A stretch of DNA of 64,000 nucleotides. It comes from Deltaproteobacteria bacterium. Lineage in GTDB: Bacteria; Myxococcota_A; UBA9160; SMWR01. Location of the stretch: positions 1-64,000 of the forward strand of contig JAQBGU010000209.1 in NCBI GenBank assembly GCA_032128375.1. The letters run 5' to 3'. Numbering within the stretch: the first letter of the stretch is position 1; each line of letters opens with the position of its first letter. The notes below the pieces were generated by a model. The model had not been told where the DNA came from and did no database searches. It was given only the letters and a program-made list of their open reading frames with translations. This document shows positions 1 to 64,000 of this stretch, one piece after another. The position numbers and the translations under genes were made by a program.

Positions 1-29
1 CGAGGTCTACCAAAAACGAGAGCTAGGAA

Positions 30-88
30 CCCGACCCAAGATGGGTCGGGGAACGACGCCGAAGCTTTCGCCGCGCAGCGGCGAAAGC
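30..88. repeat. Two adjacent perfect GC-rich hairpins (possible terminator or REP-like palindromes)
   Basis: CCCGACCCA-aga-TGGGTCGGG (30-50) and GCTTTCGCCGC-gca-GCGGCGAAAGC (64-88); no clear U-tract. Confidence 0.4.
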
Positions 89-528
89 GCGACTCGCAGG
101 TCGACTCGGTTATGAAGTAGTCGAGCCTGCTTGGTCGCGGCACGCAACGCGCCTCGTGGGTGGCCGACGGCGTTCATGGAACACCTGTGGTGATTTTAAG
201 CCGAACCGTTGCCCGCTCAGACGCTGATGGGTGCAGTATCCAACGTTCGGTTCGGCGTGAGCGGAGACTCGGGCGTCGGTCGCGCAGACGCATGGATGCT
301 TTCTTGTACGGGCTCTCCTCTGTGCAAACGCTGGTATGCTCTCCGCTCATTCGCGACGCGCACGTCGACTGACTGAATCGCCAGCGTCGGGGCTCGAGCA
401 AGCGGGCGGCGGCCCGATCACGGTGTCGCACCCAACCTGAAAAGCGGCGGCGGAAGGCGGCGAAGTCAATCGCCCCCGCCCGGTCCCGCGATAACCGACA
501 ACCTATTTGAATGAGGGAGAGAGTCACA

Positions 529-1227
529 ATGACTGACCATCTGAAACACTCGGTGTTGGCTTTACTCATCGCATTTGCACTCGGCTGCGCCGGCTCGAAT
601 GTGAGACAGACGGCCACGGCGACGAACCAACCGATCCCCAGGCCGGGAGTCGTTCTCGTTTACGATTTCGCCGTCGGGCCGAACGACCTAGTCGTCGACA
701 CGCTCGGATACCAGTTCAAGAGCGAATCCACCAAACGGACAGAGGGGGAAAAGGAAGCCTACGCGACGGCCGATTCGCTTTCCGAGCAACTCGTCGAGAA
801 GCTCACCAAGCGGGGGATCCCGGCCGAGCGAGCGAGCGACGACCGTGTACCTCCGATGAACGCGATCGTCCTCAGGGGCCAGTTCCTGACGATCGACCCG
901 GGCAGTCGCGCAAAGCGTATGGTCATCGGCTTCGGAGCCGGATCCACCAAGCTGGAGGTACATGCTCAGGCGTACCAAGCCACGGAACGAGGACTGGTAC
1001 GCCTCGCCGCGGCCGAGATCGATTCGCACGGCAGCAAGATGCCGGGAATGGCGGTTCCAGTGGCCGGTGGCGCGGTCGTGGGAAGCGCCGCCACGTCGGC
1101 GGTGATCAGCGGTGGAATGGCCATCGTGAGGGAGACGCGCGGCGCCATGTATGACGACGCCGGCCGAATCGCCGACGAGATCGCCGAGCGTGCCGAGGCA
1201 TTCTACAAACGTCAGGGTTGGCTCTGA
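529..1227 (+). CDS. DUF4410-like lipoprotein
   Basis: Signal peptide with lipobox ALGC; G-F-G-A-G motif (RMVIGFGAGST) typical of DUF4410; ATG 529 preceded by GAGGGAGAG. Confidence 0.7.
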   Translation: MTDHLKHSVLALLIAFALGCAGSNVRQTATATNQPIPRPGVVLVYDFAVGPNDLVVDTLGYQFKSESTKRTEGEKEAYATADSLSEQLVEKLTKRGIPAERASDDRVPPMNAIVLRGQFLTIDPGSRAKRMVIGFGAGSTKLEVHAQAYQATERGLVRLAAAEIDSHGSKMPGMAVPVAGGAVVGSAATSAVISGGMAIVRETRGAMYDDAGRIADEIAERAEAFYKRQGWL

Positions 1228-1365
1228 GGTCCGATCACGTGTTTTGATTGGGCGTCGCAAAGCCAGCGAACCCAAATTCTGAGTAGATGTTTGCGAGTTG
1301 ACGTGACCTGATAGCATCGCTCCGGCATACTTGCGGCGCCAGGATCGCGTCAAACGGAGGGTCGA

Positions 1366-2553
1366 ATGTCGAATCAGAGGGAGGGCCGATGCGTATCGCG
1401 GAATCCGCGTGATTGCAGGAGGTACGACTGCCTCGACATCTGCGATTCGAGCGGAACAGGGTTTCCGTTCACGGTCTCGTTGTTGTTGTGGTTGTTGTTG
1501 TGGTTGTTGTTGGCGGCTGTGCTCTTGTTGGGTCTCGCTTGCGGGGACGAGCCAGCCGAACCCGAACCGGTTGCCCGACCCGTCAAGATCGTCGAGTTCG
1601 GCGATTCCGGCGCCGGTTCGAACATCGAATATCCGGGCGAGGTGTCACCTGCGACCAATGCAGAGGTCGCGTTCGAGGTCCCCGGGAAGCTGATCGATTT
1701 TCCGGTGACCGAGAGCCAACTGGTCAGGCGAGGAGATCTGCTCGCGAAGCTCGATCCGCGTGACTACCAATCCAACCTGGATGCCGCCAAGGCCAGCGCA
1801 GGTGCGGCGGGCGCGGAATACAGCCGGATGCGGGCGCTGTTCGATCGAGACGTCGCATCCAAACAGCAACTCGAGAAGGCGCAACGTGAGTTCGGAGTAT
1901 TCACTGCCCAGGTCGAAAAGGCTCAGAAGGCCGTCGATGACACAATGTTGCGCGCCCCATTCGACGGAACGATCGCTCGCAAGATCGCAAACGACTTCGA
2001 CAACGTGCAGGCCAAGCAACCCATCGTGTTGCTCCAGACGGGCGGCGCGCTCGATATCGTCATCAACGTGCCCGAGAAGGACTACGCGCGGATCCCGACC
2101 GGTTTGACCATTGCGGAGCGAAGCGCTAGAGCCGACGCCGAGGTGGTACTTTCGGCGATTCCCGACCGCTCCTTTCCGGCCGTGTTGAAGGAATTCGCGA
2201 CCGCGGCAGACCCCACCACGCGGACGTTCACGGCGACCTTCTCGTTCGCGCCTCCCAGTGACGTCAATGTGATGCCCGGTATGACGGCACGGCTGATTAT
2301 TCGAGGGGTCGGCGGAGCATCGACTGGCAAGAGCATCCCGGTGCAAGCGACCCTGGAGGGCAGTGAGGGCAAACCCTATGTGTGGGTGGTCGACGGCAAT
2401 AGCATGAAAGTCCACAAGACCCCGGTCACGCTGGGCCCACTCTCGGGGGACGCAGTGGAAATCGTTGTCGGTCTCAAAAACGGGGAGCTGGTCGTTACGT
2501 CCGGCGTCCATCAGTTGCGAGAAGGGACGCAAGTTCGTCGGATAGCCGATTGA
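1366..2553 (+). CDS. RND efflux periplasmic adaptor (membrane fusion protein), probable lipoprotein; start uncertain
   Basis: Lipobox LGLAC; VAFEVPGKL...GDLLAKLD, LRAPFDGTI, DPTTRTF, PGMTA and GLKNGELVVTSG are MFP motifs. Confidence 0.92.
   Translation: MSNQREGRCVSRNPRDCRRYDCLDICDSSGTGFPFTVSLLLWLLLWLLLAAVLLLGLACGDEPAEPEPVARPVKIVEFGDSGAGSNIEYPGEVSPATNAEVAFEVPGKLIDFPVTESQLVRRGDLLAKLDPRDYQSNLDAAKASAGAAGAEYSRMRALFDRDVASKQQLEKAQREFGVFTAQVEKAQKAVDDTMLRAPFDGTIARKIANDFDNVQAKQPIVLLQTGGALDIVINVPEKDYARIPTGLTIAERSARADAEVVLSAIPDRSFPAVLKEFATAADPTTRTFTATFSFAPPSDVNVMPGMTARLIIRGVGGASTGKSIPVQATLEGSEGKPYVWVVDGNSMKVHKTPVTLGPLSGDAVEIVVGLKNGELVVTSGVHQLREGTQVRRIAD
1479..1512 (+). repeat. 12-bp tandem repeat GTTGTTGTTGTG x~2.8 encoding LLLW-LLLW-LLL in the MFP signal peptide
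   Basis: Directly visible. Confidence 0.85.
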
Positions 2554-2587
2554 ATTCGGAGTACCTGGCCAACCGGGAGCACCTGAC

Positions 2588-5500
2588 TTGAACCTTGCCG
2601 AATTTTCACTCAACAATCGCATCTTCATCCTGACACTCACGTTCGCGGGGATCGGCGGCGGCTTGCTGGCATTCAACAGCATGAGCCGGCTCGAGGACCC
2701 GGAATTCACGATCAAGGACGCGCTGATCATCACGCCCTATCCGGGAGCCTCTGCGTTAGAAGTCGAACAGGAGGTGACCGACGCACTCGAGTTGGCGGTT
2801 CAACAGCTGGGGCAGCTCGACAAGATCGAGTCCCGCTCCGATCGAGGGCTCTCCACGCTCACCGTCACGGTTAAAGACCGGTACAACAAAGTGACGCTGC
2901 CGCAGGTGTGGGACGAACTGCGTCGCAAGGTGAGCGACGCGCAGCGAGAATTGCCACCTGGAGCCGGCCCTTCTGTCGTCATCGACGACTATGGCGACGT
3001 ATTTGGAGTCTTCGCGGCGGTCTATGGTGGCGAATACAGCTACGCCGAGCTCAAGAAAACGGTCGACCTGCTCCGCAAGGAACTCATTCTGGTAGACGAC
3101 GTTGCCAAGATCAGCACGGTTGGCGAGCTCGCCGAGTGTATCTATGTGGAATTGTCGCGCGACCGTCTGGCTCAGCTCGGAATACCGGAGAGCGCTATCG
3201 TCGACGAACTCCGCGAGCGCAACGCGGTGAACGATTCAGGCCGAGTCGTCGTCGGCCCGGATTTCATTGCGATCGAACCGACCGGTGTAGCGCAGTCCGT
3301 TGCCTACTTCGAATCGATCCTGATCAGTCGCGGACTCGGGAAGGAGCTGCGTCTCGGGGACGTAGCCACGATCCGGCGGGGATACCTGGAGCCGCCGAGC
3401 AGCCTGATTCGCTATGACGGAAATCCGGCGATCGGAGTCGGAATATCCACGGTTCCCGGCGGAAACGTGGTCACGATGGGCAAGGCACTCGCGAAGCGCA
3501 TGCTGGAGCTCCGATCCCAGACACCGCTGGGGATCGACTTCGGGATCGTTTCGCTTCAATCCGATGCAGTCGTGCAGGCTATCAGCGGCTTTACGGTCAG
3601 TCTGCTGCAGGCCGTCGCGATCGTGATCGTCGTGTTACTGCTGTTCATGGGACTCCGCAGTGGACTGCTGATCGGCTTCATCCTGCTGCTGACGATCGTC
3701 GCAAGCTTCGTGTTTCTGCAACCATGGGGTGTGGCACTCGAAAGAATTTCGCTCGGTGCGCTGATTATCGCGCTCGGCATGCTGGTCGACAACGCGATCG
3801 TCGTCGTCGACGGAATCCTGATTCGGCTGCAGCGGGGCGAAGAGGCTAGACCGGCAGCCATCGCGGTCGTACAGCAATCGTCGTTTCCGCTGCTGGGTGC
3901 GACCATCATCGCGATCCTCGCGTTTGCAGCGATCGGGACCTCAGATGACAAGACGGGTGAATTCTGTCGATCGCTGTTCCAGGTCGTGTTCGTTTCGCTG
4001 CTACTGAGCTGGATAACCGCTGTGACCGTGACGCCGGTCTTGTGCGTGATGTTCCTGCCATCGGGACGCACGGGCAGCGAGCCCGATGAAAGCCCAAGCG
4101 AAACCGACCCGTATGCTGGAGGGTTCTACGGCTCGTACAAGGCGTTTCTGGCCGCCTGCATCCGTCTGCGATGGGTATCGATCGGTACGGTATTGGGCAT
4201 GTTCTCGCTGGCGGTCTACGGCTTCGGATTCTTGGACCAGAGCTTCTTTCCGTCTTCGACACGCCCACAGTTCATCGTCGATTTCTGGCTTCCAAAGGGC
4301 ACGGATATCACCTACACCGAGAGCGAGGCCGAAAAGGTCGAGCAGTACCTGCTCGACCGAGAAGGTGTCAGCCATGTGACGTCGCTGGTCGGAAAGGGCG
4401 GGCTGCGGTTCCTCCTCACCTACGCCCCTGAGAAAGCCAACACGGGCTACGTGCAATTCCTCGTCGATGTGGACGGCTCGGATCGCATCGATGTACTGAT
4501 TCCAGAAATCGAAGCCGACCTGGCCGAGAACTTCTCTCATGCGATCAGTTACGCGTACAAATTCGAGTTGGGTCCGGGCTCCAATGGCAAGATCCGGGCC
4601 CGCTTTTCCGGACCCGACCGCGACGAATTGCGCGGCTTGGCGGATCAGGCACTGGCGATCATGGATCACGATGTGGACGCCAGGGCGATTCACACCGATT
4701 GGTGGAACCGGGTCAAGGTGCTCGAGCCTGTCATCGCCAACGAGACGGCGAATCTGAACGGTATCCAGCGCAGCGACGTCGCGAATGTTTTGCGTCAGGG
4801 ATTTCAGGGGTTGACGGTCGGCATCTACCGCGAGAATGATCTGATTCTCCCGATCGTGATGCGGGCCGAGCAAAACGACCGCATCAGCGTCGACAGCATT
4901 CGGAACCTGCAGATCTGGAGCCCCGCCGCGGGCGCAATGATCCCGCTTCGCCAGGTGGTATCGAGCTTCGACACGCGCTTCGAAGATGAACTCATCATTC
5001 GCCGCGACCGCAAGCGCACCATCACGGTTTTCTCGGATCCAAAATCCGGCCCGGCGAGTGCGCTGTTTGCCAGATTGAGGCCCCAGATCGAGGCGATTGC
5101 GCTGCCCGACGGCTACTCGCTCGAATGGGGTGGAGAATACGAAGACTCAGGCAACGCGCAGGCGGCGATGGCGGGCAGTATCCCGCTGTTCGTGCTGATC
5201 ATGTTGATCGTCACGATCGGCCTGTTCAACTCACTCAAGCAGCCCGCCATCATCTGGCTGTGCGTGCCTCTGGCGGTGATCGGTGTCACCGCCGGGCTGC
5301 TCGCCACCGGCCAGCCCTTCGGCTTCATGGCGCTACTGGGTTTTTTGAGCCTGATGGGGATGCTCATCAAGAACGCGATCGTGCTGATCGACGAGATCAA
5401 CCTGCAGCGCTCAGAAGGCAAGGTGCTGCTGCCGGCGATCATCGATTCGGCGACCAGCCGTCTGCGCCCTGTGTCGATGGCTGCCTCGACGACCGCACTC

Positions 5501-5689
5501 GGGATGATTCCACTTCTGGCAGACGATTTCTTCCGCGCAATGGCGGTCACGATCATCGGGGGACTGATTTTCGCCACGGTGTTGACCATGATCGTGGTTC
5601 CCGTGCTCTTCTCGGTCTTCTACTCGGACGAAGCCGACCTGGCGCCGGCTGCCGCGATCACGCCTCATTCACCGGATGGACGCGACTGA
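2588..5689 (+). CDS. RND efflux permease (AcrB/AcrD/AcrF family)
   Basis: 1033 aa; EDPEFTIK, GMLVDNAIVVVD, GMLIKNAIVLID and RLRPV motifs; two TM blocks. Confidence 0.96.
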   Translation: MNLAEFSLNNRIFILTLTFAGIGGGLLAFNSMSRLEDPEFTIKDALIITPYPGASALEVEQEVTDALELAVQQLGQLDKIESRSDRGLSTLTVTVKDRYNKVTLPQVWDELRRKVSDAQRELPPGAGPSVVIDDYGDVFGVFAAVYGGEYSYAELKKTVDLLRKELILVDDVAKISTVGELAECIYVELSRDRLAQLGIPESAIVDELRERNAVNDSGRVVVGPDFIAIEPTGVAQSVAYFESILISRGLGKELRLGDVATIRRGYLEPPSSLIRYDGNPAIGVGISTVPGGNVVTMGKALAKRMLELRSQTPLGIDFGIVSLQSDAVVQAISGFTVSLLQAVAIVIVVLLLFMGLRSGLLIGFILLLTIVASFVFLQPWGVALERISLGALIIALGMLVDNAIVVVDGILIRLQRGEEARPAAIAVVQQSSFPLLGATIIAILAFAAIGTSDDKTGEFCRSLFQVVFVSLLLSWITAVTVTPVLCVMFLPSGRTGSEPDESPSETDPYAGGFYGSYKAFLAACIRLRWVSIGTVLGMFSLAVYGFGFLDQSFFPSSTRPQFIVDFWLPKGTDITYTESEAEKVEQYLLDREGVSHVTSLVGKGGLRFLLTYAPEKANTGYVQFLVDVDGSDRIDVLIPEIEADLAENFSHAISYAYKFELGPGSNGKIRARFSGPDRDELRGLADQALAIMDHDVDARAIHTDWWNRVKVLEPVIANETANLNGIQRSDVANVLRQGFQGLTVGIYRENDLILPIVMRAEQNDRISVDSIRNLQIWSPAAGAMIPLRQVVSSFDTRFEDELIIRRDRKRTITVFSDPKSGPASALFARLRPQIEAIALPDGYSLEWGGEYEDSGNAQAAMAGSIPLFVLIMLIVTIGLFNSLKQPAIIWLCVPLAVIGVTAGLLATGQPFGFMALLGFLSLMGMLIKNAIVLIDEINLQRSEGKVLLPAIIDSATSRLRPVSMAASTTALGMIPLLADDFFRAMAVTIIGGLIFATVLTMIVVPVLFSVFYSDEADLAPAAAITPHSPDGRD

Positions 5690-6365
5690 TTTGAATAAGA
5701 TTCAAAACTTGGTGGCGCGTTACGGTCACGCCCAACTTCTAGCCGCGCTGGCGTTGCTGCTGCTCATCGATCCGTTTCTGAATGGAGTTGTGGGCCAAAC
5801 AGTCCTTGACTCATTCCTCGTGGTCACACTGATTTCGGCAATCATCGCATGCGCGAACACCCGCCGGCATGTTGTAATCGGTGTTTCGTTGGCCACCAGC
5901 GTACTGATTGCGTTGTTGCTTCGACGCCTTCTGGAATCCGAAGTTTTCGATGTCGCCCTGTCGATGCTCGCGATCTCCTTTTTTGGTTATGTGATCGCGC
6001 TGATCCTGGGAAGCGTGTTTCGCGACAGTCGAAGAGTCTCGACGGACACGATCTGCGGAGCTCTTTCCGTGTATCTGTTGTTGGGACTCCTAATTGCCTT
6101 CGCGTTCGCGCTGCTGGAGCAGATGGTCCCGGGCTCCTTTTCGGGTATGGAGGAGGGAACCTCCTTCACCAAATACAAGCGATTCTTGGGCTTCAGCTTT
6201 GTCACGCTCACGACGCTCGGCTATGGAAACGTAGTGCCGTTGACACCACGTGCTGACGCGCTCGCCATGTCGAATGCGATCGTGGGACAGCTCTATTTGA
6301 CCGTACTGGTCGCGCGGCTCGTCGCGTTGAATCTCCTCAACGGCCAAGAACAATCAGACAGTTGA
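5676..6365 (+). CDS. Potassium/ion channel family protein (Ion_trans_2)
   Basis: Multiple TM helices; pore signature FSFVTLTTLGYG; overlaps the RND gene end by 14 bp. Confidence 0.88.
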   Translation: MDATDLNKIQNLVARYGHAQLLAALALLLLIDPFLNGVVGQTVLDSFLVVTLISAIIACANTRRHVVIGVSLATSVLIALLLRRLLESEVFDVALSMLAISFFGYVIALILGSVFRDSRRVSTDTICGALSVYLLLGLLIAFAFALLEQMVPGSFSGMEEGTSFTKYKRFLGFSFVTLTTLGYGNVVPLTPRADALAMSNAIVGQLYLTVLVARLVALNLLNGQEQSDS

Positions 6366-6415
6366 GCGCTTTGTCGGCCGCCTGCGGCACTCGCGATGAG
6401 TAGAGCGCGACATTG

Positions 6416-6930
6416 TCAATCAACCTGGGAATCTCGAGCAACCGGAACGATCAGACCGGACTGTACGAGAAACCGGTACAGCGAATCGAAGGGGGCGCGA
6501 GGGCTCAAATTTTCGACCGTAACGCGCCCGGCTTCTTGGGTGCTGACGAAGTTCAGATCGGTGCGATAGGAGTCGAGGTGCGAGTGGAACGCCGACGCAT
6601 CCATTTCGTGCAAATAGATCTTGACGTTGTCCGCGAACACGGCCGATGGCTTCGAGTAACCCGCCGGCGAGGTCTGCAAAGTATTCCTCGGCGAACAACA
6701 TGGCGAGCGTCGAGATTCCCATCGAAAACCTCATGGGTGCCTGGGAGTAGCGTCGCAAGTACGCAGTCAGATTGTGGCTCGCTGCCAGTCTGCTCAGGAG
6801 CACCCATTGGCCGGCCGCATTCAAGTCCTTTACGCGGCGCAAGTATTCTTGGGGCTCCAGCCGGTCCCGCTCGCGCAGACTGGCGACGCTGAGCTCCATC
6901 AGGAGCAGGGTGTTCTCGAATACTAGAACA
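6416..6930 (-). pseudogene. 5'-truncated, frameshifted remnant of a conserved protein (family often annotated as nicotinate-nucleotide adenylyltransferase-like or TonB-dependent receptor)
   Basis: One frame reads LLLMELSVASL...EEYFADLAGGLLEAIGR; a second frame continues VFADNVKIYL...LYRFLVQSGLI*. Joined, they match the remembered family pattern GGILE.GRLF...VKLY. Shift at ~6640. Confidence 0.6.
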
Positions 6931-7019
6931 CCACCATGTCGATCGCTGCGCGAACCAGCACTCGCGTTTCTCGGAAAATCTATTTCAAGATGCCTTCGGC
7001 GACACTCGCCGACAGGTTC

Positions 7020-8705
7020 TCAGCGGCGCATGAGGGCGTAGATATCGGTGCGTCGCACCATTCCCAGCAGATGGCCGTCTTCGATGACTGGCCAGGATTG
7101 GACGCGATGGCGGTCCAGAATTTCGAGTGCCGCGGCCAGCGAGGTGGTCGTGCTCAGCGCATCATCGACGTTGCTGGTGAGGTCCTCGGCGATGACGAGA
7201 TCTCGCAGAATCGGGTCATACAGCGTGCTCTTGACCTCTTCGTAAGAAATCACGCCCTTGAATAATCCGTCGCCATCGACGACGGGCAGCAGATCGGCGC
7301 CGGTTTCTCCCAGTGACTTGAGAACCCCTTCGAACGACAGTGACAGTGGGACAGTCTTCGGACGGCGGCGCATCGCGTGTTCAACAGTCGGAGCATCTTG
7401 GTTGGCTTCGACGTCACCCTTGAGCAGGCCGATGTTTCGGCGAAATTCGATGGACACCCAGCGCAGCGCCTCTGCACCCTTCGCCTCTGCGTGCGGCAGA
7501 AGATTCGCGAGCCTCACCTCGCCTGCAGAGATCGCGGTTCGGCGCACCAGCCACGGCCCGAAGAGTTCGAACACCACGACCGATGCCACCACCACGTGTC
7601 GAAGTGTTTCTGACTCCGCCGGCACGAACGCCTCGAGGGTCGCAACCAGCCCCAGTGCGATCCCCGCCTGGCAGAGCAAGCCCGCGCCCAACATCGGCGG
7701 CAGGCTCTCGTCCAGATGAGTCACGCGCAACCCCAGACGCGTTCCGATGACCTTGCCCCCGACGCGCGCGAAGACGAAAAGAACTGCCAGCACGCCCGCC
7801 TGTCCGAGCGCTTCAATGTGAAGATCGCGACCAGCCGCGATGAAAAACAACACATAAATGGGATACACGGTATTTTCGAGATAGCGAAACATCTCTTCTG
7901 CGTGCGGGGACCCATTCGCGAGTGCCACCCCGGCACCAAAACAGGCGAGCATCCCCATGGAGGTGCCACCCCCGGGTACCATGTGCGCCAATCCCATCGG
8001 CGCTAGCACCACCAGAATTCCGAGAAGCACCATTTCGCGGCGGCCCGTAATCGACTCGAGCCAGATTGCCGCGCCAAATCCGATCACCCCGCCACCGAGT
8101 AGTGCGACTACTGCAGCGGCCGTTGCAGGGCCAGGTTCTCCAACTCCGAACGCCAGACTCAGCAGCAATGGGAACGCCAGCAGCGCGAACAGGTTGTTCT
8201 GACCTACACACAAAATCAAGAGACGGGATGCCGGACCCTCGGCCTCCACCTCTCGCAACGTCACCATCGTGGCACTCGGTGCACTCGATACCGCCAACGC
8301 GGGTGCGATCAATCCCAGTCGCCAGTCTCCGGAGACGGCATACACCGCTGTGCCGACGAACAACGAGGTCAAACCGATTTCCGCGGCAGACACCCCGAGA
8401 ATTTTCGGTCCGACCTCTCGAAACGTCGAGAACTGAAACGCCGACCCGATACCAAGCAATATGAAGCCTACCCCGAGTTCCTGCAGCACGCGCAGCGGCG
8501 CCTCGGTCGCGGGACCGAGCAGAAGCGAAGCAGCGAGCCCATCCGATTCAACAACGCCGAGTGCCACGTGCGGCCCGAGAAGCAAACCCACCAGCAGGTA
8601 GACCGTTACGCGAGGGACACCGAAGCGCGACGCAGCGCGCCCGATCGCGAGGCTCAAGAAGAGCGCGACTGCGAGCGGAACAAAGGTCGGAAAGAACGGG
8701 CTCAG
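7020..8705 (-). CDS. Cation:proton antiporter (CPA2/Kef-type) with C-terminal tandem CBS domains; start approximate
   Basis: ~12 TM helices (GLLLGP, SSAPSAT, QAGIALGL); C-terminal CBS pair (LPVVDGDGLFKGVIS, WPVIEDGHLLGMV). The ORF-track extension to 9050 overlaps the divergent gene and looks non-coding. Confidence 0.88.
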   Translation of the reverse strand: MSPFFPTFVPLAVALFLSLAIGRAASRFGVPRVTVYLLVGLLLGPHVALGVVESDGLAASLLLGPATEAPLRVLQELGVGFILLGIGSAFQFSTFREVGPKILGVSAAEIGLTSLFVGTAVYAVSGDWRLGLIAPALAVSSAPSATMVTLREVEAEGPASRLLILCVGQNNLFALLAFPLLLSLAFGVGEPGPATAAAVVALLGGGVIGFGAAIWLESITGRREMVLLGILVVLAPMGLAHMVPGGGTSMGMLACFGAGVALANGSPHAEEMFRYLENTVYPIYVLFFIAAGRDLHIEALGQAGVLAVLFVFARVGGKVIGTRLGLRVTHLDESLPPMLGAGLLCQAGIALGLVATLEAFVPAESETLRHVVVASVVVFELFGPWLVRRTAISAGEVRLANLLPHAEAKGAEALRWVSIEFRRNIGLLKGDVEANQDAPTVEHAMRRRPKTVPLSLSFEGVLKSLGETGADLLPVVDGDGLFKGVISYEEVKSTLYDPILRDLVIAEDLTSNVDDALSTTTSLAAALEILDRHRVQSWPVIEDGHLLGMVRRTDIYALMRR

Positions 8706-8982
8706 TGAAGCTACTTCCCGGTAGGACGTAGGGGAGCGCGGTGGGTAGCTTGGAGGGCATTGCCCAAAGCCGCGTGGGGATCGACGTAACGTGTCTCGTA
8801 ACCCGATTCGCAGGTTGTATCGCGCGTTCCCATCCGGCCCTCCCCTTGCGTTACACGGAACCCTCGCACGGCGTGATGGCATTTTCCAGCGGCATCCCCG
8901 AGCCGGCGCGATGTTGTGGACCGAGTACAATCGCTTCCCCGCGCCAGCCATTCCCAACCCACCCAACCACCTGGAGAACTCC

Positions 8983-10281
8983 ATGGGGCCTGGTGTCCGC
9001 ATGCCGAAAATGCCAGGTGGAGGAGGTCCGGCATGGGTTGCGCTGCGCATCCCTCAATACCGCTGGTTGTTCGCCAGCAACATGGCGTTCTTCTTTGCGA
9101 TGCAGGGCCAGATGGTCGTGCGCCTGTTGATTGTCTGGGAACTCACGCAGGATAAGGCGATGCTCGGCTATACGAGCTTCGCAGTCGCGGTACCGATGGT
9201 GCTGATCTCGCCCTTCGGGGGCGTAATCGCCGACCGGATGGACCGCCGCAAACTGATCCTATTCGGTCAGACCTTCCTTGCAAGTAACGAGATCATCCTA
9301 CTGACACTGCTGGTGACTGGCCGGTTGGAGTTCTGGCATCTGGTTGTCGGCGCGTTCCTGATGGGCTGCATTTTTCCGATCATTATGCCGTCGCGCATGG
9401 CAATCGTGGTGCGAATCGTCGGAAGGGACACGCTAGGCAGCGCGATGGCGTTGACTTCCGGCGGGATGAACGCGATGCGCATCGTCGCGCCGGCGATGGC
9501 CGGCTTCATGGTCGCTCCACTCGGGATCGGCGGAACCTACGCAATAGGCGTGTCGCTCTATGTGCTCGCCGCACTGTTCATGTTGGGCGTCGATTCGACA
9601 CCTCCTCCCATGACCGGCGTGACCGAGTCACTGCTCGAAGACGTGCGAGAGGGCGTTCGCTATATGCGCTCGCACCCGACTGTGATGGTGCTGATGCTGT
9701 TCGGCTTGCTACCGATGTTTCTCGCAATGCCATTCCAGACGCTGCTGGTAGTCTTCGCGGACGAAGTCTGGGAAGTCGGCGAGCGCGGTTTCGGAATTCT
9801 GCAAGGTATGGCGGGGCTGGGCGGAATGCTCGGTGCATTCGTCATTGCGCGCCGTGGCGAGCGACCGGCCCGACTTCGGCTGATGCTTCTCAGCGTGATC
9901 GCGTTCAGTTCGTTCTTGTTGATGTTCTCGGCGAGCCCGAGCTTCCTGATCGCACTACCGCTGATCCTCGCCGCGAACGTTTTCGCTGGCATGTTCCAAA
10001 TATTGAACAACACCGCGATCCAACTGCTGGTGCCCGAAGAGGTGCGAGGTAGGATCTCGGGATTCTTGATGATGTCGTTCGGGCTGACGCCGCTTGGCAC
10101 GCTTCCGATGGCGATTGCCGCCGAACGAGTCGGCGCTCCGACCGCTGTGGCCGCGGCATCGGCCGTCGTATTGGTGGGCGCGATCATCTGGTACGTCGCT
10201 AGCCCCGTGCTACGCGGGATCGACCTGGCTGTGCTCGAATCCTCAAACTCGAAGACTCAACCTACAGAGAAGCTGGCGTAG
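8983..10281 (+). CDS. MFS transporter
   Basis: Motif A GVIADRMDRRK; about 12 TM; ATG 8983 preceded by GGAG. Confidence 0.92.
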   Translation: MGPGVRMPKMPGGGGPAWVALRIPQYRWLFASNMAFFFAMQGQMVVRLLIVWELTQDKAMLGYTSFAVAVPMVLISPFGGVIADRMDRRKLILFGQTFLASNEIILLTLLVTGRLEFWHLVVGAFLMGCIFPIIMPSRMAIVVRIVGRDTLGSAMALTSGGMNAMRIVAPAMAGFMVAPLGIGGTYAIGVSLYVLAALFMLGVDSTPPPMTGVTESLLEDVREGVRYMRSHPTVMVLMLFGLLPMFLAMPFQTLLVVFADEVWEVGERGFGILQGMAGLGGMLGAFVIARRGERPARLRLMLLSVIAFSSFLLMFSASPSFLIALPLILAANVFAGMFQILNNTAIQLLVPEEVRGRISGFLMMSFGLTPLGTLPMAIAAERVGAPTAVAAASAVVLVGAIIWYVASPVLRGIDLAVLESSNSKTQPTEKLA

Positions 10282-10319
10282 TCAATGCTGTTTAGAGGGC
10301 TAACTGTGAAGGGCTCCAG

Positions 10320-11321
10320 ATGAAAATAATGGTCACCGGCGGAACCGGATTCGTTGGCTCTCACGCAGTGGAGGCGCTGGTCGCCGCGGGTCACGAGGTG
10401 CACCTGCTCGTGCGCAACCCGACGAAGATCGACGCGGTATTCAAACAGCGCGGAATCGAAATCGCCGGCCACACGGTTGGCGACATGGCGGACGCAGACG
10501 CCGTCAGGAACGCGATGACTGGATGCGACGCCGTACTGCATGCGGCCGCCAACCTGTACGGCGGTGATGCGGTACTCGACGCGAACGTGTGCGGTGTCAA
10601 AAACGCCGTCGGCATCGCGTGCGAGCTCGGTCTCGACCCGATCTTGTACATCTCCACGATCGCCGCGATGTATCCGCCGCCGGGCGACGTCATCGGTGTG
10701 GATGACCCTATTGTCAACTTGAAAACGACCTACGGTCGGTCGAAGGCCGAAGGCGAGCGCTATGCCAGGGAACTCCAAGCGGCTACGAAGCCCGTGGTCA
10801 CGATCTACCCGGCCGGCATCTACGGCCCAAACGATCCGGGAATGAGCGAACCGCTGAAGGGGCTCCGCGACGCACTTCGTTTCGGCTGGCCGATTACCGC
10901 TACCGGTGTGTCGATCATCGACGTCCGCGACCTCGCGAGCTTGGTGATTGCATGCTTGGAACCAGGGCTGGGACCGCGGCGCTTCATGGCCGGGGGCCAC
11001 TTCATCAGCTGGCCACGATTCGCCGACATCTGCGACGAAATCACAGGCCGCCACAGCCGACGGGTACATTTGCCACCGCTGGTGTTGCGTGGAATCGCGC
11101 AGCTGCTCGACCTGGCGAAAAAGCTCGTGCCGTTCGAATACCCGCTGACTCATGAGGCCAGCCTGATGATGACCAAATTCGTACCGTGCGACAGCAGCCC
11201 AACGCTCGAACAACTCGATGTCACGTTCCGGCCGACCCAGGAAACGATCGCGGATGCAATTCGTTGGTTGTACGAACAGGGCGAAATCAGCGCAAGGCTC
11301 GCCGGAAAACTGGCGCGATAG
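10320..11321 (+). CDS. NAD-dependent epimerase/dehydratase (extended SDR)
   Basis: TGGTGFVG Rossmann motif; catalytic YGRSK; IYGPND. Confidence 0.92.
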   Translation: MKIMVTGGTGFVGSHAVEALVAAGHEVHLLVRNPTKIDAVFKQRGIEIAGHTVGDMADADAVRNAMTGCDAVLHAAANLYGGDAVLDANVCGVKNAVGIACELGLDPILYISTIAAMYPPPGDVIGVDDPIVNLKTTYGRSKAEGERYARELQAATKPVVTIYPAGIYGPNDPGMSEPLKGLRDALRFGWPITATGVSIIDVRDLASLVIACLEPGLGPRRFMAGGHFISWPRFADICDEITGRHSRRVHLPPLVLRGIAQLLDLAKKLVPFEYPLTHEASLMMTKFVPCDSSPTLEQLDVTFRPTQETIADAIRWLYEQGEISARLAGKLAR

Positions 11322-11338
11322 CCGCACCCGAAGAGGGC

Positions 11339-12046
11339 CTATTCGGTCGCGGGCCTGCTCGATTGCTTACCGATTTCGTTGAAGTCAACGCGCACGAACA
11401 TGGCCTTCGCGTCTGCCGTCAGAATGTCGCCCGCGTGGCAGGTTCCTCGCACCATGATGCGGCGTCCTCTGTCTTCGCTGATCCAACCTTCGAAACGCAG
11501 ATCACAGTCGAGCGGCGTGATCGCGCGGTACTTCACCTCGAGAATGCCGGTGCCCCCGGGCCGCTCCGCGAGCCCCTGGGTGGCACCCAACAGGTCGTCG
11601 AACAACGCAGCTACCCAACCCCCGTGGACACCGTGTGGAGGCCCCTCGTAGGCAAGGCCGAGTCGCGCCAATCCGCGTATGATTGGCGTACCGTCGGGCC
11701 GCTCGCCGCGGTCTGTGAACAGCGGCGGCGCAATCGGATTCAACTGTCCGCGTACAGGGCTCTGTTCGAGATATACCTGACGTGACTCACCGCGCCATGC
11801 CGCGGTGCTGGCATTGCCAGCATACCAACGCGCGCGCGGCGGACCGTCGATCCGTGCGCGGATTTGCTGCGCCAACTCGGTCGCCCGTTTCAATCCGGCC
11901 GCATCGAGTTCGTTGACCGCGAGCGCCAGACTGATCGCGCGCAGCTCATCGGCCAGTTTCTGCGCCTCTACGCGCCATGGCGCTCTGGACCCGGTCGGCG
12001 AGATGCCGATCCCGCGCGTCGATTCGGATCCTCTATCGTCAATCAC
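11339..12046 (-). CDS. PaaI-family thioesterase (hot-dog fold)
   Basis: YEGPPHGVHGGWVAALFDDLLG; GTG start with GGAGGTGA RBS. Confidence 0.85.
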   Translation of the reverse strand: MIDDRGSESTRGIGISPTGSRAPWRVEAQKLADELRAISLALAVNELDAAGLKRATELAQQIRARIDGPPRARWYAGNASTAAWRGESRQVYLEQSPVRGQLNPIAPPLFTDRGERPDGTPIIRGLARLGLAYEGPPHGVHGGWVAALFDDLLGATQGLAERPGGTGILEVKYRAITPLDCDLRFEGWISEDRGRRIMVRGTCHAGDILTADAKAMFVRVDFNEIGKQSSRPATE

Positions 12047-12268
12047 CTGGGCCTCACCTCCAGTCTCCGTGCTCCGCGGGTCGCTTGCGTCGCGATTCGA
12101 TCGGAGCGTTGGGATCGGGTCACATGATAGAGCTCTGGTATCTTGCACAAGCCCTTCGCATTGCTACTCGCACTGCCCCGATGAATCGGCGGAAGCGTCG
12201 TCGATTCTCGAGTGCTGATGCCGCCACCAGTCACCTGTTGACGCCCACGAATACCGGGAGAATTCTCG

Positions 12269-13159
12269 ATGAGAATCAAGATGGACGACGGCGTCGCGCT
12301 TTTCGTCGATATCGATGGAGCTTCGCTGACCGCGGATGGTCCGCAGATGAAACAGCGGCCAACTGTGATCCTGTTGCATGGTGGGCCCGGCATGGACCAC
12401 TCCAGTCTGAAGCTCGAACTCGGGCACCTGACCGACATCGCTCAATTGGTCTACATCGATCACCGCGCAAACGGCCGCAGTGATTCCGGTCCGGAGCAGA
12501 CCTGGAACCTGGCCCAGTGGGGAGATGACATCCGCAACGTGTGCGACGTCCTCGGCGTGTCCTCTCCGATTGTGATGGGACAATCGTTTGGCGGCATGGT
12601 TGCCCAATCCTATGCAACCCGACACCCCGATCACCCGGCCGGTTTGATTCTCTCCAGCACCGCAGCGACCGCGAAGCCATCGAGGAATCTCGCAGTGTTC
12701 GAACGACTCGGTGGCGCGCGTGCGAGAGAAGTCGCCGCACGATTCTACGAAAACGCCTGCGCCGAAACCCTGCCCGATTTTCTCACCGAGTGCATGACGC
12801 TTTACAACACGCGATTCTCGGATCCCGACGGAATGAAGCGAGGCATCGTACGCGCCGACGTACTGTTTCATTTCTTCAAAACGGAGTATCTCGAATTCGA
12901 CTTTCTCCCCGACCTCGAAAGGATTTCCTGCCCAACGCTCGTGTTGGGTGGCGAGGAGGATCCGACTACGCCGATCGAAGACCAAGAGGACATCGTCGCG
13001 CACCTGCGCCCCGAACTCGTCGAATTTCACCGATTCGCGGACTGCGGCCACGGTGCCTACCGCGATTGCCCCGCTACAGCGATCCCCATCATCCGCGACT
13101 TCATCATTCGAAACGGTGGCGGCGACTCGAACGCCGATTCAGATCGAAATCGAAAATGA
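12269..13159 (+). CDS. Alpha/beta hydrolase (proline iminopeptidase-like)
   Basis: LHGGPG, GQSFGG nucleophile elbow, GEEDP, CGH. Confidence 0.9.
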   Translation: MRIKMDDGVALFVDIDGASLTADGPQMKQRPTVILLHGGPGMDHSSLKLELGHLTDIAQLVYIDHRANGRSDSGPEQTWNLAQWGDDIRNVCDVLGVSSPIVMGQSFGGMVAQSYATRHPDHPAGLILSSTAATAKPSRNLAVFERLGGARAREVAARFYENACAETLPDFLTECMTLYNTRFSDPDGMKRGIVRADVLFHFFKTEYLEFDFLPDLERISCPTLVLGGEEDPTTPIEDQEDIVAHLRPELVEFHRFADCGHGAYRDCPATAIPIIRDFIIRNGGGDSNADSDRNRK

Positions 13160-13243
13160 GTACTCCTGGAAATTCGGCCGACCTACCCGTGACGTCGAGA
13201 AACTCAAAGCCGCACCAAGCGGGCCCCATCCTCGAGTTCGTCG

Positions 13244-14179
13244 CTAGTGCTGCGAAACGGACGGGCTCGCGCTGCTCGCACTCGCTTCGTGAAGCTGTCC
13301 ACTCCTCAGCGCCGCTTCGAACGCTTCCTCCCAGGCGAGGTTGTTTTGGCGACCGTCGCGCACGAACGGACTCCAACGAATCGCACGCATCAGAAGGCTA
13401 CCCAGCCAAGAGCCGGGGAACCGCATGGGACGTTCGAAGTGGAGCAGCAATACCACCCGTTCCTCATCGGTGTCGTTGCGGACTTCGTGTTTCTGCGCGT
13501 CGTCGAAGATCAGACTCTCGCCCTCCGCCCAGCATCGGCGCTCGCGAGCGACTTCGATCCAGCAATTCTCCCGATCTTTGGGAATGATCAACCCGAGGTG
13601 CCATGTGATAATGGCCTTGGTGGGGCCGCGGTGACGCGGAAGGTGGCTGCCGGGAGCCAGAATCGACAGAAACGCGCTCGACAGGTTGGGTACCGAGTCC
13701 AGCAGTTTCACGGTTTCCGGACAACGCGAGCAACTGCGATCGAATCGGCTTCCATAACCGTATAGGAAGAAAGTCTTCCAGGTTCCGTCGTGGCTGAGCC
13801 GATCGTGATCGGGCGAAATTTCGTGAATCGCCGGCAGCAAGTCGCGCGCTTCGAGAACGCCCTCCGCCTCCCTGCGAATCGTCTGCCAGCTCTCCTCCAA
13901 CGTTTTCATCCACGGGAACTCGTCTCGCTCGAACCAGGGTGGATCACCGACCAATGAACTGCTGGCGAGAATTCGGTTGAATCGGCTTCGGCTGTTCTTC
14001 CCCACGCGCAGGATCGCGGCGCGATAAATGGAGTTTGCCTGCTGCCCAATGCTGCGGTTTTGTCCCGTGTCTCCGCGGGCACGGGTCTTTCTCCGGAGCT
14101 TCCGGGCTTGCTTCTTGAGCCGATCCTTTTCCTGCCTGGAAGGAATGGCCGGCTCGGCCAATGTCTGGGAGTCGCTCAT
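13244..14179 (-). CDS. Aspartyl/asparaginyl beta-hydroxylase family Fe(II)/2OG dioxygenase (LpxO-like)
   Basis: WKTFFLYGYG, CPET, SILAPGSHLPRHRGP, HLGL, FDD...HEV, RVVL. Confidence 0.88.
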   Translation of the reverse strand: MSDSQTLAEPAIPSRQEKDRLKKQARKLRRKTRARGDTGQNRSIGQQANSIYRAAILRVGKNSRSRFNRILASSSLVGDPPWFERDEFPWMKTLEESWQTIRREAEGVLEARDLLPAIHEISPDHDRLSHDGTWKTFFLYGYGSRFDRSCSRCPETVKLLDSVPNLSSAFLSILAPGSHLPRHRGPTKAIITWHLGLIIPKDRENCWIEVARERRCWAEGESLIFDDAQKHEVRNDTDEERVVLLLHFERPMRFPGSWLGSLLMRAIRWSPFVRDGRQNNLAWEEAFEAALRSGQLHEASASSASPSVSQH

Positions 14180-14340
14180 CTGGACTCTCCCGAAGTGTCG
14201 CGATGCTGAAAGGTTCCGAGATTCTCGCGCGACAACTGAGATTTCGCAAAACGCAAATTCCCTTTTGCGCGAGCCTCGCACTCTGACCCGGTCCGCATGG
14301 TACTCTCCGAAGCCACAGTACCCCGTTGGCTAGCTACATT

Positions 14341-15711
14341 TCAGCCGGCATTCGGTTGTCTGGCGATTCCTGCGGCTGAATTTGTGAGTTGGCTGGCATT
14401 TTCTGTTGGATTTTTCACCCAACGTGCAGCGACACCGGCAGCGCACCCGCTCTTCGCGCAAAAAACACTGCGCAACACCTCAGCTGCTACTTGGGATGCG
14501 TTTCGCCAATACAGATCGCCTTGCACCAACAGCACTGCAATGGCGATTTTCGGGTCATCGGCGGGCGCGACACCCATGAACCATTCGTAGCGACCCTTGG
14601 GATCGTCACCAGAAAGGCTGCCGGTCTTACCGGCCACCCGAACTGGGCCCAACAGCGCCATCCCGTTCCGCTTGCGAAACGCTCGACGTGCGGTGCCCTT
14701 CGTCGTGGTGTCGACCAGCATCTCGCGCAGTTCGGCCGCGAGTTCCGGGGTCATGACCTGCCGTATCGGGCCAACCGCCGGAAGCGGCAGCTCTCGACCC
14801 GTATCGTCGAATACGCCCTCGATCCAGCGAGGCTCCAACAGTTCGCCTCGACTCAGCGTCGACGCCAATTGTGCTGCGTGTAGCGGTGTAATCAAGCTGC
14901 CCGCCAACCCGCATCCCAGTTGGCCCACCGCATAGCTGTCTTCGCCCGGATCGGCGCTCCCCGCCGAGTGGGCCGGTGCGGGTTCCGATAACCAGCCAAA
15001 TCGCAGGATCGCCTCCATCAACGAGCTGCCCCCCACCGCGTGAACCGCGAGCTGAGCGAAGCACTGGTTGTTCGAACTCGCGAGTGCGCCGCGCAGCGAC
15101 ACCTCATTGCCCGCCTTGGGGGGATCGATTCGCGAGCGAGTCAATCGGTAGGGGCTCCCGCTGAAGCGGCATGGCAAGCGAGCCAAGCCCGGATCTCGAT
15201 CGAGCGCTGCCGCAGCCGTAATCACTTTGATCAGCGAAGCGGCGGGATAGGCACGGGTCGGTGGAAACCGATCAGTGTCAGTCGAGGCATACGAGAGCAC
15301 TCGTCCAGTCTTCGGGTCGAGCAAGATCACATGCCCCAAAGCGACTCTGGCATTGCGCAAGACACCAAATACGCTGCGAGTCAGATCTGGATCGAACGTG
15401 TAATCGACCCGAACCGTGCGGAGATCTCGTTCGGCGTCATTTCCGGTCGCGTCGGCAACGGCAACCATCTCGTGGAAACGATCCGCTCCGAGCTGGTTCG
15501 GACCGACGGCCAGATCCAGTACGGCCTGGGTGACTGGAAGGCGCTCGAACAGTGAATCTGGCGGACGATCCGGAATGGGGACGGACTGATCCGTCCGTAG
15601 CGACACTTGCGCGGTCACCTCTGGCTCGGGTGACGAACCGAAGGCGATCCATGCAACCAATACGAATCCCAAAAGAGTCGTCATGATGGTTGCGAGACCA
15701 CGCTGGCTCAC
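14341..15711 (-). CDS. Penicillin-binding protein, transpeptidase domain with N-terminal TM anchor; start approximate
   Basis: SxxK (ASLIK), SxN (SSN) and KTG (KTGS) motifs. Confidence 0.88.
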   Translation of the reverse strand: MSQRGLATIMTTLLGFVLVAWIAFGSSPEPEVTAQVSLRTDQSVPIPDRPPDSLFERLPVTQAVLDLAVGPNQLGADRFHEMVAVADATGNDAERDLRTVRVDYTFDPDLTRSVFGVLRNARVALGHVILLDPKTGRVLSYASTDTDRFPPTRAYPAASLIKVITAAAALDRDPGLARLPCRFSGSPYRLTRSRIDPPKAGNEVSLRGALASSNNQCFAQLAVHAVGGSSLMEAILRFGWLSEPAPAHSAGSADPGEDSYAVGQLGCGLAGSLITPLHAAQLASTLSRGELLEPRWIEGVFDDTGRELPLPAVGPIRQVMTPELAAELREMLVDTTTKGTARRAFRKRNGMALLGPVRVAGKTGSLSGDDPKGRYEWFMGVAPADDPKIAIAVLLVQGDLYWRNASQVAAEVLRSVFCAKSGCAAGVAARWVKNPTENASQLTNSAAGIARQPNAG

Positions 15712-15958
15712 CTTGCGCTGCCGGCGGTGCTGCGACTCGCGCCAGCGGCACTCGACGTCGGCGTTTCCAGATCGGTCTCCCCACTTCAAGCCGTAGACTC
15801 CCCCGATGGATTTCAATCGTTGGTGAAACTGTTGGGGGGGGAACGCCTCCGGCGCGAAAACCGCGCACTGATTGGTTACAAGATCAACTGGCCCAAGGCA
15901 ATGCTCCGCGAAAGATCTGCCGGGCGTACCCGTCGCACGCCCTTGAAGGCTACTCAGC

Positions 15959-16549
15959 CTAAGCCGCGACAACCTCCCGAATCTGCGGAATCGCTTGCTT
16001 CAATCGGGTCTCGATCGCAGTCTTCAGGGTCAGGGACGCACTCGGGCATCCGCTGCAGGCACCTCTCATCTGAAGCTCGACGATTCCATCGCGGTATCCG
16101 ACAAAGACAACGTCCCCGCCGTCGCGCGCAACGGCCGGTCGGATCTGTTCGTCGATGACCCGGCAGATGTGAGCCACCAACTCGTTACCCTGCCCATCAC
16201 GAAGAGACAATTCCGGCGTTTCGTAGCGCGGACCGAGTGCGGGATCGCCGGAAGCGAGATGAGCCCTGATCGCCTCGACGATTGACTGCGCGATGTCGAG
16301 CCATTCGACCGCGTTGGTCTTGGAGACTGTGACGAAATTCGCTGCTACGAAGACCCCACCAACACCTTCGACAGAGAACAAAGCCGATGCCAGTGGCGAC
16401 ACGTCCCACCGGGGGCGCGATTCGAAGTTCGCTGCAGTTCCAGCTGCGGCAATCGGTTCACCGAGCACCCACTTGAGACTGTCGGGGTTGGGAGTCCGCT
16501 CGGCGTGCATACGCAGACCCCGCTGTAGCTCCGAACTCAGTAGGGGCAT
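15959..16549 (-). CDS. NifU/Nfu1-family Fe-S cluster carrier
   Basis: N-terminal TPNPDSLK scaffold domain; C-terminal IRPAVARDGGD...GACSGCPSA. Confidence 0.93.
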   Translation of the reverse strand: MPLLSSELQRGLRMHAERTPNPDSLKWVLGEPIAAAGTAANFESRPRWDVSPLASALFSVEGVGGVFVAANFVTVSKTNAVEWLDIAQSIVEAIRAHLASGDPALGPRYETPELSLRDGQGNELVAHICRVIDEQIRPAVARDGGDVVFVGYRDGIVELQMRGACSGCPSASLTLKTAIETRLKQAIPQIREVVAA

Positions 16550-16788
16550 TTGCGCACCTCCGCGGCGAAGTCACGAAGGTAGAGCGAGTCAGCTGACGAG
16601 CCAAGGGCGGCGGCGGTTCAGTTCTTCCAACCTCGAGGTCGAAGTAGGGATTTGCGCCGTCGCTTCGCCGCTCGCCAGATGATCGGGGCGCGACTCAGCC
16701 GCGGACGCCCAGAACCTTTCTCAATTGGCACCCGCACTTCGTGTTGAAGGCTGCAGCGACCGACTCCGAGCCGAGCGACACCGGTGCC

Positions 16789-17583
16789 TCAATCGAATAG
16801 CATCGACTCGACGGTCGCGAGTTCGAACACAGCGTGGCCCGCGCGGCGCGCCAGCTCGGCTTCGCGCGCTCCGTTGTAGCCCCAAGCTGCAAGCGCACAA
16901 CGCACCCCGAGCTTCGCGACGACCTCGAGGTGATTCAGCTTGTCGTCGATGAAGACCATCTGGTCGAATGCGACCCCCGAAAAATCGCGCAGCGCTGCGA
17001 AGTGCTGGTCTTTGTGGACGCCGGCTTCCTTGTCGAACACGCGAGCAGGCGGAAACAAGTCCACGATCCCATAGTCTTCGAGCAAAATCTCGACGCTCCG
17101 TCGATCTTTCGCGGTAGCAATCGTCAGAATCGTATCGCTCGATCTGCGACGCAGAAGGTCCACAAACTGCCGATATGGGCTCATCAGGCGGCTCCAACCC
17201 TGCGGGTCGTTTGTCGATAGCAGCGTTCTGATCTCGTAGAAGCGCCGGTGAAACAACGCGAGCCAAGCCGGGTCGAGCGTCGCGCGCCAGAGATCGTAGT
17301 CCTTCTGTTCGCGAAGCTGCTCGCCCGCGTCGAGGGCCCGAAGCACCACCCCGAAATCCTCTGCGCGATTGCCCAGAGGCATCAACTCGACAAATGCGTC
17401 GTAGAGCGGATCGCTTGCGACCGATGCCAGTAGCGGTGCGCGTCCAACCGAAAACCCGGTGAGCCGGTTTCCGTAGCCAGAATCGGAAACCAGTTCAAGG
17501 TATGTCAGCAGCCCGACTGTAAATGATTCCGGAGCGCTATCGGAGATGACCCCGTCGAAGTCGAGCGCGAGCAATTGGGGCAC
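16789..17583 (-). CDS. HAD-family hydrolase
   Basis: Motif I DFDGVISDS; motif IV FIDDK; WGY. Confidence 0.85.
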   Translation of the reverse strand: MPQLLALDFDGVISDSAPESFTVGLLTYLELVSDSGYGNRLTGFSVGRAPLLASVASDPLYDAFVELMPLGNRAEDFGVVLRALDAGEQLREQKDYDLWRATLDPAWLALFHRRFYEIRTLLSTNDPQGWSRLMSPYRQFVDLLRRRSSDTILTIATAKDRRSVEILLEDYGIVDLFPPARVFDKEAGVHKDQHFAALRDFSGVAFDQMVFIDDKLNHLEVVAKLGVRCALAAWGYNGAREAELARRAGHAVFELATVESMLFD

Positions 17584-17702
17584 GCATCGAGTCTAGCAGC
17601 CCGATGAAGAACCCCGTCGAGGCGGCTGCGGGTCTGTCTCGATTCGATGTCGAGGGCGCCGAGACTCAGGCGCGAAACCGCAGTCGTAGTTCAGCCTGAG
17701 GG

Positions 17703-18350
17703 CTAGCGGCGACAGACGCTAGCCCACGCATCACGGTGCAAAAGTTGCACGCGCCTGACCAGCTCTGCCTGTTCGAGATCCAGTCGGCCGACCGTTTCGG
17801 CGAGTTCGGCGATCGCATCCCACGGCTCTCCGTCCGGGACTCGCTCATCGATCCGAGCGAAGGCGCGTTCGAGCGATTCTTCCGCTCGATCTCGATCCTC
17901 GCGCAGCAGGTACTTCATGGCTGCGACCGAGTTCATCAATGCGCTCTCGGTCAGGGACCACTCGCGACCGCGGGCCATCGGGTTGTCGAGGTCGTAGCTT
18001 TCGTCGCGATCGATCGACTTCGCGAAGACTTCGATATCAACGCGCCAAAACAGTGAAAAACCGGCGAACTGAGCAAACACGAGTCGTCGCTTCCCTGAAT
18101 TCTGGAGCATCGGGTCGCTGCGCAGCGAATCGAGCGGAGCCACATCGGCGAGAATATCGTCGAGTCGATCGATTGCGCCTTCGAACACAGCATCGGGAAG
18201 TTCCCAGAACACATCGATATCGCTGTATGGATCGGCGGTCGCGATTGCCAGTGAACCTCGCAGTCCACTGGCCGATTCGGGATACGAATGGCCGAGCGCT
18301 CTCGTCACCGAAGCCGCGAGCGAAGCCCGCTCGGCCGGATCGAGGTTCAC
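17703..18350 (-). CDS. Pol-beta superfamily nucleotidyltransferase domain protein
   Basis: GS-x-DxD signature LRGSLAIATADPYSDID; third acidic residue in RVDI; helical C-terminus. Confidence 0.78.
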   Translation of the reverse strand: MNLDPAERASLAASVTRALGHSYPESASGLRGSLAIATADPYSDIDVFWELPDAVFEGAIDRLDDILADVAPLDSLRSDPMLQNSGKRRLVFAQFAGFSLFWRVDIEVFAKSIDRDESYDLDNPMARGREWSLTESALMNSVAAMKYLLREDRDRAEESLERAFARIDERVPDGEPWDAIAELAETVGRLDLEQAELVRRVQLLHRDAWASVCRR

Positions 18351-18775
18351 GACTCGGCCGCGAACTTTTCCGCCAGCCTGATGGACACGACACGTAGTTC
18401 CTCGTCGTCGCCGCGAACGCGCGTGTGGAGTTTCAGCGTTTCTCCCGACGAGCGCGGAATCAGATGCTGGTGGTAGTGGAAGACTGTCTGTCCAGCGGCC
18501 GCCCCGTTGAGCTGAAACAGACCGAGTCCATCAGGCTGCAGCTCACTGCGGATCGCCAGCGCGAGACGCCGCGATGCGCGCGCGACCGCTGCCAGAGTTT
18601 CCGCGGGTATTTCGAAAATGTTCTCGTAGTGTTCCTTGGGGATCACCAGGCTGTGTCCCGGCGCCACCGGGAAAATGTTCATGAAAGTCATCGTGAGTTC
18701 GTCTTCGCAGACCTGAAAGCTAGGTGCGTTTCGACCCACAATCCTGCAGAAGATGCAGCCGCTCTGATCGGTCAC
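18347..18775 (-). CDS. HIT family hydrolase
   Basis: CIFC zinc motif; PGHSLVIPKEH; histidine triad AGQTVFHYHQHLIPR. Confidence 0.95.
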   Translation of the reverse strand: MTDQSGCIFCRIVGRNAPSFQVCEDELTMTFMNIFPVAPGHSLVIPKEHYENIFEIPAETLAAVARASRRLALAIRSELQPDGLGLFQLNGAAAGQTVFHYHQHLIPRSSGETLKLHTRVRGDDEELRVVSIRLAEKFAAES

Positions 18776-18791
18776 CCAGGTTCTCCGAAGT

Positions 18792-19421
18792 CTAGGGTTT
18801 CACCAGCGGGTGGTCCGCCACACCGAGTCGCTCGCGCAGCCGATCGAACACAACGTGAACGTCCGGGTGAAGTTCGTGCCGACGCGTAGCCCGCGCCACC
18901 CCATGCAGAGAGATCGGATAGCCCAGTGCGGACGGCAACGGTCCCTTGGGAGCGAGCAATCGCTTGGCGTCGACACAGCGGTACGCGGCTTCGTCCGACG
19001 CGGCGGGTAGGTGCTCCTTCAACGCGCGCTGGGCGCGTGGAATGTCGGCGGCGTTCTGCAACGTTCGACAAATCGCGTCTGGTACCAGCAGATAGCTCTC
19101 GATGTGCCGGCGCCCCCAGGTAAAGAACTCGAGTCCAGGTTCGTTGTCGGTCTCCGGCTGAGCGCCGTCATCGCGGTCGAGGATGCACAAACCACGGATT
19201 CCCTGCTTCAGGCCACCGGCCCGGCGAAAGTGCTCGATCGCCCGGGCCGGCCTGCGGCCTCCCAGTATCACTGAGGCGCGGAACAGCCGACGCGCGACGG
19301 ATGGCATGAGGCGGTAAGCCCATTCGCGCAGGATCGCGTTGTCTCTCGGACCCTCGACGTAGAGGAAGAATTGAGCGCTTCGGTCGTCGAGGGGGCCGGA
19401 AACGGGGTCAACTTGCGCCAA
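18792..19421 (-). CDS. Stand-alone TOPRIM-like domain protein (OLD-nuclease/DUF4435-type)
   Basis: LYVEGPRD, CILDRDD and RRHIESYLL match the TOPRIM E, DxD and ExY motifs. Confidence 0.65.
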   Translation of the reverse strand: MAQVDPVSGPLDDRSAQFFLYVEGPRDNAILREWAYRLMPSVARRLFRASVILGGRRPARAIEHFRRAGGLKQGIRGLCILDRDDGAQPETDNEPGLEFFTWGRRHIESYLLVPDAICRTLQNAADIPRAQRALKEHLPAASDEAAYRCVDAKRLLAPKGPLPSALGYPISLHGVARATRRHELHPDVHVVFDRLRERLGVADHPLVKP

Positions 19422-19566
19422 TTCGGATCCCCCCGGAGAAGAACACTGGCTTCGATCCTAGCCTGCAATTGTCGCGAGGTCCCGTAGGGAGGCACCGCCA
19501 AACGAGGTTTGAGCGAGATTCAAGGCAGACGGGATCGGGAGGGTACGGCCGATCGAGTAGGAACGA

Positions 19567-20736
19567 TCATTTTCGTTGCGTGACTGCGAGGACTTCGACA
19601 TGGGGTGTCTGGGGAAACATGTCGAAGGCCTGCACTGACGTCAGTTCGTAGTCCCAAAACGCCAATAAAGAAAGGTCACGCGCGAGCGTCGCCGGGTCAC
19701 AGGAGAGGTACACGAAACGTTTTGGTTCGATCGACGCCAGGAACTCAGCAGCTCCGTCCGGAAGACCGGTACGTGGGGGGTCGAGAACGATTACGTCCGG
19801 CTCGAGGTCTCGGAATCTGCGATTTGCGATTGCGACTTCGACGGATTCGGCCACCACGCGCACGCAGTCGATGCCAGCGCTTGCAACGTTCCATTCGAGG
19901 TCTCGTGCAGCGGTAGGGTTGGCCTCGACCGCCAGGACAGCTTCGAACTGCGCCGCCAAACCCAGCGTGAGAAACCCAGCGCCAGCGAAGAGGTCGAAAG
20001 CCAGCTGCCCTCGGCCCGCTGCGGAATGCACAGCATCGACGAGGGGCCCGAGCAAAGACGCGTTCGATTGGACGAACACGCCTTCGGAAAATCCGATCTG
20101 GTTGCCACCGACCTGCAGCGAAAGTCGCTGACTGTCTTTCATTGGGATCTGCTCGCCCTTGCGACCCGGCAGTCGAGATACGCGCGACGTCCGATCGCCG
20201 TTCGGTGTGTGTCCAACAGACAGCTCCCACTCACCATCAGGCGGGGACTCGATAGCGAGCGCGGCGAGACTCTGGTCTAGTGCGTCGACGAGCAGCGGGC
20301 AGCGGGAAATCGCACACAGCGCATGGGATCGACGTCGTCGGTAACCGACACGCCCTCGAGAAGCCAATACGCGGCTGCGGGAGCGATAGCCGAACGGGTT
20401 GGGCGATGGCATGATCGTCGGCGTCGGGGGCGAAAGGCCGCCGATCCGACGCAACGCCGCCGTCACGATTGCCAGCTTCGCATCGAGCTGAGCGGGATAG
20501 CTGACGTGTTGCCACGCGCACCCGCCACAGGAGCCGTACACCGGACAGATCGGATCGATCCGCGCCGGGCCTGCTTGCAGCAACGTTTCCACCCGACCCC
20601 GAGAAAAGCGCGCTTGGCGATCGACAATCTGGACCCGCACGCGGTCGCCAGGCGCGGTGAACGGGACGAACACGACCCGACCGTCGGACGCGCGGCCTAC
20701 GCCGTCACCCCCCGCAGCGAGCTCGTCGATCTGCAA
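19567..20736 (-). CDS. rlmD: 23S rRNA (uracil-5-)-methyltransferase with TRAM domain
   Basis: TRAM domain; 4Fe-4S CPVYGSCGGC; FVQSN, DPPRTG, YLSCDPATLARD, DMFPQTPHVE. Confidence 0.92.
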   Translation of the reverse strand: MQIDELAAGGDGVGRASDGRVVFVPFTAPGDRVRVQIVDRQARFSRGRVETLLQAGPARIDPICPVYGSCGGCAWQHVSYPAQLDAKLAIVTAALRRIGGLSPPTPTIMPSPNPFGYRSRSRVLASRGRVGYRRRRSHALCAISRCPLLVDALDQSLAALAIESPPDGEWELSVGHTPNGDRTSRVSRLPGRKGEQIPMKDSQRLSLQVGGNQIGFSEGVFVQSNASLLGPLVDAVHSAAGRGQLAFDLFAGAGFLTLGLAAQFEAVLAVEANPTAARDLEWNVASAGIDCVRVVAESVEVAIANRRFRDLEPDVIVLDPPRTGLPDGAAEFLASIEPKRFVYLSCDPATLARDLSLLAFWDYELTSVQAFDMFPQTPHVEVLAVTQRK

Positions 20737-20789
20737 TTCGACCGCATTGTCGGCCGCTTCAGCGCGGCCCGATCGACGACGGCGGCGGG

Positions 20790-21215
20790 CTATCGAGCCG
20801 CTCCGACTGTGCGATCCCCGGCAACGGGATCCAGTCTAATCGGAACGGCGCCTAATGGATCTCGAAACAGCAGCATAACATCGTTGAGTCGACCGTACTT
20901 CTCAGCCATCGCGGCGGTCACTCGGTCTCTCAACACATCATCATCGATTGCAGTGGCGCGATACCAGTTCTGCTTTCCGCCGCGCGTCAACTGAACCTCC
21001 GGTGCCGCTCGCAGGCGGCGAAGCCACGCGCTTTGCTGCGAATAAGCGCGCAGGTGCGGAACCCCCTCGACTTCCACGATCCACAGCCCGGTCTCGAATT
21101 TCTGTGTCTCGGAGTCGAACGTCACCAGCTGGATCACTTCGCCTTCGTCGAACCACAACGAGGTGCCCAGGACTGCAACGACGACAGCGCCGGCCAAGAG
21201 GATCAGGTATCGCAA
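20790..21215 (-). CDS. Split-barrel flavin/F420-binding-like protein (DUF2255 or nitroreductase/quinone reductase-like) with N-terminal TM
   Basis: ETGLWIV, AWLRRLRAAPEV, AMAEKYG; TTG start with AAGGGGGAG RBS. Confidence 0.6.
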   Translation of the reverse strand: MRYLILLAGAVVVAVLGTSLWFDEGEVIQLVTFDSETQKFETGLWIVEVEGVPHLRAYSQQSAWLRRLRAAPEVQLTRGGKQNWYRATAIDDDVLRDRVTAAMAEKYGRLNDVMLLFRDPLGAVPIRLDPVAGDRTVGAAR

Positions 21216-21540
21216 GAACTCCCCCTTCGGCTGTGGAAGCCCAATATATCGCGACAGGCCAACAACCGCGAACACGGCCGGCCTGGCGAAAACTCAACAC
21301 GGCGACCTTGCGTGCGGAAATCTGCGTGAACCCAAAAGGCCAGGTGATCATCGCAGCCATGCGTCAGCGACGGCAGGGGTGACCGAGTTCGTCGGGGTAG
21401 GCCTGCCAAGCTTCGCGGTCGGCGAGCTTGTCATCTGCCTCGAAACTCAGAATCAGAACTTCCAAGGCCCCCCACTCTCTCCACAACTCGCGGCGCCGAG
21501 CGCGGCTGCCACCCCCAAAGGCTGACCGCCTGGCCCGATC

Positions 21541-22878
21541 TCACGAGCGCGTCGGCATATACGAGCCCGCACGCGGTTCGCGACGGCCGCACCACGGACA
21601 AAACCGCATGAAGGCGTGCGAGGTTGGCCACCGACATCGCGGGCAACGATCCTGCAACTCTTTGTGGGACCACGGACGTTTCGGTTTTCGCTTGCAAATC
21701 GGGCAGTACCGCATGAATCGATGCAGACGACCGTTGCAACCACGCTTCGCACAGCTTCGAACCTCCTCAGCATCCCGGGGCGGTTCTCGCCCGTTGCTCA
21801 CGAACCGTCCGGGGTAGCACCAGGGGCATGCATTCCATTCTGGCCGGACCCCCTTCTCGCATTCAGGGCACACCAGCGGAAATTCTGTCAGGAAGCGATA
21901 GGAATTCTCAGCGCTGCCACACCACGGACAAAACGTCATCGATTCGGCGATCGGGCCCTCGCAGCGATAGCAGGCAAAGCGCATCCCGAGCGCCTTGCCG
22001 TACGCTCGGCGGAACGCGTCCGCCTGCACTGCGAGCGACGACGGAGTCGCCTTTCGGACGCGCGGTTGCGGAGCTGGCGCGGGCCTATCGACTTTTTCCG
22101 CCTGTTCGAAGCCTCGTTCGAGCGCCTCGTGAAGATCGCAAGCATCGACATAGCGGCGGCGCGGATCGAACTGTGCTGCCTTCCGCAACACCGGACGAAT
22201 AGACTCGGGAACTTTCGCTTCGAAGCGGTCGAACCCGGGAGGTGGCCATTCGAACGGCCACGACGGCAATACACCCGTCAGCGTCTCATACGCGATCAAC
22301 CCCAACGAGAACACATCAGACGTCAGGCGCCCTCGGCCATACGCCTGCTCCGGGGCCATGTAACCGAGGGTACCGGCTTCGGTAACGGTCCTCTCGGCGC
22401 TCTTCGCGATACGCGCCGCACCGAAATCCGCGAGCGCCGCGCGGCCATCGTCGAAGATCAAGATATTCTCTGGCTTGACGTCGCGATGAAAGATCCGCCG
22501 CTCGTGCGCGTAGGATAGGCCCGCTGCGACTTCGCGAATGATTTGGAGCGCAACCTTTCCCGATCGACGTGCCCGTGTGTACTCCCACAAGTTCGCGACC
22601 GCGAGATCCGTAGCGATCACGAATCGGCCATCGATCCAGTCCGCGTTGCGGACCGAGGCAATCCCCGGGTGGTCGAGCTGGCTCGTGATCCGCGCCTCGT
22701 GCTCGATGGTCTCGCGCCCCCATTCCGCCACAGCTTCGGGGTGGGTCAGCTTCAGCGCGACAACGCGCTTTTCCACCGTGTCGCGCGCGTTCCAGACCTC
22801 CGCAAATGCGCCTCGCCCGATGCGTTTATCGAGCCGGTATTTCCCCAGGCGAGAACCGCGTCGCAATCGGCTCGGCAA
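21541..22878 (-). CDS. Hanks-type Ser/Thr protein kinase with C-terminal multi-zinc-ribbon region
   Basis: GRGAFA, VALK, HRDVKPEN, DFG, GTLGYMAPE, SDVFSLG; eight CxxC-type pairs in the C-terminus; no TM. Confidence 0.92.
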   Translation of the reverse strand: MPSRLRRGSRLGKYRLDKRIGRGAFAEVWNARDTVEKRVVALKLTHPEAVAEWGRETIEHEARITSQLDHPGIASVRNADWIDGRFVIATDLAVANLWEYTRARRSGKVALQIIREVAAGLSYAHERRIFHRDVKPENILIFDDGRAALADFGAARIAKSAERTVTEAGTLGYMAPEQAYGRGRLTSDVFSLGLIAYETLTGVLPSWPFEWPPPGFDRFEAKVPESIRPVLRKAAQFDPRRRYVDACDLHEALERGFEQAEKVDRPAPAPQPRVRKATPSSLAVQADAFRRAYGKALGMRFACYRCEGPIAESMTFCPWCGSAENSYRFLTEFPLVCPECEKGVRPEWNACPWCYPGRFVSNGREPPRDAEEVRSCAKRGCNGRLHRFMRYCPICKRKPKRPWSHKELQDRCPRCRWPTSHAFMRFCPWCGRREPRAGSYMPTRS

Positions 22879-22879
22879 G

Positions 22880-24778
22880 TCAGGCGGGCCCTTGCTCGCG
22901 AAACCCCAGCTCAGCGAGGCTCGCGCGCAATTCGGAACCGGGTGCAAGCAGACGCCGGAGCGCCATCACGGCGGGGCGGTCCCACCGGTCCGCCGGGATC
23001 GCGAAGTCATAGTGCTCGGCACGCAACGGCCGAAAACGCAGACCCGACTGCTTCGCGACCGTCTCGATCGTCACTCCCCAATCGGCTCGACCCTGTGACA
23101 CCGCAGCAGCGACCGCGAAGTGCGAGCGCGGCTCGTACGGATATCCAGCCGGTCGACGCTCTCCCAGCAATTCGTCGATCAGTACCCGCGTACCACTGCC
23201 CCGGTTTCGGTTGACCATGCGCAGCTCCGTATCTTCGAGCAAAGCCTCGGTGTCGCGGGTTTCGTCCATTCGTGTGACGACGCCCTGCTCCCGCGCATAA
23301 CCCGCGAGCAAACGAAGCGATGCATCAAGGAATGGCGCATTGTACTCGCCAGTCTCGGTATCGAGCAGGTGGATCGGCGCGACGTCGCATTCCCCGCGCC
23401 GTGCTGCCGCCAGGCCTCCCTGGCTTCCGACGGCCATCAACTTGATGGTGAAGCCCTCCCGAGCCAACGCCCCGGCGATCGCGTCGAGCCCGACACAGTG
23501 GCTGCCGATTGCAACAAAATCAGCAACCGGATGCTCGCGCGACAGAAGCGTCACACCCACCTGGGTATCCGCATCGACGATCTCGGTATTGCGGCCCAGC
23601 CGAACGAAGCCATCGGCCCGACTGAATGCCGTGACTGAGCCACTGCCCTTACCCATCGGGTATGCGGCCAGCCCGCCACCGGGACGACGCACCAATCCAA
23701 CGAGCAGGTATTCGAGGCGTCCGCGCTCCGAGACGGTTTTTTGCGCAAGCGCGGCGCGCACCTCTTCGCGTTGGCCGGCAGGGCGCCCGGCGAGTTCTCG
23801 AATCACCGGTGCAACGAACTCATGAAACGTAAACACTGCCGAGGTCGGGAAGCCCGGCAAGATTACCACCGGGATTTTGCCACTGGCGGCGAGACAGATC
23901 GGTTTGCCGGGCTTGAGCGCAACGCCGTGCACGATGATCCCCGGCTGAAGGTCTGCAATCACCTGAGCGTTCAGGTCGCCCTCGCCCTTCGAGGTTCCAC
24001 CAGATAGCAACACCAGGTCTGCAAACGCGAGAGCGCGCTCGACGGCAGCGCGCAACGCGGCCTCATCGTCGCGAAATGCTCCGAGGAATTCGGGGTCGCC
24101 CCCGAGTTCGCGGACTGCATCGGCCAGGATTCGGCCGTTGCTGTCGTAGACCAGCCCCGGGCGAATCGCCTCTCCGGGTTGCACGATCTCATCCCCGGTC
24201 GAGATGATCGCGACTCGCGGACGGCGCACGGCCAAGACCTGTTCTCGACCGATCGCCGCCAGCACGCCCGTCTCTCGCGACGTGAGCGGCGTGCCGTGAA
24301 AGAGTACGGTTTCGCCCCAACCGATGTCGGTCCCGGCAAACGAGACCGCTGCACCCGGCACGCGTTCGCGCCGGCAGATCACGATGCCGTGTTCTGTATC
24401 CGTGAATTCGACGGGCAGAACTGCGTCCGCTCCGCGCGGCAGCATTCCACCGGTCGCGATCGGCGTCGCTGTACCGGACTTCAGCTCGCGCTTTGGGAAT
24501 ACTCCTGTCGGGATAGACTCGGAATTCACGACCAATTTCACCGGCGTGGCCTCGGTCGCACCGTAGGTGTCCTCGGCCCGCACCGCGAAGCCATCCATGT
24601 TGGACCGGTCGAAGCCGGGGACGTCTACCTCGGCGCGCACGTCCTCAGCCAGGACACGTCCCAGTGCCGCGTCGAGCAAAACCGATTCGGCAGAAAGCAC
24701 ACCGACCTCGAGAGCCGCGCGCCAACGCGCTTCCGCCTCATCGCGATCCAGAACCTCGAGGAATTGCTGTTGTTTCAT
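22880..24778 (-). CDS. moeA: Molybdopterin biosynthesis protein MoeA fused to a PBP-like (molybdate/tungstate-binding type) domain
   Basis: GFDRSNMDGFAV, STGDE, SGGTSKG, KPGKP, LPGFP; C-terminal GSHC...GSQGGL...NRNRGSGTR PBP-like domain. Confidence 0.93.
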   Translation of the reverse strand: MKQQQFLEVLDRDEAEARWRAALEVGVLSAESVLLDAALGRVLAEDVRAEVDVPGFDRSNMDGFAVRAEDTYGATEATPVKLVVNSESIPTGVFPKRELKSGTATPIATGGMLPRGADAVLPVEFTDTEHGIVICRRERVPGAAVSFAGTDIGWGETVLFHGTPLTSRETGVLAAIGREQVLAVRRPRVAIISTGDEIVQPGEAIRPGLVYDSNGRILADAVRELGGDPEFLGAFRDDEAALRAAVERALAFADLVLLSGGTSKGEGDLNAQVIADLQPGIIVHGVALKPGKPICLAASGKIPVVILPGFPTSAVFTFHEFVAPVIRELAGRPAGQREEVRAALAQKTVSERGRLEYLLVGLVRRPGGGLAAYPMGKGSGSVTAFSRADGFVRLGRNTEIVDADTQVGVTLLSREHPVADFVAIGSHCVGLDAIAGALAREGFTIKLMAVGSQGGLAAARRGECDVAPIHLLDTETGEYNAPFLDASLRLLAGYAREQGVVTRMDETRDTEALLEDTELRMVNRNRGSGTRVLIDELLGERRPAGYPYEPRSHFAVAAAVSQGRADWGVTIETVAKQSGLRFRPLRAEHYDFAIPADRWDRPAVMALRRLLAPGSELRASLAELGFREQGPA

Positions 24779-24804
24779 TCGAGTTTCATTCGAGTTTCAT
24801 TCGA
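24772..24804. repeat. 11-bp tandem repeat GTTTCATTCGA x3 that includes the moeA start codon
   Basis: Minus strand reads (TCGAATGAAAC)x3. Confidence 0.9.
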
Positions 24805-24875
24805 GGTGTTCTATGTGAACTGCATGTTAGTTTCATGCGCTTCATATCGGATTCATGTCATCTTCACGTCTATTG

Positions 24876-24918
24876 TGTGCCTCATAGGCGCTGTCTCATA
24901 GCCGCTGTCTCATAGCCG
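24876..24918. repeat. 14-bp tandem repeat CGCTGTCTCATAGC x2 plus a degenerate copy in the moeA-moeA spacer
   Basis: Directly visible; the spacer is AT-richer than its flanks. Confidence 0.8.
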
Positions 24919-25001
24919 ATTCCTCGTCCCATTCTGAACCTTTTCATTGCTGTCTCAGCGTGGTGCATAGCGTGCCGTGATTGCCGCTCTATTGTCATCC
25001 A

Positions 25002-26231
25002 TCAATCGGCGTCATACAGCAAAACTTCCACCTCGCCCCCTTCCGGAATCCCCTCCAGCTCGCGCGGCACGATCACGCAGCCCGCTGCCTGCACGGTCGA
25101 AGAGAGAATCGACGCACCGGCCGTCGCGATCGCCGTCACTTTTCCCTCGTCAATCGCTACGCGCACGTAATCGGTTCGACCGATTGCGGACGTGATCTTT
25201 CTTGCCAGAGGCAGCAGGACGCGGCGATGCGGCCAATCCCGCGAGCGTCCGGCCAGCGCGCGAAGACTCGGTCCCGCGAAAAATTCGTACGCACACAGAC
25301 AACTCACCGGGTTCCCCGGTAACAAGAAGACCAAGCGCCCGTCCACTCGGCCGACTCCGGTCGGGCTCGAAGGCCGCATTGAGATACCGTGGAAATCGAG
25401 GCTGCCGATCTCCGCGACCAGGCGAGGCGCGTGATCCTCGGTTCCGACGGAACTCCCACCGCTTACCAGTATGACGTCAGCTTCGGAGTTTCGCAGAGCA
25501 CGCCGGATCTGATCCGGCTGGTCGGGCAGGATTTCGAATGGCAAAACTTCGCCGCCGTCGCGATACACCAGTGCGCGCAGCACCACGGAATTGCTATCGA
25601 CGATCTTCGGTCCTGCGGGCCGGCTACCGGGCGGTAGCAGCTCGTCGCCGGTAATGATGAGACTCACCCGAGGACGCCGGACACAGCGCGGCTGCGCGAC
25701 GCCGATGGATGCGAGAATACCGGCGTCCTGAGGGCGCAGCCGCCGGCCGACGCGTAGCACGGTGTCTCCTTTGCGAACGTCCTCACCGATCGCGCCGACA
25801 TTCTTGAGCGGAGCCACCGGCTCGCTGACCTCGACGCGACCGTCTATCTCTTCGCAGACTTCTGCCATCACCACGGCGTCGGCCCCGTCGGGCATGGGAG
25901 CACCCGTCATCACCCGGATGGCATGACCCGCGTTCACGGAACCGGCGAACGGCTGGCCCGGCAGCGACTGGCCATCGAGCACGAGCGGGATAGGAGAATA
26001 GGAACTGGCGCCGAAGGTGTCTTCGCCGCGAACCGCGTAGCCATCCATCGCGGAGCGCGCGAAGCCTGGCACGTCGACTTCGGCTTGGACCTCTTCGGCC
26101 AGCGTTCGACCGACACACTCGAGTAGATCAACTGACTCCGCGCCGAGAGCACGGGTTGAATCGCGCAGGAAGGCCTCAACCTCCTCTACGTCCGCGCGCC
26201 GGGCGAAACCTCTCATCCGAACGTCACGCAT
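25002..26231 (-). CDS. moeA: Molybdopterin molybdo/tungstotransferase MoeA (gephyrin-like)
   Basis: GFARSAMDGYAV, MTGAPMPDGAD, TGDEL, SGGSSVG, LPGNPVS. Confidence 0.95.
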   Translation of the reverse strand: MRDVRMRGFARRADVEEVEAFLRDSTRALGAESVDLLECVGRTLAEEVQAEVDVPGFARSAMDGYAVRGEDTFGASSYSPIPLVLDGQSLPGQPFAGSVNAGHAIRVMTGAPMPDGADAVVMAEVCEEIDGRVEVSEPVAPLKNVGAIGEDVRKGDTVLRVGRRLRPQDAGILASIGVAQPRCVRRPRVSLIITGDELLPPGSRPAGPKIVDSNSVVLRALVYRDGGEVLPFEILPDQPDQIRRALRNSEADVILVSGGSSVGTEDHAPRLVAEIGSLDFHGISMRPSSPTGVGRVDGRLVFLLPGNPVSCLCAYEFFAGPSLRALAGRSRDWPHRRVLLPLARKITSAIGRTDYVRVAIDEGKVTAIATAGASILSSTVQAAGCVIVPRELEGIPEGGEVEVLLYDAD

Positions 26232-26341
26232 CTGCGCCGCCCTCAACCCGAATTGCGAATGACGGTGCTACCGCGCTCCAAAACAGCAAGAGCAGGAAGA
26301 CCGTGGCCTCCCTGCTCATCAGCTGCAATCTGTCCTCAGCA

Positions 26342-26399
26342 ATCCTGACCTCGAAATCCTGACCTGCAGATCCTGATCTGGAGATCCTGATCTGGAGAT
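26342..26399. repeat. 14-bp tandem repeat ATCCTGA(C/T)CTGGAG-like x4 immediately after the aor stop codon
   Basis: atcctgacctcgaa / atcctgacctgcag / atcctgatctggag / atcctgatctggag. Confidence 0.88.
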
Positions 26400-26400
26400 T

Positions 26401-28131
26401 TTAGCCGCTGGGCTTGGTGGTGAAGAGTTCCTCGCGGGCCTCGAAGCGTTGGTACGCGCTCGCGATGATGTCAGCCGGAACGTCGAAGACGACCTTCGCT
26501 GGACCAATCGCATCGGTCTGCATGCACTCCGGCATCACGTCGTCTGCCGCGGTGAAGCCGGCACGCTTGTTGAATTCCCATTCGTCCTGGAGGCATTGCC
26601 AGCCCTGGTCGTTGATCTGTTCACGCGTGATCTCTTCGCCGTACAGCAATCCATAGTACTTGCGGATTTCGTCGAGCGTCGGCCCGAAGAATTGGCAGAA
26701 GCCCGAAGAGTCGGTCACCGCATTGATGAGCTGGATCTCCTGCGATGCGCGCGCGAACTCCGCGGGGGGCATGCCAGGATTGATGATCAGCCCCGCCGTG
26801 TGGTCGGCCCCCATCGGGCTGGTCGCGTAGGTGACCCCGGTCGCCTTCAGCGGGCGCGGATCCCAGGCAGGGATAGCCTGGCCCTTCACAGTCGGGATGC
26901 GCTTGTGCCCGGTATGCTTGCCGATGGCATCCGCGCCGTTGCCGATCGCCTTACCTAGCACGGTGCCGTCGGCGATCTCCTGCAGCAGGTTCTTGGCACC
27001 TTCAGCATCGCCCCACTCGAGTCCACCCGATTCCATCAGAATCGCGATCGCAGCGCCGGTCTCGACGGTGTCGAGCCCCACCTCGTCACACAGGCGATCG
27101 AGGTCCGCGACGTCTTCCCACTTCTGAATCGCGCAGTTGGAACCGAGGAGTGTCAGCGTCTCGAACTCGAGAGCCGACGTCTTGTAGTTGCCGTCAGCGT
27201 CGTGAACGATATTGGAGCACTGCACGATGCAGCCTGTCATGCAATTGTGCATGCCACCGCCGTTTGTTTCGAAGCTCTCGACGATTCGAGCGCCGTCAAG
27301 GTTATGGGCATCGGGCGATTGGCCCTCAGTGCGGTTCTTGTAGGGGAAAGTGTTCAGCATATTCGCGATGCCGACAAAGGAACTCGTGCCGGTCTTGAAC
27401 ATCTGTGGACCGTCCAGATAGCCTTTGCTCATCCCCTTGTTGAACTTGGCGAACTCCTTGCGATCTGTAGCCTGTCGAAGCTTGGCTTTGCCCGCATCGA
27501 TCGACACATACTTCAGCCCCTTGCTTCCCATCACCGCGCCGAGACCCCCGCGCGCTGCGTGGCGGGCGGGGCGGCGGGCCTGATCCGCATCGGTGCAGGC
27601 CAGTGAGGCGCCGCTCAGCATTTGTTCGCCTGCCGGTCCCACCGAAATGAACGACGCGGAGGCGCTGTAGCTCTTTGCCAGGTGATCGATCAGCGCGTAG
27701 TTCCACATCCCTTTGGTATCGGGAACTTCCTTGACCGCAACGTCATTGGCGGTGACGTCTAGCGCATAACGCTTGTCCGGGTCCGCAGCCTTGCCCTTCA
27801 CGATGACTGCGCGGAAACCGAGCCTCATGAGGTCCTGGCCGGGGTTGCCACCGGCGTTTGCCTCCTTGATGCCACCGGTAAGCGGACTTTTGCCACCGAT
27901 CGAAATCCGGCCCGATGTGGGCGCTGCTGATCCGGACATCACGCCGGGAGCCATTACGAGTACGTTGTCCGGCCCGAGCGCGTCACATGTTGGATCGCAC
28001 TCAGCAAGCAAAATCTTGGCAGATAGCGCACGACCACCGAGTAGTTTCCATTGCTCGGGAAACGATTCTGTAGTCGCTGTCAGGTTCGTCATGTCGACTC
28101 GGATCAGGCGATCGCCGGTCGGTCCGCTCAT
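26401..28131 (-). CDS. aor: Aldehyde:ferredoxin oxidoreductase family (tungstopterin) enzyme
   Basis: KSPLTGGIKEANAGG, AARGGLGAVMGSKGLK, Fe-S ligands CMTGCIVQC and GFC, EFET, DEVGLDTVE, GADH. Confidence 0.93.
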   Translation of the reverse strand: MSGPTGDRLIRVDMTNLTATTESFPEQWKLLGGRALSAKILLAECDPTCDALGPDNVLVMAPGVMSGSAAPTSGRISIGGKSPLTGGIKEANAGGNPGQDLMRLGFRAVIVKGKAADPDKRYALDVTANDVAVKEVPDTKGMWNYALIDHLAKSYSASASFISVGPAGEQMLSGASLACTDADQARRPARHAARGGLGAVMGSKGLKYVSIDAGKAKLRQATDRKEFAKFNKGMSKGYLDGPQMFKTGTSSFVGIANMLNTFPYKNRTEGQSPDAHNLDGARIVESFETNGGGMHNCMTGCIVQCSNIVHDADGNYKTSALEFETLTLLGSNCAIQKWEDVADLDRLCDEVGLDTVETGAAIAILMESGGLEWGDAEGAKNLLQEIADGTVLGKAIGNGADAIGKHTGHKRIPTVKGQAIPAWDPRPLKATGVTYATSPMGADHTAGLIINPGMPPAEFARASQEIQLINAVTDSSGFCQFFGPTLDEIRKYYGLLYGEEITREQINDQGWQCLQDEWEFNKRAGFTAADDVMPECMQTDAIGPAKVVFDVPADIIASAYQRFEAREELFTTKPSG

Positions 28132-28353
28132 TTCGGTCGTGCCCCCTAGCTGCGCAGCGGCCGACAAACGGCCGTCGATTCCGTATCGCCGGCCCGAATC
28201 TCGGGACTCCCGGCTTGGTGAGACCGCTCAGCTTACCAAGATGGCGGCAGCCTCGTCACTACCTCTACGGATTCCGCTCTCGCAAGCTCGACTGCACGTC
28301 GCTGCGTCGGAGTGGATGGAGCGGGTCCACAAATGCTGGCCAGATGCCGCCGA

Positions 28354-28623
28354 TCATCCACCTGCGATTGCGGCGAGAATCAGGACTTCGTCGTCGCCCG
28401 AGACAGGCATGTCGAGCGCGGTTCGTTCGATCTGTTCCCCGTTGACGAACAATTTGACGAAGCGGAGCACCGCTCCATCGGCGTCGAATACCAGCTCGCC
28501 GAGCCCCTCATAACGGTCCACGACTTCTCGAAGGCACGCGCCCACCGTTTCGCCGTCGACGTCGATAACGGCCTCTCCACGGGTGGGGCCACGGTACGGG
28601 GCCGGGATATCGACGCGCGGCAT
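28354..28623 (-). CDS. moaD: MoaD/ThiS-family sulfur carrier
   Basis: 89 aa ubiquitin-like fold ending in AIAGG; directly upstream of aor. Confidence 0.9.
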   Translation of the reverse strand: MPRVDIPAPYRGPTRGEAVIDVDGETVGACLREVVDRYEGLGELVFDADGAVLRFVKLFVNGEQIERTALDMPVSGDDEVLILAAIAGG

Positions 28624-28649
28624 CTAGACTCCACCTGGTGCGCAAACGA

Positions 28650-28702
28650 TCAATCGGTCTGCGAAGCAGATCCGTATGCGAGAATCGATCGGTTTGTGAG
28701 AA
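28650..28702. repeat. Imperfect ~18-bp direct repeats x3 upstream of moaD (possible regulator sites)
   Basis: tcaatcggtctgcgaag / cagatccgtatgcgagaa / tcgatcggtttgtgagaa. Confidence 0.55.
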
Positions 28703-28710
28703 TTGCCGTT

Positions 28711-29252
28711 CAATGAGACAGCTACAGCTGCCCCGCGAGGCGCTGAGTGTAGCTACCTCAACCCAGCGCGTCTGCGCTGGTGGCAGATTTCCGAGGCGGC
28801 GGGTGCCCTCCCAGGCCTCCGACGGGGCAGGCCGTATTAAGGTTGGCCGAAGCGGCGTTCCGGACTTCGTCGGGTCGCGAACATGAGAACGCTAGCCGGG
28901 CGGATCGATGTCCTAATCGATGTCCAAATCGAAGTCCAATGTGCGCCTTCGAAGAGAATCCGGGCTGGCCCTGACGAACCGGTTCCTATCCAGATTGGAT
29001 GAGGCCCCATCACTGGCTCTGGCCCCAAAAGACTCTTCTCTAGCTCCGAGCACTATGTGGAAGCTCCCGGGTCTGGGAAGACCTCCCGCGCTGCGACCCC
29101 AGAGCCGGACTCTTGCGCTCGGCTCCGCTGATCGTTTGCCCGCACCCGACGACACTCAGTCCGTACGTGGCCCAAACGGCGTTGTGATTCGGTCGACAAG
29201 AGCGGGACCTCGGTTCTCCTTGCACCGTGGACCCACGCGTACCCTCTCAATT
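28711..29252. ncRNA. Candidate structured non-coding RNA or cis-regulatory region (unidentified)
   Basis: No credible ORF in ~1 kb; many stems: GCTACA/TGTAGC, CCAGCGC/GCGCTGG, GCGTTC/GAACGC, GGCTCTGG/CCAGAGCC, GGTCT-GGGA-AGACC, ATCCA/TGGAT, and a long imperfect hairpin at 29163-29242. Confidence 0.3.
28904..28939. repeat. 12-bp tandem repeat ATCGATGTCCAA x3
   Basis: atcgatgtccta / atcgatgtccaa / atcgaagtccaa. Confidence 0.85.
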
Positions 29253-29636
29253 TACGCCTGAAATTCTCGAGATTCAATCGAAATTTTTCTCATTTTTCTC
29301 CTGACTCGCGATTCTCGCTAGTTGCGTGACGCTGAAAATTGCGCCTACGAGACTGCCACCGCCACGATTCCCGAGAATATCCACCGCTGGCGAGCTGGTG
29401 CCCGGTGCCCGCGCACGTGACAGGATCCCGCTACACTCGGCCAACTCGGTCCAGCGAACGGGGTCCAGCAAAGGTCCAGCGAACGGCAAACGGATTGAGG
29501 CTATCACCGTTGTCCATCGTGCCGCCGTACGAGCGAGTCAGACGACAAGGAAATTTGAGACCGTAGAGACGCAAGAGGCGAAGCGAGTGTTCGGGAGGCG
29601 GTTCTGCCATCGGCGACCGTCGAGATTGGAGTTTGA

Positions 29637-31025
29637 GTGGGGCGTCGTATCATTCTTTGTGACGGAGCGGAGCTGGCTCGATTGTGGGGCCGGATCGGTG
29701 CCGCAGATGACGAAGTACTCACCTGGGTTCCCCGGGAAGACGAGCCTCGCGCGCGGCCTCCCGGCTTCCATTCGCTTCCGGGAGGCCTCAGCGTAGAGGC
29801 GATCGGGAAACTGAACCCTAAAGAGGGCGACGAATTTGCTCTCGTCAGCGAAGACTTGCCGTTTGTCCGTGCGGCTGTATCGGTCCTTTCCGACGCGCAC
29901 CCCGGTGCGCCCCTGCTGCTTTTGTCCGACAAAGTTTCCGACGACGACTTGCCGGAACATCCGTGCCTGTTGCGCACCGGCTTGCGCTCACTGATCCGCG
30001 ATGACATCGACGAGGAATTCTCACACCTCGCCAATTTGCGCCGCGTCGTCGAGCTTCGCTTGTTGGTCGACCGGCGCGAGAAGCTCGGGATCTTGCTTCA
30101 ACCGGATCCCGACCCCGATGGCATCGCGTGCGGCTACGCGCTGCGAGCGCTGCTGGGTCGCAAGAACCCGACCGCGCCGCTGATCTCATTTGGCGAAGTC
30201 AGGCGTCCCGAGAACATCGCGATGATCAACGCGCTCGGGATCAAAGTCCGCACCGTCACGCCAGAAGACCTCGACGAATTCGACGGTCTCGCGCTGCTCG
30301 ACGTGCAGCCGGCGGTCTTTGGCGAGAACATGCCGGCCCGCGTGCGCTCGGTAGACGTCGTAATCGATCACCACCCGGAGCGACCCGGCTACGACGCCGT
30401 ATTTCGCGACATCCGTCCCAGCTACGGCGCGACCGCGACGATCCTGACCGAGTACATTCGCGCCGCTGGGCTCGAGATGTTCTCTCGGCTCGCCACCGCG
30501 CTGGTCTACGGAATCAAGAGTGATACGCAGCTGTTGGGGCGCCAGACCAGCCGAGAGGACATCAACGCCTTCGCCTACCTTCACGCCTGGCACAGCCCTG
30601 CGCTGTTGCGCCGCATCGAGCGTCCGGCGCTGCCCACCGATGGACTCCGCGCTCTCGGTCGAGCCCTGACCAACACCACGGTCGAAGAGGGAATTCATCT
30701 GCTGGTGTTAGGCCGGGTGGGAGAAGAAGTCATCCCCCAGGTGGCCGATCTCGCGCTGCAAGCGGAGGGTGCGGAATGGGCGATCGCCGCCGGAATCGTG
30801 GGCAAGGATCTCGTATTTTCGGTTCGCAACGTGGGTTACGTGCGCGCTGCAGGCGAGGTGGTGCGGGCAGTAGTCGAGGGACTCGGCGTAGGGGGCGGCC
30901 ATCGCTCGATGGCGAAGGGGATCATCCCGGTAAGAGCATTCCGGGAAACGTACGGCAGCGCGACGCGGGAGCAGATCCGCTCGACGCTACACAGCGCATT
31001 CGTCCACGCGATCCACGGCGGCTGA
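29637..31025 (+). CDS. DHH-family phosphoesterase (NrnA-like) with N-terminal extra domain
   Basis: PDPDG, LLD, IDHH, YGIKSDT and GGGHR motifs. Confidence 0.9.
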   Translation: MGRRIILCDGAELARLWGRIGAADDEVLTWVPREDEPRARPPGFHSLPGGLSVEAIGKLNPKEGDEFALVSEDLPFVRAAVSVLSDAHPGAPLLLLSDKVSDDDLPEHPCLLRTGLRSLIRDDIDEEFSHLANLRRVVELRLLVDRREKLGILLQPDPDPDGIACGYALRALLGRKNPTAPLISFGEVRRPENIAMINALGIKVRTVTPEDLDEFDGLALLDVQPAVFGENMPARVRSVDVVIDHHPERPGYDAVFRDIRPSYGATATILTEYIRAAGLEMFSRLATALVYGIKSDTQLLGRQTSREDINAFAYLHAWHSPALLRRIERPALPTDGLRALGRALTNTTVEEGIHLLVLGRVGEEVIPQVADLALQAEGAEWAIAAGIVGKDLVFSVRNVGYVRAAGEVVRAVVEGLGVGGGHRSMAKGIIPVRAFRETYGSATREQIRSTLHSAFVHAIHGG

Positions 31026-31239
31026 CCCAGCCTGAGCCGCGCAGCGAGCTGCGACGACAGGGAATCGCTCGCCCGAGCCGTGCGAACGCCCTGTCGATTC
31101 CATCGGTATTCGCGGTCAGCATTCAGCGTGTTGGCGGCGTTTCTTCAGGGTGGCGACGGAGACCTGTCGTTTGATCTCGCGGTCGGTGAGCGGGGTCGAC
31201 AACACATGGCGTGACTCCTCCTACCCGACGCCTGGACAA

Positions 31240-32808
31240 TCATCTCATGGACAACAACTCGTGTGCTCCACTGGTTCGTTGCGGAATAGAGATTCCGAGC
31301 GGGCAACTACCCAGACAGGGCGCGTCGCACGATGCGCATACCGATGCCTTGACGTCCATGTTCGCGTACAACCGCATGGCCTCCTTCTCTCGGCCATAGT
31401 CTTCGAAGTACATCCTGTGACGCAGCACATCGTGAATCTGCAACTCCTCAGGACACGAGTCGAGGCATGCTCCGCAGTGGGGCGCGCAATAGGTACCTGC
31501 AACCATCTGGTCGTACTTGTTCAGGATTGAAATATCGTCTGCATTGAGTTGCGTCCCGGACGCCGCCAGGTACTCGTCGACATGTTGCAACTCGAAGAAC
31601 GAAATCACCGCGGCTGACACATTCGGGTTCGACAGCACCCAGCGCAGTGCGGCTTGTGAGTACGTGTTGGCCTCTGTTCGAAAGCCCGACAACCCGTGGT
31701 GTTTGGCACCCTTCAGGGTCTTCATGGCGATCACGCCCATATCCTGTTCCTTGTGCGCGCGCTCGATCAACTGTGGTAGGACCGGCCAGATTCCATGGTG
31801 ATAGGCAACCATCATCACGTCGAATTTTCCTGAATCGATCCCAGCGTTGACCACTTCGACCAGATTCGGTGTATGTGTCGAGAACCCCATGAAGCGTACC
31901 TTGCCATGCTGCTTGAGCCGGTCGAACGCCTCGTGAACGTTCTCGTCCATCAGCCGATCGACACTGTCGACCGAATGCACATGGCACAGATCGACGTAAT
32001 CGGTCCTGAGTCGCTTCAGGCTCGCCTCGAACGCCGCCATATAGTGACTCACCGGGGTACCGGCCGGGAGATGCCCGGTCGGGGTGCAGAACTTGGTTGC
32101 GATGAACAGCTTGTCTCGAACGCCGGCGATCGTCTGGCCCATCAGGTTCTCGCTACCCGCTCCTGAATAGTCGGGCGAGGTGTCGAAATAGTTGATCCCG
32201 CGTTCGATCGCGAGCCGCGCGATGCGTTCACCATCGCTGCCGTTCTTGATCTGGCCGGTGCCGAGAACGATGTCAGAGACGTCCCAACCGGTGCGGCCGA
32301 AGCGCCTGTGTGCTGTGATGCGACTTTCCTTCCAAGCAGGCTTCCACTCGGGATGGGTCTTGACCACATCGGCGCCGATTCCTTGGGCGACGCCCGCCCA
32401 GCCATCGCCGCTTCGCCCGACGCCGAACACAGCGTGAACTGCACCCGACAAGCCCGCGACGAGTGCTGCGGCAAGACCGCCGAGCGATCCGAACGCGACG
32501 CCGGTCAGGAAGCCGCGACGCGCAGGATCGGCCAGGGCGGCGCGCTGGCGGATCCTTCCGCGAACCAGAAAGAAACCTGCGGTACCCGCCACACCGATCC
32601 AAAATAGCATCCAGAAGGCGCCCGCCACGGTCGTTGTCAGATCTTGATTCACAGACAGTGCCAGGCTCTGGAGTGCCTCCCCGCCCGGAAAAGCGCTGGG
32701 ATCGAGCCCAATCGCCATGCGATACATGTAGTCGCCAGCGCCGAAGTACCCTGTACAGACCGCGACAGCGAAAGTCACCCAGATCACGGTTCGCGTTCGT
32801 TCGAACAT
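31240..32808 (-). CDS. Aldo/keto reductase with C-terminal Fe-S motif and N-terminal membrane segments
   Basis: GINYFDTSPDY, IATK, SLKRLRTDYVDL, GFSTH, AMK; C-terminal CAPHCGACLDSCP and CASCDAPCLGSCP; GGAGG RBS. Confidence 0.9.
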   Translation of the reverse strand: MFERTRTVIWVTFAVAVCTGYFGAGDYMYRMAIGLDPSAFPGGEALQSLALSVNQDLTTTVAGAFWMLFWIGVAGTAGFFLVRGRIRQRAALADPARRGFLTGVAFGSLGGLAAALVAGLSGAVHAVFGVGRSGDGWAGVAQGIGADVVKTHPEWKPAWKESRITAHRRFGRTGWDVSDIVLGTGQIKNGSDGERIARLAIERGINYFDTSPDYSGAGSENLMGQTIAGVRDKLFIATKFCTPTGHLPAGTPVSHYMAAFEASLKRLRTDYVDLCHVHSVDSVDRLMDENVHEAFDRLKQHGKVRFMGFSTHTPNLVEVVNAGIDSGKFDVMMVAYHHGIWPVLPQLIERAHKEQDMGVIAMKTLKGAKHHGLSGFRTEANTYSQAALRWVLSNPNVSAAVISFFELQHVDEYLAASGTQLNADDISILNKYDQMVAGTYCAPHCGACLDSCPEELQIHDVLRHRMYFEDYGREKEAMRLYANMDVKASVCASCDAPCLGSCPLGISIPQRTSGAHELLSMR

Positions 32809-33044
32809 GACACCTCCATTTCCTTCCATTGAGGAAAATTGAGGACAATTGAGCACACTTTCACAGGGCGCCGGGGGCCGGGCCTCGCGGTGGAGGCCCG
32901 GTCGACGCAGTATACGCATTGATTTTGTGCTTTTGGGGTGGATGATTGGCCTTCGCCTCGCCAAACTCCTAGCTTTCACATCTTGGCTGGGGATGACCTC
33001 GAGCTCGAAGGCGGCGGAGGGGCCGCGATACAGACAAGGACACG

Positions 33045-33515
33045 ATGACCGGTCCCACTGTCATCCCTGACATTCCGTCGATCAAGGATTTCGTTGGCAA
33101 GCCTCTCGGCACCAGCGACTGGATTACTATCAGCCAGGAGCGCATCCACACCTTCGCCAACGCTACCGGAGACTACCAGTGGATCCACTGCGACGTCGAA
33201 CGCGCGCGCCGCGAATCTCCGTTCAAAGAAACCATCGCGCACGGCTACTTGACACTTTCGCTGGCCCCGGTGCTGCTCGCGGAGCTGGTGATCGTCAACG
33301 GTTGCGAGACGGTGATCAATACGGGCCTCGAGAAGCTACGCTTGTCTGCGCCGGTCTTGGCGGGATCTAGAGTGCGGATGTCCGCCAAGCTGTCTGGAAC
33401 CCGCGACTTGCAGGGTGGCGGGGTCCGCGCGACGTTCAGGATTCGGATCGAAGTAGAAGCTTCGGCGAAGCCCGCGTGCCACGGTTACGTGACATACGTC
33501 TATTATCCGAGTTGA
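33045..33515 (+). CDS. MaoC-family dehydratase
   Basis: FANATGDYQWIHCD...TIAHGYLTLSL. Confidence 0.93.
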   Translation: MTGPTVIPDIPSIKDFVGKPLGTSDWITISQERIHTFANATGDYQWIHCDVERARRESPFKETIAHGYLTLSLAPVLLAELVIVNGCETVINTGLEKLRLSAPVLAGSRVRMSAKLSGTRDLQGGGVRATFRIRIEVEASAKPACHGYVTYVYYPS

Positions 33516-33604
33516 GCCGAACTCGAGCCAAGCCCGGCCCAAGACCGACGAATCCGTGACGATCGCGGCTTGACGCACCGATGGGTGACGCCGATCCTGC
33601 GGCC

Positions 33605-35245
33605 ATGCGGATTGCGATCGCACAGCTGAACCCGATCGTCGGAGACCTGATCGGCAACCGCAAGCTCGTCGAGCAAGCGGCTGCCAAGGCGGCGAGCGAA
33701 CGGGCAGATGTGGTGATACTTCCGGAGATGGTGCTGACCGGTTATCCGCCGATGGACCTGCTGGAGCGCGACGGGTTCGTTCGCGATCAATTGCGGGAAC
33801 TCGATGCGCTGTGTCCCGCCTCGCGCGGTGTGGCGATCGCCCTCGGTGCCGTTGTTCCCCGAGCAGGCGCGGGACGCGTGCGTTTGCACAACGCCGCGGT
33901 TCTACTCGCCGATGGAAAGCAGCGAGCGGTTCGGATCAAGAGCCTGCTGCCGAGTTACGACGTATTCGATGAGCGCCGCTACTTCGCTCCCGCGACCTCG
34001 CGAGAAACCGCAACGCTGTACGACGGTGGGCCGGAGATCGGCTTGACGATCTGCGAAGACGCCTGGGTCGAGATGATGGGATACGCGACAAACCCCATCG
34101 AGGAGCTCGCGACCGCCGGCGCGCGCGTGATTCTCAACCTGTCGTCCTCACCGTGGCACGTTTCCAAGGCCGCGGAGCGCAGAGAGATGGTCGGGGCGCT
34201 CGCCCGGGCCCATCAGGTGCCGATCTGCTTCGTGAACCAAGTCGGCGGCAACGATGAACTGATCTTCGACGGTGGATCATTCGTCAGCGACAAGCGCGGC
34301 CGGACCCTCGCGAAGTTTCCGCTGTTCGAATCACATTTCGACATCGTCGAAGTTCGCGACGATTCCGAACCCAACGCTGAGCAAGTCGACGACCCGGGCG
34401 CGATCGAACAACTCGAAGCGGGGCTGGTGCTGGGGATCCGGGATTATTTTCGCAAGCAGAACCTGCCGCCTGGTGCAGTCGTCGGCGTGTCTGGCGGGAT
34501 CGATTCAGCTGTGACTGCGCATCTCGCTGCGCTCGCGTTGGGACCCGACCGCGTGGTTGGAATCGCGATGCCAGGCCCGTATTCATCAGACCACAGCGTG
34601 GCCGACGCAGAGGCGCTTTCGACTTCGCTGGGGATCGAGGTACGGCGCGTGGACGTAACACCAATTTATGCAGCCTACCTCAGCGCCTTCGGAGCCGTGC
34701 TCGGTGAGCGCGACGATTACGGGATCGCTCAGCAGAACATCCAGAGCCGAATTCGCGGCGCAATGTTGATGGCTGTCTCGAATGCCGAGGGCCGGTTGGT
34801 CCTTGCCACCGGAAACAAGAGCGAGCTTTCCGTGGGCTACTGCACCCTCTATGGGGATACAGTCGGCGGGCTGGCGGTTCTAGGAGATGTGTACAAGCGC
34901 GACGTGTACGCACTGGCACGCCATGCGAACCGAGACCGAGTCAGGATCCCGATCAACACGATCGAAAAGCCGCCGTCGGCGGAACTCGCGCCGAACCAGC
35001 TCGATAGCGACGACCTCCCGACCTACGACGTGCTCGACGCGATACTGGCCGGCGCCATAGAGGGTGGGCTCAGCGCGGCAGGTATCCCGGTCCCGCCCGG
35101 CTCCAACAGGGGAGTCGTCAGGAACATCGCTGGGCGACTGGACAGAAACGAATACAAGCGCCGCCAGTCCCCGCTGGTGCTGCGAACCTCTTCGAAGGCC
35201 TTTGGAAGCGGGCGCCGTCTCCCGATCGTCCAGCGCTATCAGTGA
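33605..35245 (+). CDS. nadE: Glutamine-dependent NAD+ synthetase
   Basis: Nitrilase domain (PEM, K, ICED) plus SGGIDS, QNIQSRIRG, TGNKSE, PPSAEL, EYKRRQ. Confidence 0.97.
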   Translation: MRIAIAQLNPIVGDLIGNRKLVEQAAAKAASERADVVILPEMVLTGYPPMDLLERDGFVRDQLRELDALCPASRGVAIALGAVVPRAGAGRVRLHNAAVLLADGKQRAVRIKSLLPSYDVFDERRYFAPATSRETATLYDGGPEIGLTICEDAWVEMMGYATNPIEELATAGARVILNLSSSPWHVSKAAERREMVGALARAHQVPICFVNQVGGNDELIFDGGSFVSDKRGRTLAKFPLFESHFDIVEVRDDSEPNAEQVDDPGAIEQLEAGLVLGIRDYFRKQNLPPGAVVGVSGGIDSAVTAHLAALALGPDRVVGIAMPGPYSSDHSVADAEALSTSLGIEVRRVDVTPIYAAYLSAFGAVLGERDDYGIAQQNIQSRIRGAMLMAVSNAEGRLVLATGNKSELSVGYCTLYGDTVGGLAVLGDVYKRDVYALARHANRDRVRIPINTIEKPPSAELAPNQLDSDDLPTYDVLDAILAGAIEGGLSAAGIPVPPGSNRGVVRNIAGRLDRNEYKRRQSPLVLRTSSKAFGSGRRLPIVQRYQ

Positions 35246-35284
35246 ACCGCTGTCGGGAAATGAGGGGCCACCGCGATCGAACCG

Positions 35285-35767
35285 TCAGTCCCCGTCGGAA
35301 ATGGCTCTGACATTCTCGGCTCGCGCGCCCCGCGGGCCCTCTTGCACGACGTATTCGACGATATCGCCTTCATTGAGGCCGTCGTAGTCGCTCGGACCGA
35401 GGCCGGAGCGGTGAAAGAAGACCTCGCGACCGTCGTCTCCGCGAACGAAGCCAAAGCCCCGATCACGCACGAGTTTTTTGATTTTCCCCTTGACTTTCGG
35501 ACCGGACGGGGCGGTGCGCTGGGCTGGCGTGCGGCGGCCTCGGCCGCCTCCGCTGCCGCCGCGCCGGCCGCGGCCCCCCGTACTGAAGCGATCACTCAGC
35601 ACGAACTCATCTTTGAACAGCTTGACCGGCACCACGAGGTCCTGCATGCCGTCGGACTCGGGGCTCAGCAGCACTTCTTCGTCACCGAGATCGACCACCG
35701 AATAACGCAAGCCGGTATTGCGGTGCGTGATCAGCGTCCCCGATTCGATTTCTTCCAATGTCAACAT
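35285..35767 (-). CDS. Cold-shock domain protein with extra N-terminal domain and Gly/Arg-rich linker
   Basis: RNP1 RGFGFV and RNP2 VFFH; GPRGARAENV; GAGG RBS. Confidence 0.88.
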   Translation of the reverse strand: MLTLEEIESGTLITHRNTGLRYSVVDLGDEEVLLSPESDGMQDLVVPVKLFKDEFVLSDRFSTGGRGRRGGSGGGRGRRTPAQRTAPSGPKVKGKIKKLVRDRGFGFVRGDDGREVFFHRSGLGPSDYDGLNEGDIVEYVVQEGPRGARAENVRAISDGD

Positions 35768-36017
35768 GTGGAAACCTCGAGGCGAATGCCCCGCGTCCAG
35801 GGCGTTACATCCGAAACCGGCGTCAGTTCAACCTGACCCCGCATGGGGTAAGAACGTTCTTCGTGCCGGAAATGGATTGGGCGCTCACACGTTGTGTGGA
35901 GTCACCAGAAATGCAACAGAGGCGGCAGGTTATAGGATCAACTAAGCCCGGTCAATCGGATCTCCGAGCCCAACGACCACGTCCCGGCTGCTAGCGTAAC
36001 GCCCGGAGAATCCGTCT

Positions 36018-37343
36018 TTGAGATCGCATGGACCCAGCTGGCTATCGTTTGCGCTCTTCGTGGCAACTTGCTGGCATTGCGATCTTGCGCTGGGCCAGCT
36101 CGATGCTCCCGACGCGCCGCGCGTGCCTTCCATCCTTCGGGTCGGAACCAGCGGTGACTATCCACCGTTTAGCAGCGCTTCTCGCGAAGAACCCGCCAAG
36201 TACATTGGATTCGACATATCGGTGGCTCGCGCCTACGCGGCGGAGCGCGGGCTCGAATTGCGATTCGTGCGATTTTTGTGGCACGAGTTGTCCCATTCGC
36301 TGGCTGCCAACAGGTTCGACATCGCGATGTCGGGGGTAACGATCCGGCCCGAGCGGACTGCGCTCGGGCGCTTCAGTGTCACCGTCGCCGAAACCGGTGC
36401 GGTGGTGCTCGGCAGACCCAAAGGGCGTTTTCGCAGTGTCGGCGACTTCAATCGTCTGACGATTCGAATCGGCGTCAACGCTGGGGGCCATCTCGAACGA
36501 GTCGCCACCGAGAGATTCGCGATCGCGACAGTGATCGCGATTCCTGACAACACCGCGATCATGGAGACGTTGCTCGCAGGCAATCTCGACGCGGCGGTCA
36601 CCGACACGCTGGAGGCACAGCACTGGCTCGAGGGAACCGATGACATCGACCTGCATGGCCCGTTCACGACCGATCGCAAGGCCTACCTCGTGCGAGCCGA
36701 TCGGCCTGGACTCGCCGCCGACCTCGACGCCTGGCTGCTCGAGCGAGAAGCCGACGGCAGTTTGCAGGCACTGCGACACGAGCATTTCGGCCTTGGATAT
36801 TCCCGCAGTTTCACCCCGCTCGATTCGTTGTTGGCCGCCATGGATGAACGATTGTCACTGATGCCGCTGGTGGCGGTCGCGAAGCGTGCGGCGGGGATGC
36901 CACTCGAAGTTCCGGAGCGCGAGGGGGTCGTTCTCGATGCGGCGGTCGAAAGTGCGCGCATCGCAGCCGAACGATTCGGCGCGGCGACCCCCGATGCGCT
37001 GGTAGTGAAGCGCCTGTTTCGCGCGCAGATGGAAGCCGCCAAAGAGGTCCAGTGGAGCGCGATTCAGGATCCCCTCTACGCGCCACCCGATCCGATACCC
37101 AACCTCGAGACCGAGCTGCGGCCCGCACTATTGCGAATCGGCGATCGGATTGGCCAGCTACTGGTGAGCTTGCCGGCGGGACTTGCCGGCGACGCGGTTC
37201 GCGCTGCCGCTCTCGACCAACTGCGAACGCCCCGGCTATCCGAAGCTTCGAAGTGGGCGATCGCCGATGCGATCACCGCCCTCTCTTCTGCAAAAATTTC
37301 TGGCAAAACTGCTGCAAAAACTGGCGCAAAAACGGAGCAGTAG
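36018..37343 (+). CDS. Periplasmic cyclohexadienyl dehydratase (PheC-like, SBP family 3) fused to AroQ-type chorismate mutase
   Basis: Signal peptide; LRVGTSGDYPPFS, GFDI, DIAMSGVT, VNAGG; C-terminal ERLSLMPLVAVAK...PERE...FRAQMEAAKEVQ. Confidence 0.82.
   Translation: MRSHGPSWLSFALFVATCWHCDLALGQLDAPDAPRVPSILRVGTSGDYPPFSSASREEPAKYIGFDISVARAYAAERGLELRFVRFLWHELSHSLAANRFDIAMSGVTIRPERTALGRFSVTVAETGAVVLGRPKGRFRSVGDFNRLTIRIGVNAGGHLERVATERFAIATVIAIPDNTAIMETLLAGNLDAAVTDTLEAQHWLEGTDDIDLHGPFTTDRKAYLVRADRPGLAADLDAWLLEREADGSLQALRHEHFGLGYSRSFTPLDSLLAAMDERLSLMPLVAVAKRAAGMPLEVPEREGVVLDAAVESARIAAERFGAATPDALVVKRLFRAQMEAAKEVQWSAIQDPLYAPPDPIPNLETELRPALLRIGDRIGQLLVSLPAGLAGDAVRAAALDQLRTPRLSEASKWAIADAITALSSAKISGKTAAKTGAKTEQ
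37287..37334 (+). repeat. Imperfect 12-bp tandem repeat x4 encoding the C-terminal SAKI-SGKT-AAKT-GAKT
   Basis: tctgcaaaaatt / tctggcaaaact / gctgcaaaaact / ggcgcaaaaacg. Confidence 0.75.
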
Positions 37344-37386
37344 AAGCTGGCCTCGGAGCGCACGCGAGTGTCGGTGGAAAAAGGCG

Positions 37387-38118
37387 TCAGCCCTTCTTCT
37401 TCAGTTCCTCGTCGATCAATGCCTTGAACGAATCCAGCGGCTGGTTTCCCGACAAGTACCGACCATTGATGAAGAAGGCCGGTGTGCCGGTGACTCCCAA
37501 CGCGCTCGCGGAGCTCTTGTCGGCATCGATGCGCGCCTTCACTTTCGCACCCGTGAGATCCGCTTTGAACTTGTCGACGTCGAGTCCGATCTGTTTCGCA
37601 TAGACGAGATAATTCGCTTCACTCATCTCGCGCTGATTCTCGAAGATCTTGTCGTGCATCTCCCAGAATTTGCCCTGTTGGTGGGCAGCCTCAGATGCCT
37701 GATGGGCGGCCAGAGCCTTCGAATGGATCGAAAGCGGCAAGTGCTTGAACGCGACGCGAACCTTGCCCGCGTATTGCTCTAGAACCTTCTCGAGAGTCGG
37801 ACCGACTCTCTGGCAGTAAGGTCATTGAAAGTCGGAGTACTCGACGACAGTGACCACCGCGTTGGCGGCGCCCTTGGCCGGCGCGCTCCCGACCTCGACG
37901 TCGTAGACCTTGCTGGGATCGGGGCGACGAGAGGGCGACGGGGCCTCGGCTCGAGCCGCCGGTTGTGCAGCCGCGGTCTGAACGGCCGTTTTGAGATTTG
38001 AGAGTTCGGTCGCACCGCGGTCGATCGAGCCTGCGATGAGGTAGCTCCCACCCAGCAGCGATCCACCTAGAATCAATGCCGCTGCGATCGGCCCTGTTAC
38101 TGACGAAGCTTGTGCCAT
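37387..38118 (-). CDS. DsbA-family thiol-disulfide oxidoreductase, selenoprotein (in-frame TGA at 37822-37824 read as Sec, motif UPYC), 243 aa
   Basis: Two ORF-track fragments are in frame and join as VVEYSDFQ-U-PYCQRVGPTL...FKHLPLSIH...QGKFWEMHD...GVTGTPAFFING; N-terminal TM; SECIS-like hairpin follows. Confidence 0.9.
37792..37810 (-). promoter_or_regulatory. Bacterial SECIS element
   Basis: GAGAGUCG-GUC-CGACUCUC perfect stem starting 11 nt 3' of the UGA, with apical GU. Confidence 0.8.
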
Positions 38119-38198
38119 TGATATGACCCCCTCGGCGCTTGAATAGCTTATAGCGGCCTCCGAATCACGCAGCTTAACCCAACAATGCTGGAATTCGT

Positions 38199-39161
38199 TC
38201 AATAATAGGTCGAACGCGCGCGATGGCGCGGGTGCGCTTTCATCTCCGGCGACTGCCCGCGTGTCCAAAGCGCGTAATCGAGTTGCTGTGCAGTTGCGTC
38301 AATGCCAGCGTCGCGAAGCAGCCCCACGCAGCGCTCTACTGCGTGGACGGCGGCCGCACGGATTTCGATTTCCTGCTGCGAGCCGGCCTCCAGGCGCTGC
38401 TCGCCGTCGATCCGCTTCGCGAGCTCAGGCTCGTACACGAGCACGCCCAGGCGCCGGAGCACGTGCGGGACCAGATTATCGGCGAAGATCGTCAGCTGAT
38501 CCAGATCGCGAAACTCCCCGTATCCCTTGCCATCGAACACCGCAGCAAGGTCGGCCGAAGTCAACTGCGCGCGCTTGAAAAACGGCACTTCGAGTCCGTC
38601 GTAGTGGGAAACATCGCGGTATAGCGGCATCTCGGCCAACAGCTCCGCGAGACGAGCGGCCGAACCGTCGGCGGCGGTTATCGGACCGGTTGGGTCGCCG
38701 TCGAAGTGTTCGGACAGAAAGTGCCCCATGTCGTTGAGCGCACGCGCAAACAAGCCCATCAGCTCTGCAACTTCGGGGACGGCGATTTCTTGGCCGATAA
38801 TGCGCGCACAGTCTGCCGCGCTGAGGCCCGCTAGCTGCTTGGCGTCGAGCGCGCCTTTGTCTTCCCACAGCTCCTTCAGCGAGGTCGCCACCGTGAAATA
38901 CCCCGAAAGCCCGGGGCGTTTGGCGAGATACGGGAAGTAGCCGGAACCAAAGTTGATCGCGTCGAGACACAGAATGAACGCAACCGTCGCGTCGGGCTCC
39001 CCCACATAGTGATGTGCTGGGTTGATCTGCGGCGGCGGTGGCCCACCGGACATCTCGCTCGCGAACGCTTCGAGCGCGTGCGCATCAATTCGCACCCAGC
39101 GCGCTCGGTCGACTACAGCCTCGCAGCCGGAGCGAATCTTCTGGAAGAATTCGGCGCTCAC
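38199..39161 (-). CDS. Queuosine salvage protein (Qng1/DUF2419 family, queuosine-5'-phosphate N-glycosylase)
   Basis: LDAINFGSG, GYFTVA, FFKRAQL, LTIFADNLVPHVL, EIEIRA, LDYALW, C-terminal HRARSTYY. Confidence 0.88.
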   Translation of the reverse strand: MSAEFFQKIRSGCEAVVDRARWVRIDAHALEAFASEMSGGPPPPQINPAHHYVGEPDATVAFILCLDAINFGSGYFPYLAKRPGLSGYFTVATSLKELWEDKGALDAKQLAGLSAADCARIIGQEIAVPEVAELMGLFARALNDMGHFLSEHFDGDPTGPITAADGSAARLAELLAEMPLYRDVSHYDGLEVPFFKRAQLTSADLAAVFDGKGYGEFRDLDQLTIFADNLVPHVLRRLGVLVYEPELAKRIDGEQRLEAGSQQEIEIRAAAVHAVERCVGLLRDAGIDATAQQLDYALWTRGQSPEMKAHPRHRARSTYY

Positions 39162-40150
39162 TTCGGAGCCCTGTTCGGGGCCAGCGTCTCAGCTGTCGTC
39201 TCGATCCCGAACAGCGTAAGCGCGTTCGGCAGCGACTCGATGCGCGCGGGTAGGGTTCCGAGTGGTTCGCCGTCGATATCCAGCCGGACACGTCCCGGCT
39301 CAGCATAGGCTTCGATTGTCGTTCCGCGCGCCGTTACGTTGATCGGATCGTTCACGTGCGAACCGCGGTACAGACTCGGAAGCTGCGCGGCCAGGCGAAG
39401 TTTCGATCGATCAGGGACAACGACCAGATCCAGCTTTCCGTCATCGAGTTCGGCATCCGGCGCCACTTTCATGCCCCCTCCAAAGAACTGTCCGTTTGCC
39501 GCCGCGGCAAACACCAATCCCCCCTCGAAAACAGGCTTCCCGTCCACGCGAATCGACACGTGTTCGCTCCGGTACCGCGAAAGCGCGCGAAGCGTTCCGA
39601 GCAAGAATGCTATGCGGCCGCCAAATGCTTTACTGGACCGATTGACCAATTCATCGACGAGCCCGCTGAGCCCGAAGCTCGCAACGTTGGCAAAGTAGCT
39701 CGTTGCTTCCCGATCGGCTCCGCTCGCTGCGGCTCCCATTGCGTCTGCCGGGCCGACACGGAAGGTGATGCGGCCCGCATCGATCGTGCGGGTTCTGCCG
39801 GTTCTGAGCGCGGCGATCGCCGTGTCGAGGTCGCCAGAACCGCCGAGCGCGCGCGCGAAGTCTCCGCCGGTCCCGAGCGGCAGCACTGCAAGCTGCGCGT
39901 AGCGGCCGAGCTTGGCGGACAACAGTCCGGTGACGACTTCGCTGAGGGTTCCGTCCCCGCCCGCGACCACCAAGCGGTCCACCCCGGAGCGCACCGCTTC
40001 TTTGGCGATGCGCTCGGCATCGCGATCGGATCGGGTCCGCTCGAGTTCGAACGGACCAAGTGCCGCGCGAAGCTTGGGCTCGAGCTCGGGCCAGCGGCGC
40101 TGCGTCCTACCGCTTCGGGGGTTCAGGATCACCAAGGTGCGACTGCCCAT
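39158..40150 (-). CDS. Diacylglycerol/lipid kinase family protein (DAGK/YegS/sphingosine kinase-like)
   Basis: NPRSG, GGDGT, PLGTGGDF, NGQFFGGG, DIDGE. Confidence 0.93.
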   Translation of the reverse strand: MGSRTLVILNPRSGRTQRRWPELEPKLRAALGPFELERTRSDRDAERIAKEAVRSGVDRLVVAGGDGTLSEVVTGLLSAKLGRYAQLAVLPLGTGGDFARALGGSGDLDTAIAALRTGRTRTIDAGRITFRVGPADAMGAAASGADREATSYFANVASFGLSGLVDELVNRSSKAFGGRIAFLLGTLRALSRYRSEHVSIRVDGKPVFEGGLVFAAAANGQFFGGGMKVAPDAELDDGKLDLVVVPDRSKLRLAAQLPSLYRGSHVNDPINVTARGTTIEAYAEPGRVRLDIDGEPLGTLPARIESLPNALTLFGIETTAETLAPNRAPK

Positions 40151-40153
40151 CGG

Positions 40154-41560
40154 CTAGCGAAGTTCTGCCAACAAGTGGGCGGCGGCAGCCGCGGCTTTTC
40201 GGAAATCATCCAGATTGAGGCTCTCGTTTTCGCCGTGCGCATTGCATGGCGGATCTTCCAGTCCCAGTAGAAGTGCGGGGATTCCCCCTAATACTTGGCT
40301 AAATGGGCCCACGAACGGGATGGATCCGCCGCAACCAATGATGACCGGCTCTCGACCGAAACCTGCGGCCAGTGCCCGACGCGCTGCATCAAATGCTGGA
40401 CCAACGGGTTGTGTCAGCCAGCCAGGTACGGCGGTCGCGGACTCGACTTCGACCTGTACCCCGAACGGCGGGTCGGTCTTCAAGAAATTCATGACGGTCT
40501 TCGCGACGCGATCGGCATCCTGGCCCGGCGCCAGCCGAACGCCCACACGCGCCCGCGCGACCGCGATCAGCTGGTTGGCCGCGGTGGCCAGCGGCATTCC
40601 CTCGATCGCGGTGATTGCGAGCGATGGCCTCCGCCAGATTCGCTCGTAGACCGAGAAGCGCCGGTCGCCGGCGAAAGGCGCATTGGATCGCAGACCCGCG
40701 TCCATGCGGAATTTCGCCTGATCGAAAGGCAGCGCGTCGATCGCGGCGCGCTCTTGCCGTGTCAGCTCGGGTACGTCGTCGAGCAGACCGGGCACCGCGA
40801 TCTCGCCGGTCGCGTCGATCAAGCGGGCCAAAAGACACGCGAGCGCGGTCGCTGCGTCTGGGACCGGCCCGCCCCACATCCCGCTGTGGATGGGATGATC
40901 GAGCGCTCTGACTGTCACCTCGATCGTGACCAGTCCGCGCAGGCTCGTCGTCAAAGAGGGCAGGCCTGTTTCCAGATTCGCTGTATCCGACAGGATCAGT
41001 ACATCTGCATCGAATCTGTGTCGGTGTGCACTGAGAAACTCAGCGAGGTGCTCGGAGCCGATTTCTTCTTCACCTTCGATGATCAATTTCACATTGATTG
41101 GAAGCGATCCAGTCGCCTCGAGCCAGGCGCGAAGCGCGGCAGCGTGCAGCAGGATACCGGCCTTGTCGTCGACCACGCCGCGTCCGTAGAGACGACCGTC
41201 GGAGCGAATGGTCGGCTCGAAGGCGGGGCTCTCCCAGTATTCCGGGCGACCGGGCGGCTGCACGTCGTGATGGGCATAGATCAGCGCGGTGGGCGCGTCT
41301 GGTCCCGCATCCAACCAGTCGGCGACCACATAGGGATGTGCGCCATCGAGCCGGAGGATCTCGACGCCCCGCAGACCGACATCGTCCAACAATTCCGCTG
41401 TGTGAACTGCGGAGCGTTCGACCTCGGCGGGGTCGAAACCCGCCGCCGACACGCCGGGAATTCGAGCCAGCTCGATCAACTCGTCGATGGTGGCGTCGAA
41501 GCGTCCTTGGATCGCATCGAGGACTGCTGCAGGTGCCGGCACGGCCGCGCAGCGTAGCAC
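40154..41560 (-). CDS. M20/M25/M40 family metallo-dipeptidase; start uncertain
   Basis: YAHHDVQP, GRGVVDDKAG, EGEEEIGS, HSG, GGSIP, HGENE. Confidence 0.93.
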   Translation of the reverse strand: MLRCAAVPAPAAVLDAIQGRFDATIDELIELARIPGVSAAGFDPAEVERSAVHTAELLDDVGLRGVEILRLDGAHPYVVADWLDAGPDAPTALIYAHHDVQPPGRPEYWESPAFEPTIRSDGRLYGRGVVDDKAGILLHAAALRAWLEATGSLPINVKLIIEGEEEIGSEHLAEFLSAHRHRFDADVLILSDTANLETGLPSLTTSLRGLVTIEVTVRALDHPIHSGMWGGPVPDAATALACLLARLIDATGEIAVPGLLDDVPELTRQERAAIDALPFDQAKFRMDAGLRSNAPFAGDRRFSVYERIWRRPSLAITAIEGMPLATAANQLIAVARARVGVRLAPGQDADRVAKTVMNFLKTDPPFGVQVEVESATAVPGWLTQPVGPAFDAARRALAAGFGREPVIIGCGGSIPFVGPFSQVLGGIPALLLGLEDPPCNAHGENESLNLDDFRKAAAAAAHLLAELR

Positions 41561-41604
41561 GCAGCCCGCTCGCGAATCGGTCTCGAACAGCGCATTCTTC
41601 CGGC

Positions 41605-42489
41605 ATGATCGAAACGGAGAAACGACTCGTGAAACAACCGAAGATTCGCCGGGTGGCTGGCGCCGATGGGATCACACTGAATCTGCTCGAATGGAGTGCC
41701 GACGGGATTTCGCTGCTGTTATTACACGGCTTCGGCAACGAGGCACACATTTGGGACGACTACGCACCCGAAGTCGCACCCTGCTACGCGACGATTGCGC
41801 TCGACCACCGCGGTCACGGTGACTCTGATTGGGATCCACAGGGCCGCTACGGCCACAACGACATGGTCCGCGATGTCGAGGCGGCCACCGAAGCGCTGGG
41901 GATCGATCGCCTGGTGGTGATCGGGCACTCACTCGGGGGACGCATCGCGACGATCTTTGCCGGACGCAATCCAGAGCGGCTCGCCGGGCTCGTCATCGTC
42001 GACATCGGTCCCGAAGTCGACGCGCGTGGCACCACTCGGATCCGCCAGGACATCGAATCGAATCAAACCCCCAGTTTTGCCAACGTCGAGCAGTACGCCG
42101 CGGCTCTATCGCTCGCCTACCCGGCCGCCAGGCCTCACACGCTGATGAGAATGGCCCGCCACGGCCTGCGAGAAAGCGAGGACGGCAAGCTGGTACTGAA
42201 GATCGACCCTGCGCTTCGCGGAGTCATTTCCCAAGGTACGCCGAGTGTCATCGAAGCAGACGTCACCTCTCCCGAAGCACAATGGGAAGCGCTGGGAAAG
42301 ATCACGTGCCCGACGCTGGTGGTGCGCGGTGCCGCATCGGACATACTTTCGCCGGAGATCGCCGACAAGATGGTGGATGAAGTATTGGCGAACGGAAAAC
42401 TCGCGGTTGTTGCCCAGGCCGGACACTCCGTGATGACCGACAACCCGGACGGTTTCCGGGACGCGGTCAACGAATTCGTGCTGGCGTGA
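41605..42489 (+). CDS. Alpha/beta hydrolase
   Basis: LHGFG, DHRGHGDS, GHSLGG, RGAASD, AGHSV. Confidence 0.92.
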   Translation: MIETEKRLVKQPKIRRVAGADGITLNLLEWSADGISLLLLHGFGNEAHIWDDYAPEVAPCYATIALDHRGHGDSDWDPQGRYGHNDMVRDVEAATEALGIDRLVVIGHSLGGRIATIFAGRNPERLAGLVIVDIGPEVDARGTTRIRQDIESNQTPSFANVEQYAAALSLAYPAARPHTLMRMARHGLRESEDGKLVLKIDPALRGVISQGTPSVIEADVTSPEAQWEALGKITCPTLVVRGAASDILSPEIADKMVDEVLANGKLAVVAQAGHSVMTDNPDGFRDAVNEFVLA

Positions 42490-42499
42490 TCAGAATGGG

Positions 42500-45205
42500 T
42501 TAGGCGGCCCGTTCGACCGAGTTGACCAGCTTCGGCCGGCCCGGGCGAAGGGGGATCAGCGCGGGCAACACGATCAGGTTGCACACAATCGTAAAGCCGA
42601 CCCCCAACGTCAGCAGCTGGCCGAGCGTCGCCATGCCCAAGTGAGTCGCGAATCCCAGGCTGCCGAAACTCGCGATCGTCGTCATCGCGCTGAACGCTAC
42701 CGCGCGCGCCGTACTCGTCCTCAGCAGATTCGAATCGCCGGGAGCGCCCACACGGGCGCGGTGTACCAAATGAATGCCGCTATCGACACCAATGCCGAGC
42801 AACAACGGCAGCACGATCACATCCGCAAAGTTGAACGGAATGTCAAACAATACCGCTGCGGCAACGGTCAACGCAGAGGCCAATAGCAGCGGGATCAACA
42901 CGAGCGCGGTGTCGTCGATGCGCCTCCACAAGAACAACAAGAAGGCGGTGATCACGATGAAGGCGGATACCAGCGCCTCGGTCAACGCGGCAACGACTGC
43001 TTGCCCGGATGCCAGGATTTCGGATGCGGAGCCAGCCACTTCGGGCGTAATCGTTTGGACGTTCTCCACGAACGCGGCCAGCGCAGCGTGATCGTTGAGA
43101 TCCTCGCGGGGATAAATTTGAATTCGCACGCGACCGTCGGAGGTGATCATCCGTTCGAGGATCGCCTCGGGAAGTTTTTCGAGCGTAACGTGGCCCGCAT
43201 CGAGTGCTTCGTCGAGTGTTCGGAGCTGTTCCGGAAGCGTGCCGAGCACGCTGTCCTCGAGCGCTGCAATTTCGCTTTCCGCATCACGCGAGGAGGCGAT
43301 CCGATCGAGGTAGCTGCCGAGCGCGGTATGCAGCTTCGCTGCGCTGGTCACGAGGGGGCCATCTGAGGATTCTTCGAGCAGACGTTCCATTTCCCGGTCG
43401 AGATCTTCGAGTCCAGCGATCTGCTCGGCGAGCTCGGGTGATGGAACGCGGCCGTCCGGCCCCGGCGGCGGCGCCAGAAACATCGCGACGTCCTCGATGA
43501 TCCCCAGCTTCTGTTCCTGGTCGGATGGTACATAGTCGGCAACTGTGACGACCCGCTCCACCACATCGAGGCCGCGCAACCGCTCAGCGAGCAACTCGGC
43601 AGACTCGAGGCTCGGGGCCACCGCGTTCAGCGTCCACGGCGACGAGCTGCCCTTCTCGAGAAGTTCATTGAACGTCCGGACCGATTCGCTGGACGGATCG
43701 CGCACGTTGAGCGGATTGTTGTCGAACCGCGCTCGCGGCAACAGCACCATCGCACACAAACCCATCAGCAAGGCTGTGCTGCGCACCGCTCGCGGATGGC
43801 GGATCGGCAGACTCACCAGTCCCCCACCAGACCAGACGACCGAGGCGACGACGCCCCGACCGGCTGGAACCGGCGGCAAGCTCATCAGCGCCGGCAGCAG
43901 CGTGAGCGAACAAAACAGACTGACGAACATCCCGACGCCGGAGATCAGCCCGAGTTCTGCGACTCCTACGAAATCCGTAGGAACGAACGCAAAGAAACCG
44001 ATCGCCGTGGTGATCGCACAAATGAATATCGAGCTGCCGACGTCGCGAGCGGTCTCTGACAACGCCTCGTCGTGCTCGCGGCCGCTGGCCATCAATTCGC
44101 GGTATCGAATGCAGATGTGAATACCGAAGTCCACACCGAGTCCAATAAACAAGACCGCGAAAGTCACCGAGATCATATTGAGGTGACCGATTGCTACGGC
44201 CGCGAAGCCGGCGGTCCAGACCAGCCCAACGACGAGTGTGACCAGCGTCGAAAGAACGAGATGAATCGAGCGGAGTCCCAGCATCAGGATCACCGCCACC
44301 ATCACCAACGACGCGACACCGGCGGCGCCGGCTTGCGCGCTAACGGTTTGCATCTCCTCGAACGACAGCGCGACGTCACCGGTGATCCGGACCGTCACGT
44401 CAGAATCGCCTGTGAACCCGAGATCTCGGGCGATCTCGCGGACCGCCAGGATGGATCGTTTGGCGGGTTGCAGCTCGTTGAACTCGAGCACAGGTTGTAC
44501 GAGCAGGAAACGCCTGCGCGAATCGACATCGAAGTCTCTCTGGGCGAGCACTTCAGCCCACGACAACGAAAACGGCCGACCCTCGAGCCGTGCGGCAATC
44601 GCATCGGCGACTCGGTCGAACAGCGATCGCAGCTGGTCGCTGGTTACGTCGCCTTCGCGCACCGCGCGCCCACCGCGCGCCATCATCGAAGCCAGACCGC
44701 GAAGTGTCCCGTCACGAGAGAGCTCGGCCAGGTACGGTTGGGCGCCCGCCAAGTTATCTGCGAGGTCTTCGAGTTCCTCGGTTTCCAGATACAGGAAAGC
44801 GTGGTTCTCGAAAAATTCCCCGCCGCCGGGCAGGTAAGCGCCATGAAACAGCCGCGGCTCGGCCTCCAGCCGGGCTGCCAATGCCGCTGCCGCCTCACCT
44901 GCGCGTTCGGGCGTCGCCGCGTCGACCACGACGAACATGTTCTCGTACAAGATGGGAAACGCATCGTGGTATTGGCGTTCGATCCGCTTGAACGGAAGGT
45001 CTTGCGAGAACAACGACTCCGTATCGCCGTGGACACCCAAATGGCCAGAGATATAGAATACGATGCCGATCGTCAGCAGCAGCATGCCCACGGTCACCCA
45101 GACCGCGAATCGGCTCACCACATTCACCCACGCCGCGAGCCCTCGCCCGATTGCGTCCTCTATCGAACCTTTCACAGTCGACGCGTCTCCCGGAGACCGG
45201 CGCAT
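42500..45205 (-). CDS. MMPL/RND lipid exporter, HpnN-like
   Basis: ~900 aa with two TM blocks; LFIGLGVDFGIH and LLLGIGVDSGIH; PTDFVGVAELG; RDPSSESVRT. Confidence 0.9.
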   Translation of the reverse strand: MRRSPGDASTVKGSIEDAIGRGLAAWVNVVSRFAVWVTVGMLLLTIGIVFYISGHLGVHGDTESLFSQDLPFKRIERQYHDAFPILYENMFVVVDAATPERAGEAAAALAARLEAEPRLFHGAYLPGGGEFFENHAFLYLETEELEDLADNLAGAQPYLAELSRDGTLRGLASMMARGGRAVREGDVTSDQLRSLFDRVADAIAARLEGRPFSLSWAEVLAQRDFDVDSRRRFLLVQPVLEFNELQPAKRSILAVREIARDLGFTGDSDVTVRITGDVALSFEEMQTVSAQAGAAGVASLVMVAVILMLGLRSIHLVLSTLVTLVVGLVWTAGFAAVAIGHLNMISVTFAVLFIGLGVDFGIHICIRYRELMASGREHDEALSETARDVGSSIFICAITTAIGFFAFVPTDFVGVAELGLISGVGMFVSLFCSLTLLPALMSLPPVPAGRGVVASVVWSGGGLVSLPIRHPRAVRSTALLMGLCAMVLLPRARFDNNPLNVRDPSSESVRTFNELLEKGSSSPWTLNAVAPSLESAELLAERLRGLDVVERVVTVADYVPSDQEQKLGIIEDVAMFLAPPPGPDGRVPSPELAEQIAGLEDLDREMERLLEESSDGPLVTSAAKLHTALGSYLDRIASSRDAESEIAALEDSVLGTLPEQLRTLDEALDAGHVTLEKLPEAILERMITSDGRVRIQIYPREDLNDHAALAAFVENVQTITPEVAGSASEILASGQAVVAALTEALVSAFIVITAFLLFLWRRIDDTALVLIPLLLASALTVAAAVLFDIPFNFADVIVLPLLLGIGVDSGIHLVHRARVGAPGDSNLLRTSTARAVAFSAMTTIASFGSLGFATHLGMATLGQLLTLGVGFTIVCNLIVLPALIPLRPGRPKLVNSVERAA

Positions 45206-45402
45206 TTGTGTGACATCGGCGAACCAAGTTGGAATAGGGGGTACCGGAGTCTACCCGATGATGGCCGACTGGTCTTCGGATCCGTAGACTCATCTCCAAC
45301 AGTCACAGCGGGCCAAGACACAGAGTCGGGAGCGAGCGCGTTGCTGGACCGCCCCTGACCGGGACTCGACAAGCCGAGCGTACGAAACGGTAGGAGAAAT
45401 TC

Positions 45403-46065
45403 GTGGGTCAGCTAACGAACGAGCGCGATGCTTACCTTGCCGGCCTTGCCGTATGTGTGTCGTTGGCGTTGGGGGTAGCGGGAGTCTCGTCCGCCGACCA
45501 GGCGGGCCCCACAAAGCAGCCCGGCGAAATCGTCGACTCGCTGCACAACGAACTGCTCGGTGTGATGAAGGAAGCTGACACGCTCGGCTACAAAGGTCGC
45601 TTTTCGCGTCTGAAACCCGTGCTCGACGAACTGTTTGATATCCCGTTCATGGCCAAAAAGTCCGTCGGTCGCCACTGGAAGACCATCGATGATCAGCAGC
45701 AGGCGCGCTTGTTGGCGACCTTCGAGCGCTTTACCGTCGCCAACTACGCTGGACGCTTCTCCGATTACTCGGACCAGTACTTCGAAACGCTCAAGGTCGC
45801 TGAGTCGACCCACGGGACGTTTCTTGTGAACACCAAACTCGTCACGCCGAATGGCGAAACCGTGCAGCTCAATTACCGGCTCCGGCCGGTCGACGACAGT
45901 TGGCGCATCATCGACGTCTATTTGAACGGAACAGTCAGCGAGCTGGCGCTTCGCCGATCGGAGTATTCTTCGCTGATTCAGCGGGAAGGTTTTGATGCGC
46001 TCCTGACAGCTCTCGACGAACGCATCTCGGATCTCGAGTCAGAGAGTTCAGAGAGCCCTTCTTAG
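45403..46065 (+). CDS. MlaC/Ttg2D/HpnM-family periplasmic lipid-binding protein
   Basis: Signal peptide; FDIPFMAKKSVGRHW; LNYRL...WRIIDVYLNGTVSELALRRSEYSS. Confidence 0.9.
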   Translation: MGQLTNERDAYLAGLAVCVSLALGVAGVSSADQAGPTKQPGEIVDSLHNELLGVMKEADTLGYKGRFSRLKPVLDELFDIPFMAKKSVGRHWKTIDDQQQARLLATFERFTVANYAGRFSDYSDQYFETLKVAESTHGTFLVNTKLVTPNGETVQLNYRLRPVDDSWRIIDVYLNGTVSELALRRSEYSSLIQREGFDALLTALDERISDLESESSESPS

Positions 46066-46075
46066 ACCCTAGCGA

Positions 46076-46999
46076 CTATTCGAACCCGCGCGCGCTCGGC
46101 AGTTCGACTTCAGCCCTCCGATTCTGGATGTACGCGCTGCGCAGAGCTGCATAATAGTCCACTGATGACCCCTCGAGCGCCTCCATCGCTGCAGCGTTGG
46201 TCTCTAATTCAACGAAGCCGCGACCGCCACCGAGGAACAGGTTCAGACTCGGCCCCACCAGGTACGTGAGCGGTTGGAACATGATATCGACGATGCCGCC
46301 CAATCCGTCGCGCACGGTGTTGGGGCCCAGAATCGGGACCACGAGATACGGCCCAGTATCGACACCGATACGCGCAAGGGTCTGGCCGAAATCTGCCGAA
46401 TGATGTTTCCAACCGGCCTCGACGGCGACATCGAACAGACCGCCGAAACCGATCGTGGAGTTGAGCAGGAAGCGGCCCAGGGTCTCGCCGGCGTCCTTGA
46501 CGCGAAACTGCAGCAGGTCGTTGACCAAGGTCGATGGCGAATTGAGGTTGATCAAAATTCGACGCACCCCCTTGCGGGCCGGTTCGGGGACCACGAACTG
46601 GTAGCTCTTGGTAATGGGAGACAGCACCATTCGGTGCATGCCCCGATTGAATTTGAAGAGCACGCGATTCAAATTTTCGAACGGGTCGGGTACGGTCTGT
46701 TTGTCTCCGGACTCGATGGCCTCGTCGAACTCCGCATCCAGCAGCGGATCCTCGATGGTGGCGATCTCAACCACGGGTACATCAGAAGCACCGGCGGCCG
46801 GCGGGACCGGGGCGAGCGAGCCCCGTGCGGGTTCGCTCGCGACCACGGAATTCTCAGAGGCGTCGTTGGCCAGCGAGACCGGAGGGAGCGACCGCTGCGC
46901 GGGTTCCGCCGATCCGCTCTCGATCGCGCCCGCCGAGGCTAGCAGCGGGACTGCCATCAGCAGCACGAGCATCACCCAGGCCCGCAGTGCCTTACTCAT
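46076..46999 (-). CDS. mlaA: MlaA/VacJ family outer-membrane lipid asymmetry protein
   Basis: DPFENLNR, RFLLNSTIGFGGLFD, DFGQTL, GPYLVVPILGPNTVRD, DYYAALRSAYIQNR; N-terminal 24-aa imperfect duplication; no lipobox Cys. Confidence 0.92.
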   Translation of the reverse strand: MSKALRAWVMLVLLMAVPLLASAGAIESGSAEPAQRSLPPVSLANDASENSVVASEPARGSLAPVPPAAGASDVPVVEIATIEDPLLDAEFDEAIESGDKQTVPDPFENLNRVLFKFNRGMHRMVLSPITKSYQFVVPEPARKGVRRILINLNSPSTLVNDLLQFRVKDAGETLGRFLLNSTIGFGGLFDVAVEAGWKHHSADFGQTLARIGVDTGPYLVVPILGPNTVRDGLGGIVDIMFQPLTYLVGPSLNLFLGGGRGFVELETNAAAMEALEGSSVDYYAALRSAYIQNRRAEVELPSARGFE

Positions 47000-47424
47000 C
47001 AGATATTCTCCAGGCTCCAGAATAATGGAGAGGGTCTGCAGGTGAATTTGCGCAAGCGGGGAGAACTCTCACGCTGGTCGCTAGAGAGTTCCGGGAGCTT
47101 AGGGCGGGCACGCGCGCGGGTCCAGCGAATCGGGGGTCAGTCCAGCGATTCGCGTGGGTTGCTCCCCGCGGGGTCCAGATCCGGTGACATGGGTCGAATC
47201 GCTCGGTAAGCTCCGGGCCGTCGCGGCAGATATCCGACCCGGCGACAAGCAACGTGCTCCGCCCCCCAGCAAAGGACTCACTCCCACATCAAGGTACGCC
47301 GAAAAGGTACGTCGACAAGCAAGTTGCGACGTACCTGGCGGAATCGAATCAGACAGCAGGTTCGCGTTCCAGATTGGGATTTCCGGTCACAGAATCAAAA
47401 AGACAGACCTAGGAGGGCCATCGA

Positions 47425-48621
47425 GTGGACATCTTTCAGAAGTGTCGAGACTCGGCCAGCTACTACGCTCAGGTTCGCAACGAAGGAATCTACCCGTACT
47501 ACCGAACGATCTCTTCCGGACAAGATCCTGTCGTCACGGTTGGAAACGACGAACTCGTCATGCTGGGCTCGAATAACTACCTCGGGCTGACAAATCACCC
47601 CGAGGTGAAAGAGGCGGCGACGGTTGCGTTGGCAATCTACGGGACCGGCTGCGCCGGATCGCGCCTACTCAATGGCACGCTCGACCTACACTTGGAGCTC
47701 GAGGGTCGCCTCGCTGCTTTTCTGGGTCGCGAAGACGCGCTCGTGTTCTCGACCGGCTTCCAAGCAAATCTCGGCGTTCTTTCGTGTCTACTGGGACGGT
47801 CGGACATGGTGTTCCTCGATGCGCTCGATCACGCGAGCATCATCGATGGCTGTCGATTGGGATTCGCCAGACGCTACAAGTACCGCCACAACGACATGGC
47901 CGATCTGGAAAAGCGCCTCGAGAATACCTGCAACACGGGCAATGACGACAAGGCGAAGCTCATCGTCGTCGATGGCGTGTTCTCGATGGAGGGCGACCTG
48001 GCAGACCTCCCGTCGTTGGTGCGCCTGAAAAACCAGTATGGGGCCCGGTTGATGGTCGACGACGCTCACGGACTCGGCGTTTTCGGAACGCATGGGCGCG
48101 GCAGTGCTGAGCACTTCGGCGTCGAAAATGAAGTCGATCTTCTGATGGGGACGTTTTCGAAGTCGTTGGCGACCGTCGGCGGCTTCATTTGCGGCGACGC
48201 GGTGATCATCGACTACATCCGCCACGAGGCGCGGGCAGCGATCTTCTCCGCAGCGCCCCCGCCGCCCTCGGTTGCTGCGGCGATCAAAGCACTCGAAATC
48301 GTCGAGCGCGAGCCGGAGCGGCGCAAGCAGCTTTGGGAGAACACGGAATTCATGAGAAGGGAACTCACGGGACTCGGATACGACACCGGCGGCTCGCAGT
48401 CGCCTGTCATCCCGCTGGTGATCGGCGAGGATCTCGATGCATTCAAGATGACGGCCAAGCTGCAACAAGCGGGCGTCTTCGCGAACCCGGTGGTTTCCCC
48501 GGCGGTGCCACCTGGACGCTCCATGATGCGCACCTCCTATATGGCGACCCACACCATGGAGCAACTCGAACGCTCGCTCGAAGCATTCGCTTCGGTGGGC
48601 CGTGAGATGGGCATCATCTGA
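47425..48621 (+). CDS. PLP-dependent alpha-oxoamine synthase, probable serine palmitoyltransferase
   Basis: GIYPYYR, LGSNNYLGL, GTGCAGSRLLNGT, HASIIDG, DGVFSMEGD, DDAHG, GTFSKS; AGGAGG RBS before GTG. Confidence 0.85.
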   Translation: MDIFQKCRDSASYYAQVRNEGIYPYYRTISSGQDPVVTVGNDELVMLGSNNYLGLTNHPEVKEAATVALAIYGTGCAGSRLLNGTLDLHLELEGRLAAFLGREDALVFSTGFQANLGVLSCLLGRSDMVFLDALDHASIIDGCRLGFARRYKYRHNDMADLEKRLENTCNTGNDDKAKLIVVDGVFSMEGDLADLPSLVRLKNQYGARLMVDDAHGLGVFGTHGRGSAEHFGVENEVDLLMGTFSKSLATVGGFICGDAVIIDYIRHEARAAIFSAAPPPPSVAAAIKALEIVEREPERRKQLWENTEFMRRELTGLGYDTGGSQSPVIPLVIGEDLDAFKMTAKLQQAGVFANPVVSPAVPPGRSMMRTSYMATHTMEQLERSLEAFASVGREMGII

Positions 48622-48712
48622 CGCTTGGCGGGCCGAGTGGCTCACCCGAAAATTGGCGCCCAGCGCAAGGCCCCTGACGCCCTCGCCAGCGCTCAGTTCC
48701 CTGAAGCGCGCG

Positions 48713-49606
48713 TCAAGCCCGGCGGATCGACTCGCGGCCGGCGAAATCGTCAATGAATTGGCGTGCCGTTCGGCCCGATCGACTGGAACGCCGCAGTGCC
48801 CAGCGCAGCGCTTCTTCCCGCAACTCGGACGCGGGTGCTCGGATGCCCAGCTTCGCCGCGTAGTGGGAAACAATCGCGAGATAGGTGTCCTGCGTAAACG
48901 CGTAGAACCCGAGCGCGAGCCCGAATCGGTCGGAAAGTGCCAGTTTTTCGTCGATCGCCTCACCGAGCTGGAGTTCACCCTGGTTGTCGAGTCGAACTGA
49001 CTCGTTTTGCACGCCGGTCTCGGGCAACAGATGCCTGCGATTGCTGGTAGCGATGATTCGGACGTTGTCAGGAGGAGACACCAGGCTGCCCTCGAGCGCC
49101 GCCTTCAGCGCGCGATAGTCGGACTCGCCGGCATCGAACGAGAGATCGTCGCAGAACAGCAAGAAGCGATACGGGGCACCTCGCAACGCGGCGAGCACTG
49201 AGGGCAGATCCATCAGGTCGGATTTCTGAACCTCGATCATGCGCATCCCGCGGCTCGCGAAGCGGGGCAGCAAGCCCTTGACTGCTGACGACTTGCCGGT
49301 GCCTCGCTCCCCGTACAGCAAAACGTGATTGGAGGGAAAGCCAGCGACGAATTGCTCGATGTTCTCGACCAACAACGTTACCGAGCGATCCACCCCGATC
49401 AGGTCCTCGAGGTCGAACTCGATCGGTTCCTCGATCGCGAGCACACGTCCGCGCCCGCGGCGCGATTCCCAGCGAAACGCGCGGTACCGAGCGAACATCT
49501 CCTGGTTCGGGGGCTCACCGGCGAGGTCCGAAAGAACCTGCTCGGCAAGTCGGAAAATCCGGCCAAGCCGAAACCAGCGTCTCTGTTGGCTTGTATTCCG
49601 GTTCAC
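48713..49606 (-). CDS. DUF815-family AAA+ ATPase
   Basis: Walker A GERGTGKSS; FCDDLSF; ATSNRRHL; EKLALSDRFGL; RSGRTARQF. Confidence 0.92.
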   Translation of the reverse strand: MNRNTSQQRRWFRLGRIFRLAEQVLSDLAGEPPNQEMFARYRAFRWESRRGRGRVLAIEEPIEFDLEDLIGVDRSVTLLVENIEQFVAGFPSNHVLLYGERGTGKSSAVKGLLPRFASRGMRMIEVQKSDLMDLPSVLAALRGAPYRFLLFCDDLSFDAGESDYRALKAALEGSLVSPPDNVRIIATSNRRHLLPETGVQNESVRLDNQGELQLGEAIDEKLALSDRFGLALGFYAFTQDTYLAIVSHYAAKLGIRAPASELREEALRWALRRSSRSGRTARQFIDDFAGRESIRRA

Positions 49607-49685
49607 TTTTCCTTTTGACCCATGCTGGCGGATTGTAGACTGAGGCAGGCGACCGCGCGCCTGGTCGGTTACTTCGGAGCTTTTC

Positions 49686-49913
49686 GTGACGGACTTCCAA
49701 TCCCCAGGAGCAGATGAACGCGCCCGGGTGGGGCTGTGCTGTGACTGTCGCCAGGCATCGGCTCAGACGAGCGCACGCGGTAGTGCGTTCTGGCGATGTC
49801 GACTCTCTGAGACGAATTCGAAATTCATGCGGTACCCGCCGCTACCGATGCATGCGTGCGAGGGATTCGAACCCAGTTGCGATCGCAGGCCCGACGGCAA
49901 TCCTCATTCCTGA
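49686..49913 (+). CDS. Small Cys-rich conserved hypothetical protein (possible metal binding)
   Basis: GLCCDC...RGSAFWRC...RYPPLPMHACEGF; GGAG RBS. Confidence 0.6.
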   Translation: MTDFQSPGADERARVGLCCDCRQASAQTSARGSAFWRCRLSETNSKFMRYPPLPMHACEGFEPSCDRRPDGNPHS

Positions 49914-50515
49914 TCGATTTTCCAACGCTCCGGAAGAGGCTGACCGATGATCTCCAAGAAGCTCTCCAGGAAACGGTAAGTGAGACCCCAGACGACATGC
50001 CGGCCCGGCTCGCCGACCAGAATGCCGGGGAAACGGTTCCGGGTTCCACGCACCACCGGGTGCTCGATATGGAATCGCGAATCCAGAAGCGATTCGACCG
50101 GAAACCAAAAAGTCTGACGAACCTCGTGGTTCGGAACGAGCGGTTGCGGCTCGGTGACGTGAAAAACGAATGCCGAGACAACCAGTTCGCGAGCCGTCCC
50201 CGGCAGGCCTGGCGAATCGTCCAGCTGGCCGAGTAGCTCACTGTCGTCCAGTGAAAGCCCCACTTCCTCGAGCGTCTCGCGTTGTGCCGCGGCCTGGGGG
50301 CTCGCGTCAGTATCATCGACGCGACCTCCCGGGAATGCCATCTGGCCGGACCACGGATCGTCTTGCCGGTTGGCCCGCTCGATGAACAAGACCTGGAGCT
50401 CGCCCAAATGCTCGCAGAGCGCGATCGCCACCGCCGCGCGGCGTTTGGGCGGATCGGAGACGATTTGGGGTCGATACTGCGCCAATGCGCTGCGGATCTT
50501 GTCGATCGGTGCCAT
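49904..50515 (-). CDS. Nudix hydrolase, CoA pyrophosphatase type
   Basis: AAV, DPWSGQMAFPGG, Nudix box AAQRETLEEVG, VWGLT. Confidence 0.92.
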   Translation of the reverse strand: MAPIDKIRSALAQYRPQIVSDPPKRRAAVAIALCEHLGELQVLFIERANRQDDPWSGQMAFPGGRVDDTDASPQAAAQRETLEEVGLSLDDSELLGQLDDSPGLPGTARELVVSAFVFHVTEPQPLVPNHEVRQTFWFPVESLLDSRFHIEHPVVRGTRNRFPGILVGEPGRHVVWGLTYRFLESFLEIIGQPLPERWKIDQE

Positions 50516-50838
50516 GGCTCGAAGATACTCGACCCGGCAGCAGCAGGCCGCGCGCGAGCCCAGAGCCCACATACCTGCCTCTTCAGTTTTGTAGAGAGAG
50601 CCGAAGCCAAGTCGCAAAACCGCATTTCCAGGTCACCGAACGACAGACAATCGGCGGAACTTCCAGTACAACCCAGGCTTCGGAGCAAAAGGTTAGTCAG
50701 CGGCGAAGACGCGGGCTCGCGGACGGGCTGCTAAGGTATGCAGGCGGCGCCCGATTCGCGGACGCGCCGCCCGATTCGCGGACGATGCGATCGACACGCC
50801 TACCGTTGAACACGGATCGGCGAGCGGGGCCGGCAACG

Positions 50839-51999
50839 ATGGCCGATGGCACACTTGGCACCAGTACCAGTGGCATCAGCAAGCGCGTACTCGCAGTGGC
50901 GATCAACGACCGAGCCGGGGCAACTGCGCAGCTCAGCCACTTGGATCTCGACGCGCAGGTCGCGTTGGTCTGCAGCACACCGTTGTCGCGCCGCAGCGAG
51001 ATGCTGGGCTTGCTGCCGCGGCCCGAAGACGTGATCCCGTTGATACCCGAGGCGGAACTCTGCTTCACCGTGAAAGCGATGGGCATCAGCGATGCCGTCT
51101 GGCTGCTCGACTACTCGACCGTCGAACAGGTCGTGGCGTGTGTCGACCTCGACATCTGGAAGGGAACACTACCGGATCGCGATGCGCTCGACTCTTGGTT
51201 GGACGCACTCGCCGAGGGCGACGAAGAACATTTCTTGCGTTCGGTGCTCGGGCTCGATCCCGAGATCGTCGTGATGTACTTGAAGCACCGAGTCCACTGC
51301 ATCCAGAAGCCCGACGACGACGACGATTGGGAAGACCCCGACGGCGGTCTGACGATCGACGGCCAGTTTTATCTGGTCCCGATCCGGGAAGACGACGACA
51401 TCGCTTCGATCATCGTCATGCTGAAGTCGTTGTTCGTCGGGGACTATTGGACGTACTTCCGAATGATGCTCGCGGTCATTCATGAACTCGATTCCGCCAA
51501 CGAAGAATGGGCGCTGCGCTGGCGAACTGGGCGGCTCGAAGACCTGGGCTTCCCCCCCTGGGATCGAGCCATGCGAATCTACAATTTCATTCGGCCACAG
51601 GAGCGCACGCTAATTGACGACGGAACCGACCCGTTCGATGTAAACGCGTGGGACCTTCCGATTTGGCTACCGAGGCTCCCTACGACGCTCGACCACGAGT
51701 ACCTGTTGTTTCGAACTCTGGCGCAACTAGACGAACAGCAGCGCAAGGCTGCGCTGTTCACCTTTTTCGCGCTCGCCAACAAGGTCGCAGTCGCCGACCG
51801 CATGGAGCTGTCGGACGCGGAGTCTACGCCACGCGCGATCGACAAAGCGGCGAGGTTCGCATCGGCGGGCCTGGCGCATATCTGTGAGAGCAGCGGACGT
51901 GATCCGGTCGATGTAATCGGGAAGGTGGTGGTCGAGCGGTTGTTCTCGGTGGGGGCCAATCTGGACCCAGAAGCGTCCAAACCCGGCCCCTTCTTGTAG
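50839..51999 (+). CDS. DUF6178-like conserved protein; start uncertain
   Basis: Acidic helical protein; CVDLDIW, TIDGQF, EEWALRWRTGRLEDLGFP, LANKVAVAD patterns. Confidence 0.7.
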   Translation: MADGTLGTSTSGISKRVLAVAINDRAGATAQLSHLDLDAQVALVCSTPLSRRSEMLGLLPRPEDVIPLIPEAELCFTVKAMGISDAVWLLDYSTVEQVVACVDLDIWKGTLPDRDALDSWLDALAEGDEEHFLRSVLGLDPEIVVMYLKHRVHCIQKPDDDDDWEDPDGGLTIDGQFYLVPIREDDDIASIIVMLKSLFVGDYWTYFRMMLAVIHELDSANEEWALRWRTGRLEDLGFPPWDRAMRIYNFIRPQERTLIDDGTDPFDVNAWDLPIWLPRLPTTLDHEYLLFRTLAQLDEQQRKAALFTFFALANKVAVADRMELSDAESTPRAIDKAARFASAGLAHICESSGRDPVDVIGKVVVERLFSVGANLDPEASKPGPFL

Positions 52000-52046
52000 A
52001 CAGGACATTCTCTGGACCAGCTCTGAGCCAAGAAGCAGACAAGGAA

Positions 52047-52075
52047 AAGGCCCGCCGATCAGATCGGCGAGCCTT
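52047..52075 (-). terminator. Rho-independent terminator of the histone-like gene
   Basis: Minus strand AAGGCTCGCCGATC-T-GATCGGCGGGCCTT followed by TTCCTT, ~45 nt after the stop. Confidence 0.7.
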
Positions 52076-52120
52076 CGGAAGCCTTGCTTCGAGCTTCATT
52101 TACATCCGGATCGTCTGCGA

Positions 52121-52330
52121 TTACAGATCGACGGGCTTCAGGGTCTTGCGCTTGTTGCCGATTGCGCGCGCTTCGGCGGCAGCAATCATGTCGCGAACGA
52201 CCTTGTCCAGTGCGCCGTAGAAGTCGCTACTCACATTGCATTTCTTGGTCGCAGCCTTCGTGCGCGACTTCGAGATGATCAGGTCGCCAGCCTTCTTCGT
52301 TGTTGCTGCCTTCTTTTTCTTTGCTGCCAT
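52121..52330 (-). CDS. Bacterial histone-fold protein (69 aa) with Lys-rich N-terminal tail
   Basis: MAAKKKKAATTKKAG tail, then LIISKSRTK (a1), NVSSD (L1), long a2, NKRKTLKPVDL (L2 RKT and R-D clamp); GGAGG RBS. Confidence 0.85.
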   Translation of the reverse strand: MAAKKKKAATTKKAGDLIISKSRTKAATKKCNVSSDFYGALDKVVRDMIAAAEARAIGNKRKTLKPVDL

Positions 52331-52601
52331 GCGTTCCTCCAATGCACCGGTTCAGTTCTTTGTTCGCTTGCGAGCAAAGCCGGCATTCACCCCCATGACG
52401 TGCCGTACGGCATGGTTTAGGCGCGCAGCATAGGCGTTATCGCGGCCTTCGCAATCAGAAAACAGCCTCCAGAGGCTCTGAAACGCCGTTTTTCGTGACT
52501 TGGCGGATCGAAGGATTCTCCCAACGAGTCGCGCAACGCTGGTATGCTGCGAATTCCTGGAGCGGAACAATGTCCGCTGCCGACGAGGAACCTCCACTTC
52601 C

Positions 52602-54020
52602 ATGGACTCTCAACACGACGATCTTGTGTATCGCCCCCTTCACGAACTGATCGGACTGCTGGCCGCTGGCGATCTGTCGCCGCTCGAATTGATGGAGACG
52701 GTTCTCACCCGCATCGATTCGACGCACGAGAACATCAACGCGTTCGTGGCGTTGCGTGATCGTGACGAGCTGCGCGCGGATGCCGACGCCGCTGGCGAAC
52801 GCATCGCGCGGGGCGAGGGACGGCTTCTGGAAGGCATCCCGCTGGGCGTAAAGGACTTAGAAGACGCGCAGGGCCTCGTCACGTCGATGGGCTCGATCCC
52901 GTACAAGGACAACACCGCTACCGCAGATTCCGTTCAAGTCGCACGACTCCGCGCCGCCGGCGCGATTGTGGTCGGCAAGACCAACGCTCCCGAGTTCGGC
53001 TACACCGCAATCACGAAAAACCTGCTGTTTGGCGCGACCCGCAACCCTTGGGACCTCGATCGCACGCCTGGGGGGTCGAGTGGCGGATCTTCGGCGGCGA
53101 TCTGCGGCGGTGTCATCCCGCTTGCGACTGGCAGCGACGGTGGTGGCTCGGTCCGTCTTCCGGCTTCGTTCACCGGCTGTTTCGGTCTCAAGCCTAGTTA
53201 TGGCCGAATCCCACACGAAACAGTGCAAGCATGGCCGATGAGTGACACAGCCGTGCACGGTCCGATCACGCGCTGCGTAGAAGACGCAGCACTGCATCTC
53301 GATGCGGTAGTGGGGAGCCATCCACTCGATCCCAATTCCCTGCCTCACCCGGGGATTGCGTACCGCGAAATACTGGCCGACTTGCCGACGGGGCTTCGCA
53401 TCGGCTACTCGGCCGACCTGGGCTTTGCCGTCGTACAGGCAGATGTGGCGTCCATTGTGTTCGACGCAGCGCGGAGCTTCGAGGCGATGGGGCACCATTT
53501 CGAAGAGCTGAAGGAAGGGATTCCAGAAATGGGACGCGACTGGGGGATGGTCGGCGCATTCGAACAGTTGGGCCAGCTCGGCCATCTGCTTCCCGATCGC
53601 GAGGACGATTTCGGACGCTCTTTCATTGCCGGCGTGAAGACCGGTACAAAAATGAACGCCGAGACCTGGGGTCAAGTGCGACGCCGTCGCGCAGACCTCA
53701 ACCGCTGGTGCGCTGCGATATTCGACCGCTTCGACCTGCTGCTCACTCCGACAGTACCCTTCGATCCGCCACCTGCACGCGGCCCGTTTCCGAGCCAGAC
53801 CGACGGACGCCCCCAACCGCCGGTTGGCGTCGCGAGTTTTACGATTCCGTTCAATCTTTCGTGGCACCCCGCGGCGACCGTCCGCGCCGGATTCTCGCTG
53901 GCGGGCTTGCCGGTGGGATTGCAGATCGTCGGGCCACGCCACCGAGACGACCTGGTGCTACAGGCCGCGTATGCGTACGAACGCGAAAGGCCATGGGCCG
54001 ACCGCTGGCCGACTCTCTAG
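52602..54020 (+). CDS. Amidase signature family protein
   Basis: GIPLGVKD, GKTNAPEFG, PGGSSGGS, GSDGGGSVRLPA, GLPVGLQ. Confidence 0.95.
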   Translation: MDSQHDDLVYRPLHELIGLLAAGDLSPLELMETVLTRIDSTHENINAFVALRDRDELRADADAAGERIARGEGRLLEGIPLGVKDLEDAQGLVTSMGSIPYKDNTATADSVQVARLRAAGAIVVGKTNAPEFGYTAITKNLLFGATRNPWDLDRTPGGSSGGSSAAICGGVIPLATGSDGGGSVRLPASFTGCFGLKPSYGRIPHETVQAWPMSDTAVHGPITRCVEDAALHLDAVVGSHPLDPNSLPHPGIAYREILADLPTGLRIGYSADLGFAVVQADVASIVFDAARSFEAMGHHFEELKEGIPEMGRDWGMVGAFEQLGQLGHLLPDREDDFGRSFIAGVKTGTKMNAETWGQVRRRRADLNRWCAAIFDRFDLLLTPTVPFDPPPARGPFPSQTDGRPQPPVGVASFTIPFNLSWHPAATVRAGFSLAGLPVGLQIVGPRHRDDLVLQAAYAYERERPWADRWPTL

Positions 54021-54114
54021 TCTACTCGCCGACGCCATGCCAGCGCTTTTCGCAGACGGCGACGCTGAGAAAATCTCACCCGTCCGAGCGGGGCAGTCGC
54101 GATAGGATGTCGCG

Positions 54115-55137
54115 ATGCACTCGATTGATCTACGCAGCGACACCGTAACCCGTCGCACGCAGGCCATGCGCGACGCGATGGCTACCGCGCAGGTGGGTGA
54201 TGACGTCTACGGTGAAGATCCGACCGTCAACCGACTACAACAGACAGCCGCTCGCCTGTTGGGGAAAGAATCTGCGCTGTTCGTCCCGTCCGGCACAATG
54301 GGCAACCAGGTCTGCATCGCCGCGCAAACGCGAATGGGCGATGTCATGCTAGCTGGAACGGGTGCGCACGTTCTTCTGTACGAAGGGAGCGCACCCGCAG
54401 CGTTGTGGGGAGTGCAGATCAACCCGATTGGAAGCGCGGGCATGTTCGGCCGCGCTGACGTGCTCGCAGCCATCGCCCCCGATGACGCCCACTACGGACC
54501 CACACGACTGCTGGTGGTCGAGAATACCCACAACCGCAGTGGCGGCCGAGTCTTCCCGCTCGATCTGTTGCGCGAGGCCACCGGTGCTGCGAGAGAAAGA
54601 GGCCTTGCGGTGCACCTCGACGGCGCCCGACTTTTCAACGCAGTTGCTGCCACACAGATCCCCGCCGCCGTCTGGGCCGAGCCGTTCGACACGGTCACAT
54701 TCTGTCTATCGAAGGGGCTCGGAGCGCCGGTCGGTTCGGTGGTGGCAGGCTCGGCCAACTCGATTCATCAGGCGCACCGGGCGCGAAAGCGATTGGGCGG
54801 CGGGATGCGGCAGGCCGGAATTCTCGCTGCGGCCGGGTTGTATGCGCTCGAGAACCATGTCGAGCGGCTGGCGGATGACCACGCCAACGCACTGCGGTTC
54901 GCGCTCGGGCTCGAGAAACTCGGAATCACCGTCGATCCCGCGCCCGAGACCAACATGGTGTTGTTTCGTGTCGAACAGACGCGCCAATTTGCGTCCGAAT
55001 TGCACAAGCGCTCGTTGCTGATCAACCCGGTGGGGGCGCACGAGTACCGGGCCGTGACCCATCTCGATGTGAGCGAGAACGACATCGACGATGCACTGGG
55101 TCGCATCGGAGAAATCGTCGCGTCTGGCGTTCGGTAG
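54115..55137 (+). CDS. ltaE: Low-specificity L-threonine aldolase
   Basis: DLRSDTVT, VGDDVYGEDPTV, SGTMGN, ENTHN, HLDGAR, CLSKGLGAPVGS, GGGMRQAG. Confidence 0.95.
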   Translation: MHSIDLRSDTVTRRTQAMRDAMATAQVGDDVYGEDPTVNRLQQTAARLLGKESALFVPSGTMGNQVCIAAQTRMGDVMLAGTGAHVLLYEGSAPAALWGVQINPIGSAGMFGRADVLAAIAPDDAHYGPTRLLVVENTHNRSGGRVFPLDLLREATGAARERGLAVHLDGARLFNAVAATQIPAAVWAEPFDTVTFCLSKGLGAPVGSVVAGSANSIHQAHRARKRLGGGMRQAGILAAAGLYALENHVERLADDHANALRFALGLEKLGITVDPAPETNMVLFRVEQTRQFASELHKRSLLINPVGAHEYRAVTHLDVSENDIDDALGRIGEIVASGVR

Positions 55138-55189
55138 AGCCCGAGTGTTCCGGGTGTAAGGTTCGCCGGTGAACTTCAGACTCGGAACA

Positions 55190-55882
55190 CTAAGGTCGCA
55201 GATTGTACTTCAAGATGCACCAGACCGCGCGCACACCGTCCTTCCAACCAATCTTCTTCCCCTCGGAATACGTTCGGCCTGCGTACGAGATGCCGACCTC
55301 GTACACGCGACAGTGTAATCTCGCGACCTTGGCAGTGATCTCGGGCTCGAAACCGAACCGGTCTTCCTCAATCTGGATCTGTTGGATGATTTCCCTACGG
55401 AAGACTTTGTAACAGACCTCCATGTCCGTCAGGTTCAAGTCGGTCAACATGTTCGAAAGTAGCGTCAACAGCCGATTGACCACGGAGTGCCAGAAGTAGA
55501 AGACGCGATGAGATTCGCCTCCCACGAAGCGCGAACCAAACACCACATCGGCCTTGCCTTCGAGAATCGGCGCGAGCAGTTTTTCGTATTCCCGAGGATC
55601 ATATTCGAGATCGGCATCTTGGATCAGCACGATGTCGCCCGTGGCGACGGCGAAACCGGTTCGAAGAGCCGCCCCTTTCCCAGCGTTTTGCGCGTGGAAA
55701 ATCACCCTCGAGACACGCGATTCCAGTTTGGTCCGGATCAGTTCCGCCGTGCCATCGGTCGAGGCGTCATCGACGATGATGATCTCTTTGTCCTGTACCT
55801 GCGAATCCAACACGGCATCGATGACTTGTTCGAGAGTCGTGATTTCGTTGTAGCAGGGGATTACGATCGACACTGCCGGCAT
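55190..55882 (-). CDS. GT2 glycosyltransferase (polyprenol-phosphate glycosyltransferase type)
   Basis: [53 protein letters not shown]. Confidence 0.93.
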
Positions 55883-56006
55883 TGGTGGTTGGGACCCTCT
55901 CAACGTGTCACGATGCGTGACTGCTGATGTTCACGCGTCTTCGCGTATCTTCACACCAGTTCGCGATTGCGGTGCGGCACCGAAAGGCTAACACGAAATG
56001 GGGGAC

Positions 56007-56604
56007 ACGACCCCCAGCACCCACCGTCGCCTTGTCCACCCTCACTTCGAAATGCTGGACCCGCTGGTCGTGCTCACGTATATCGCCGCACACACAAAGA
56101 CACTCCGGCTCGGAACCGGGATCATCATCTTGCCGCAACGGAACCCGTTGGTGGTCGCGAAGCACTTGGCCCGTCTAGATGTCGTGTCGCGCGGTCGCCG
56201 AGCCCGCTTACCACGGCCCATTTGTGCGATATTCCGGCATCCAGGCCAAGCCCAATCCGCTTCGAGCGGCGGGACCACTGGTCGTCATCGGCGGACACAG
56301 CCCGGCTGCGTTCCGCCGAGCAGTGGAACACGGTAACGGCTGGTTCGGTTTTGCACTCGATGCCGACAAGACCCAGAGTGTCGCGCAGCAATCCAGCAGG
56401 CGAGCCGCAAGTACCAGCGACCGCCAGAGCCTGGGAGCACTCGAAATTAGTGTTGCTCCGCTCGTGAAACTTTCAGCGGATGAGGTCCATCGTTTCGAAG
56501 ATCTCGGCGTCGATCGGATGGTGCTGTTGTTGCCGCGAAGTTGGAAACCCGACGAAATCGTGGATTTCATCGAGAAGACCGCTGCGCTGATCAGTCCGAG
56601 CTGA
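56007..56604 (+). pseudogene. Disrupted LLM-class (luciferase-like, F420-type) oxidoreductase
   Basis: MLDPLVVLTYIAAHTKTLRLGTGIIILPQRNP...LDVVSRGR jumps frame at ~56197 to AEPAYHG...VIGGHSPAAFRRAVEHGNGW; N-terminus and a central segment are missing. Confidence 0.8.
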
Positions 56605-58780
56605 CCGGGTCCGAACGGACTCGGGATAGGAACTGTTCAAACTCTTCGGCTGGCACCGGGCCGCTGAACAAGAAGCCCTGCATCTCGTCGCAACCCTGTT
56701 CGTTCAAAAAGACCGCTTGCGCCTCGAGATCGACACCTTCCGCAACGACCCTCAGACCCAGACCCTGCGCCATGCTGATTACGGCGGTGGTGATCGCGCC
56801 AGTCGCGGAATCCGAATCCGCGTCGCGCACGAACGAGCGGTCCATCTTCAGTGAGTCCAATGGAAAGTTGGCGATGAAGCTCAGCGACGAGTAGCCGGTT
56901 CCAAAATCGTCGAGAGCTACCTTGACCCCGATATGCCGCAGGTCCCGCAAGACCACTGCGATCGCTTCTGCGTCGTGCAGCATCACACTCTCTGTGATCT
57001 CAATTTCCAAGTAACACGGTTCTAGACCAGTTTCCTGCAGGACTGCAGCGATCACCGAACCGATGTTCTGGCGCTGAAACTGCACGATCGACGCGTTCAC
57101 AGCGACGCGGATCGGCTCGAAGCCGGCTTCCTGCCAGGCTTTGTTCTGGCGGCACGCAGTCCGCAACACCCACTCACCGATCGGCAGGATCAAGCCCGTC
57201 TCTTCGCAGATGGGAATGAACTCGCTGGGCGACACCACGCCCAATTCCTCATTCGTCCAACGCAGCAATCCCTCCATGCCGATGACACGACGCGTGGCCA
57301 GATCGACCTTGGGCTGATAGAGCATTCGCAGCTCATCGCGCTCGATAGCGTGACGCAGCTGACGCTCGAGCAGGAACCGGCGGTCGCTCGCCGCATCCAT
57401 CGACGCTTTGTAGAACCGGTAACCGTTGCGCCCGGCTTGCTTCACCGAGTTCATTGCGCGATCGGCGTGCTGCAGCAGCCCTTCGGAACACGCAGCGTCT
57501 GCCGGGAACACAGCGATCCCGATACTCGCCGTAACCGTTATTTCGTGCCGGTCGATACGGATCGGCGCGGTGATTTCGGCGAGCAGCCGCTCGGCGATGT
57601 CACCGACCACTTCCGCGTCGCGAAGCTTCGGCAGAATGATCGAAAATTCGTCTCCTCCGAGCCGGGATACCGAGTTTTCCGGCTCAAACGGCTCCGAATC
57701 CGCCATCTCGAACCGGCCCAGGATGTCGTTGCGGCGAACGTATTCGCTCAGACGCTCCGCGAGGATCTGGAGAACCCGATCGCCCGCCGAGTGACCGAGC
57801 GAGTCGTTGAGCCGCTTGAAGCGATCGAGGTCGATGTAGAGCAGCGCCAGCAGTAAGTCGTTCTCGATCGATTCGGCGATCTCCCTTTCGAGTTGCTCAT
57901 TGAAGTAACGCCGATTCGAAAGCCCAGTGAGGCCGTCGAATTTCTCCAAATAGCAGTTTCGTTCTTCCGCTTCGTGCTGATCGGTGATGTCTTGAATCGT
58001 CCCGGCAACGTACGAGTCGGGCTCGTCATCGCCTTGGATCGATTCACCTCGTAACCGCACGTATCGGACGCCCCCGCCCGGAAGCACGATCCTCTGCTGA
58101 ATCGCAAAGTGTCCCTGTGTTGCCAGCGCCTCGCCGATTTCCTCACGTGCGGCCTGGCGTTCGTCGGGGTGAGCCGATTGCCAGAACTGCTGATAACTTG
58201 CCTCGCTGAGCTTCGGATCCAACCCGAGAATTACGAAAACCGCTGGCGACCAGTGCATGTCCTTGGTCGTGCGTCTCCACTCCCAGCTCCCAAGCCCGGC
58301 GATTCGGGCTGCAGTCGCGAGCGACGCCGCACCACGACGAACTTGGCCAACGTCTTTGTTCGCACGCATCAGATAGGCGACCCGGGTCCCGAGTAGCCGC
58401 CAACTGAGGGGCCTGTTGATGAAATCCGATGCACCGGCGTCTAGCGCTTCACGTATCTCCTTGACGCTTTGCGTCGAAGCCATCACCAATACCGGCGTAT
58501 GTCTCGCAACCAACGATTCGCATTCTCGTTCGCGCTGCCGAAGGCTTCGGCAGAACTCGATGCCGAGAGATTCCGGCGGCGAAAGTTCCAGAAGCACCAG
58601 GTCGGGTTCGCGCTGCTCGCAAATCTCGAGCGCCTCGCGCCCATCGGCGGCATCGATGACCGAGTACCCCTCGTTTTCGAGTGCTTCCCGCGCGAGGGTT
58701 CTGATGAGCCGATCCCCGTCGACAACCAGGATCAACCCGTTAGAACCCTTTGCGGCCAAGCGTGACATCTCTGTGTTCAT
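56591..58780 (-). CDS. REC-PAS-GGDEF-EAL c-di-GMP signalling protein with degenerate receiver domain
   Basis: GSWEW...HPDE PAS; DLDRFKRLNDSLGH and RLGGDEF; EGLLRW, EITES, DDFGTGYSS, LKMD, AEGV. Confidence 0.93.
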   Translation of the reverse strand: MNTEMSRLAAKGSNGLILVVDGDRLIRTLAREALENEGYSVIDAADGREALEICEQREPDLVLLELSPPESLGIEFCRSLRQRERECESLVARHTPVLVMASTQSVKEIREALDAGASDFINRPLSWRLLGTRVAYLMRANKDVGQVRRGAASLATAARIAGLGSWEWRRTTKDMHWSPAVFVILGLDPKLSEASYQQFWQSAHPDERQAAREEIGEALATQGHFAIQQRIVLPGGGVRYVRLRGESIQGDDEPDSYVAGTIQDITDQHEAEERNCYLEKFDGLTGLSNRRYFNEQLEREIAESIENDLLLALLYIDLDRFKRLNDSLGHSAGDRVLQILAERLSEYVRRNDILGRFEMADSEPFEPENSVSRLGGDEFSIILPKLRDAEVVGDIAERLLAEITAPIRIDRHEITVTASIGIAVFPADAACSEGLLQHADRAMNSVKQAGRNGYRFYKASMDAASDRRFLLERQLRHAIERDELRMLYQPKVDLATRRVIGMEGLLRWTNEELGVVSPSEFIPICEETGLILPIGEWVLRTACRQNKAWQEAGFEPIRVAVNASIVQFQRQNIGSVIAAVLQETGLEPCYLEIEITESVMLHDAEAIAVVLRDLRHIGVKVALDDFGTGYSSLSFIANFPLDSLKMDRSFVRDADSDSATGAITTAVISMAQGLGLRVVAEGVDLEAQAVFLNEQGCDEMQGFLFSGPVPAEEFEQFLSRVRSDPVSSD

Positions 58781-58937
58781 CGACCTGCCGGAGCTTTGGA
58801 TCAATCGATTATCGGCGTATCGGTAGATGCGCGTGAATGATGGCGTTGAAGAGTTGAACAAATACGATGATCTTCGGGTCCAGATGCGGTCTGGTGGCCT
58901 GCTACTGTATCGCGCACCAAAACCGGGAGATGCATTG

Positions 58938-59726
58938 ATGGTATTCGACAACATCCTGTTCGATTCGAGCGAGGGACTCGCTCGCCTGACCCTCGATCGG
59001 CCGAAGGCCGCCAACGCACTGAATCTCGATCTCGCCAAGGAACTCCTGGAAGCGGCGACAATCTGCTCGGAAGACTCGTCGATTCGCGCGGTGCTTCTCA
59101 GCGGCTCTGGCAAGATGTTCTGCGCCGGTGGGGACCTGCGCAGCTTTGCCGACGCGGGTGACCAGGTCGCCGCGCATCTGACCCAACTCGCCAACACGCT
59201 TCATGCGGGCATTTCGAAGTTGGCCCGAATGAATGCGCCGCTCGTAGTCGCAGTCAACGGAGCGGCCGCCGGCGCGGGAATGAGCCTGGTCTGTATGAGC
59301 GATCTGGCGATCGCGGCGGAATCTGCAAGCTTCACGATGGCGTACACAGCAGCGGGTCTCACGCCTGATGGCAGTTCGACCTACTACCTTCCTCGGGCCG
59401 TCGGAACGCGACGTGCCAGGGAGTTGATCCTCACCAACCGGCGCCTGTCAGCCGCTGAGGCACTGGACTGGGGCCTCGTGCAAAGCGTGGTGCCCGATGA
59501 CGAATTGATGGCCGAGGCCGAGAAGCTCGCGACCAGGCTGAGTCGGGGCCCGACGCTCGCATTCGGCGCCGCCAAACGATTATTGATCGACAGTGCGACG
59601 GCGGAACTCGAGTCCCAGATGGACGCCGAGACGGCGGCCATAGCGGAGATGACCCGAAACGCAGACGGCCGCGAGGGAATCGCGGCGTTCCTCGAGAAGC
59701 GACGGCCTGAGTTCAAGGGTCGATAG
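58938..59726 (+). CDS. Enoyl-CoA hydratase/isomerase (PaaG-like)
   Basis: RPKAANAL, FCAGGDL, AVNGAAAGAG, GLTPDG, EGIAAFLEKRRP; GGAG RBS. Confidence 0.93.
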   Translation: MVFDNILFDSSEGLARLTLDRPKAANALNLDLAKELLEAATICSEDSSIRAVLLSGSGKMFCAGGDLRSFADAGDQVAAHLTQLANTLHAGISKLARMNAPLVVAVNGAAAGAGMSLVCMSDLAIAAESASFTMAYTAAGLTPDGSSTYYLPRAVGTRRARELILTNRRLSAAEALDWGLVQSVVPDDELMAEAEKLATRLSRGPTLAFGAAKRLLIDSATAELESQMDAETAAIAEMTRNADGREGIAAFLEKRRPEFKGR

Positions 59727-59742
59727 CGCGCGCTCTGCCGGG

Positions 59743-61650
59743 ATGACCGTTTCGGCGTTACCGCTTTGGTTGGCGGTAGCCGCTGTCTGCACGCTCCAGC
59801 TCTGGCTCGCATTCCCCAGCGAGATCGTCGCCAGCGCAAATCCTTACGACCAGATCCGATATCTCGAGATGGCCGAATCGATTGGTGACGGCGAGTGGTT
59901 GGGCCCCTTCGACGTCATGACGCTCACACGGGATGTGGGGTATCCGTCGTGGATCGCCGCCGTGCACATCACGGGAATGCCGCTGCGGATCGCAAACGAG
60001 CTGTTGCTGATGGGAGCCGGCCTGCTGCTGTGCTTGGCATTGGTTCGTTCCGGTATTCCCGCAGGTATCGCCGGCCTCCTGTTCGCCACCCTTGCTCTCC
60101 AACCGCACGGAATGCTCGTTATGCGCGACCTGCTGCCATCGAGTTTCTATGCTGCGCTTCTGCTCGTTTCACTCGCGGGCATGCTGTTCAGCGTTACGGC
60201 GCGAACGGATGCTTGGCAACGGGTCCATCTGATCTGGACCGCGATCGCGTTGGGAATGCTGTGGACGACTCGACCCGAGCAGATGTTGATCGTGGTGTTG
60301 GTGCTGACGTTTGGCGCCTGCCGTTTCGCGCTGGCCCGCAGCAGTGTGACCTCCATTGGGGCCGCGCTCGGGCGCTCTGCGCTGGCAATGGCCGTGCTCG
60401 CGGCTGGGATCGGGTTCGTCGTTGGTTCAGTTGCGGCCCTCAATTATGCCCACTATGGCGTTTGGCGAACCTCGGACTACAAGGCGCCCGGCTTCGCGGC
60501 CGCGAGTCGGGTGCTGCTATCGATCGTTCACGAAAACCCGCGACGGTTGGTACCCGTGCCGTTCGACGTTCGCGAGCGTGCCTACGCGGTGAGCCCCGCG
60601 TTCGCGGCGCTGCGACCTGCCCTGGAAGCACCCAGCTGGGCTCGAGGCGTCAGCTGCAACATGGACGATGTCTGCGACGACCTTGCCGGCGGCTACTTCC
60701 GCTGGATTCTGCGGGAGGCCGTGGCGCAGCAAGTCGATAGCCGCTCCGCGGCAGCGCTCGACGCGGGTTTGGCTCAGATCGCGCACGAGCTGGAGCGCGC
60801 GTGTGATAGTGGCGCCCTGCAGTGTCAGCGCTCCCTATCGAGCTTCCTCCATCCCTACCCCGAGACCTACATCCCACATCTCCTCGATTCGCTTCGTCGG
60901 GTATTCAATCGCATGGCGAGTTCCGGCGGTGTGCGCGATCGTGCACCTGCCAGAGACGCCGTTAATTTGAATATAAATCTGCAAGACAAATTCGATTACG
61001 TCGCGAATCGGCGCACCGAGTTCGCTCATCTTCGTCGCGACCGCATCGTCGTGTGGGCTCATGCCACGGCGGATCCGATCGTCTCGGCCCGATTCGACAT
61101 CGCCGGGCATCGATCTGAGGTTCCTCTAGAAGTCGAGAAAGACGCGGCCGAGCGGGGATACCGGCTCCGGTTCGAGGCCGAGCAGCTCGACGAACGGCCG
61201 CTCACGCGTTATCCGGTCGTGGAACTCGAGCGCGCATCCGGTGCGACCACGCGCGCCCCGATTCCGCTGCTCGGTGCCTCCAGCACAGTCGACGGCGTGT
61301 CGCTCGAAACCGAACGATGGGATCAACCCCAGCCGGTCGGCGCCGCGCAGACCCGAGTGCGCGGCGCTCTTTGGACAGTGCATGCCGGTCTCATCCGGCT
61401 TGCGAGTCTGGCCGGCGTCGTATCGCTGATCACACTCTCGGGCGCGCGCGGTCGCACCTGGGATGCCGCTCTCGTCGCTATCGCACTGATGGGCGTCGCG
61501 GTAGCTAGCCGGCTGGCACTGTTGACGATGGTGGATGCGTCGTCGTTCCCCGCCTTCAGCACCCGCTACATCTACCCCACAGTATCACTATTCAGTGGCG
61601 TGATGATGCTTCTCACACATCGCGCCTGGCTGGTTTATCGCAATCGTTGA
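59743..61650 (+). CDS. Multi-pass membrane protein of unknown function (GT-C glycosyltransferase-like topology)
   Basis: N-terminal TM, PYD acidic loop, GYP, TRPE, large soluble loop, C-terminal TMs with RY. Confidence 0.6.
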   Translation: MTVSALPLWLAVAAVCTLQLWLAFPSEIVASANPYDQIRYLEMAESIGDGEWLGPFDVMTLTRDVGYPSWIAAVHITGMPLRIANELLLMGAGLLLCLALVRSGIPAGIAGLLFATLALQPHGMLVMRDLLPSSFYAALLLVSLAGMLFSVTARTDAWQRVHLIWTAIALGMLWTTRPEQMLIVVLVLTFGACRFALARSSVTSIGAALGRSALAMAVLAAGIGFVVGSVAALNYAHYGVWRTSDYKAPGFAAASRVLLSIVHENPRRLVPVPFDVRERAYAVSPAFAALRPALEAPSWARGVSCNMDDVCDDLAGGYFRWILREAVAQQVDSRSAAALDAGLAQIAHELERACDSGALQCQRSLSSFLHPYPETYIPHLLDSLRRVFNRMASSGGVRDRAPARDAVNLNINLQDKFDYVANRRTEFAHLRRDRIVVWAHATADPIVSARFDIAGHRSEVPLEVEKDAAERGYRLRFEAEQLDERPLTRYPVVELERASGATTRAPIPLLGASSTVDGVSLETERWDQPQPVGAAQTRVRGALWTVHAGLIRLASLAGVVSLITLSGARGRTWDAALVAIALMGVAVASRLALLTMVDASSFPAFSTRYIYPTVSLFSGVMMLLTHRAWLVYRNR

Positions 61651-61684
61651 TCTCAGTCGTCGCCTCGGTCCGTCACGCTGTCCG

Positions 61685-63373
61685 TTACTCGGTCCCGTCG
61701 GTTACACAACCCAAGGACGCCGAACTCACGCAGCGAATGTATTTCGCGAGCGTACCGCGGGTAGCTTTCAGCGGGGGTGCGGCCCATTGCGCTCGCCTGC
61801 GATCGAGTTCATCGTCGCTGACGTCCAAGTCGATCACCCCCTTCTTGGCGTCGATCGTGATGACGTCGCCGTCGGCAACGAGTGCGATCGGACCACCGTC
61901 TTGCGCTTCGGGAACCACGTGACCGATCAAAAAACCGTGAGAACCTCCGGAGAACCGCCCGTCGGTAATCAGCGCGACCTCGGCCCCGAGTCCAGCCCCC
62001 ATCAGCATCGATGTCGGGGTCAGCATCTCGGGCATTCCGGGTCCGCCTTTCGGTCCTTCATAGCGGATCACGATTACGTCGCCGGCCACGATCCTTTTTG
62101 CCTCTACTGCAGCGAGCATGTCCTCTTCGCAATCGAACGGCCGCGCCGGGCCCGAAAACAGATACCCCTGCTTGCCTGTGATTTTTCCGACCGATCCTTC
62201 TGGAGCCAATCGGCCGCGCAAGATCTGGATGTGGCCGTGGGGTTGGATCGGGTCTCCAAATGGACGGATCACCTGCTGGCCGTCGGCGAGCGGCGGCAGA
62301 CCCGCGAGGTTCTCGGCGAGTGTCTTGCCGGTTACCGTGAGGCAGTCGCCGTTCAGCGCGCCGTTTTCGAGCATCCGTTTCATCACCGCGGGCGTCCCGC
62401 CGACTTTGTGGAGATCTTCCATCACGTAGCGGCCGCTGGGCTTGAGATCGGCGAGGTACGGTAAGCGATCGCTGACCTGCTGGAAGTCGTCGATCGTCAG
62501 CGGAACACCGATCGCATGCGCGATCGCTAGCAGATGAAGCACGGCGTTAGTCGAACCACCCAGCACCATTACGATCGCCATCGCGTTGCGAAAGGCGTCT
62601 GGGGTCATGATATCGCTCGGTTTGATGTCTTTTTCGAGCAGCAGTGCGATTGCGGCGCCGGCCCGCCGGCATTCCTGCAGCTTCGCCGGGTCTTCGGCCG
62701 GGCTCGATGAGCTGTAGGGCAGACTCATGCCGAGTGCTTCGATTGCGCAGGACATTGTGTTCGCGGTGTACATTCCGCCGCACGCACCGGCTCCCGGACA
62801 AGCATTGCGCACGATATCGCTGCGCTTGGGCTCGTCGATACTCCCGGCGATATACTGGCCATAACTCTCGAACGCCGAGATGATGTCGAGCGTCTCGCCG
62901 CTGCTGCTCTTGCCGGCCTTGATGGTGCCACCGTAGACCATCAACGACGGTCGGTTTACACGCGCCATCGCGATCAGCGTGCCGGGCATGTTCTTATCGC
63001 ATCCGGGCAGCGAAATATTCGCGTCGTACCACTGGGCGCACATCACCGTTTCGATCGAGTCGGCGATCAGGTCGCGGGACTGCAGCGAATAGCTCATCCC
63101 TTCGGTGCCCATCGAGATGCCATCCGACACGCCGATCGTGTTGAATCGCATACCCACCAGACCCGCTTCGACGACACCCTCCTTGACCACTGTCGCGAGA
63201 GCGTTCAGGTGCATATTGCAGGAGTTGCCGTCGTACCAGACGCTGGAAATTCCGACCTGCGGCTTGTTCATGTCCGCCTCGGTCATGCCGGTGGCGTAGA
63301 GCATCGCCTGCGATGCTCCCTGGATCTTCGGTTGTGTAATTCGGCGGCTGACCTTGTTGCGATACTCTTCCAT
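61685..63373 (-). CDS. ilvD: Dihydroxy-acid dehydratase
   Basis: [59 protein letters not shown]. Confidence 0.97.
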
Positions 63374-63533
63374 GAGGACTCCGGCTCGTGGCGGGTTTGC
63401 GGCGGTCTGCCGGCAAACACCGTCCACCTGGCCGACAGAATAGCGCCCCCTCAGTCAAGGATCCGCCGGAGTCGCGATCGACGCGTGAATCGCAACATAC
63501 GACCCAATCGAGCCGACAACGGAGGGCCGAGCA

Positions 63534-64000
63534 GTGGAGTCGCACGAACCGCGCATCAAGTTGGGAGTCGCACTTCGCAGCATGGGTCCACAGTCGACCG
63601 CCGCGGCGGTTCTCGAATGCACGCTCGCGGCCGAGTCGGCCGGCTTCGACGACGTCTGGGTACAGGATCACATCGCGATCGCTCCCGACGACGCGGAGGG
63701 TTCGGGCGGACGCTATCTGGATCCGCTGGCCACGCTGGCGTTCCTCGCGGGCGCCACCCGGCGAATTGGGCTGGGTACAGGCGTGCTGATCCTTCCCTAC
63801 CGGGAGCAGTTGGCGACCGCGAAGTGGGTCGCGACGATTCAGGAGTTATCGGCCGGGCGACTGCTGCTCGGGGTCGGAATCGGCTGGTTGCGTTCCGAGT
63901 TCAACGCGCTCGGCCTCGACAGATCCCAGCGCGGTACCGCCAGCGACGAGACGCTCGAATTCCTGAACCGCTGCTTCGCAGACGACGAAGCCGAAGCACA
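63534..64000 (+). CDS. LLM-class flavin/F420-dependent oxidoreductase (runs off the window end; absent from the ORF track)
   Basis: GTG after GGAGGG; KLGVALRSMGP...GFDDVWVQDH...YLDPLATLAFLAGATRRIGLGTGVLILPYR...GRLLLGVGIGW. Confidence 0.9.
   Translation, partial: MESHEPRIKLGVALRSMGPQSTAAAVLECTLAAESAGFDDVWVQDHIAIAPDDAEGSGGRYLDPLATLAFLAGATRRIGLGTGVLILPYREQLATAKWVATIQELSAGRLLLGVGIGWLRSEFNALGLDRSQRGTASDETLEFLNRCFADDEAEA

Follow-up and report, generated by a model that had tools for sequence, protein, structure and literature searches.

A basic-tailed alpha3-truncated histone, probably of the face-to-face type, is conserved throughout an uncultured bacterial class

Histones have been recognised in bacteria only between 2023 and 2025 and, to our knowledge, just two of them, HBb from Bdellovibrio bacteriovorus and HLp from Leptospira perolatii, have been studied at the bench. 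The latter (PDB 9QT0-9QT2) is a singlet alpha3-truncated histone, which was described to form stable tetramers, to wrap about 60 bp of DNA and to reorganise the nucleoid of E. coli (Hu et al., 2025, PMC12701072). According to the same account, R49, S52 and N53 of HLp mediate contacts between dimers by interacting with R55, T61 and the C-terminal F63, with R55 and D62 constituting an RD clamp and R49, N53 and R55 being retained in predicted tetrameric bacterial histones of the face-to-face (FtF) subfamily (PMC12701072). Similar behaviour is described in a preprint (10.64898/2025.12.06.692711) for HTkC from the archaeon Thermococcus kodakarensis (PDB 9F2C), where R45 is required for the formation of tetramers. 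HBb, also termed Bd0055 (PDB 8CMP, 8FVX, 9EZZ, 9F0E), is a DNA-bending dimer, and the bacterial dimer histones as a group are described by Schwab et al. (2024, PMC11390915) as lacking two conserved residues, R and N, at the interface between dimers. In their classification, α3-truncated histones have an α3 of only three to four residues, an R-x-T-x4-D motif (RD clamp) in L2 and an α2 that is four to five residues shorter than that of nucleosomal histones. The survey of these authors lists bacterial dimers for Myxococcota_A and also reports FtF histones in Myxococcota as well as common positively charged tails.

Here we have characterized a putative histone gene located in a 64,000-nucleotide stretch from the genome of a Deltaproteobacteria bacterium (assembly GCA_032128375.1, contig JAQBGU010000209.1, positions 1 to 64,000 of the forward strand), which is referred to as the window and whose numbering is used throughout. 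The features of the gene and its surroundings are as follows:

52121 to 52330, minus strand: histone gene of 69 codons followed by a TAA stop, defined by its open reading frame and translation
52336 to 52340, minus strand: Shine-Dalgarno sequence GGAGG, read in the sequence, 5 nt 5' of the ATG
52038 to 52076, minus strand: intrinsic terminator identified by RNA folding, consisting of a 14-pair hairpin (52076-52046) that leads into a U-rich tract
52427 to 52454, minus strand: promoter-like pair identified by conservation, consisting of TTGCGA (52454-52449) and TATGCT (52432-52427) with 16 nt in between, about 95 nt 5' of the ATG
52464 to 52477, minus strand: palindrome AGCCTCTGGAGGCT followed by a T-run, just 5' of the -35-like hexamer, terminator-like in a consensus scan

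The original prediction had described a stand-alone gene of 69 codons with a GGAGG ribosome-binding site and a terminator, and each of these elements is found in the window. The open reading frame extends on the minus strand from the ATG at 52330-52328 to the last codon at 52126-52124 and the stop codon TAA at 52123-52121, and its translation is identical to the predicted protein. The 94 nt of the terminator region fold with a free energy of -42.2 kcal/mol (z = -4.56), a value that was reached in none of 200 shuffled sequences. The 14-pair hairpin was missed in a consensus terminator scan, which only picked a shorter overlapping stem (52056-52038). A longer in-frame start at a TTG (52342), giving rise to a protein of 73 amino acids, was rejected because the codon overlaps with the Shine-Dalgarno sequence, has no such sequence of its own and would add four residues that are not conserved in relatives. 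The gene is flanked by a convergent gene encoding a DUF6178 protein and a divergent gene encoding an amidase and thus stands alone as a monocistronic unit. In a comparison of 11 loci, DUF6178 is found downstream in five and the amidase upstream in seven cases, an arrangement for which kinship alone may account and which hints at no link to chromatin.

Further upstream, an alignment of the region in nine genomes of the same family reveals a preserved CTATG(A/C)T block, preceded on its 5' side by T-rich stretches and by stretches that contain TTG. The conservation of this block suggests a candidate promoter of the housekeeping type. A consensus scan of the region 51900-52600 detected no sigma-70-type promoters, with the pair TTGCGA/TATGCT scoring 8 of 12 and lying below the threshold of the scan. 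The palindrome AGCCTCTGGAGGCT is partly retained in three of the nine aligned relatives. The source genome contains a single copy of the histone gene and, in addition, two genes of the HU/IHF type, so that the histone is not necessarily the principal protein of the nucleoid.

Scanned as a single sequence, the protein matched no histone model of either Pfam or NCBIfam, the sole Pfam match at E <= 10 being a chance assignment to PUF_NOP9, and a phmmer search of the PDB recovered HTkC and HLp with E-values of 0.068 and 0.58, respectively. Of 2227 candidates, however, 1928 belong to the same family at E <= 1e-3. This family has 113 cluster representatives at the level of 50% identity, and its members, where named in their sources, are annotated as 'histone H3/H4', as 'DUF1931 domain-containing protein [Myxococcota bacterium]' or as hypothetical. 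We thus built a profile from 48 family members and used it for a search of the PDB, with the following matches:

HTkC from Thermococcus (9F2C): E 4.9e-14, 55.7 bits
HLp from Leptospira perolatii (9QT0): E 2e-12, 50.5 bits
HBb/Bd0055 (8CMP and 8FVX): E 1.2e-7 and 3.7e-7, 35.2 and 33.6 bits
HmvA: E 9.3e-4, 22.7 bits

NF-Y and H2B were only matched at E > 0.04, with values of about 0.15-0.5 for the latter. Bd0055, which had initially been named as comparator, is in this ranking surpassed by HTkC and HLp, whose scores of 50.5-55.7 bits compare with 33.6-35.2 bits for HBb.

The features of the encoded protein were delineated in a structural model obtained with AF2 from the 48-row alignment:

52286 to 52330, minus strand: Lys-rich N-terminal tail, codons 1-15, containing six Lys and two Thr with a net charge of +6, pLDDT below 50 at residues 1-3 and 5-13
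52124 to 52285, minus strand: alpha3-truncated histone fold, codons 16-69, with R55/N59/R61 and the R61-T63-D68 motif, defined by the AF2 model, Foldseek, VIA-align and conserved columns

The model, with a mean pLDDT of 80.9, displays a disordered tail followed by a short α1 (residues 21-27), a long α2 of 24 residues (35-58) and an α3 consisting of a single turn (DSSP helix 66-68), after which the chain ends at L69. The best nine rows of a Foldseek search with the monomer are all HLp, HTkC or HBb, with TMt values of 0.74-0.85 and rmsd values of 1.6-2.2 Å, although for such a short chain the best E-value is 3.9e-3 and none is at or below 1e-3. The closest match is HLp (TMt 0.85, rmsd 1.6 Å over 56 columns, 32% identity), and the identity of HBb to the model is about 20%. 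In VIA-align, seven entries of α3-truncated histones, again comprising HLp, HTkC and HBb, superimpose with Z-scores of 6.9-7.3 and rmsd values of 1.1-1.4 Å over 53-56 residues, whereas all remaining rows, including eukaryotic and archaeal nucleosomal histones, have Z-scores of 5.3 or lower. The 48-sequence alignment has invariant columns at N59, T63 and D68, and the columns of R55 and R61 show a conservation of at least 90%. The combined ranking in Foldseek, VIA-align and profile searches defines the protein as a member of the α3-truncated histones delineated by Schwab et al. (2024). The short α1, the long α2, the RKTxxxxD motif with its R-D clamp and the truncated α3, which had been read from the letters at the outset, are in this way borne out by model, profile and both structural comparisons.

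To assess the phylogenetic distribution of the gene, we ran the profile against a sample of 300 further genomes of the phylum. In its own class, 56 of the 57 sampled genomes contain the gene at E <= 3.2e-24, with matches in all nine members of the same family, in 37 of 38 genomes from other families of the order and in all ten of the remaining family. Outside of the class, 31 of 243 genomes of the same phylum contain weaker matches. The histone gene thus behaves as a core gene of its class, and this conservation, together with the 1928 homologues, is far above what chance would produce. Relatives with 70-90% identity are found in records whose titles name Eisenbacteria, Latescibacterota, Krumholzibacteriia, NC10, Planctomycetota and other groups, names that are labels given to MAGs by their submitters and on which we base no claim of either transfer or deep conservation.

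The orthologous loci of the class offered the opportunity to survey the tail, whose six Lys and two Thr are present as proposed and which contains no acidic residue. We were able to parse 56 loci (with L057 as exception), in which starts were picked by a Shine-Dalgarno-like run, and a pair of Shine-Dalgarno sequence and ATG could be selected in all of them, although the presence of the former is in this case a consequence of how starts were picked. A basic segment precedes the fold in each of the 56 loci. Its length ranges from 8 to 27 residues (median 16.5), with 1 to 11 Lys and Arg (median 7), zero or one acidic residue and between zero and five Ser/Thr (median 1), which are absent in 20 of the 56 tails. 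In two cases (L054 and L056) the tail contains only one basic residue each. The sequence starts with MAA[KR] in 50 of the 56 loci as assigned by script and in 51 after correction by eye of L027, where an internal GTG had been mistaken for the start. Beyond these residues, none of the Lys is fixed in its position, the tails differ freely in length and order, and Lys and Arg interchange. A further 80 loci were retrieved from named MAG records, which in part derive from the same genomes. Among these, 70 could be parsed, seven could not and three had no Shine-Dalgarno-like start, and 69 of the parsed loci encode a basic tail of 7-19 residues, with the remaining one (L123) being tailless. In distant cluster representatives, the tails range from none to about 45 Lys-rich residues. 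We conclude that the tail is genuine, translated and under selection, with charge and disorder rather than sequence being conserved past the MAA[KR] start.

Two statements that had accompanied the discovery of the gene call for qualification. The tail had been called eukaryote-style, which holds for its composition, whereas its order and its length of 8-27 residues vary and the two Thr are not conserved. The statement that most characterised prokaryotic histones lack tails is true in general (PMC10627809, PMC12701072), while positively charged tails are common according to Schwab et al. (2024).

With respect to the oligomeric state, the fold alone does not distinguish between FtF histones and HBb, which tie in their VIA-align Z-scores of 6.9-7.3. 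The protein could thus be a dimer of the HBb type, which would bend or coat DNA without wrapping it around a tetramer. Such an assignment would agree with the equally close fit to the HBb monomer (Z 7.0-7.3), the significant match of HBb to the profile (1.2e-7), the RKTxxxxD motif that both share, and the dimers listed for Myxococcota_A in Schwab et al. (2024, PMC11390915). We regard it as rather unlikely in light of the scores of the FtF histones HTkC and HLp, which exceed those of HBb by 15-20 bits, and of the pair R55 and N59, which the protein contains and which is conserved to at least 90% among family members, whereas HBb contains S and D at the aligned positions. In HMMER alignments, R49, N53, R55, D62 and F63 of HLp correspond to R55, N59, R61, D68 and L69, and R45 of HTkC aligns with R55. 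Two of the contact positions of the HLp interface differ, with S52 and T61 being replaced by G58 and V67, and a gap of two residues in the α1/L1 region renders the mapping of DNA contacts in this part of the alignment approximate. As in HLp, the chain terminates one residue past the clamp Asp, and a motif search that demanded this feature was successful in 56 of the 57 class loci, with L057 as exception. A chain end at this position would suit a contact of the free C-terminal carboxylate with the conserved Arg of the other dimer, as described for FtF histones. Together, the ranking in the profile search, the conservation of R55, N59, R61 and D68, the S and D found in HBb and the position of the chain end place the protein with FtF histones. 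A tetramer is thus predicted from three conserved residues and from the similarity to this subfamily. Indirect support for the competence to form dimers may be drawn from one orthologue (P0233, locus L054), in which a duplication of 189 nt with 99% identity at the DNA level has given rise to a natural tandem doublet with an intact reading frame. The model of this doublet (pLDDT 90.3, pTM 0.82) shows two intertwined histone folds. Its matches are histone dimers contained in one chain, among them the doublet of Methanopyrus kandleri (1F1E, E 1.2e-4), doublets from viruses and chimeras of H2A and H2B. Taken together, we consider it likely that the gene encodes a nucleoid-associated α3-truncated histone of the FtF subfamily, which forms a ring tetramer that wraps DNA and whose tail acts electrostatically. 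A histone fold could in principle also serve a purpose outside of chromatin, for example as protein-protein interaction module akin to the pseudodimers of the DUF1931 family, which are devoid of DNA-binding residues. This very unlikely scenario draws on the name 'DUF1931 domain-containing protein' that some sources assign to close homologues and on weak matches to PF09123 in 7 of the 48 family members. Against it stand the single fold of the 69-residue chain, which is no pseudodimer and itself does not match PF09123, the preserved RKT/D motif, the net charge of +12 and the pI of 10.3 of the whole protein, and the DNA binding that is common to all of its closest relatives with solved structures.

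Other alternatives concern the tail. If translation were to start further downstream, the Lys-rich segment would not be part of the protein, as is conceivable in one sister family where the fold begins with a Met (...MIISK). For the described gene, we consider the probability of such a start to be close to negligible, since the next in-frame candidates, a GTG at codon 33 and an ATG at codon 48, are both located inside the fold, GGAGG is placed 5 nt 5' of the assigned ATG, and the MAA[KR] start is retained in the large majority of the 56 parsed loci. Translation from upstream of the Lys-rich segment, as assumed from the beginning, is therefore retained. A second possibility, which would add to the assignment as FtF histone, regards the tail as platform for regulated modification, where acetylation of Lys and phosphorylation of Thr would be read as chromatin states. 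The tail is disordered, rich in Lys and conserved across the class, the genome contains one SIR2 and one HDAC-family gene, and a preprint (10.64898/2026.07.02.735847) describes Lys-rich tails of Asgard histones that are modified, with writers and erasers acting in vitro. At the same time, the absence of a conserved Lys position past MAA[KR] fits a requirement for charge better than site-specific marks, both Thr are unconserved and more than a third of the tails (20 of 56) contain neither Ser nor Thr. Moreover, no modifying enzyme, neither writer nor eraser, is adjacent or syntenic, and SIR2 and HDAC families also occur in 10 and 9, respectively, of the 14 genomes used as controls and thus discriminate nothing. 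A search of full-text literature recovered no report of modified bacterial histone tails. We thus view a role of the tail as modification platform as improbable. Similarly speculative, and to be considered with equal doubt, is the idea of the tail as reversible charge switch, where bulk acetylation of Lys by an ordinary GNAT and its reversal by a sirtuin or HDAC would loosen and tighten the DNA wrapped around the tetramer. Its setting would be an uncultured class, whose nearest named relatives are labelled Myxococcota, with a single-copy FtF histone whose tail of 8-27 residues, containing up to 11 Lys and Arg, would be selected for its length and charge. If true, bacteria would have evolved on their own an equivalent of the regulation through histone tails.

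Following the preferred reading of a tetrameric FtF histone with an electrostatically acting tail, two chains would associate to a dimer with the classic histone handshake, and two such dimers would assemble into a flat ring by interactions involving the end of α2, the loop L2 and the one-turn α3. In this tetramer, R55, N59 and R61 of one dimer would contact residues at the C-terminus of the other. DNA would be bound irrespective of its sequence by the loops L1 and L2, the latter including T63 of the RKT motif, and by the basic α1 with K21, R23 and K25, and it may be wrapped around the ring with about 60 bp per tetramer, as expected from homology with HLp. The disordered tail would exit next to α1 at the side facing the DNA, where its +6 per chain would amount to 24 positive charges per tetramer. 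It would most likely either raise the affinity, neutralise the tightly bent DNA or bridge neighbouring DNA segments or complexes. The predicted binding and wrapping of DNA would agree with the high charge and pI of the protein and its conserved contact residues, and the role of the tail and a high abundance are likewise predictions.

Compared to described histones, the protein most closely resembles HLp, which is the best structural match, is similar in size, shares the residues R49/N53/R55 of the tetramer interface and the RD clamp and likewise has disordered N-terminal residues. In HLp, only the first seven residues were reported to be unresolved (PMC12701072), compared to a tail of 15 residues with six Lys in the present case, and HLp has been characterised biochemically, whereas the 69-residue protein is known from its sequence only. 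HTkC, although being the best match in the profile search and sharing the Arg that holds its tetramer together, is archaeal and essentially tailless and contains E49 where the family has the invariant N59. HBb shares the monomer fold and the RKTxxxxD motif and is likewise encoded by a small stand-alone gene. Tailed nucleosomal histones from Asgard archaea and eukaryotes share the feature of a disordered Lys-rich extension preceding the histone fold. They differ by a full-length α3 and by the assembly via four-helix bundles into nucleosomes or hypernucleosomes, with α3 consisting of one turn in the described protein, and they are weak matches in the profile and structure comparisons (H2B E about 0.15-0.5; Z <= 5.3). 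The modifications that are documented for their tails have no known equivalent in the 69-residue protein. As for the function of the tail, the nearest analogue is probably the Lys/Ala-rich extension found in other bacterial nucleoid proteins such as MDP1/HupB, which is attached to an HU fold, is located at the C-terminus and is much longer than the N-terminal tail described here. In these mycobacterial proteins, a basic, disordered segment of low complexity was similarly added to a small DNA-binding fold (PMC5974015).

Neither the family nor its occurrence in Myxococcota nor its positively charged tails are new (PMC11390915). The present analysis adds the conservation as single-copy gene across the lineage in an uncultured class, a quantified description of the tail, a conserved promoter-like block upstream of the gene and the natural fused doublet in one relative. 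By itself, the gene neither demonstrates modifiable chromatin in bacteria nor does it define a new kind of chromatin. It provides a well-supported example of a lineage-wide bacterial histone from an uncultured group, and the natural series of tail lengths found among its relatives could serve to examine how a basic tail contributes to the function of a tetrameric histone.

Proteins that are 70–90% identical to the 69-residue histone encoded in the window are found in records of metagenome-assembled genomes whose titles name Eisenbacteria, Latescibacterota, Krumholzibacteriia, NC10/Methylomirabilota, Planctomycetota and other groups, and relatives with 56–62% identity appear in the same set of loci (L060–L139) under record titles that name Thorarchaeota or an uncultured archaeon. 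If these record labels hold, the histone family would be unusually conserved or mobile across phyla. In a profile search of genomes, many genomes from two sister families contain 2–3 histone matches each, consisting of the conserved orthologue and one or two far more divergent paralogues (E-values between 1e-8 and 1e-4), whereas the genome of the window holds a single copy.

Within the family, the histone fold is also found twice in a single chain. Diverged natural doublets of about 120 residues (the homologous proteins P0153, P0172, P0182, P0192, P0194, P0207, P0208, P0221 and P0187) comprise two folds of the α3 type, each retaining the R..N.R.T....D residues. They are pseudodimeric relatives of the singlet family to which the window histone belongs, and of a separate kind from the classic DUF1931 proteins. 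A further doublet is encoded at locus L054, in a genome of the same order as that of the window:

L054:298-723, (-) strand, tandem histone duplication

Its two copies of 182 nt each, which are 99% identical and spaced by 189 nt, are joined in frame to encode a protein of 125 residues with the order tail-fold-linker-fold, whose predicted structure is a confident histone pseudodimer (pLDDT 90.3). Either the doublet is a natural pseudodimer of very recent origin, or it is an artefact of the assembly of the metagenome-derived genome.

The surroundings of the histone gene contain two features:

50485-51999, (+) strand, DUF6178 gene (Pfam E-value 2.2e-65), convergent with the histone gene
52464-52477, (-) strand, perfect palindrome AGCCTCTGGAGGCT with a T-run after it, in the interval that separates the histone gene from the divergent amidase gene

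The real start of the DUF6178 gene is probably located well 3' of the listed ATG. Of 11 related loci, 5 have a DUF6178 homologue next to the histone gene and 7 have the amidase there, an adjacency which may be functional or may reflect shared ancestry alone. The palindrome, which immediately precedes the -35-like hexamer of the histone gene on its 5' side and is resembled by sequences in three of nine aligned relatives, could serve as operator, insulator hairpin or UP-like element. In several relatives (loci L004, L061, L063 and L064; proteins P0021, P0022, P0055 and P0117), about 40 nt 5' of the start are conserved at the DNA level, and gene calls that begin too far 5' translate them as '...GNTDETGET'. 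The pattern points to a conserved 5' leader; this block is absent from the window.

The N-terminal tails of the family vary in length, extending to about 30–47 residues of Lys-rich K/A/T/R repeats in P0139, P0143, P0157, P0163 and P0148, the latter of which (160 residues) also carries an acidic C-terminal extension beyond the histone fold, while P0151, P0190 and P0232 are tailless. Long-tailed and tailless relatives together constitute a natural series that could be used to test the function of the tail.
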